Assembly (NCBI GenBank): GCA_044356295.1
Contig: JBIKWN010000025.1
Span: 1 to 32,784, forward strand
Source of the DNA: Bdellovibrionota bacterium
GTDB taxonomy: Bacteria > Bdellovibrionota_C > UBA2361 > JBIKWN01
DNA: 32,784 bases
Reading direction: 5' to 3'
Below are positions 1 through 32,784 of this stretch, one piece after another. A program made the position numbers and the translations under genes. Numbering within the stretch: position 1 is the first letter of the stretch; each line of letters opens with the position of its first letter. The notes beneath the pieces were generated by a model, which saw only the letters and a program-made list of their open reading frames with translations, had not been told where the DNA came from and made no database searches.

Positions 1-30
1 GCTATGTATCTTTTTTAATCCTGCGCGTAC

Positions 31-49
31 TTCGCGACCTTCGCGTTAC
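31..49. repeat. Short intergenic repeat TTCGCGACCTTCGCGTTAC, copy 1
   Basis: 19/19 identical to 30369-30387; internal TTCGCG unit repeated at 9-bp spacing; intergenic. Confidence 0.75.
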
Positions 50-69
50 AAAAAATTAGTATTCAACAC

Positions 70-1695
70 CTACCGAACAGCAGCAGGTATTGGATGTCTA
101 GAAATCGGCAAACGATAAATAAAAATAGTTTTACCCACTCTATCAATAGGAGAAAGATCTTCAAGATAAGAATATCCAGGCCCGATTGTATGTCCTTCAA
201 GACGTTTTGAACGTTCAAGTTCTAATTTAGAAACAGAAATTGCTATGAGACTACCTTGTGCAGGTTTTTCAGCCTTTTCATTAATCAGTTTATAACGGCA
301 TCCAAATGGCAGGAATGAGTAGGGATCGCCCCGTCCATAATAGTCAATAAAAAGACCACAAGCTTTGTTATCCGTAATCCATTGACCGAGTCGTATAGCA
401 TCTTGACCCCAATCATAATTTGAATCGATGAGCCATTGAGTCGGTTTTTTGGAAGGCATTAACAAATTAAAATAAGAAAGTGGGGCACTGGCATACGTGA
501 CGATGTTTAATACGACAGCTATACAAGAAAAAACAACAATCTTTCGAAGAAAGCTTGTTTGATGAATGACCGCGTATATTCCTGAAGCAGCAATAATACA
601 AAGAGATGGATAAATAGGCAGCAAATGCCTCAGTCCGATATTAATCTGAGAAGTAATACTTGTTAGTGCATATGAAATAATCCAAAGCACACCTAATATA
701 TCGAAAATATTTTGAGATATATGTTTGCTAGTCCTGCTCTGATAGAAAAAACTTACCCCTAAAAGAAACAACCAGATCACCTGTTCTTTTAAAATAAAAA
801 GAACAGGGAAGTATAAAAGATTGCCACCACTATAGAGGATTCCACCAAGATATCCCTTCTCTAAGGTTCCAAGCTTTACCCGAACCAGTTGTTGTTGGAC
901 TCCAGTTATAAGATTAGAGAAAAATAGATTATGCCCTGCCAGGGATAGTCCTACGATAACTATTATTCCTGCTGCACAGAGTGAAATAAGTAATAAAAGC
1001 AACCGACTCCCATATTTTTTACTAATCAATGATGGCGATAGTTGCAAACCGCATCCTGCCAAAAGAAGAACAGGAACTAAAAACCAACTAGAAAATTTAA
1101 CGAGCAAAGCAACTAATAAGCTTGCTATGAAAATGAAAATATTCTTTCTAGAATACTCTTTCATTACAATAGCTGCATTGACCAGCACCAGTGTCACCGA
1201 CAGCGCCACTGGAATGTCCATCGTTACATATCGAAAGTGAGCTAAAAAAGTCGGTGAAACTAGTATGAGTAAAAAAGAGTAACAAGTGATCTGCCATCCG
1301 TATAATTTTTTGACCCCTCGAAGTAATGCAACCAGTAAGAGAGCATTAAACAAAATTGTCGTAAGACGAGAAATTAAAAGGATAAGCCTTGGATCGTTTC
1401 CAACATCATATAAGAATTGGAATCCATAATTAGCCCCGATCGAGAGCGACTCATTTTTTGGTAATACGAGCCCAGTATTGAAACTGAAAAATGAAAGAGC
1501 ACCACCGACCAGCCATTTCAGTAATGGAGCCTGCCCTAAATTGAAATTAGTCTTGGAACCATGGAAATAATGATAGCCTACGGCGATATGCTCGGGCTCA
1601 TCGATAATGGCTGCCTCGTTAAATACAGAAGCAACGGCAATAAATACCAATAAAATAATTGCTAGAACTGCACTAAGGGACTGGCTTCGAGTCAT
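70..1695 (-). CDS. GT-C fold glycosyltransferase (GT39/ArnT/PMT-like) polytopic membrane protein
   Basis: IIDEPEH acidic motif after TM1, many TM segments, KFS, GLRHLLP and DSNYDWGQD motifs. ORF extends to 1719; ATG at 1695 preferred because it avoids overlap with the divergent gene. Confidence 0.8.
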   Translation of the reverse strand: MTRSQSLSAVLAIILLVFIAVASVFNEAAIIDEPEHIAVGYHYFHGSKTNFNLGQAPLLKWLVGGALSFFSFNTGLVLPKNESLSIGANYGFQFLYDVGNDPRLILLISRLTTILFNALLLVALLRGVKKLYGWQITCYSFLLILVSPTFLAHFRYVTMDIPVALSVTLVLVNAAIVMKEYSRKNIFIFIASLLVALLVKFSSWFLVPVLLLAGCGLQLSPSLISKKYGSRLLLLLISLCAAGIIVIVGLSLAGHNLFFSNLITGVQQQLVRVKLGTLEKGYLGGILYSGGNLLYFPVLFILKEQVIWLFLLGVSFFYQSRTSKHISQNIFDILGVLWIISYALTSITSQINIGLRHLLPIYPSLCIIAASGIYAVIHQTSFLRKIVVFSCIAVVLNIVTYASAPLSYFNLLMPSKKPTQWLIDSNYDWGQDAIRLGQWITDNKACGLFIDYYGRGDPYSFLPFGCRYKLINEKAEKPAQGSLIAISVSKLELERSKRLEGHTIGPGYSYLEDLSPIDRVGKTIFIYRLPISRHPIPAAVR

Positions 1696-1717
1696 TTGAT
1701 TAGGCAGTATACGTATC

Positions 1718-2635
1718 ATGAGTCAATCAGAGAACCTATCTTTACTCATCTTTCAGATTGAGCACGAAATTTTAGCAGTTGAAGTATTGCAGCTTCATGC
1801 GACCGAAGAACTATTGCTTTGCAAACCACACTTGGCAAGACTTTGCAGCCTTGCGGTTGCTGCTTCGAAAGCACTTGAAAGTAACGAAACATTGATTGAT
1901 TTCATGATCACTCAAAAACTTGTTAAAGAATCAGACCGTCACCGTCTTAAAGAGATTACTGATAAAACAGACTACACAAATGTTGTGCCCTATGACTCGG
2001 CACTATCATCACAAAGTTTTCTCTTGCGCTTCGATGATATTGAATGGGCACTGTGTGCATTCAGGGGTCTGCATCGTGTTCTTGAAAAAAAAGCTGGGTC
2101 CTCGCATTCCATCTTTACAAAGATACTCTCTTCACCAACCGTAATGCTTTCTCTGCTTTTACCGTTTCTTGTATATGCAGTTTTCTATGTCTATACCCAT
2201 AAAGCAGATCCACGAGATTGGTTTAAAAACGGACTCGATGATTTCTCTATTGAAAGTGCGCAACAAGGGTGGGGGCGTTTAGGACTTAACAAATCTGTTT
2301 TAGGTAAACCCCTTACGATAGGGGGTATACAGTTTGATAAAGGTCTTGGTACCCATTCAAATTCAAGAATTATTTTATCCTTCAAAAAACCTGCAAGAGT
2401 ATTCTCTGGGGCATGTGGAGTCGATAGTGAAGTTGGTAAAAAAGGTTCGATTCAGTGTGCGGTGCGTGTTGATGGCAAAATTGTGTATCAATCTGAAATT
2501 TTAAGAGGCGGTGAAGTCTCTGCTCCATTTATAGTGAAAGTCGAGCATGTTAATTCAGTTGAACTCTTAGTAGGTGACGCCGGTGATGGTTTAGGTTCCG
2601 ACCATGCAGATTGGGTAGAATTAGCAATTCGATAA
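1718..2635 (+). CDS. Membrane-anchored NPCBM/NEW2 carbohydrate-binding domain protein
   Basis: C-terminal QGWG..NKSV.GKPLTIGG..FDKGLGTHSNS..VGDAGDG..SDHADW is typical of NPCBM; one TM near aa 143-160; N-terminal ~135 aa unassigned. Confidence 0.85.
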   Translation: MSQSENLSLLIFQIEHEILAVEVLQLHATEELLLCKPHLARLCSLAVAASKALESNETLIDFMITQKLVKESDRHRLKEITDKTDYTNVVPYDSALSSQSFLLRFDDIEWALCAFRGLHRVLEKKAGSSHSIFTKILSSPTVMLSLLLPFLVYAVFYVYTHKADPRDWFKNGLDDFSIESAQQGWGRLGLNKSVLGKPLTIGGIQFDKGLGTHSNSRIILSFKKPARVFSGACGVDSEVGKKGSIQCAVRVDGKIVYQSEILRGGEVSAPFIVKVEHVNSVELLVGDAGDGLGSDHADWVELAIR

Positions 2636-4756
2636 GTGATACGAAATTTCCTTCTTGGTTTCTTATTTTGTTTTTTTGGGCTCTGCCTAGATGTCCCTAG
2701 AACTTTCCCAATTATTCAGAAAGATATTTCAATACCCATTATTACGACTCCATATACACAGAAAAAATATCCCGCCACAGTCGTTCTTGAAAATAACAAT
2801 CAGATAAAAGATCTCTCTCTAAGAGTTGTTCCGGATGATTGTTTAAGCTCACTTACTATCAATGATGTTGAATATCATGAAAAGCAGATTCCATTTTGCG
2901 ATCCAGGTCGAGGAAGAATCCTTGATATTCCATCGAGTCTTCTTAAAGTTGGCGTCAATACTTTTGTATTTACCATCTACAATACAAAAGCTTTAGGTGG
3001 GCTGCGTGATCTGTCATTTATTGATTCCCCTTGGAGATTATTTGCAAAAGCGATTTTTTTCTTTATCGGTATTTTTTTAATTACTATTGCACTGTCTAAC
3101 GAACTGCCATCTGGTTTGAGTAAGACAAAACACTATCTTTTATATCAATATTCATCGATTCTTTTAGTGGGATATCTTATCTGGGCACTTGCACAGTGGG
3201 TTTCACTATATTCATCACAGGCAATACCTTCAGCTATTCCCTTAGTTGTAATGTTTTTCCCTTTTTTATGGATTCTCTATCGACCACTTATTCAGGCTAA
3301 AAATTCCAGTAAGGTAAAGACGCCACCTTGGATGTATTCGGTACTGAGCCTAACGATAATATCAGCTACTGTTTTCTTATCTATCATTGCAATATTAAAA
3401 CATGAATTTTTGATGACAGATTCTTTTGATCTAGGAATTCAAGAGAACCTGTTATGGAATTCAACCCATGGGAATACATTCTTATCAGGAATAATGGGTA
3501 ATATTCCTTATTTTGGGAATCACACCGTTTTTAATTATACATTCCTTATTCCATTCTATTGGATCTTTCCGAACACCAATATGCTGCTCATAGCACAAGT
3601 TTGTCTTGTTGTTCTTGCAGTTATTCCATTATTTCTGTGGTCCAAGCAGATGCTTCGAAGCTCATCCTACGCTTTGATTGTTGTGATGATTTATATTCTT
3701 CATCCGGCGATACTGGGTGCAAGTGTTTATGATTTTCATGAACTGTCATTTGTCCCACTCTGTTATTTTTCATTACTTCTTGCCACTGAGCGGCGCTCAT
3801 GGATGAAATACCCATGCATACTCCTTTTATTGTGTTGTAAGGAAGATAGCTCTCTCTTATTAGGAACACTTGGAATTTCGTTTCTTTTATTCGGCAGATT
3901 AAGAGACGGATTTCTTTTTTCAATCTTAGGTGTCGTCGCTTTTTTTACTCTTACTCAAGAAGTAATCCCATCTTTCGCCCAAGGTGAGTATTCCTATGCG
4001 CATTATTTTGCACCGAACTTGAGTGACGCAGACAGTATCAGATCCGTTTTCTTTAATCTTTCTACCCAATATTATGCTTCACTGTTGAAAGCATTTAATC
4101 ACGAAAGGTTTTTATATCTGATTTCAATGACTGCTCCTGCACTGTTTGCCCCTTTCTTATCACTACCCACGTTCATCCTAGCTTCGTATCCTGTTTTTGC
4201 AGCTCTCATAAGTGATAAACAAGCACTCTACAGTTACGGATTTCATTATTGTTTTAATTTCGTTGCAGTAATGATTGTTGGATACGTATTTATCTTAGCT
4301 GATGAATCACGGTTCTCTAAAAAAACAGTGAGATATTTTTTAACTTTTTCTGCATTCGTTACTATTTTTATTTTTATTCTTAAAGGCCCGATTGCACCGT
4401 TTGATGAATTCCAAACTGGATTTTTAAAAATTAAATCATGGCAGTTTATAGAAGCCCAAAATCTTGAAAAAGAAGAGGTCACCTCGTTCGCAGCGCTTGC
4501 CCCAGAAAATGCTTTCATTGCAACAGAAGAATCGTATGTCCCACATCTGGCAAAACGAAAATCAATTATCACCTATTGGAGGCATGCAGATGATCTCTCA
4601 TTACTGAGTGACTATTATTTAGTGAGTAATATTTCAACTTTTGATAACGTCACTAAAAATCTTTTAGCATCAGATAATCCACCGATCACTTTGGAATTAA
4701 TTCAGCGGGGAACTTATGTAACGTTGTATAAAGTGAATCGGCGCGGCAATAACTAA
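2636..4756 (+). CDS. DUF2079-family GT-C-like membrane protein with extra N-terminal beta-rich domain
   Basis: FDLGIQENLLWN, YFGNH, YDFHELSF, CKED and FHY motifs; GTG start immediately after the upstream stop. Confidence 0.8.
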   Translation: MIRNFLLGFLFCFFGLCLDVPRTFPIIQKDISIPIITTPYTQKKYPATVVLENNNQIKDLSLRVVPDDCLSSLTINDVEYHEKQIPFCDPGRGRILDIPSSLLKVGVNTFVFTIYNTKALGGLRDLSFIDSPWRLFAKAIFFFIGIFLITIALSNELPSGLSKTKHYLLYQYSSILLVGYLIWALAQWVSLYSSQAIPSAIPLVVMFFPFLWILYRPLIQAKNSSKVKTPPWMYSVLSLTIISATVFLSIIAILKHEFLMTDSFDLGIQENLLWNSTHGNTFLSGIMGNIPYFGNHTVFNYTFLIPFYWIFPNTNMLLIAQVCLVVLAVIPLFLWSKQMLRSSSYALIVVMIYILHPAILGASVYDFHELSFVPLCYFSLLLATERRSWMKYPCILLLLCCKEDSSLLLGTLGISFLLFGRLRDGFLFSILGVVAFFTLTQEVIPSFAQGEYSYAHYFAPNLSDADSIRSVFFNLSTQYYASLLKAFNHERFLYLISMTAPALFAPFLSLPTFILASYPVFAALISDKQALYSYGFHYCFNFVAVMIVGYVFILADESRFSKKTVRYFLTFSAFVTIFIFILKGPIAPFDEFQTGFLKIKSWQFIEAQNLEKEEVTSFAALAPENAFIATEESYVPHLAKRKSIITYWRHADDLSLLSDYYLVSNISTFDNVTKNLLASDNPPITLELIQRGTYVTLYKVNRRGNN

Positions 4757-4773
4757 GAATAACTTCTTAACCG

Positions 4774-5943
4774 TTACCCCTCAAAACCACCACCACCTAA
4801 CGATCCTGTACGCCCGGTACTACCGTCTTCAATTCCAGTGGTACCCACCGTGCCAGTTGTTCCTTCGGTTCCAGTTGTTCCAGTAGTGCCCTCAGTTCCA
4901 AGAGTTACACCGGTATCGCTTGAGACACTTCCTAATCTTCCTGTTGACCCAAGATTACCTGTTTCTGTAGTAGGTGTACTTGTAGGTATCGTTGTTGGAG
5001 TGCTGGTTGGCACTTGTGTAGGAGTATTAGTCGGCACTGCAGTAGGCGTACTCGTTGGTACGTTCGTAGGAGTATTGGTCGGTATTATTATAATAGTAGT
5101 AGGCGTACTGGTAGGGATAGAAGTGGCTGTATTAGTTGCAGTTGCCGTAGCAGTTGGTGTGTTTGTTGGTTCACCTGTAATTTCTGTTGGCGTTGCTGTT
5201 GGTGTATGAGTAGCGATAACACCACCAGGGGTAGGGCAAGCAAAAGGAAGTAAGTCACCACCTTTAGCTAAGCTAGGATTAAAAGATCCTGAAACAAAAT
5301 AATTAGCGCAAGTTGGATCGCCACAGGAAAGTGCTCCGCTTTGGCGAACATGGCTTCTGCTGGTACGTGAGACTGATTGTGACTCAAGCATGCCGATTAA
5401 AGGGGCAAAAAAATATTTTATCCCAGAAACTGTCACCGTTGTTTGAATAGCATTTGCAATGCAGTAGTTTTCAGCCTCGTCATCAAGTCCTCTCCAGTAT
5501 TGTTTTGGATCGCTATCATTATAACAAATAAGCCCACGCAGTACTTCGACCTGCATTGTAGAACCTGCTGGGTTAGATGAAATAATCGTCCCTCCCATTC
5601 CACTTAGATCATATCCAGCACTAGTAAAAATTCCCTGGTTAAAAGTGGCTGTGTCAGGAATTGAAGCAACCCCGACAATAGGTGATTGGCTCAGTGACAT
5701 TCTTGCCACAGGTTTTACTCGTGCCCATCCATTCAGCGGCACACAATCAGGCGTCAGTGGATCAGGTTTTTGAAGGTCGGGAATTGCTGCTAAAGAAGTT
5801 GTATCTGAAATATTTTGTGCTTGTCGTGCAACCAGAAACAATCGCCCTAAATCAACGGAAAGTGAAATAGTTGCTAGCAGGGCAACCAAACAGATCATGA
5901 CGAAAATAAGAACGACACCTAATTGTTGTTTTTTACTATTCAT
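4774..5943 (-). CDS. TadG-like (Tad domain) pilus-associated protein with Pro/Thr linker and Gly-X-Y tail
   Basis: N-terminal [29 protein letters not shown] Tad signature; lies downstream of two tadE-like genes. Confidence 0.8.
4963..5212 (-). repeat. Coding Pro/Thr-rich repeat (8-aa units PT[S/N]TPTxx) in the TadG-like protein
   Basis: [40 protein letters not shown] plus degenerate units. Confidence 0.85.
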
Positions 5944-5945
5944 TT

Positions 5946-6446
5946 TTAAGAGCCTGGTACATCACAGATTACACCCTCATCTATTGCAGCTTGGCAAGCA
6001 TCAGGGCGGGTCATAAAACAAGGATCTTCAATAAAAATTTTTGTTTCAATACCGAACCAAGTTTTAAAGTCCCAAAGTTGGCAAAAGAAAGGGCACACTA
6101 CTTGAAATTGACTCGTCATATTCAGGGCGCACCTTCCAACAACGGGATCAAAGCACACCGAGGCCCCTGGAAGTGAAACAATACCATCACTTATGCCGTA
6201 AGTGTTTCTTAACACTTCTTCGGCATTTTGTTTTGCGTTTAGTATCAGATCAGGCAGTGAAACATTGCCTTCAACAATAGCTTTTCTTGCCCCACTATCG
6301 AGAGCTTCTATTGTTGCTTGTGTGTAAAAAAATCGAATAGCAAAATAAAAAATTCCGAATATAAAACTAAACATAATGATTGCAACGATTGCAAACTCAA
6401 TCATAACCGCGCCGCGTGATTTTGTTTGAGGTTTATGAGCAGCCAT
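5946..6446 (-). CDS. TadE/TadG family minor pilin (pseudopilin)
   Basis: [12 protein letters not shown] prepilin motif with Glu+5, hydrophobic helix, GARKA; Cys-rich C-terminus. Confidence 0.85.
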
Positions 6447-6927
6447 TCGGCAATCGTCCTGTCATTGAAATTGGAATTTGAATATTATCCAGAAAACCTG
6501 TGATACAAAAAATACAGTTACCATTTGGTACGGCGACAAGTCGCAATGTTTGAATAGTTGGAAATATCAACGGATCCGTTGAGGTCGTTACTCCACTCAA
6601 GTCTCGGTTAATAGCCCATCTATTTGATGGCGGAGGATTCCTTCTAAATAGATAATCCTGTGCTGCTTCGATAGCTGTCTCTGATATTTGAGAACAAGAG
6701 GGGTCAGCGTTTCCACTTGTAATAATTGTAGCAACCCGGACTCCGTCACGCACAGCATCACTTGCAGCATGGGACTGAGTTATCAGAGACCCAAGTTCAA
6801 TGAGTCCTGCCAGTAAAATAAGCAAAAGAGGAAAGGTGATAATAAATTCGACTAGAGCCGCCCCACGCGACCTGTTTTTGGTACGTCTGGGTTCGATCAG
6901 TGAAAAAATAGATTTGGCTAGGGGCAC
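6433..6927 (-). CDS. TadE family minor pilin (pseudopilin)
   Basis: SRG|AALVEFIITFPLLL..IELG..AVRDGVRVA TadE signature; overlaps the next gene by 14 bp. Confidence 0.88.
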   Translation of the reverse strand: MPLAKSIFSLIEPRRTKNRSRGAALVEFIITFPLLLILLAGLIELGSLITQSHAASDAVRDGVRVATIITSGNADPSCSQISETAIEAAQDYLFRRNPPPSNRWAINRDLSGVTTSTDPLIFPTIQTLRLVAVPNGNCIFCITGFLDNIQIPISMTGRLPNGCS

Positions 6928-6933
6928 AGAACT

Positions 6934-6942
6934 AGTATAGCA
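6934..6942 (-). promoter_or_regulatory. Extended -10 element TGCTATACT, 6 nt upstream of the tadE GTG
   Basis: Minus strand reads TGC-TATACT-agttct-GTG; no Shine-Dalgarno sequence visible. Confidence 0.5.
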
Positions 6943-6979
6943 TTAGTTTCAGTAAATATAAGCAGGCTATTTTGATATC

Positions 6980-8173
6980 GTGTTAGAAAAAATTAGAAAA
7001 AATCCCCTCATAGTAGTCTTATTAATTTCTTTGTTGAGCATTCCGCTATTCTTATCGTCTAAGTCCTCCGATACCACAAAACCTTCAGAGTCACTTTCGC
7101 TCGAAGAGATCCGAAAAGAGCTTAGGATTTTTCTGGATAATTTTCTTAAAGGAAGTGGTACTTCTGCTTATTCGAGAATCGCATTACAAGATGGTAGCTT
7201 TTCATTTGAAAACGAAGATACCAAACCACAAGGATCTGAAGGCGAAGGCGAAAGTCGTCCAACCGATGCATGGCGTATGTTGTCTGCTGCTATCAATTAT
7301 CTTCAGACAAACGATAAAAACTATCTAGAACTTGCACTTACATTTAATGATAAATTTACGAATCCTGCTGTATGGAATTCTGTAAGTTTTGCTGCCGCAA
7401 CAACATCGCGGTTACTTGATAATCCAAGTTTTCTTACGGTGCCTATGATTAATGCATCGCATATTAATCAAGAGGCAGAATCTGCAAATGATAAGGAAGC
7501 GTATAAAAAGAAGTTCACAGAGCAAATTGAAGTGATGAGTGTCGCAGCTTACGCGAGGCTTTTTATCGAGCTCTATAGAGCTATCCAGCTCCCTAATAAT
7601 CAAAAATTTTTGATAGAGAATGGTTATCTCGCTAAAGATACACCTTTTGAAAAGCAATATTATGCTGAGCAATATCTTTCTCTTGCAAATTTTTATACAG
7701 ATATTGCCGTTGAATCATCAAAAAATAGCCTTAATACTTCTGCAAATTCGAGCAGTTTTCGAGAAGATACCTGTTGGGCGCTTTGGGCAGCAAGTAGCTT
7801 GCAAAAAATTTCACCAGATAAAGAAAGACTGAAGTTTCTTCAAGAAACAATAGTAAAATCAAGACTTTGGAAGTCTAATCCACAAGAAAATCCTGTCCCA
7901 AATACCCAAGCAGCAATAGCCTGTGCAATAGCAATGAATGATTTAGCTCCAATTGGTTTAGAATTTGAGGAATCCCGTCGAACGTTTGTTAGGGATTTTA
8001 TTGATCCGCTTCGACAGAGCGCATTAGGTCAGAGAGTATGCTCTAATAGGGACGGCGGTTTTTTCAATATGAAAGTTTATTCGGCAGAACAGTGTAATAC
8101 TATGCCAAAGTTATTGAGCGATAACGCATTTGCACAACTTTTATTTCATGAGTTAAAGAATGAAGATCTTTGA
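6980..8173 (+). CDS. Exported or membrane-anchored hypothetical protein, possible alpha/alpha-barrel (six-hairpin-like) fold
   Basis: N-terminal hydrophobic segment; helical motifs [20 protein letters not shown] and KLLSDNAFA; fold is inferred. Confidence 0.6.
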
Positions 8174-9524
8174 TTTTAAAAAAACGATTTCATCTTTTGT
8201 TTTGCTTCTTTCTTTGACTGTTTTTGGGTATCAATTATTTTTTGGTGTTCTTGAGAAGTCTTATGCTCAAACATGCACCAATGCAGGCGGGTATCGTGAG
8301 CCTGGAACTTGTCAAACAAGAAATGGACTAAACGCAGACCCTTGCTGTTGTGTGAATGGAACTGGCCCTGCCACTTCTTCGAATGGTCGTGTTATATGTG
8401 CAGCCGGTCAACCGTGTATGACAAGGACGAATTGTTCTGGAACTTGCCCAGGTGGTGGTTGTCGATGCCACTCTGTTCGTCCAGGGAATTGTACATCCGG
8501 TGGATGTGGTTGCCAGGGTGGAGATTTCTGTTTTAGGAACCCTGATGTTCGTTTTGAAGCAGTTGGGGGAATACACTCAGGCTTATGTAGAAATGCAAGC
8601 GAGTTTAATGGTGGGGGAAGTTGGCAGAGAGGGCTATGTGGATCGAGTAAATGCCCTGACACATGCCCTCCAGGAAAAGTGAAAGAGAAAGATTGTATAA
8701 ATCGTGGTTGTATTTGTACTGCTTGTACGAATGCTACTATTCCTCTTTGTGTTGCGGTGGTTTGTAAGCCTGCTCCGCCTACTCCAACGCCACCGCCTAC
8801 GCCTACACGGGCTACTGGGAGTGGGAGTAATGGGGTGCCTATAACTGGTGCAGGGCTAGTAGAAACTGGTATTGGTGACGGTATCACAGGAACAAGTGAA
8901 GGTGTCACAGGAACAACCGGAGTAGGTATGGGTTCGACCGGTGAGACAGGCGACGTTGGATCCGATGGCACTACAGGTGGTGGTTCAAGTGGATCGGCAG
9001 GTGATGCTGGAAATGCCGGAAGGGAAGGTAGCGTTGGTGATAGTGGTGAAACCGGTGATACAGGATCAAATAGTGGCAATGTTGGTCGTGATGGATCAAC
9101 AGGTGTCAACGATGGAATAACTGGTGGTTTTGGTTTCACAGGTGGCACTGGAATATCTGGAACTACTGGAACGACCGGTACAACAGGAACAACTGGTAAT
9201 GTTGGAACCACAGGCACAACCGGAACTACGGGAACAACTGGTAATGTTGGAACCACAGGCACAACCGGAACTACGGGAACTACTGGTAATGTGGGAACCA
9301 CAGGCACAACTGGAACTACAGGAACTACCGGTAATGTGGGAACCACAGGCACAACTGGAACTACAGGAACCACCGGTAATGTGGGAACCACAGGTACAAC
9401 TGGAACTACAGGAACCACCGGTAATGTGGGAACCACAGGTACTACTGGTAATACAGGAACAACTGGATCAGTAACAGGAACCTCCGGCGTCCCTGTTCCC
9501 CAACAATTCTTTTTAGTTCGATAA
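8160..9524 (+). CDS. Secreted Cys-rich protein with Thr-rich Gly-X-Y repeat domain
   Basis: Signal peptide-like N-terminus (..SYA|QT); 25 Cys in ~165 aa; [11 protein letters not shown] linker; long GTT/GNV repeat. Confidence 0.85.
9159..9428 (+). repeat. Coding tandem repeat, 6 x 45 bp ([15 protein letters not shown])
   Basis: GGTAATGT recurs at 9195, 9240, 9285, 9330, 9375 and 9420; differences are synonymous. Confidence 0.95.
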
Positions 9525-9595
9525 CTTATATTTTTCTCTGAAACCTTGTTTTTTAATAGACTAGCTTCCTATCTAGCAGTAAAATATTGCTCGCT

Positions 9596-11266
9596 ATGAT
9601 AAAAAATACTGAAAACCAATCAAAACTAAATTTTGCTGCAATTGGATTAGGGCTTCTCACACTTCCTACTGCATTAGGTTTTGGATCACCTTCCCAGCAA
9701 TCAAATCAAGACAATCAACTAAGCGCACTAAACTCAACCCTGGGTAATAATGTAAGGTTACGTGTAAAGCAGCCCGTTACCCAGAAAGGTTTGGATATTT
9801 TTATTAACCATATTATTAAGCGGGACGATGGGGGACTTCTTAATAAAAATACCCCTCGAATCGTTTTGTCACAATCAACGCCTGCTGGCTATGTAAATGA
9901 TATTTTCCCAGAGGGTCGTGATTTTCCGCAACAGCTGATTGATCAAATTTCTTTCAGTGTAAATGGAAAAGTGATTCCATTTACAAAAGATCCTGAGCCT
10001 CAATATTCAAATTACTGGACTATTAGAAAAAATCCGTTTGAGTCGCGTGATATTTCACAGATTCGAATTGTCTTAGATGCTCCAGCCTCGAAAGAGTTAG
10101 TTGTACGTGCGCAGGTTTCAGGTGTATGGGGACAACAACTTGCTGTTAATGGTGAGATGATACCTGCGCTTCCACAACAAGAGATTACAGACGAGCAGCG
10201 AGTGCGGTACACAAGACTTTCAGAGCCTAATATGAATCTTCGCCCAGATGAATTTAAGGTTCTAATGAAAGATAGAGACCTTTTCTGGAATAAAAACAGC
10301 GAGACTGATATTGAGTTCTTGAATCGTGTTGTAGGATTCACTTCCAAGTATCCCTTTGAGGCAACTAAAATTGAAACTGATATGCAAAAGCTTCTCAGAG
10401 AAGGTGGCACTCTTCAATGTAATTCTCGTTCAATGCTACTTACAAGTATTCTTCGAATAAATAATATTCCTACCAGAATGACCAGTGGCTGGACCCTTGA
10501 TGGCACTGCAGGGCATGCTATTTCGCAAGTATATGTTGAATCCATGAAGCAATGGATAGACTTCGGATATAATCCAGTTGGTGCACAAGTTCCAACCTTA
10601 CGCTTTGACATTACCCGTGATAGGGCAGAATCTAACGGTAGGGATATCGCAGCGGGACTTAGTTCTTCCGGATTAATGAGCGGATTCGAAATGAATGAAG
10701 ACGGCCGCGGTCCCCGCTTTATGATGTACTCTAACGTCAAATTCGACTCAGTAAACTCAAAAGTAACCGATCTAAAAGAAGGCGATCCAGACTGGATGGA
10801 TGCAACACCTAGAAAGTACACAGGTGATGTATTAGTCCAGGGTGAAAAAATGGAGGCAACTACTTCCCAACCAACATCTGGTAAATTTGTAGTTGATGAC
10901 GGATTTTTTCACCTGAACGAAGGCCGAATGGCTGTTTGGGTTCGACCGGAAGTTGGAAGTCAATTGAATCTAAAAGCATCTAAAATCAGACCTGGTGATT
11001 ACCGCGTGACAGCTATGATGTGTAATGCTGCTGATTACGGAAAATTCCAGATCTCTTTAGGTGGCCAACCATCAAAGGTATTTGATTTTTATTCCCAAAA
11101 TCTTGAATGGAAACTTGTTGAGCTTTCACCAAAGTTAACTGTTAAAGAGGATGGAACTGTTACACTTTCTGCAACATGTTTGAATGGAAATCCTAAAATG
11201 GTCAAAGGCGATAACTTCAATATGATCGGTATTGATTATCTGCGATTCGAACCATTAAAAGATTAG
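9596..11266 (+). CDS. Exported transglutaminase-like domain protein with C-terminal beta-sandwich domain
   Basis: QCNSRSMLL..LR..NIPTR..SG..GHA..VY..WID gives a Cys-His-Asp triad; C-terminal DYGKFQ..DFYS..GIDYLRFEP; ORF track starts at TTG 9587. Confidence 0.78.
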   Translation: MIKNTENQSKLNFAAIGLGLLTLPTALGFGSPSQQSNQDNQLSALNSTLGNNVRLRVKQPVTQKGLDIFINHIIKRDDGGLLNKNTPRIVLSQSTPAGYVNDIFPEGRDFPQQLIDQISFSVNGKVIPFTKDPEPQYSNYWTIRKNPFESRDISQIRIVLDAPASKELVVRAQVSGVWGQQLAVNGEMIPALPQQEITDEQRVRYTRLSEPNMNLRPDEFKVLMKDRDLFWNKNSETDIEFLNRVVGFTSKYPFEATKIETDMQKLLREGGTLQCNSRSMLLTSILRINNIPTRMTSGWTLDGTAGHAISQVYVESMKQWIDFGYNPVGAQVPTLRFDITRDRAESNGRDIAAGLSSSGLMSGFEMNEDGRGPRFMMYSNVKFDSVNSKVTDLKEGDPDWMDATPRKYTGDVLVQGEKMEATTSQPTSGKFVVDDGFFHLNEGRMAVWVRPEVGSQLNLKASKIRPGDYRVTAMMCNAADYGKFQISLGGQPSKVFDFYSQNLEWKLVELSPKLTVKEDGTVTLSATCLNGNPKMVKGDNFNMIGIDYLRFEPLKD

Positions 11267-11281
11267 TTTCCTTCTTTTATA

Positions 11282-12715
11282 CTATTGAATTGCCCTATCA
11301 AGGATATTCTGTCTTCTTGTTAAAAGGTCAATATAGGATTGATTAATTTTTCGGGTAACATGTCCTGGTCTAAAATCCTTTTCAACATTAAATGCACTGG
11401 GCATACGGGCGATAACTGGATCAGCAAGACCCCATATATCAAGAATTATTTTTTTCGACCCAGCAAAGTAGCCAGATATACCTAAGGTATCTATCAGTGT
11501 CACAGGATCTTTGGAATTTTTTATTACAATTCCTCTAGCAACCTCAAACGGATATTCATGATCAATATAGATCTTGGCAAGATTAGGTAAACCATAAGCT
11601 TGAAAGTAATATGCGCCCTCATTAGCAAGGCCATTTTTCTTAACCAGACTATTTGCATTTGAAGGTAATCCTGGTGTTTTAAAGACACAACATGCCAATG
11701 CAGATACGAACAGAAGCGTCGTGATAGAAGCTGATTTTTTGAATTCGGTAATTAATAGCAGGATAGATGTTAAGCAGATCGCTGTTAGGAAACGACCAGT
11801 CATGAAATCGCCCCCTATATACATAAGATATAGTATTGTGATTACAGTAGAAGCAAGAACTGTATAAAAAACTTTCCACGTTTTTTTTAGTATGGATACT
11901 AAAATTGCAAGGATTGGAGCAATGACAAGAATTGGATCAGTCTGAAATGCATCAAGTAAATAAAGTTTTGTTTGATATAGCCTGATAGGAAGCGAAGGAA
12001 GTAAGGACATCTTTGCAACAGCAGTATTGGGTATTATTGATCCATAGTAGCAATATGAAAAAATACTCCAATACAATACAGGAACGAATGTTGGAATTAA
12101 TACAGTTATGATGCCTTCTTTTAAAGATTGGAAAGATACTGATTGAAAACGTTTATCTCGTAGAACAGAAAAGGCGACTAGGGGTAGAACAACAAGGACT
12201 AGATCATGTCGTGTCATTAATAAGAATCCAAGGCACCAATACTGAAGGATTGTATGGGAATATTTTTTTGATGATTTAAAAAAGAAATACAGCAGTATTA
12301 AAAAATGAATTAGACCAGTTTCTAAACCTGATGTTGTAAAAGCAATAAGAGTTGAACTGGTACAGAAGCACAGTAAAAAAAGTATCAAAATATTTGGTGT
12401 TTTTGCGAAAAGTTTTGTTGCAATGATCAGAAATAGTAAAAAAATGGTAAAGCTTAGCGCCAGGCTAAATATAGGTGGTGATAAGAGCTGTATTGGCATA
12501 ACAAGCAGCAAGAGTGTCCAAAGCGGTGATGTGAAAACTTGAACACGGTACCCTGGATTGAAAACAAGACCATTGCCGTTCCAAAAATTATCGATTGTTC
12601 TAAATATCATGAATGCATCATCGATTAAGTGGGCATTCGAAACGACCAGCCATACTGTCCATACAAGGGACATGAGTGCAGCTATATTAATGATTACTAT
12701 ACTAGTACGCTTCAC
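11282..12715 (-). CDS. GT-C fold glycosyltransferase, AftB-like (arabinofuranosyltransferase-related family)
   Basis: DDAFMIFRTIDN..GNGLVFNPGYRVQVFTSPLW, SGLET, TRHD, YYG..PNT..AK, GGDFM.GRF, D..GLADP and RPGH motifs. Confidence 0.8.
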   Translation of the reverse strand: MKRTSIVIINIAALMSLVWTVWLVVSNAHLIDDAFMIFRTIDNFWNGNGLVFNPGYRVQVFTSPLWTLLLLVMPIQLLSPPIFSLALSFTIFLLFLIIATKLFAKTPNILILFLLCFCTSSTLIAFTTSGLETGLIHFLILLYFFFKSSKKYSHTILQYWCLGFLLMTRHDLVLVVLPLVAFSVLRDKRFQSVSFQSLKEGIITVLIPTFVPVLYWSIFSYCYYGSIIPNTAVAKMSLLPSLPIRLYQTKLYLLDAFQTDPILVIAPILAILVSILKKTWKVFYTVLASTVITILYLMYIGGDFMTGRFLTAICLTSILLLITEFKKSASITTLLFVSALACCVFKTPGLPSNANSLVKKNGLANEGAYYFQAYGLPNLAKIYIDHEYPFEVARGIVIKNSKDPVTLIDTLGISGYFAGSKKIILDIWGLADPVIARMPSAFNVEKDFRPGHVTRKINQSYIDLLTRRQNILDRAIQ

Positions 12716-12824
12716 AAGCTTTCTTTACGTGGCTCTGATAATTGGTATTTAAACAGTATGAACCATGATGATACCGAAGTAACAGATCAGAAAATCATAT
12801 AGGTTTCTAATGTAGTTATATCTT

Positions 12825-13340
12825 CTATGTCCTGCCAAAGCCTATTCGTTGAATCTTAGGTGGAATAGTTGGCGACATAATTTCACGAATAGCTTCGAAC
12901 ACTATCTTAAACTGATGATCGTACCGCGATTCTAGTTCTTGAAGTTTTTCTGCGAGATCTTCATGTGAAGCAATTAATTGCCGTAATTTTACAAATGTAC
13001 GCATAATTTCAATATTTACTTGAACAGCTCGTTCAGAATTTAGAATAGAAGAAAGCATAGCTACCCCTTGCTCTGTGAAAACATACGGCGGATATCGTCT
13101 TCCCGTCCTCCCAGTTGAGGTCACAAATTGTGACCTCAAAAGCTCGTGTTCTTCAGTAGTTAGCTGGAACATGAAATCTTCTGGGAATCTGTTTATGTTA
13201 CGTTTTACAGCTTGAACGAAAGCCTTAGTTTGGACCTGATATAGTATTGCCAGGTCTTCGTCCAGCATGACTTTGTGCCCTCGAATGATATAAATGAAAT
13301 TTTCAATCTGTTTGCGAATAATAGTCTTTTGATCTGCCAT
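12825..13340 (-). CDS. ORF6N domain-containing DNA-binding protein
   Basis: IRG.KVMLD.DLA.LY.V.T..QAVKRN..RFPEDFMFQLT..LRSQFVTS..PYVFTEQGVAMLSS.L.S.RA..VNI.IMR.FV; AGGAG ribosome-binding site. Confidence 0.93.
   Translation of the reverse strand: MADQKTIIRKQIENFIYIIRGHKVMLDEDLAILYQVQTKAFVQAVKRNINRFPEDFMFQLTTEEHELLRSQFVTSTGRTGRRYPPYVFTEQGVAMLSSILNSERAVQVNIEIMRTFVKLRQLIASHEDLAEKLQELESRYDHQFKIVFEAIREIMSPTIPPKIQRIGFGRT
13115..13139. repeat. Perfect 25-bp palindrome TTGAGGTCACAA-A-TTGTGACCTCAA inside the ORF6N gene
   Basis: 12-bp arms are exact reverse complements around a 1-nt centre; minus strand encodes LRSQFVTS. Confidence 0.95.
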
Positions 13341-13469
13341 CTATTCTCCTAAACAAATGAATCGAGGAAATCCTTGAAAAGTTTCCAGGATATATACCAA
13401 TAAACGCTAGTATATTTTTCGAGTTAATAAGGCTATTATCTTACAAACGATATACTCTAAAACTACCGA

Positions 13470-14717
13470 ATGAAGTCTTCAATCAGTAATAAACAAGATT
13501 CTTCATCAAAGCCTCGTCGGATACGATCGATTGTCTTACTTCCTTTTGGAATCTCGTTTTTCTTTTTCCTTATTATCTTAGTTGAAATCACCTGTGGATT
13601 CTTCATACAGGGCAATTACTTGAGCCCGAAAACAGAGGATTTTCAATCAAATCTTTACCGGTGGTTTTTCTCTGCTGATCCTCTGCTTGGGCATCGGGGC
13701 AGACCATACGTCGATTATAAAATGGGTCAGCGCCATAATAATTTAGGGCTGCGCGGCAAAGATGTCTCTTTAGTAAAGGATAGCAGTTCGTTTCGAGTCG
13801 GTATTTTTGGTGACTCACAGGTTTGGGGTTGGGCACTGGCTGATTCGTCAACTATTCCTGTTCATCTTGAGAAAGTATCAAAAGAGATGCGCATTACTCG
13901 CTCGAAAACAATTGAAGCTGTGAATTTTGGTGTTCCTGGGTATTCAATTGACCAAGAGTATCTTCAGTTTTTAATGTTTGCAGATACTTTAAAGCTTGAT
14001 GCTGCTGTTTTAGTTGTTTTCCTGACCAATGATCTTGGTGAAATTGTTACTGATAAAGCATGGGAAATGCCTCGCCCGCAAATATTGCCAAAAGTTGACG
14101 GCACAGTCGGATCAGTCGTACTTGAACATCCACCGTTATTTACTGGGGATGAAAAATTTTATGGTACGTATCTAGGGGATCTAATGTCTCTTGGCGCTGA
14201 ATCCTCGAACCCATTTATATTTAGCAACTTTTTAACTGTAGTAGCACAAAGAACAGTGAGTCCTGGAATTGCTCAATTTTTGTGTAATACATTTGTTAGA
14301 AAAGCATTCTGTGATTTTTATAATTCAAGTAATCAAGTTGAAATAATCAAGAATGCTTCCCCAATTGATAAACAACAAAAGATTGATTCATTCGGTCGTT
14401 ATGAAGCAATTCTTGATGCGTTTACCGTTGAAGCTTCGGTAAGAAAAATCCCACTTATAGTTGCAATCGTTCCACCAGTTGAAGGGTTGCAATCCTCTGA
14501 TTCTTATCAAAATTATTTAAAAATTCGTTCAATTATTAAATCAAGTAGCAATAGAGCTGTTATTGATATGCTCGAAGTCATTGACTCATTTAAAGTACAA
14601 CCATCCCACTATTCTCTTGATGGGTACCATTATAATTCTGCTTTTAATGCTGTGCTGTCTGTTGAAATAGCTAAAAAATTACCCTCCAGCTACTTCAAGG
14701 CGAAGAGAGGCTTTTGA
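13470..14717 (+). CDS. Membrane-anchored SGNH/GDSL hydrolase family protein
   Basis: FGDSQVWG block I, NFGVPGY block II, ND block III, DGYHYN block V; N-terminal TM. Confidence 0.88.
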   Translation: MKSSISNKQDSSSKPRRIRSIVLLPFGISFFFFLIILVEITCGFFIQGNYLSPKTEDFQSNLYRWFFSADPLLGHRGRPYVDYKMGQRHNNLGLRGKDVSLVKDSSSFRVGIFGDSQVWGWALADSSTIPVHLEKVSKEMRITRSKTIEAVNFGVPGYSIDQEYLQFLMFADTLKLDAAVLVVFLTNDLGEIVTDKAWEMPRPQILPKVDGTVGSVVLEHPPLFTGDEKFYGTYLGDLMSLGAESSNPFIFSNFLTVVAQRTVSPGIAQFLCNTFVRKAFCDFYNSSNQVEIIKNASPIDKQQKIDSFGRYEAILDAFTVEASVRKIPLIVAIVPPVEGLQSSDSYQNYLKIRSIIKSSSNRAVIDMLEVIDSFKVQPSHYSLDGYHYNSAFNAVLSVEIAKKLPSSYFKAKRGF

Positions 14718-16082
14718 TTTCGGCTTAGCAGTTCGGTCTGAAAGAGGGGGTGTTGCATCGATTATTTCCCAGCACTTAAACAAAGATACTGGTTGGTCTT
14801 TTGGAATTGCTAATCCACCCCTACGTTCTTTTAGCCACCTTGTGATTTCAATATCGTTGATTCCTCGTAAGCTAAATAAGCGAGTAAAAGCATCTCGTGG
14901 TTGGTCCCATTCAAACTGTTTGTATTGCAGAGCCTGTAAAGGTTTCATAAGAGGTTTACCGGTAAATGCATCAATACTGCTTCCATCAGGAAGCACTGCT
15001 TCAATCACTAGATATATATCAACTTCAGGAGCATCTGGTGCAAACATAGACCAATATTGATCAAATGATGTGTACTGTTCTAGATCTTTAATCCAACCAA
15101 ATGGCTTTAATTGTGCAGGCAGTATCCAAGAGGTAACGCGGTTATTTGCTAAACACAACCAAGAGAAAACAACAAAAAGAAAACTTACTGCCGTGGTGTG
15201 AAGAAACTTCGTTCTTAGGGGGAGGCTCTCTGCTGTTTGTATCTGATTATGTGAAAAATCAGGAACCCAAAGAAACATTGAAAGGATAATGATCATAATA
15301 TATGGAAAAAGCCCAAGATTCACTGTGAGAAGAATTAAAATGTGAAAGAAGATTAACAATAATGCGCCAAGCCTTCTTGCTTGAAATGTTTTAAAAGGTG
15401 AAACGATAAGTATGCCACCGATAATTTCAATAAGCTGAGAAGATTTGGAAGCAAACCAAAGCTGGTTAGCAGACAAGGATTCTCTGATCCAATAGCCAAG
15501 CGCTGTAACAATACGGTCTTGATGAAGCACATAATAAAAAGCAGATCCTTCTTGCCAAGTTTTGCCATCCTTTGAAACCGCAGCATAAATATAGATTGCA
15601 GCTAATTGAAAAAGAATCAGGGCAACCATTGGATTTTGAATAGACGAATTTGACCATCTATCATGCAAGGGAAGAAACAGAGAATAAAACAAAAATAGGA
15701 GCATCACGGTATCCGCTCCGTAAACCAGCATAAAGTTTCGATTGATAATACTCATCATGCAAATGAGGAGCATGAAATGAACTGGCTTTCCTCCGATACC
15801 GAGAGTGAATAACGTACCTAGTAAAAATGTTAAACAGAAGAAAAGCGTTACTTCTGGCACAGTTGAAAATGCATATAATAACGAGAATTTGTGTACCCCA
15901 TTTTGGAATAGTGCAAAATGATTTGAAAAAATTCCATTATTTGAAAAGTACAGTTCAATATAAGGGAAAAGCCTTATAGTATTCAAACAACACAATAATC
16001 CTAATCCAATTCTAAGAACAACCAATGCCCGTATATCAATTGTGCAGTAGCGACCTTTAAAAAAAGAAAGGATTTTTTTCAT
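14679..16082 (-). CDS. HTTM domain-containing membrane protein
   Basis: D.RAL..LRI.LG, RN....YGAD, IY.YAAVSK.G.TW..G.A, FH......NLGLF and QYWSMFAP motifs. Confidence 0.85.
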   Translation of the reverse strand: MKKILSFFKGRYCTIDIRALVVLRIGLGLLCCLNTIRLFPYIELYFSNNGIFSNHFALFQNGVHKFSLLYAFSTVPEVTLFFCLTFLLGTLFTLGIGGKPVHFMLLICMMSIINRNFMLVYGADTVMLLFLFYSLFLPLHDRWSNSSIQNPMVALILFQLAAIYIYAAVSKDGKTWQEGSAFYYVLHQDRIVTALGYWIRESLSANQLWFASKSSQLIEIIGGILIVSPFKTFQARRLGALLLIFFHILILLTVNLGLFPYIMIIILSMFLWVPDFSHNQIQTAESLPLRTKFLHTTAVSFLFVVFSWLCLANNRVTSWILPAQLKPFGWIKDLEQYTSFDQYWSMFAPDAPEVDIYLVIEAVLPDGSSIDAFTGKPLMKPLQALQYKQFEWDQPRDAFTRLFSLRGINDIEITRWLKERRGGLAIPKDQPVSLFKCWEIIDATPPLSDRTAKPKSKASLRLEVAGG

Positions 16083-18151
16083 TGATTCGTATTAGAAATT
16101 CTTTTCTCTTTAAGAGTTGTAAACAATGTTACAGCAATGGATATCAGCAGTATCATCGCAATGAGCGAGAGAACAAAATATCCTTTATCCTCTGAACCAA
16201 AAATTGGAGGCACTTGCCATGAGCAGATTGCTGCAATAATGAGGTAGAGCGATATTTTTTTAGATCGTCCTGCAAGCAGTCCAAAAAATGTTAAGAAATA
16301 ATAATCATAGTTTGAAAGTCGAATCAGCCCTACAAGAAGAAATCCTATAATTGCAGCTTCCCAAGCAGATGAATACGTAACCAACCAACAAATTGAGGCG
16401 AAAGTGACGATGCAACACAGAACGTATATCCATTGACGCTCTAAAAATTTCTGAGAAACTACTGAACGCCATGTATCAAAAATATCTGACAGTAGGGGGT
16501 CTTTCAAATCCTTACTAAACGTAGACATAGATGTAGATAATACTGTCCGCATACCCATCATATTCGTTGAAATTGTTTCGTAATGTTTTTTTGTATTGTG
16601 CGAGAAATCCTTCCACGTTTCTATACCGGAATTATTAGCAGTTGCTATCACAATCAAAGCAATGGCAGAAACTATTGCAGATAAGAGTAGTGATCTATAT
16701 TTTTTTATTGAGCTAAAATTCTTATCCTTAATGCAATTTAAGATAAGATGTAATGTAACTCCACCAAGTAAAGCTAATGGAAATATTCTTACTAGCCCTG
16801 CATAGACAAGTAGGAAGCCAGCTAATTTTTGTCGATTGCTTTTTAACGCACAGATACCTAGGAGGGAGCATACAATCCAATCGGAACGTAAAAATCCATT
16901 ACCGGTCCAGCCAAAATGAGCAAAATAGTTGCATCCCCAAAACACCATACAAAGTGCAGCAATCTCAAGCCCGAATGTTCGAAATACAATTATCCAGGTC
17001 AGAGTTAATAGAACAAGATCGAGCGCACCAATTGCATATACTTGGGTATTTGAAATAGGAGATAAAGAAGAGATAGTTTTTCCTAAAATAGTCCAAACAG
17101 GAGTTGGATTATATCCGTGGTCAGAAAATATTTTTTCATAGTCTGCACTGTCCATTGAATGTCTAAACCAAGTCACATCATAGAGAAATGATTTCCATCG
17201 TTCTGCAGAAAAATGACTGAGGCACAATGATGGGTTGTCTCGTACGATTGCGCTTGACTCCATATTATTTGTGATTAGGTTTCGAATCTCTCTGGTTTTA
17301 TCCTTTGCTAAATAGCCGTCTTGATAATCAGCCAAAGCAGCACATTTATAGAGGCGATCATAAGATACTTCATTGCTATATTTTGATCCTAAGTAGTAAT
17401 GAAAAAATTCATGCCTATGAACAAAACTTTCGTAGTGAAATTGCATTGCATTCGGCCAAAGAAAATAACTGGCAAAAGCTAAAAAGATAAATGATTTTTT
17501 TAATCTTTCAGTTTTAAATGATGGTGCGATCATCCACCAGGTACAGACAACGAGTGCAAAAATACAAAGGAGTAATTTAAAATGTTCGATAACTCCAATC
17601 CGCAGGAAAGGCATCCATGTGAATGCTTCAAGTGGGTTACTTCGCAGTGTAAGGTCACGCCAGTTTTTAGGTATTTCGTTATATGCTTGAAATGTTGCTA
17701 CTGATAATACGCCGTCACCGCTACCACCTCGGATTCGTATAAACTTTGCTTCTTTAGCCGAAGGCAGGGATGTTGAACGAGTGCGAATACCTTCTGTATA
17801 TCCTTTTTGACCGGTAACCCAGGTTTTGTACCATGTTGTTCCATCACTTGAGAATTCAACTATATAACTATCATTCCAATCAGCTTGTAGGATCATGCCT
17901 TTAATAGTTTCAATTTTTGGAAGCTCAATGACATAGTTGGCATTAATATCTTTCTTTGAAACACAGGCTTTAGGCATGTTGAATTTGGAGCTTTCGGGAA
18001 CAAGAGTTTCTTCAATGATGGTTTGAGGAGCTTCACAGATTGCATTACCAGTTACTTTGCTTCCAATCACAATATTTCGGGGCTCGGATTGAGCGAATTG
18101 ATTAATAGAAAGGAATGCAAAAGAGAGTAAAAATAGAAGAAGTCTTTTCAT
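16079..18151 (-). CDS. Discoidin (F5/8)-like domain fused to a GT-C (GT87-like) membrane domain
   Basis: Signal peptide; LQAD.ND.Y.VE.S.DG..W and RIRGG.GDG..SV beta domain; HEFFHYYLGSKY, DHGYNPTP.W, R.DW and RIFP; ATGA overlap with the HTTM gene. Confidence 0.7.
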   Translation of the reverse strand: MKRLLLFLLSFAFLSINQFAQSEPRNIVIGSKVTGNAICEAPQTIIEETLVPESSKFNMPKACVSKKDINANYVIELPKIETIKGMILQADWNDSYIVEFSSDGTTWYKTWVTGQKGYTEGIRTRSTSLPSAKEAKFIRIRGGSGDGVLSVATFQAYNEIPKNWRDLTLRSNPLEAFTWMPFLRIGVIEHFKLLLCIFALVVCTWWMIAPSFKTERLKKSFIFLAFASYFLWPNAMQFHYESFVHRHEFFHYYLGSKYSNEVSYDRLYKCAALADYQDGYLAKDKTREIRNLITNNMESSAIVRDNPSLCLSHFSAERWKSFLYDVTWFRHSMDSADYEKIFSDHGYNPTPVWTILGKTISSLSPISNTQVYAIGALDLVLLTLTWIIVFRTFGLEIAALCMVFWGCNYFAHFGWTGNGFLRSDWIVCSLLGICALKSNRQKLAGFLLVYAGLVRIFPLALLGGVTLHLILNCIKDKNFSSIKKYRSLLLSAIVSAIALIVIATANNSGIETWKDFSHNTKKHYETISTNMMGMRTVLSTSMSTFSKDLKDPLLSDIFDTWRSVVSQKFLERQWIYVLCCIVTFASICWLVTYSSAWEAAIIGFLLVGLIRLSNYDYYFLTFFGLLAGRSKKISLYLIIAAICSWQVPPIFGSEDKGYFVLSLIAMILLISIAVTLFTTLKEKRISNTNQ

Positions 18152-18165
18152 AGCTGCTATTTATA

Positions 18166-18195
18166 TTGACCTAATTTAGGTCCTAAGCATAGAGT
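18166..18195 (+). promoter_or_regulatory. Candidate sigma70 promoter TTGACC-N18-TAGAGT overlapped by palindrome GACCTAA-T-TTAGGTC
   Basis: In the 52-bp divergent gap; 7-bp perfect arms at 18168-18182. Confidence 0.45.
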
Positions 18196-18203
18196 CCTTA
18201 CCG

Positions 18204-19535
18204 GTGCCAATTTTCTTTGAATTAAAAACTTTCCTCTTGCCCGTGCTGTTTATTTGCTCGCTGTGGGTGTGGTATCGGTGTGTAAGGTATGACTCTAGGG
18301 TGATGCTATTTGGTGGGGGTGGCTATCTCTTGTTTGCTGCGGTTTATACTTGGTATACCCCTTTATCGGTCAGAAGCAATGATTGGGAAGACCATCTAAA
18401 ATATGTACTATTCGTTTCTCGTAATTGGACAATTCCGCCAGTAGGAGCAGGATGCGAATTTCATCAATCGCCTCTGTACTATTTTATTGCCGCAACATTG
18501 AGCGACCTAACAACGAAAGAAAATATCCCATCGATTCTTCAGTCACTCTCATACGTAATTATCGCTCTATCTATTTCAGTATATTATAAGATTGTTTTCT
18601 TAAGTTTCCCCCTTGCTACACAAGTGAAACAAAGGATCTTTAGTTTTTGGCCCTGGCTTATATTGCCTGCGAGCGTGTGGAGTTTTTCGAGAGTAACCAA
18701 TGATAGTCTTTTTACAGCATGTTCTTTTTTATTCATTTATTCTTTACAGCAGTGGTCTATAAACCAACGAACAAAATATTTTTTGCAGACACTACTCTAT
18801 GTAGTGATTGCAGTTTTAATAAAAAAAACTGCTTTTTTACTTGTTGCTATCTTTTTCATCTCGATTTTTTATTTTAATCGAAAAAAATTAGTACAGCAGA
18901 TGCTCTTTCACAGTTCTATTTTACTAGTCTCTCTTTTTGCAGGTACAGGTTGGTATTTTTTAGAGCGATATTTTTTTAACACACAACATGCATTCCTTGA
19001 TATTGAATCCTGTATAAATAGTCGTTTCGAAATGCCATTTCAAATAAATCACTTTATTCATTTCTCATTATCAAATATTTGGGCATCGCCGTGGGCGTTT
19101 CCCACTTCGACTAATCCTAATAGAGTGTATTTTTGGGAGTATTTAATTTCTTCTTCATGTTTTTCTTATTGGACAGGGGGGAATGTTATAAAATCTATTG
19201 CTTCGCCTGTTGTCATGGGTACGACTTTTTTTGTTTCTATACTCTTTCTATCTTTCTTTCTGCTTCGCATATTCAGAAACACGGCTACTCATTTATTTTT
19301 GTTAGTATCGTTCATAGGTATTGCCGGTCTGATAGCGCTACGTATTGATAGCCCATACCCATGGCATCAAGATTATCGCCTGATATTTTTCACCCTTCCT
19401 GCTTTCGGCATTTTAGGTGCCCATGTTCTTAGTCATAATAAATATCTAGATAGATGTCTTTGGGTGCTTTTTATTCTTCTGTTATGTGGGTCAGTCATTG
19501 CAAACGTCTCTCTTTTATTAGGATTTCAAACGTAG
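18204..19535 (+). CDS. GT-C fold glycosyltransferase-like (GT39-like) membrane protein
   Basis: RSNDWEDH..YV, HQSPLYY, VTND, K and QDYR motifs; many TM segments. Confidence 0.72.
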   Translation: MPIFFELKTFLLPVLFICSLWVWYRCVRYDSRVMLFGGGGYLLFAAVYTWYTPLSVRSNDWEDHLKYVLFVSRNWTIPPVGAGCEFHQSPLYYFIAATLSDLTTKENIPSILQSLSYVIIALSISVYYKIVFLSFPLATQVKQRIFSFWPWLILPASVWSFSRVTNDSLFTACSFLFIYSLQQWSINQRTKYFLQTLLYVVIAVLIKKTAFLLVAIFFISIFYFNRKKLVQQMLFHSSILLVSLFAGTGWYFLERYFFNTQHAFLDIESCINSRFEMPFQINHFIHFSLSNIWASPWAFPTSTNPNRVYFWEYLISSSCFSYWTGGNVIKSIASPVVMGTTFFVSILFLSFFLLRIFRNTATHLFLLVSFIGIAGLIALRIDSPYPWHQDYRLIFFTLPAFGILGAHVLSHNKYLDRCLWVLFILLLCGSVIANVSLLLGFQT

Positions 19536-19603
19536 GTTTTGTCTAATTCGTCAATTTTAGTTGGTCTTTAAAATTACAATTCTTTCGGATACAGTAAGCC
19601 ATT

Positions 19604-20626
19604 ATGAAACAGCTCACTGGCCTGTTCTCGTTCCTCCTCGTTTTAACCGCAGTCATCACTGCCATTGGCTTTGTCTTTGGTACCCGTATTCCCCCAGGGT
19701 ATGTTGGCGTCAAACAGATTCTTGTTGGCCCAGACCAAGGGTATCAACCTGATGCGCTGACTCCTGGTTTTTATGCTTCGATTCCATACCGTTCAAGAAT
19801 TCATGTCCTTCCTGCCCGCGTACAAATCTTGCCGGTTTCAAAATCTGGATATCAGGCACTGGGGAAAGATGGGCTTGATGTTACTACTTCTGATGGTAAC
19901 TATGTTTCTGTTGCTGCATCTGTTGTGTATTCACTTTTTCAGAGTAATAAAGATGGTCAAGATGGCGCACATGGTGGGCCTTCGGATCTGATTGCTAAGC
20001 TTGGATTATCAGAGGGTGCTTGGAAGAATCAAATAATTAGTGTGGCAAGTGATAAGCTTATTAGGAATCTTAGTAGCCTTACTGCATCACAGTTTTATGA
20101 TCCTTTTAAACGTAATGAAAAATTATTACAGGCACAATCAGAAGTTCGCGATACGTTAAAATCATACGGTATTAATGTTTCGCAGATCCTTTTAGATCAT
20201 TACGAATATGTTGATAAAAGAATTGATGAAGCAATTTTTCGAAAAAATATCCAAAATCTTGAAGAAAAACTTAATGAACAAAAAAGTAAACTCGCTGAAG
20301 CTGGAGCGAAACTTGAACAGGTTTCCGCTGAAGCTGATGCACGAATCGAAAATTTAAGAGTTGAGGGTACTAATAAGTCCTTGGTTATTCGCTCTGAAGC
20401 TGAGTTGTTAGAGAAACAGAAACAGGCGCAGGGCGATCTTGAGTATGCAAAAGCTCAGGCTGAAGTTGACAGGTTAAAGGCTTCAGTAATGCAAAATGGT
20501 ACTGCTTCTAGTTTGTATGTTGCTAAAGAGATTGCTCCTTTGGTTGGCTCTTTAAAGGGCGGGATAATTGAGCAGATGGATCCTTATAATCTTGAGCAGT
20601 GGATGACTAAGCTTGAAGGGAAGTAG
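19604..20626 (+). CDS. SPFH (band 7/prohibitin, HflC/K-like) domain protein
   Basis: N-terminal TM, IPPGYVGV, PGFY, T.DG..V, coiled-coil C-terminus. Confidence 0.88.
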   Translation: MKQLTGLFSFLLVLTAVITAIGFVFGTRIPPGYVGVKQILVGPDQGYQPDALTPGFYASIPYRSRIHVLPARVQILPVSKSGYQALGKDGLDVTTSDGNYVSVAASVVYSLFQSNKDGQDGAHGGPSDLIAKLGLSEGAWKNQIISVASDKLIRNLSSLTASQFYDPFKRNEKLLQAQSEVRDTLKSYGINVSQILLDHYEYVDKRIDEAIFRKNIQNLEEKLNEQKSKLAEAGAKLEQVSAEADARIENLRVEGTNKSLVIRSEAELLEKQKQAQGDLEYAKAQAEVDRLKASVMQNGTASSLYVAKEIAPLVGSLKGGIIEQMDPYNLEQWMTKLEGK

Positions 20627-20648
20627 GAAACTTCTGGGGCTTTTTTTT

Positions 20649-20682
20649 CGTTCACGCCTACGCTCACGGTCATGCCTACGGG
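20649..20682. repeat. Hexamer-periodic REP-like element, single arm
   Basis: Reverse complement contains TGACCGTGAGCGTAGGCGTGAACG, a 22/24 match to the arm at 32714-32737. Confidence 0.75.
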
Positions 20683-20700
20683 AGAAAGGGGACAATATGA

Positions 20701-22305
20701 TCAACGAAGACTCCTAAAAGAATTCTTCTGTACTGCTTCCTGAAATAAGTGGCAATCTGACAGGTAGTTCAAACTGTTTCTAACACCAGGAATCAGGTGG
20801 GAACACCCTGCTTCATAAGTCTGTCTGGATGGCAGTAGCATGAAGTCACCCTTATTATAGACAGCGATATGAGCCCGAAATACAAAGAAAGTAACCAATA
20901 AGACCAAGCAACTGGTCGCCAGTTCTAGTTTAAAATTTGATCTTTTAAATAGTAACCATAAAGGAATGATGACTGAAATTATTAGGCAGACTTCTACATA
21001 TATCCAGTAGTAGCTTACTAGTGGAAAGTCTGGCCATCTGAAGAGAAGGAAAAATACAACGACGAAAGTATAGAGCAGTGTGATTGCCTGTAGGAGGAAA
21101 AAAAATAATATTTTTTGGATTCTGATACAGCTGGCTTTGTACAATAGATACACACAAGAAAAAACTGATAGAGCAATCATCATGTGAACAACGAGCAGAT
21201 TTATTTTATCAATATCGTTATAAAATAGAGTAGAGAATGTTCTAAAGAAGGCACGGTAATAAAATTCAATTGCCATATCCTTATTAAGTACCGGACAGTT
21301 GTTGAGATTGCACATATCTGTCATGCGGTCGACAAGATTAAGAATCGTCCAGTGTGGGACAGCAGTGAAGGGGAACTGGATAAACAGATATCCAATTCCG
21401 GTTCCGCTTAGGATGCAAGTAACTGCAAGATATAAAGGAATGTTACTGCCGTAAGTTACTACACCCGCAAGCATGAGTGTGAAAAAGCCAAACAATAAAT
21501 GATACCGATGGAACTCATATATAGGCACAGTGTCGAGAAGCATTGGAATCAGGAAACAAAGTGCGGTGAGGGTAATAATGCTTTTGTACCGCAGATTATA
21601 GATGTAGCTATTTCTTCCCTGGAGTAGTGTTTGAAGCGCTGGAATGATCAGAAAAATAGGCATCAAAAGTACAGCCTGAATTTTGCTGGCAAGTTGCATG
21701 TAGATAAGTATTCCAAGAATTACTAGGTATAGAGCTCTAAGATTCAAACTGCGCTCTCGTCCTTGCAGTACAATGACTAGAACCGAGCACCACCATAAAG
21801 CGATGGATAGGTTCTCGGTCCGAACGATAATACTTTCCAGGAAAACTCCGTGTCCCAATGCGTATAGTGTTCCAGTTAAAAATCCGATGAATATACTTCT
21901 CGTGATAAGTCCAATGCTTAGTGAGCAGATCAACACAGTGAAAACAGTGAGCGTTGTTGAGAGAAGTCGTGCTTTAGCTATAAGTGTCGCAATGGCATCT
22001 TGAAAGTCAGCTGCAGTATGTAGTTGTTGAAAAGTGACAGAAGAATGTCCGCCAAAAAAGCTAAGCAAATTGTTCCACAAATAAATCGCCAATATGGGAA
22101 AGTACCCGGGATGATCAAGGTATTCCAGATTTTTGCCATTTGCGAATCCCATAGCAGAGGAGGAAAGATGAATGTCTTGATCACCGAATTGAAAAAAAGG
22201 AATCCAGACTCCAATCTGTAGGCGATAGGAAATGATGATACTTACCGGCACCAGAATTAGGAACCAGTGCCATGATGAGCGGATGCTGTTTAGTAGTTTC
22301 TCCAT
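20701..22305 (-). CDS. Polytopic membrane protein, probable GT-C fold glycosyltransferase
   Basis: GDQD and YLDHPGY in the first loop, RTE, SKIQA; many hydrophobic segments. Confidence 0.62.
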   Translation of the reverse strand: MEKLLNSIRSSWHWFLILVPVSIIISYRLQIGVWIPFFQFGDQDIHLSSSAMGFANGKNLEYLDHPGYFPILAIYLWNNLLSFFGGHSSVTFQQLHTAADFQDAIATLIAKARLLSTTLTVFTVLICSLSIGLITRSIFIGFLTGTLYALGHGVFLESIIVRTENLSIALWWCSVLVIVLQGRERSLNLRALYLVILGILIYMQLASKIQAVLLMPIFLIIPALQTLLQGRNSYIYNLRYKSIITLTALCFLIPMLLDTVPIYEFHRYHLLFGFFTLMLAGVVTYGSNIPLYLAVTCILSGTGIGYLFIQFPFTAVPHWTILNLVDRMTDMCNLNNCPVLNKDMAIEFYYRAFFRTFSTLFYNDIDKINLLVVHMMIALSVFSCVYLLYKASCIRIQKILFFFLLQAITLLYTFVVVFFLLFRWPDFPLVSYYWIYVEVCLIISVIIPLWLLFKRSNFKLELATSCLVLLVTFFVFRAHIAVYNKGDFMLLPSRQTYEAGCSHLIPGVRNSLNYLSDCHLFQEAVQKNSFRSLR

Positions 22306-22778
22306 TCCTTTGTCCAGATTGCCAGAGCGGAATATTGACGCTTGGAATCAAACAGCTCAGGAAAAAGTCCGATTGCTTCATAATATTCGGGGACATTCTG
22401 AGCGATGACTTTATAGTGACTGCCGTCTGATATGTATAAATATTGGTGTTTACAGTCTTTGTCGTTTCTTGGGTCGTTGGGCAAGCTTTCAATATATTTT
22501 GGAGCAAGCCCTGGAATCCAATCTGGCGTCGATGCGCCCCAGCAACTTATTAATCCGTTGTAATTGGAGCTCAGCGGATATTTTTGATTTTCAATGTAGT
22601 AATCATGGAGCGCCTTTTGGATTTTGAGTAGATCCGAGACTCTGGAGCTTCTAGTTGTTTTTAGATACTCAGTTCGTTTTGCTTGAAGTGAGAAAGGTGA
22701 ATACCAGTAGATTAGGGCAATTAAAGATAAAACGATAACACTGAGAACGAAGTGTATCGCTGGGGATTTGTAACTCAT
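22290..22778 (-). CDS. GspG-like / type IV pilin-like domain protein lacking a canonical prepilin site
   Basis: R.SDL..IQKAL..YY..N..YP, L.PKYI..LP.DP and Y.Y.SDG..Y motifs; two Cys; N-terminal TM. Confidence 0.78.
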   Translation of the reverse strand: MSYKSPAIHFVLSVIVLSLIALIYWYSPFSLQAKRTEYLKTTRSSRVSDLLKIQKALHDYYIENQKYPLSSNYNGLISCWGASTPDWIPGLAPKYIESLPNDPRNDKDCKHQYLYISDGSHYKVIAQNVPEYYEAIGLFPELFDSKRQYSALAIWTKEWRNY

Positions 22779-22906
22779 CTGGTTGAGATTATTATCAAAA
22801 GGGGATGGTCTTCCAAGGGTAAATAAGTTTTTGTGCTGTGGGGCTTATGAGCTTTACTTTTAGCATGACTAGACTTGAGGATGCTGAAAAGCGAACTTTT
22901 TCGAAG

Positions 22907-22935
22907 CTGACTAAAGTCATTTATTAATGTATGCT
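22907..22935 (+). promoter_or_regulatory. Candidate TA promoter CTGACT-N17-TATGCT with palindrome TGACT-AA-AGTCA over the -35 box
   Basis: Palindrome at 22908-22919; TAAGGAG ribosome-binding site before ATG 22963. Confidence 0.4.
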
Positions 22936-22962
22936 GATAGTAGTCTTGTCTAAGGAGATTAA

Positions 22963-23232
22963 ATGCCAGTTTTATCAATGTTCTACGGAATCATTGTAGC
23001 GATGTATTTCGCAGATACTAAGCGACACAATCGCCCGCATATTCATGTAAAGTTTCAAGATAGCGAAGCTGTATACGGGATTCCCGAAGGCGACCTCATA
23101 GAAGGTAGTATTCCACTTGGTAAGGCAAGACTTGTAGCCGCTTGGATTGAATTACATAAAGACGATCTGATGGCCAACTGGGAACTCGCTTCGCAGAGTC
23201 AGCCAATTTTTAAAATTGATCCTCTCAGATAG
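22963..23232 (+). CDS. DUF4160 family protein (DhiT-like putative toxin)
   Basis: MP.LSMFYGI.V.MYF.D...HNRPHIHV..LV.AWIELH..DLMANW..IDPL. Confidence 0.92.
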   Translation: MPVLSMFYGIIVAMYFADTKRHNRPHIHVKFQDSEAVYGIPEGDLIEGSIPLGKARLVAAWIELHKDDLMANWELASQSQPIFKIDPLR

Positions 23233-23240
23233 GTAACGCT

Positions 23241-23480
23241 ATGAATCCTAGAATCAATAAAGTAATACCGAACGAAGACTATACACTTATTCTTCATTTT
23301 ACGAATGGTGAAGTGAAAAAATATGATGTTCGACCTCTCTTAGATAAGGGGGTTTTTAATCAACTCAAAGATCTATCAATCTTCAAACAAGTTCATATTG
23401 CATATGGAACAGTTGAATGGCCTGGTGAAATTGATATCTGCCCCGATACGCTCTATGAAGATGGGCTGACAATATATTAA
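23241..23480 (+). CDS. DUF2442 family protein (DhiA-like putative antitoxin)
   Basis: V.P..DY.L.L.F.NGE.K.YD..GVF..LKD...F..V..TVEW..EIDICPDTLY; follows DUF4160. Confidence 0.92.
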   Translation: MNPRINKVIPNEDYTLILHFTNGEVKKYDVRPLLDKGVFNQLKDLSIFKQVHIAYGTVEWPGEIDICPDTLYEDGLTIY

Positions 23481-23584
23481 GCCAGACAACTACGGGATCG
23501 AAAAGATTTACGCCATTTGAATTCTGATGGAGTGATTCGTGTCGTTTTGGGCGAGGCATTGATGCGCACTTCAAAACCATTAAG

Positions 23585-23609
23585 AAAACTGGCACCTACC
23601 CAGTTTTTT
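23585..23609 (+). terminator. Weak intrinsic terminator-like hairpin AAAACTGG-N7-CCAGTTTTTT
   Basis: 8-bp stem ending in a T-run, downstream of the TA pair. Confidence 0.4.
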
Positions 23610-23626
23610 GAGTAGGATACCCCTTC

Positions 23627-24748
23627 ATGAACCCCATGAATCGCTCCTCTCTAAAAGCTCTTTTTTTATCCTTATCCCTCATTTTACTTTCAGGCTGCGA
23701 CGCAGGACTGCATCAAATGGGCGCCACCGAATACGGTGTCATTTTCAGAAACCTTCCCAAATTTTTAGGTGGCGGTATCGCTTCAAAGGTTCATGAACCA
23801 GGTGCACTTGTGATCATCTATCCTTGGGAAGAGATGTTTAAAATTGATACATCGGTAAAGGAAATCACATGGGGTTTTACAAAAGAAGCTAACTATATTG
23901 CTGCACGAGCACTCGATGGAAATGAAGTAGCATTAGGTGTTTCGATTCGTTACCAAGTTCGTCCCGATGAAGCTGGGCTTAGAAAAATTATTGATGCAGT
24001 TGGCTATTCAGACGCTGATGTTGAAAATTTAGTGAGAGCTTCAACTACTGCAGCGGTAAGACTTTCAATGAATGAACTTCATACGAATGATTTTTTGAAA
24101 ACAGAAAGCCGGTATAAATCAGTCGATGCGGTAAAGGCAAACTTAAATAATCAGCTCAATCCTTTAAACATTGAAGTGACATCAATCAATATGGATGATT
24201 TCCGATTCGAGAGAACTCTTGAAGATGGAAAAATAGATGCAAGCTATCAAGATAAGCTCAATGAAACCCAAAGAATTCGTGAAGAAACAGAACGTGAAAA
24301 AGCTCGAGTCGACACAATTATTGCTCAAAAACAACAAGAGCTTAATGATGTTCAAGCGAAAGTGAATCGTGAAGTCGCTGAAGCTGACGGATATAAAAAA
24401 CAGGCTGAAACGCGCGGAGAGGCTTATTTTGCGGCTCGAAAAAATGAGGCTCAAAGTGTTCTTGCTGTTGGAAAAGCTTCAGCAGAAGGGCTTTCTGAGA
24501 AGGTAATGGCACTCTCAGGTACTGGTGGAAGGGCGCTTTTAAAGCTTGAAATCGCTAAAAATCTTATTGCCGCTAATCCTAAATTCATTGTTGTTGGTTC
24601 GGGTCAACAAGGTAATGCTTTGGATGTGAAGCGTACCGATGTAAATGATCTGTTGATGCAAGCTGGTATCTTTGAAGGAATGCAAACACGATCTACAATA
24701 CCCGAGGCTACTAAGCCTTTAGCTAACTCATCGGGCGCTAAAAATTAA
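23627..24748 (+). CDS. SPFH domain lipoprotein (partner of 19604-20626)
   Basis: LSGC lipobox, TEYGV, PG.....PW, A.DG.EV..V.IRY, coiled coil with EA.GY. Confidence 0.88.
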   Translation: MNPMNRSSLKALFLSLSLILLSGCDAGLHQMGATEYGVIFRNLPKFLGGGIASKVHEPGALVIIYPWEEMFKIDTSVKEITWGFTKEANYIAARALDGNEVALGVSIRYQVRPDEAGLRKIIDAVGYSDADVENLVRASTTAAVRLSMNELHTNDFLKTESRYKSVDAVKANLNNQLNPLNIEVTSINMDDFRFERTLEDGKIDASYQDKLNETQRIREETEREKARVDTIIAQKQQELNDVQAKVNREVAEADGYKKQAETRGEAYFAARKNEAQSVLAVGKASAEGLSEKVMALSGTGGRALLKLEIAKNLIAANPKFIVVGSGQQGNALDVKRTDVNDLLMQAGIFEGMQTRSTIPEATKPLANSSGAKN

Positions 24749-24779
24749 AATTTTTAAATTCGTTTTTTAAGAGAAAATT

Positions 24780-25703
24780 ATGGCACGTAAAAAAATTGCG
24801 TTAATCGGAGCAGGACAAATCGGTGGAACTCTTGCATTGCTTTCAATGACAAGAAATCTTGGTGATGTTGTTTTGTTTGATGTCGTTCCGGATATGCCGC
24901 AAGGAAAAGCTTTAGATCTTTCTCACCTTGCTCCTGTTTTCGGTTGTAACAGTAACGTGAAAGGTACCAACGATATGAAAGATATCGCTGGTGCGGATGT
25001 TTGTGTTGTTACTTCAGGTATTCCACGTAAGCCTGGGATGAGCCGCGATGATCTGATTAAAACCAATGCTGAAATTATTACAAGTGTTGGACAGGGTATT
25101 AAACAATACGCACCGAATGCTTTAGTTATCGTTATTACTAATCCTCTCGATATTATGACTGCATTGATGCAGCGAGTTACTGGATTTCCTTCAAATCGTG
25201 TGGTCGGTATGGCAGGGGTTCTTGATACTGCGCGTTACCAAGCATTCCTTGCTGCGGAACTTAATGTTTCAGTTACAAGTGTTTCTGCATTCGTACTCGG
25301 TGGTCATGGTGATGACATGGTTCCAGTTCGTTCATATACAACTGTTGGCGGAATTCCAGTTGAGAAAATGCTTTCAACTGAAAAACTTGATGCAATTGAA
25401 AAAAGAGTTCGCGGCGCTGGCGGCGAAGTTGTTGCATTGCTTAAAACTGGTTCTGCTTTTTACAGCCCTGCAGCATCAGCAATACAAATGGTTGAAGCGT
25501 ATTTGTTCGATGAAAAAAGAATTCTTGCAGCTGCAGCTCATATGACTGGTCAGTACGGACTTAAAGATATCTATATCGGTGTTCCAGTACTTATGGGAGC
25601 AGGTGGAGTTGAAAAAGTTATTGAAATTGAACTTACTGAAAATGAGAAGAAACTTCTTAACGAATCTGCAGGCAGAATCGTTGATATTATGAAACTAGTT
25701 TAA
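24780..25703 (+). CDS. mdh: Malate dehydrogenase (LDH-like type)
   Basis: GAGQIG, PRKPGMSRDDL, NPLD, AGVLD.AR, LGGHGD and GSAFYSP motifs. Confidence 0.97.
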   Translation: MARKKIALIGAGQIGGTLALLSMTRNLGDVVLFDVVPDMPQGKALDLSHLAPVFGCNSNVKGTNDMKDIAGADVCVVTSGIPRKPGMSRDDLIKTNAEIITSVGQGIKQYAPNALVIVITNPLDIMTALMQRVTGFPSNRVVGMAGVLDTARYQAFLAAELNVSVTSVSAFVLGGHGDDMVPVRSYTTVGGIPVEKMLSTEKLDAIEKRVRGAGGEVVALLKTGSAFYSPAASAIQMVEAYLFDEKRILAAAAHMTGQYGLKDIYIGVPVLMGAGGVEKVIEIELTENEKKLLNESAGRIVDIMKLV

Positions 25704-25719
25704 TCAAAGTGGTGATGTA

Positions 25720-26448
25720 ATGTGTTGCGATTTCTATCGTTCGACGGTCGGTAAAAAAGTAGTGATGGCAATCACCGGTCTGATGATGATCGGGTTTGTC
25801 ATTGGTCATATGGCTGGAAATTTAAAAGTATTTCTTGGCTTTGATTCATATGGCGTCGCTGCCCTTGATTACTATGCGCTGCACTTGAGGCAAATTGGTG
25901 AAGAGCTTCTTGGATATGAAAATTTCCTTTGGATTGCGCGTGGTGGATTAATCGTTGCATTGTTTTTACATGTGGCTTCAGCAATCTCACTTGCACAAAG
26001 AAATGCTGCTGCACGAACGCAAGGGTATGCTGTTACTAAATATAATTCTGCAAGTGTTACGTCACTGACTATGAAAGTTGGTGGATTGATTATTCTTTTC
26101 TTTATTATTTTTCATATTCTTCATTTTACTACTGGCACTCTTCATACCCATGGCTTTAAAGAAGGTTTCGTATACGAAAATGTGTACAACGCTTTCCAAC
26201 ACGGTTGGGTCGTTGCGATTTATATAATTGCAATGTTGTCAGTTGGATTTCATTTGTATCACGGTACATGGTCAGTTTTTCAAACGCTTGGAATTGATAG
26301 CAAGGGATGGAATTGTACGCTTCGGCTTATTGCAAAAGGAGTTGCAGTTGTTGTTGCAGTTGGATTTATGGCAGCGCCTTTGAGTTTTTATGCTGGGGTA
26401 TTGCCTCCGCCTACTGGGAAAAGTGTTGTTTATCCCTATGGACACTAG
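25720..26448 (+). CDS. sdhC: Succinate dehydrogenase cytochrome b subunit (b558 family, single 5-TM anchor)
   Basis: STVGKK..MAITG, HMAGNL, FHILHF and FHLYHG.WS.FQTLG motifs. Confidence 0.95.
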   Translation: MCCDFYRSTVGKKVVMAITGLMMIGFVIGHMAGNLKVFLGFDSYGVAALDYYALHLRQIGEELLGYENFLWIARGGLIVALFLHVASAISLAQRNAAARTQGYAVTKYNSASVTSLTMKVGGLIILFFIIFHILHFTTGTLHTHGFKEGFVYENVYNAFQHGWVVAIYIIAMLSVGFHLYHGTWSVFQTLGIDSKGWNCTLRLIAKGVAVVVAVGFMAAPLSFYAGVLPPPTGKSVVYPYGH

Positions 26449-26477
26449 CATTTTAGATTTTGATTAGAATAAATTAT

Positions 26478-28391
26478 ATGCAACTCGATTCAAAAATACC
26501 TTCAGGACCAATTGATAAGAAATGGGAAAAGCATTGCTTCGACATGAAGCTTGTTAACCCTGCTAATAAACGAAAATTTGAAATTATTGTTGTTGGTTCA
26601 GGACTTGCGGGGGCGAGTGCAGCAGCAAGCTTTGGTGAGCTCGGCTATAATGTGCAGTGTTATTGTTTTCAAGATTCACCACGAAGAGCACACAGTATCG
26701 CTGCACAAGGTGGTATTAATGCTGCAAAAAATTATAGAAATGATGGTGATAGCGTTTATCGGTTGTTTTATGACACGGTAAAGGGTGGTGATTTTAGAGC
26801 CCGTGAAGCTAACGTTTATCGATTGGCTGAAAACTCGGTAAAAATTATTGACCAATGCGTTGCACAAGGTGTTCCCTTTGCTCGTGAATACGGTGGACTG
26901 TTGGATAACAGATCTTTTGGTGGAGCTCAGGTTTCAAGAACTTTTTATGCTCGAGGTCAAACTGGACAACAGCTACTTCTTGGTGCGTATCAAGCACTTG
27001 AAAGACAGATTGCTGCAGGATCAGTAAAAATGTTTTCTAAATCCGAGATGCTTGATGTTGTTGTAATCGATGGAAAGGCGCGAGGAATAATTGTTCGTGA
27101 TCTTATTACAGGCAAGATTGAATCACGCGTTGCTGATGCAGTGGTACTTGCTACTGGTGGTTATTCTACTGTCTTTTATCTCTCAACAAATGCAAAAGGA
27201 TGTAACGTTACTTCGACATACCGTGCATTTAAAAAAGGAGCAGGTTTTGCTAATCCGTGTTTTACACAGATTCATCCAACCTGTATTCCAGTTGCAGGCG
27301 ACCATCAATCAAAACTGACCTTGATGAGTGAATCGTTAAGAAATGATGGACGAATTTGGGTTCCCAAAAACAAAGGCGACAAACGTCCGGCAGCTTCAAT
27401 TCCAGAAAGTGAGCGTGACTATTATCTAGAAAGAAAATATCCAAGCTACGGAAATCTTTCTCCGCGTGATATTGCTTCGAGAAGTGCAAAAGAAGTATGT
27501 GATGAAGGGTACGGCGTTGGTCCTGGAGGACAAGGTGTCTTTCTTGATTTTGCAGATTCAATTCAACGACTCGGTCAAAAAACAGTCGAAGCACGGTATG
27601 GAAACCTTTTCGACATGTATTCACAGATTACAGGGGAAAATCCTTATGAAATGCCGATGCGAATCTATCCAGCTCCTCACTACACGATGGGTGGACTGTG
27701 GGTTGATTATAATTTAATGACAACAATACCTGGATTATTTGCAATCGGAGAAGCAAATTTCTCTGACCACGGTGCCAACCGTTTAGGGGCGAGCGCTTTG
27801 ATGCAAGGATTATCTGATGGTTACTTTGTAATTCCGTATACGATCGGCGACTACCTAGCCCGAGTAGGTAATCAAAAAGTATCTGCTGATCATGCAGAAT
27901 TCAAAAAAGCTGAATCAGAGGTCAATGCTCAGCTCAACAAATTCCTTTCAACAAAAGGAAAACGTTCAGCTGATTCGTTCCATAAAGAGCTTGGACGCTT
28001 GATGTGGGACAAATGCGGAATGGCAAGAAACAAGGCAGGACTTGAGTACGCAATTAAAAAAATTCCTGAAATTAGAGAAGAATTTCATAAAAATATTTCA
28101 GTTCCTGGAAGTGGTGCCGACATTAATCAGGAACTTGAAAAAGCAGGGCGTGTTGCTGATTTCTTAGAATTTGGAGCTCTTATGTGCACTGATGCGTTGA
28201 CCCGTGAGGAATCCTGCGGTGGGCACTTCCGTGAAGAACATCAAACTGAAGACGGCGAAGCGAAACGTGATGACCAAAACTATTGCTTCTCGAGTGTATG
28301 GGAGTACGGTGGTGCACCCGAGAAGTTCATTCTTAATAAAGAATCACTCGAATTTGAAAATGTAAAACTTGCTACACGGAGCTATAAATAA
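26478..28391 (+). CDS. sdhA: Succinate dehydrogenase/fumarate reductase flavoprotein subunit
   Basis: [37 protein letters not shown] and REESCGGH motifs; ATG 26478 preferred over TTG 26460. Confidence 0.97.
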
Positions 28392-29185
28392 TGAGCGACA
28401 ATAAATCTTTCTCAATCAAGCTCAAAGTCTGGCGTCAAAATAACAAAGACTCCAAAGGTGAGTTAGTAACGTACGACATGAATAATGTGAGTCCTAATTC
28501 ATCATTTCTTGAAATGTTGGATCAGCTAAACGAAACCTTGATCACTAAAGGTGAAGAACCAGTAGCATTCGCACATGATTGCCGCGAAGGGATCTGTGGT
28601 TCTTGCTCTATGGTCATTAACGGAGAAGCACATGGCCCTGTTAGAAAAGTGACCGCGTGTCAGCTCCATATGAGATCATTTCATGAAGGTCAGGAAGTTG
28701 TTGTAGAGCCTTGGCGTGCGGCTGCATTTCCAATCATCAAGGATCTGGTCGTTGACAGAAGTGCATTCGATAAAATTATCCAAGCAGGTGGGTTCATCTC
28801 AGTAAATACTGGGTCTGCTATTGATGCCAATGCGACACCAATCGGTAAAGAAGCTGCTGATGCTGCTTTTGATTACGCAACTTGTATTGGGTGCGGTGCC
28901 TGTGTTGCAGCATGTCCAAACGGCTCAGGAATGCTTTTTACATCAGCTAAAGTGTCTCACCTTGGTCTTTTGGCTCAGGGGCAACCAGAGCGTTTTTCAA
29001 GGGTCTTAAGTATGGTTAAAACCCACGATGATCTGATGTTTGGCTCTTGTACGAACCACGGGGAGTGCCAAGAGGCTTGCCCTAAAGGGATTAGCATTTC
29101 TGCAATTGCGCAATTAAATCGAGACTTTATGAAAGCGAGTCTTTCGGCTTCGAGGGATAACGGAAAAGAGATTAAAGCTCAGTAA
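28391..29185 (+). CDS. sdhB: Succinate dehydrogenase/fumarate reductase iron-sulfur subunit
   Basis: [21 protein letters not shown] and [12 protein letters not shown]; 1-bp stop/start overlap with sdhA. Confidence 0.97.
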
Positions 29186-29245
29186 TTCTTTACTGATACG
29201 GATTTATCTCTCAAGTAATCTTTTTTCTTAGCCGACTTTAATTAC

Positions 29246-30031
29246 GTGTTTAAATCCGCTACCCCAAACCACGATGTAATGATTATCGATGGAAACGTTG
29301 ATAGACGTATGCGTTTAAAGAGTGCTACGGCCAATGCAAACAATTGTTTTGGTGATGTTCAGCTGTGTGCCGATTTTTCTATTGCAACGGATCGACTAAA
29401 AAAACTACGAGATAGAGTCATTGTATTTGTCAGCGAAGATTTTTCAAAAACTTCACTGAATGCTTTTATTGAAATTGCAAAAAACACCTGCGCTGGAAGA
29501 GATTCTGCATACATTTTGAATATAAGCCCTAAGCAGGCGAGTGATGCTAGTGTTTTATCTGCAGGGTTAAAAGGAGTTGATGGACTGCTATTAGAGCCAT
29601 TCTCTGTTGACACATTAGTGAGCACTACTAATAACGCTGCAAAGATCTATTACGAAAGAAGAACCGAGCGAGAAAATAATTTAGTCACAATACTTGTTTC
29701 AAAAATGCTTCGAACTGTAGATATTTTAGCAACATCAAAAGCTACAGGCGTCGCCCCTGGTGAAGCTGTGCGGCAATATAAAGATCTAGGTTCAGCAATT
29801 CAGCATTTAAATCCTAGGCTCAAAGAGTTTTACTATGAGCAACTCATTGAGCAATCATTGCGTGCAAAGGTGCCTGCAGAGCTTGAACTATTTCTAGCAA
29901 GACAAACGTTGCTTGAAACAAAGATTGAACAAACAGCAAAAGACCAGGCACTAGAACTAAATGAAGGATCCCAGGGATCTATTCATAAAAGTAGTCAAAT
30001 GAGTCGTATACTTCGTGGATTAAAACGATAG
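29246..30031 (+). CDS. Atypical (pseudo-)receiver domain protein with helical C-terminus
   Basis: VMIID, IVFVSE and GVDGLLLEPFS follow the CheY-like pattern, with phosphorylation-site residues altered. Confidence 0.6.
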   Translation: MFKSATPNHDVMIIDGNVDRRMRLKSATANANNCFGDVQLCADFSIATDRLKKLRDRVIVFVSEDFSKTSLNAFIEIAKNTCAGRDSAYILNISPKQASDASVLSAGLKGVDGLLLEPFSVDTLVSTTNNAAKIYYERRTERENNLVTILVSKMLRTVDILATSKATGVAPGEAVRQYKDLGSAIQHLNPRLKEFYYEQLIEQSLRAKVPAELELFLARQTLLETKIEQTAKDQALELNEGSQGSIHKSSQMSRILRGLKR

Positions 30032-30056
30032 AAGTATACAAAAAATATTTTTTATC

Positions 30057-30317
30057 CTAGAAAATAATATCAAAAAGCCCACCTACTATTCTAAACGGTA
30101 GTCCAAGGATTGTTCCTATTCCGTCAATCGTACAGGTAAGAATTCCACCACAAGATGATGACTCTTCTGTTTTTGTTTCGGTTGTTGTTTCTTCTATATA
30201 TTCTTGATCGACTGGTCTTCGTTTGACATCAGTTTTAGTTGTCGTGGTTGTACTTGAACAGCTCATGAGGGCAAAAAGAGCGATGGACATAAAGACGAAA
30301 TAAGTTTTTTTGTTCAT
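30057..30317 (-). CDS. Small putative lipoprotein
   Basis: MNKK + hydrophobic stretch + LMSC lipobox; Thr/Glu-rich linker; amphipathic G.ILGLPFRIVGGLF tail. Confidence 0.75.
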   Translation of the reverse strand: MNKKTYFVFMSIALFALMSCSSTTTTTKTDVKRRPVDQEYIEETTTETKTEESSSCGGILTCTIDGIGTILGLPFRIVGGLFDIIF

Positions 30318-30368
30318 AGGACTGCTATACTATCAGCCTTTCTCTTTTGGACAAGCCGTTAGTGGGGT

Positions 30369-30387
30369 TTCGCGACCTTCGCGTTAC
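30369..30387. repeat. Short intergenic repeat TTCGCGACCTTCGCGTTAC, copy 2
   Basis: Identical to 31-49. Confidence 0.75.
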
Positions 30388-30534
30388 TAAATTTCAATGA
30401 AAAAAATATTACCCCTTTTTTTAGTCGTCACTTTTTAATCACATAAAGCATATTAGTAGGCTTCTTAACGGACAATTATGGGTTTTGGAGTAAGCGGTTT
30501 ATTAAGTAACTCTAAATGTATATAATTCCATTCG

Positions 30535-31476
30535 ATGGAAGTTTCATCACATTATCTCAAACAGACGCTTACCTATTGGGCTGAACTTGGCACCAATCTT
30601 TGTAAGACAAGTTTCGCCCCATCTTTACAGCTGTGCAGAGTTGCCCTTCGGTATAATGCAATTGCTAAAAATCTTCTTGATGATTGCCGCTGCCTTGATT
30701 CAGTACTTTATGGACTCAAAGAGGCACATTCGCTTGCAGAATTTCATCCTGAATATAGTTTGCCAGAGTGCGTACTGTCTGCGATTTCAAAATTGAAACA
30801 AGATGAGATCCTTCTTAGGATTGAGGGACAAAAAAAAGAAGAAATATTTAAAACGATTCAAACCATTGAGTTGATCGCACTGCATCAAGAAGCAGGATCT
30901 TGCTTAACTCAGTCAGGTGCGAAAACTAATAAAAATGTTTTGGACTCTTTGAATCAACCAAATTGTTCAGAGTCTCGATTTCTTGAAGTGTTATCCTTCC
31001 TTACCTCTGATGATGCAATGTGCATAGATGAAGTAATGCTCGATACCGTGAGTGAACGGCTTGTTGCAATGAGTAATAATAAAATTTGTATCTCTAGTGA
31101 CCTTTCAAAAGCGTTGACTCATTTTTATTTACAGTCGTTTCATGATGCGGCTGGGGCGGGAATGATCTTGACCATGCTTGGTACTGATTTAAGTGAAAAA
31201 TGCACTTTTGATGATAAGATCTATTGCGAGCAAAAGTTAATTGAGTGGCTCGAACTAAGAGCTTTAATGAACTCAAGTAATGGATTGTATCAAGAAGATT
31301 TCTCGCACCAGATTTACCTTTTGATGTCACCAATGCCATTTGAACCTGGAGATGGTGTTGATTTTACGGAATTTGTTTTACACCGACTCTCTCAGAGAAA
31401 TCCTGACCTTTTCCCTTCTTCAGAGCAAAAAAGAGCATTACAGGCTTACCTCAAAGATCAATCCTCAGAAAAATAA
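30535..31476 (+). CDS. Hypothetical protein
   Basis: 313-aa ORF with TATAAT 8 nt upstream; no recognised motif. Confidence 0.65.
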   Translation: MEVSSHYLKQTLTYWAELGTNLCKTSFAPSLQLCRVALRYNAIAKNLLDDCRCLDSVLYGLKEAHSLAEFHPEYSLPECVLSAISKLKQDEILLRIEGQKKEEIFKTIQTIELIALHQEAGSCLTQSGAKTNKNVLDSLNQPNCSESRFLEVLSFLTSDDAMCIDEVMLDTVSERLVAMSNNKICISSDLSKALTHFYLQSFHDAAGAGMILTMLGTDLSEKCTFDDKIYCEQKLIEWLELRALMNSSNGLYQEDFSHQIYLLMSPMPFEPGDGVDFTEFVLHRLSQRNPDLFPSSEQKRALQAYLKDQSSEK

Positions 31477-32028
31477 CTTTCGAAATGCTTTCATCCGATG
31501 TGTTTCAATAAAATTTTCACTTTTCAGTTCAGATAAAGTTTTAGTGTATCCTTCAACTTGAAAAAGACCATCGTACCCGAATCCAGCATTTCCTTTTTCT
31601 TGATCGAGAATAAATCCAGAAAGAGTTGCTTCTGAAAAAACTGGTGTATGCCCATCGAAATAGCAAAGTACTGATCGAAATACAGCAGACCGTTCTGTCT
31701 GAGTTTTAAGTAAAGAAAGAAGTAATGCCTTATTCTCAACCATAGTTGCATTGATTCCAGCAAACCTGGCACTTTTAATGCCGGGTGCTCCGTTAAGACT
31801 TGTAACTTCAAGTCCTGTATCATCGGCTACAACGGGATGATTGCACCAATTATAAAACCCTTTTGCTTTTAAGAGAGCATTTTCCTGATAGCTCTGTATG
31901 CCTTCTTCAATTTCAGGAGGATGCCCCCATGCAGGATCTATTTCAAGAAGTTCAAGACCTAAGTGTCTTGAGATCTCTTTTACCTCTGATAGTTTACCTT
32001 TATTGGTAGAGGCGAATACAAATTTCAA
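31465..32028 (-). CDS. rdgB: Non-canonical purine NTP pyrophosphatase (RdgB/HAM1 family)
   Basis: ASTNKGK..E, ENA..KA, ADDTGL.V..L.GAPGI.SAR, GFGYD and THR motifs. Confidence 0.93.
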   Translation of the reverse strand: MKFVFASTNKGKLSEVKEISRHLGLELLEIDPAWGHPPEIEEGIQSYQENALLKAKGFYNWCNHPVVADDTGLEVTSLNGAPGIKSARFAGINATMVENKALLLSLLKTQTERSAVFRSVLCYFDGHTPVFSEATLSGFILDQEKGNAGFGYDGLFQVEGYTKTLSELKSENFIETHRMKAFRKLFF

Positions 32029-32031
32029 AGT

Positions 32032-32637
32032 TTAGTATTTCACCGAACAACCGTAAGGTTCAGTTAGTGGAACTGATACTGGTTTTCCGGCTTGAAGCTC
32101 ATCGATTGTTTGAGCGACGTAATTAGTGGATTCTTTTATTGCTTCTTCTTTTACTGAATCATCGCTATCGATTGCTCCTTGATATGCAAGCTCACCATTT
32201 TTGTCTACTACAAACAGGTGAGGTGTTGTTCGAGCGTTATATGATTTCCCAACAGTTCCGTCGGTATCCACAAGTGCAGCTGTTGCCTTGATATGCAGGT
32301 CTTCAAACTTTTTCTTTGCTTCATCTTGAGTGAGATATCCTTGACGACCGAAGGCTGATGAATTGACTGTGAACCATACGACGCCAAGTTTTGTATATTT
32401 TTCTTGCAGCGATTGCATATTGCCAGACATGTAATGTTTCTTAACAAACGGACAGCCTGGGTTAAACCACTCGAGTACTACAATTTTTCCTTTGTAATCT
32501 GATAGGGAATGCGATTTGCCATTAATATCTTTCAAAGTAAATGTTGGGGCGGGGGCTGCGAAACTTTGTGCAGATAGAACACAAAATAGGGTTGTTGAAA
32601 TTAGGGTTGAAAGTATGGCTGATAAAATTCTTTTCAT
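32032..32637 (-). CDS. Exported thioredoxin-fold / AhpC-TSA (redoxin) family protein
   Basis: Signal peptide, AP.FTL.D..GK..SLSDYKGK.VVLEWFNPGCPFV, TPH, YQGAID and PYGCSVKY. Confidence 0.9.
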   Translation of the reverse strand: MKRILSAILSTLISTTLFCVLSAQSFAAPAPTFTLKDINGKSHSLSDYKGKIVVLEWFNPGCPFVKKHYMSGNMQSLQEKYTKLGVVWFTVNSSAFGRQGYLTQDEAKKKFEDLHIKATAALVDTDGTVGKSYNARTTPHLFVVDKNGELAYQGAIDSDDSVKEEAIKESTNYVAQTIDELQAGKPVSVPLTEPYGCSVKY

Positions 32638-32711
32638 GGTGGGTAATGTAGCTATTCTTTTGGGTTAGCACCAGATAGGGGAGATGTTTTTAGTGCTGTA
32701 ATACTATCCCC

Positions 32712-32784
32712 CGTGACCTTGAGCGTAGGCGTGAGCGTGACCCAAAACTTTAAGGTCACGCTCACGCCAAAGCTCAAGGTCACG
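32712..32784. repeat. Hexamer-periodic inverted repeat (REP-like), 31-bp arms, 11-nt loop
   Basis: 32712-32742 matches the reverse complement of 32754-32784 at 29/31; runs to the window end. Confidence 0.9.

Follow-up and report, generated by a model that had tools for sequence, protein, structure and literature searches.

A mid-gene palindrome of ORF6N genes as a candidate binding site of the encoded protein

Sites that act in cis may lie within the gene of the very protein that binds them: the iterons of the lambda origin are located in gene O, parS occurs in spo0J/parB and the PurR operator in purR, each being a single case in a single gene. In the lambda and 434 repressors, a dimeric helix-turn-helix protein is matched by a palindromic operator with half-sites about one helical turn apart. 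Pairings of Gln with A, of Arg or Lys with G and of Glu with C are known recognition preferences.

BstA, described by Owen et al. 2021 (PMC8585504), acts in phage defence by abortive infection and resembles KilA-N in its N-terminal domain. According to that paper, the aba element measures 63 bp, takes in the promoter-proximal region together with the gene's first 34 bp, and depends on terminal direct CCCGCC repeats; each BstA homologue has its own cognate aba, and a direct aba-BstA interaction is unproven.

The stretch of DNA analysed here (the window; 32,784 nt from a Bdellovibrionota bacterium, GenBank JBIKWN010000025.1) carries an ORF6N gene which, like BstA with aba, combines a DNA-binding-type protein with a short element within its own gene. 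Unlike aba, the element is a 25-27-bp palindrome located mid-gene, at codons 68-76, and is devoid of such direct repeats; unlike BstA, the gene is situated outside a prophage, as judged from its immediate neighbours. As in lambda O, spo0J/parB and purR, codons are doubly used and a candidate binding site lies within the gene of its presumed binder, but the ORF6N arrangement is family-wide, extending over more than 15 phyla, and its site co-varies with the recognition helix and survives a change of reading frame. Helix residues i and i+4 track bases 3 bp apart, similar to the lambda and 434 repressors, whereas the candidate operator lies about 200 nt within the coding sequence, not at a promoter, and the fold matches known winged-helix or MerR-type domains only weakly. 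None of the entries of Pfam (PF10543), PADLOC (PDC-S05) and PHROG mentions a DNA target or a palindrome within the gene, and the literature that we found on ORF6N describes neither. In terms of sequence, ORF6N genes with an internal, putatively cognate palindrome are a class that is not in print, and the window gene belongs to it by its palindrome as well as by its helix.

The ORF6N gene and its palindrome

The product of the window gene (Table 1) matches the ORF6N profile PF10543 over residues 16-99 with 119.7 bits, against a gathering cut-off of 27.8 (E 6.5e-35), and is a clear sequence member of the PHROG "anti-repressor" families. A PADLOC scan at E <=0.01 listed models of the candidate defence family PDC-S05 alone, three of which match (E 6e-59, 2.6e-57 and 1.4e-38). 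In the AlphaFold model (mean pLDDT 71.5), helices 27-34 and 38-47 form a predicted helix-turn-helix, while the C-terminal helices 103-155 are presumably the dimerisation region. Codons 68-76 cover the last residues of a predicted helix (62-71) and the first of a low-confidence loop (73-79; pLDDT <50). At the level of fold, winged-helix or MerR-like domains are matched only weakly, with Z scores of 3.3-6.8 that remain under the trust level: VIA-align gave Z 6.7 for 4ye7, 5.9 for Dachshund (1l8r), 4.4 for Mbp1 (1bm8) and 3.3-4.5 for MerR/Xis-type domains. No solved structure was retrieved by sequence search (E <=1) or by Foldseek (E <=0.001).

Table 1. Positions of the ORF6N gene, its palindrome and associated features in the window.
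Feature	Position	Strand	Basis
Intact ORF6N gene, 171 aa, ATG start	12825..13340	-	ORF and profile matches
Perfect 25-bp palindrome, 12-bp arms and 1-nt centre	13115..13139	none	Sequence, repeat search, homologue covariation
Codons 68-76 (LRSQFVTST) spelling the palindrome	13113..13139	-	Coding-strand reading TTG AGG TCA CAA TTT GTG ACC TCA A
Predicted recognition helix, residues 38-47 (TKAFVQAVKR)	13200..13229	-	AlphaFold model
Codons of K39 and Q43	13224..13226 and 13212..13214	-	Residues predicting palindrome bases 6 and 9/17 family-wide
Predicted first helix of helix-turn-helix, residues 27-34	13239..13262	-	AlphaFold model
Long C-terminal helices, residues 103-155	12876..13034	-	AlphaFold model
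Shine-Dalgarno-like AGGAG, 5 nt before ATG	13346..13350	-	Read from sequence

The forward strand at 13115-13139 reads TTGAGGTCACAA-A-TTGTGACCTCAA; an inverted-repeat search returned the two arms (13115-13126 and 13128-13139; 12 nt each) as 100% complementary around a spacer of 1 nt. The reading and the search thus bear out the perfect palindrome reported in the initial annotation, the codons of which (TTG AGG TCA CAA TTT GTG ACC TCA) do encode LRSQFVTS on the coding strand, and the motif, there described as recurrent in the family, agrees with the consensus of 15 homologues, LRSQIxTS. Its occurrence by chance, which the same source held to be very unlikely, is so indeed: base composition alone predicts 0.0032 perfect 12+1+12 palindromes per window and 0.32 per genome of 2.96 Mb, and the palindrome pattern, with up to three mismatches allowed, occurs once in the window and in none of 100 dinucleotide-preserving shuffles. 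The source genome contains seven perfect 12+1+12 palindromes, four of which are inside ORF6N genes or remnants. The proposed check for further genome copies yielded 55 occurrences of the half-site GGTCACAA compared to some 73 expected genome-wide, so that a signal of a dispersed regulon is absent.

The four neighbour genes encode a transglutaminase-like protein, an HTTM-domain protein and two proteins of unknown type. A scan found no sigma-70-like site on the gene strand between 13341 and 13470, although the sigma-70 consensus may not be that of the host, and no terminator. That the palindrome could be a recombination or insertion site for the spread of the lone gene, one of the options of the initial annotation, is scarcely credible. 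The family is patchy, present in multiple copies per genome and 55-66% identical across phyla, and a miniature repeat element is inserted about 10 nt after the palindrome of one paralogue (contig C59), all of which would suit a role in mobility. Against it, direct or inverted repeats around the window gene reach only 10-13 nt, a size expected by chance, the G+C content of the gene (0.391) is like that of the window (0.395), no recombinase gene is adjacent, an integrase or transposase gene is a neighbour in just 3 of 80 loci, and a homology junction at the palindrome was not seen between paralogues.

Symmetry and synonymous variation across homologues

The homologue set consists of 149 distinct 61-nt stretches from 189 tblastn-anchored segments at 183 loci, and covers more than 15 phyla plus viral contigs. 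At the codons matching residues 68-76, at least 10 of the 12 arm pairs are kept in 130 of the 149 stretches (12 in 55, 11 in 52 and 10 in 23; nine pairs are kept in 9, and eight or fewer in 10). Mean arm pairing amounts to 10.6 out of 12, compared to 4.8-4.9 after synonymous resampling with uniform, pooled or own-gene codon usage (2000 resamplings per stretch); for 111-118 of the stretches, the observed pairing was reached by no more than 0.1% of the resamplings. Judged by these sequence comparisons, the palindrome is neither a product of chance nor a by-product of the peptide.

Both checks proposed in the initial annotation, for compensatory changes and for suppressed synonymous variation, came out positive. 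Over 145 sequences, 92.5% of the cells pair, against 79.3% in shuffles, and cells in which both sides have changed number 202, against 58.7 (none of 500 shuffles was as high), while pairing in slid controls was 22-44%. Compensatory changes preserve pairing at 10 of the 12 positions, with pair 12/14 showing no covariation, and a 13th pair is C-G in 62 and U-A in 61 of the 145 rows. Synonymous variation is saturated in the rest of the gene and suppressed exactly at the palindrome codons: normalised synonymous entropy is 0.15-0.37 at L68, S70, Q71 and S75, versus a mean of 0.94 (minimum 0.55) in 67 other conserved columns, and the codon for Q71 is CAA in 126 of 133 cases, versus 51% CAA elsewhere in the same genes. 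The homologues retain the symmetry of the DNA, and the compensatory changes together with the suppressed synonymous variation argue strongly for dual-coding DNA, as had been suggested.

A second ORF6N subfamily with the peptide EVVA(N/K)CDHL carries the site as AGGTGGTCGCAA-N-xTGCGACCACCT, displaced by one codon position. This shifted-frame site was identified in 13 genes in the phylum and in 79 of the 84 rows that came from metagenome and viral contigs; among these 79, all 12 pairs are kept in 48, 11 in 20, 10 in nine and nine in two, a mean of 11.4 where 7.0 is expected. Furthermore, non-coding copies of the site occur 9-130 nt upstream of the gene at 11 of 80 genome loci and at 3 of 80 viral loci.

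Paired changes of this kind could also arise if the selected object were a nucleic-acid hairpin with an 11-13-bp stem and a 3-nt loop, be it in mRNA, in antisense RNA or in single-stranded DNA, with a role in processing, stability, translation or replication. The compensatory changes at 10 of 12 positions and the covarying 13th pair suit a stem, and the non-covarying innermost pair 12/14 a triloop; the sense RNA is predicted to fold at -18.9 kcal/mol (z -2.85), and whole outer arms have been swapped yet remain complementary, e.g., in L074, L100 and the second gene of L153. The mismatches, counted over the 11 pairs listed by RNAalifold in 145 rows, nevertheless lack the wobble bias of a sense-strand RNA (A.C/C.A in about 40 cells and G.U/U.G in about 23, plus A.A, U.C and C.C), and A occupies silent position 12, which would belong to the loop, in 126 of 133. 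Neither do non-coding copies in promoter regions fit a hairpin, and Rfam 15 is without a match (two chance-level scores, E 1.4 and 9.2, fall elsewhere in 12700-13500). The hairpin or cruciform, which we initially favoured, was demoted by the relation between helix residues and bases described below, whereby base identity is predicted as well as pairing; we now hold it to be quite improbable.

Recognition-helix residues and palindrome bases

Residues 39 and 43 of the predicted recognition helix are encoded outside the palindrome, the helix codons being some 75 nt from the site. Pair 9/17 is A.T in 80 of the 86 sequences with Q43, C.G in 36 of 37 with R43 and in five of six with K43, and G.C in 14 of 16 with E43. 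Position 6, a silent third base, is G in 62 of 66 sequences with K39, and A in 40 of 42 with R39 and in all 12 with S39. The K39-G6 rule is present in all four GC3 strata. Using a tree built without the helix and motif columns (a FastTree version was also made), 11 independent pairs for K39 versus G6 gave 9.9 concordant and none opposite (p ~0.002), and six for Q43 versus A9 gave 5.8 concordant and none opposite (p ~0.03), although for residue 43 phylogenetic correction leaves only 5-6 independent pairs.

The window gene conforms to the rule (K39, Q43 and GGTCACAA), as do all six intact or near-intact ORF6N paralogues in its genome. In close relatives that are 86% and 83% identical elsewhere, residue 43 and the core of the site differ together. 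The EVVA(N/K)CDHL genes have the helix KRL(N/K)E and the inner site GGTCGCAA..TTGCGACC, just as LRSQIATS genes do. The exceptions number 6 of 86 for Q43, 1 of 37 for R43 and 2 of 16 for E43; in metagenome and viral rows, KRLNQ occurs with GGTTGCAA in three rows and KQLNQ with GGTCGCAA in one. At three loci (L042, L088 and L096), the internal site breaks the rule and an upstream copy fits it, while the core fails to match the helix of the adjacent gene in about half of the upstream copies.

A contact between residues 43 and 73 within the protein was considered as the source of the link between helix and site and was rejected: the link persists under a different peptide, and residue 39 follows the silent base better than it follows residue 74. 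With a separation of only some 75 nt, part of the association may reflect linkage or block recombination. Symmetric covariation extends to the outer arm positions (1-4) and to the 13th pair, for which no reading residue was found, a feature more simply explained by the stem of a hairpin.

Quasi-palindromes are established sites of templated mutation. If replication template switching of this type (quasi-palindrome correction) kept transferring changes between the arms of a near-palindrome once it had arisen, the palindrome might be functionless and the relation to the helix a matter of linkage, consistent with the tight linkage of helix and site over about 75 nt. In the source genome, the palindrome is still perfect in an ORF6N remnant that has decayed (contig C30), an observation that fits such copying and counts against a site bound by the gene's own product. 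We nonetheless consider a functionless palindrome very improbable. Template switching leaves the fixed, silent central bases unexplained, as well as the bases that follow residues 39 and 43 in line with amino-acid/base preferences, the retention of the site under another reading frame, and the separate non-coding copies, amongst which that of L042 fits the helix where the internal copy has decayed; nor does it account for symmetry across more than 15 phyla in genes in which synonymous sites are saturated elsewhere.

A probable self-bound site and its possible roles

The palindrome is probably a selected double-stranded DNA site, cognate to the product of its own gene and bound by a dimer of it; we propose that 13115..13139 is a candidate binding site with two half-sites. 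The initial annotation had offered a site bound by the protein itself as one option, and four lines support it: the helix residues that predict bases, the frame-shifted subfamily, the upstream copies and a half-site geometry that fits a dimeric helix-turn-helix. From these, we infer physical binding, dimerisation and a regulatory effect. A symmetric ORF6N dimer, formed through the C-terminal helices, would place the recognition helix (38-47) of each subunit in one half-site, where K39 would read G at position 6 and Q43 the A.T pair 9/17; the half-site centres, about 11 bp apart, would be separated by one helical turn. Codons 68-76, specifying a helix end and a flexible loop, would be tolerant of many residues, and a site in such a region would allow protein and site to move as one inseparable cassette in which specificity changes jointly.

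Negative autoregulation is the most likely consequence: the dimer would occupy a point about 200 nt into its own transcription unit or, in relatives that have one, the upstream copy. In this window, no second copy of the site was found near a promoter, and autoregulation would thus have to act from within the gene.

Alternatively, the internal site might be a self-marker or decoy like aba, holding or silencing a DNA-targeting anti-phage protein on its own coding DNA, with private specificities that prevent mutual exploitation among paralogues and foreign copies. The strong match to PDC-S05 (E 6e-59) speaks for this, and in E. coli one PDC-S05 member cut the plating of both T7 and T5 by a factor of about 1000, albeit that the tested member is described with a RhuM domain, unlike the short form in the window (bioRxiv 10.1101/2024.09.26.614923). 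BstA likewise pairs its KilA-N-like domain with a cognate DNA immunity element overlapping its own gene, but aba differs in anatomy (63 bp, gene start, terminal direct repeats; PMC8585504). Helix and site switch jointly between close relatives, and restriction or DNA-methylase genes adjoin 8 of 80 genome loci. On the other hand, a protective role is not obvious for one site on a 3-Mb chromosome, the window gene is found among ordinary genes without a prophage (immediate neighbours examined), and the promoter-proximal upstream copies resemble operators more. We therefore regard a self-marker as unlikely.

More speculatively, and with some doubt, ORF6N/PDC-S05 genes could be a very large family of portable cassettes of a protein plus its address, in which private, co-evolving in-frame tags serve, as aba does for BstA, as an anti-phage self/non-self or self-silencing device, and the tags of paralogues or foreign genes wire orthogonal or hierarchical circuits. 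The helix would then provide a code (residue 43: Q for A.T, R or K for C.G, E for G.C; residue 39: K for G), and the DNA tag would be dominant enough for two reading frames to run across it; paralogues would bear different tags in tandem arrays, and foreign tags would stand before some genes. Should the family prove to be anti-phage, its embedded site may reveal how a single-gene defence separates its own from foreign DNA.

A self-bound site would offer a handle on function for a very widespread family whose annotation goes no further than "ORF6N" or "anti-repressor", with neither a mechanism nor a DNA target known. The candidate cognate site of each member could be read from its own gene, and natural variation would supply a ready-made specificity table from helix residue to base pair. 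The family would also be a clean natural case of DNA-level selection over codon choice, and even over reading frame, within a coding gene, bearing on gene finding, on models of synonymous-site evolution and on recoding or codon optimisation: a codon-optimised ORF6N gene would lose the site.

In the two genomes of the same genus (62% and 86% complete), a DNA search matched the ORF6N part alone, with 66-70% identity and in other genomic contexts. A cultured-phage collection returned five matches only, all of them unannotated records of uncultured faecal phages. In contigs from four DNA sequencing runs, the matches at the palindrome belong to other ORF6N genes. One variant contig of 238 nt among them has 11 differences, none within 13115-13139 where about one is expected, which is not significant.

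Palindrome, host gene and copies in the same genome

The palindrome lies inside a minus-strand ORF6N gene, where, as the initial annotation had read it, it encodes the LRSQFVTS motif of the protein (see the table below). The perfect 12-bp arms had been judged very unlikely to arise by chance, and this was borne out by a repeat search, base composition predicting 0.0032 perfect 12+1+12 palindromes per window and 0.32 per genome; the palindrome pattern, with three mismatches allowed, has a single match in the window and no match in 100 shuffles. The 171-residue product matches Pfam ORF6N (119.7 bits; cut-off 27.8), the PADLOC candidate defence family PDC-S05 (E 6e-59) and PHROG "anti-repressor" families.

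Coordinates of the palindrome, its gene and other features
Feature	Location	Strand	Description
Palindrome	window 13115-13139	+	TTGAGGTCACAA-A-TTGTGACCTCAA; arms 12 nt, 100% complementary, 1 nt apart
ORF6N gene	window 12825-13340	-	171 aa; ATG start; AGGAG 5 nt upstream; codons 68-76 (LRSQFVTST) span the palindrome
Divergent gene	window 13470-14717		
Palindrome on start codon of divergent gene	window 13470-13480		TACCGAATGAAG-T-CTTCAATCAGTA; 10/12 pairs; chance-level quality, not ORF6N type
Starts of short contigs, runs X2 and X4	window 13117-13139		exactly inside the palindrome
Miniature palindromic repeat	window 32712-32784		cut by window end; 36-nt arms, 89% complementary
Miniature palindromic repeat	locus L004 (contig C59, same genome), 245-372		
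Decayed ORF6N remnant	contig C30 (same genome), around 1563		perfect 12+1+12 palindrome CTGAGATGCCAA-A-TTGGCATCTCAG kept; helix-3 and FPxDF region deleted, frame broken
ORF6N array (phylum)	G059:C17 1529-5163		
ORF6N array (phylum)	G078:C271 38305-41942		
ORF6N array (phylum)	G090:C49 23571-26084		

Further copies, for which a genome scan had been envisaged, do exist within the family: ORF6N genes or remnants hold four of the seven perfect palindromes in the 2.96-Mb genome, while the scan found no family-type site outside them, and pattern and palindrome scans of the window found the internal copy only. Amongst the ORF6N paralogues of this genome, the one on contig C70 (66% identity) has the same arms as the window gene, C125 carries TTGAAGTCGCAA-A-TTGCGACCTCAA (11/12 pairs) and C59 carries TTGAGATCCCAA-A-TTGGGATCTCAA (12/12 pairs). 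A connection of the site with mobility of the lone gene had also been proposed; it finds no support in flanking repeats, composition or the four neighbouring genes (one transglutaminase-like, one with an HTTM domain, two without family).

The miniature repeat (about 105-130 nt) is bounded by short inverted repeats, encloses a hairpin rich in GTGACC/GTGAGC and is present dozens of times in this genome (130 blastn HSPs); the ORF6N paralogue on C59 is broken by one such copy ~10 nt past its palindrome. The contigs that start inside the window's palindrome are expected if assemblers break there, and metagenome assemblies may for this reason often carry split ORF6N genes.

Arm pairing and silent sites in homologues

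Homologues were collected from the window's own genome (seven tblastn matches), from 124 genomes of the phylum with a codon-degenerate pattern that used the SQ and FTEQG codons as anchors (match in 36 genomes), and with a 15-protein alignment from genome contigs (best 80 of 601 relatives, named as more than 15 phyla) and viral contigs (best 80 of 185). Anchoring by tblastn yielded 189 segments from 183 loci, that is, 149 distinct 61-nt stretches. All 12 arm pairs form in 55 of these, 11 in 52, 10 in 23, nine in nine, and eight or fewer in 10; the lowest rows are explained by alignment gaps that shift the register (L127/L128 type, L181, L182:3035), by members of a second subfamily (L005, L006) or by truly decayed sites (L042, L064, L097/L103). 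The mean of 10.6 pairs compares with 4.8-4.9 when each gene's own peptide is resampled synonymously (uniform, pooled or own-gene codon usage; 2000 resamplings per gene), and in 111-118 of the 149 genes the observed pairing is reached by at most 0.1% of resamplings. Arm symmetry is not a mere consequence of the encoded peptide, and the dual coding suspected at the outset has strong support.

Suppressed synonymous variation and compensatory change amongst homologues had been suggested as signs of a constrained site, and both are present. Within the motif, L68 is encoded by TTG in 117 of 130 cases (19% TTG elsewhere in the same genes), Q71 by CAA in 126 of 133 (51%), V73 by GTG in 79 of 81 (26%) and S75 by TCA in 113 of 121 (17%). 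Normalised synonymous entropy is 0.15-0.37 at L68, S70, Q71 and S75 against a mean of 0.94 (minimum 0.55) over 67 conserved columns outside the motif; silent sites are therefore saturated everywhere but here. Covariation was assessed in 145 aligned stretches, four mis-anchored ones having been dropped: pairing cells amount to 92.5% versus 79.3% in column shuffles, and cells changed on both sides number 202 versus 58.7 (0/500 shuffles as high), with pairing of only 22-44% in the control in which the partner was slid by 1-3 columns. Inner cores comprise TCACAA/TTGTGA, TCGCAA/TTGCGA, TGCCAA/TTGGCA, TCCCAA/TTGGGA, TTCCAA/TTGGAA and TACCAA/TTGGTA, outer pairs include AGG/CCT, AGA/TCT, AAA/TTT and AAG/CTT, and in L074, L100 and the second gene of L153 the arms are wholly different yet complementary. 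In many compensations one arm changes silently and the other alters an amino acid (V/G/A at 73, T/I at 74, S/C/F/Y at 70). The innermost pair, 12/14, shows no covariation in the aligned stretches; RNAalifold lists a 13th pair, which is C-G in 62 rows and U-A in 61 out of 145 and is not formed in the window.

A pure hairpin as the selected object would account for the arm pairing and the free centre, but explains the data only in part: it leaves unexplained both why the silent base at position 12 is fixed as A and the mismatch spectrum, with ~40 A.C versus ~23 G.U cells over 11 RNAalifold-listed pairs.

Helix residues and palindrome bases

The identity of the paired bases follows two residues of the protein, a rule that the hairpin also leaves unexplained. 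The base at pair 9/17 and residue 43, encoded 25 codons before the palindrome begins, have 1.06 of 1.39 bits in common (149 genes): the pair is A.T with Q43 (80/86), C.G with R43 (36/37) or K43 (5/6), and G.C with E43 (14/16). Position 6, which is third in codon 69 and silent, is predicted by residue 39, being G with K39 (62/66) and A with R39 (40/42), S39 (12/12) or G39 (12/16), and the rule holds within each of four GC3 strata; residue 39 is a better predictor of this base than of its partner, position 20, a base of the T or I codon at 74. The outer arms covary, yet no residue reading them was identified.

Independent pairs were counted over supported branches of trees built without the helix and motif columns. 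With IQ-TREE quick, K39 with G6 gave 11 pairs (9.9 the same way, 0 opposite; p ~0.002), Q43 with A9 six (5.8, 0; p ~0.03), R/K43 with C9 six (5.7, 0; p ~0.03) and E43 with G9 five (4.9, 0; p ~0.06); FastTree gave 10, 5, 5 and 4, none opposite. The residue 43 associations thus comprise few phylogenetically independent pairs (4-6 across trees), and linkage contributes to the helix-site association because the helix codons and the site are ~75 nt apart. In L031/L044 (86% identical elsewhere) and L117/L122 (83%), residue 43 and core differ together.

In the paralogues on C38 and C128, EEVVAKCDHLKKL replaces LRSQFVTS and the DNA reads AGGTGGTCGCAA-A-ATGCGACCACCT, for which MAFFT needs a 2-nt gap to align it with other ORF6N genes. 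Thirteen genes of this second subfamily in the phylum form 10-12 of the 12 pairs, and their palindrome is offset by one codon position from that of the LRSQ type; the TCGCA core occurs in all 35 rows of both types with E at residue 43. A 9-protein alignment, searched against metagenome and viral contigs, gave 84 rows, 79 of them of this type, with 12 pairs in 48, 11 in 20, 10 in nine and nine in two, although the search patterns were the helix and site peptides themselves. Their mean of 11.4 pairs, taken as the best palindrome within a 48-nt search range, compares with 7.0 by synonymous resampling. Since the helix KRL[N/K]E accompanies the inner site GGTCGCAA..TTGCGACC whichever of the two peptides is encoded there, it is the DNA and not the peptide that is conserved. 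An intra-protein contact 43-73 as the cause of the helix-site link is excluded on the same grounds.

In an AlphaFold model (15-sequence alignment; mean pLDDT 71.5; weak matches to known folds), helix 27-34, a short turn and helix 38-47, which carries residues 39 and 43, form a predicted helix-turn-helix, while the palindrome-encoded part covers the end of helix 62-71 plus a loop (pLDDT below 50). The pairings match known preferences of Gln for A, Arg or Lys for G and Glu for C. Together with the i/i+4 spacing of residues that track bases 3 bp apart, and half-site centres ~11 bp apart, they fit a putative symmetric dimer reading two successive major grooves.

Copies outside reading frames and proposed function

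Over 641 kb of fetched loci, 289 palindromes have at least 10 of 12 pairs, versus 27 in shuffled sequence, and 209 of them lie in ORF6N matches. Family-type copies outside any ORF6N reading frame precede the gene by 9-130 nt in 11 of 80 genome loci (best 80 of 601) and three of 80 viral loci (best 80 of 185); a single one lies 38 nt downstream. In 16 loci with non-coding copies, both halves of the core fit the adjacent gene's helix in eight, one half in three and none in five. In the three loci where the internal site breaks the helix rule (L042, decayed; L088; L096), the upstream copy obeys it. Such promoter-proximal copies are unexplained by a hairpin, and neutral template switching as the process maintaining symmetry does not explain the pattern, accounting for neither base identity nor separate copies.

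In L050, L076, L077, L082 and L117 the upstream core fits a helix type other than that of the adjacent gene. Half of the upstream copies have the appearance of sites for other paralogues, and the mismatched cores hint at cross-regulation between ORF6N paralogues.

The best-supported reading is that the palindrome is a cognate double-stranded site, in its own gene, for a dimer of the gene's product. A weak point of this reading is the perfect palindrome that survives in the decayed remnant on C30. Negative autoregulation is in our view the most likely effect of this putative binding, and would be portable because recombination or transfer cannot separate site from protein. Such binding could alternatively be a form of self-marking like that of BstA's aba, which is described as a DNA-based element, cognate to each homologue, overlapping the bstA gene (PMC8585504). 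Protection of E. coli against T7, T5 and T4 is reported for one member of PDC-S05, which is described as having a RhuM domain (bioRxiv 10.1101/2024.09.26.614923). The main texts of a limited set of ORF6N and PDC-S05 papers hold no description of this element: "palindrom" appears only within the CRISPR name, and "inverted repeat" is absent alongside ORF6N.

ORF6N matches at E 1e-10 or better occur in 64 of the phylum's 124 genomes, and the genes often form tandem arrays in which 3-5 diverged paralogues differ in site type. Several unrelated bacteria have a lone ORF6N gene amongst housekeeping genes (L034, L090; between carA and carB in L092, between purH and purD in L109). Restriction or DNA-methylase genes adjoin ORF6N in eight of the 80 genome loci (best 80 of 601), one of which (L065) has an hsdM-ORF6N-hsdS arrangement.
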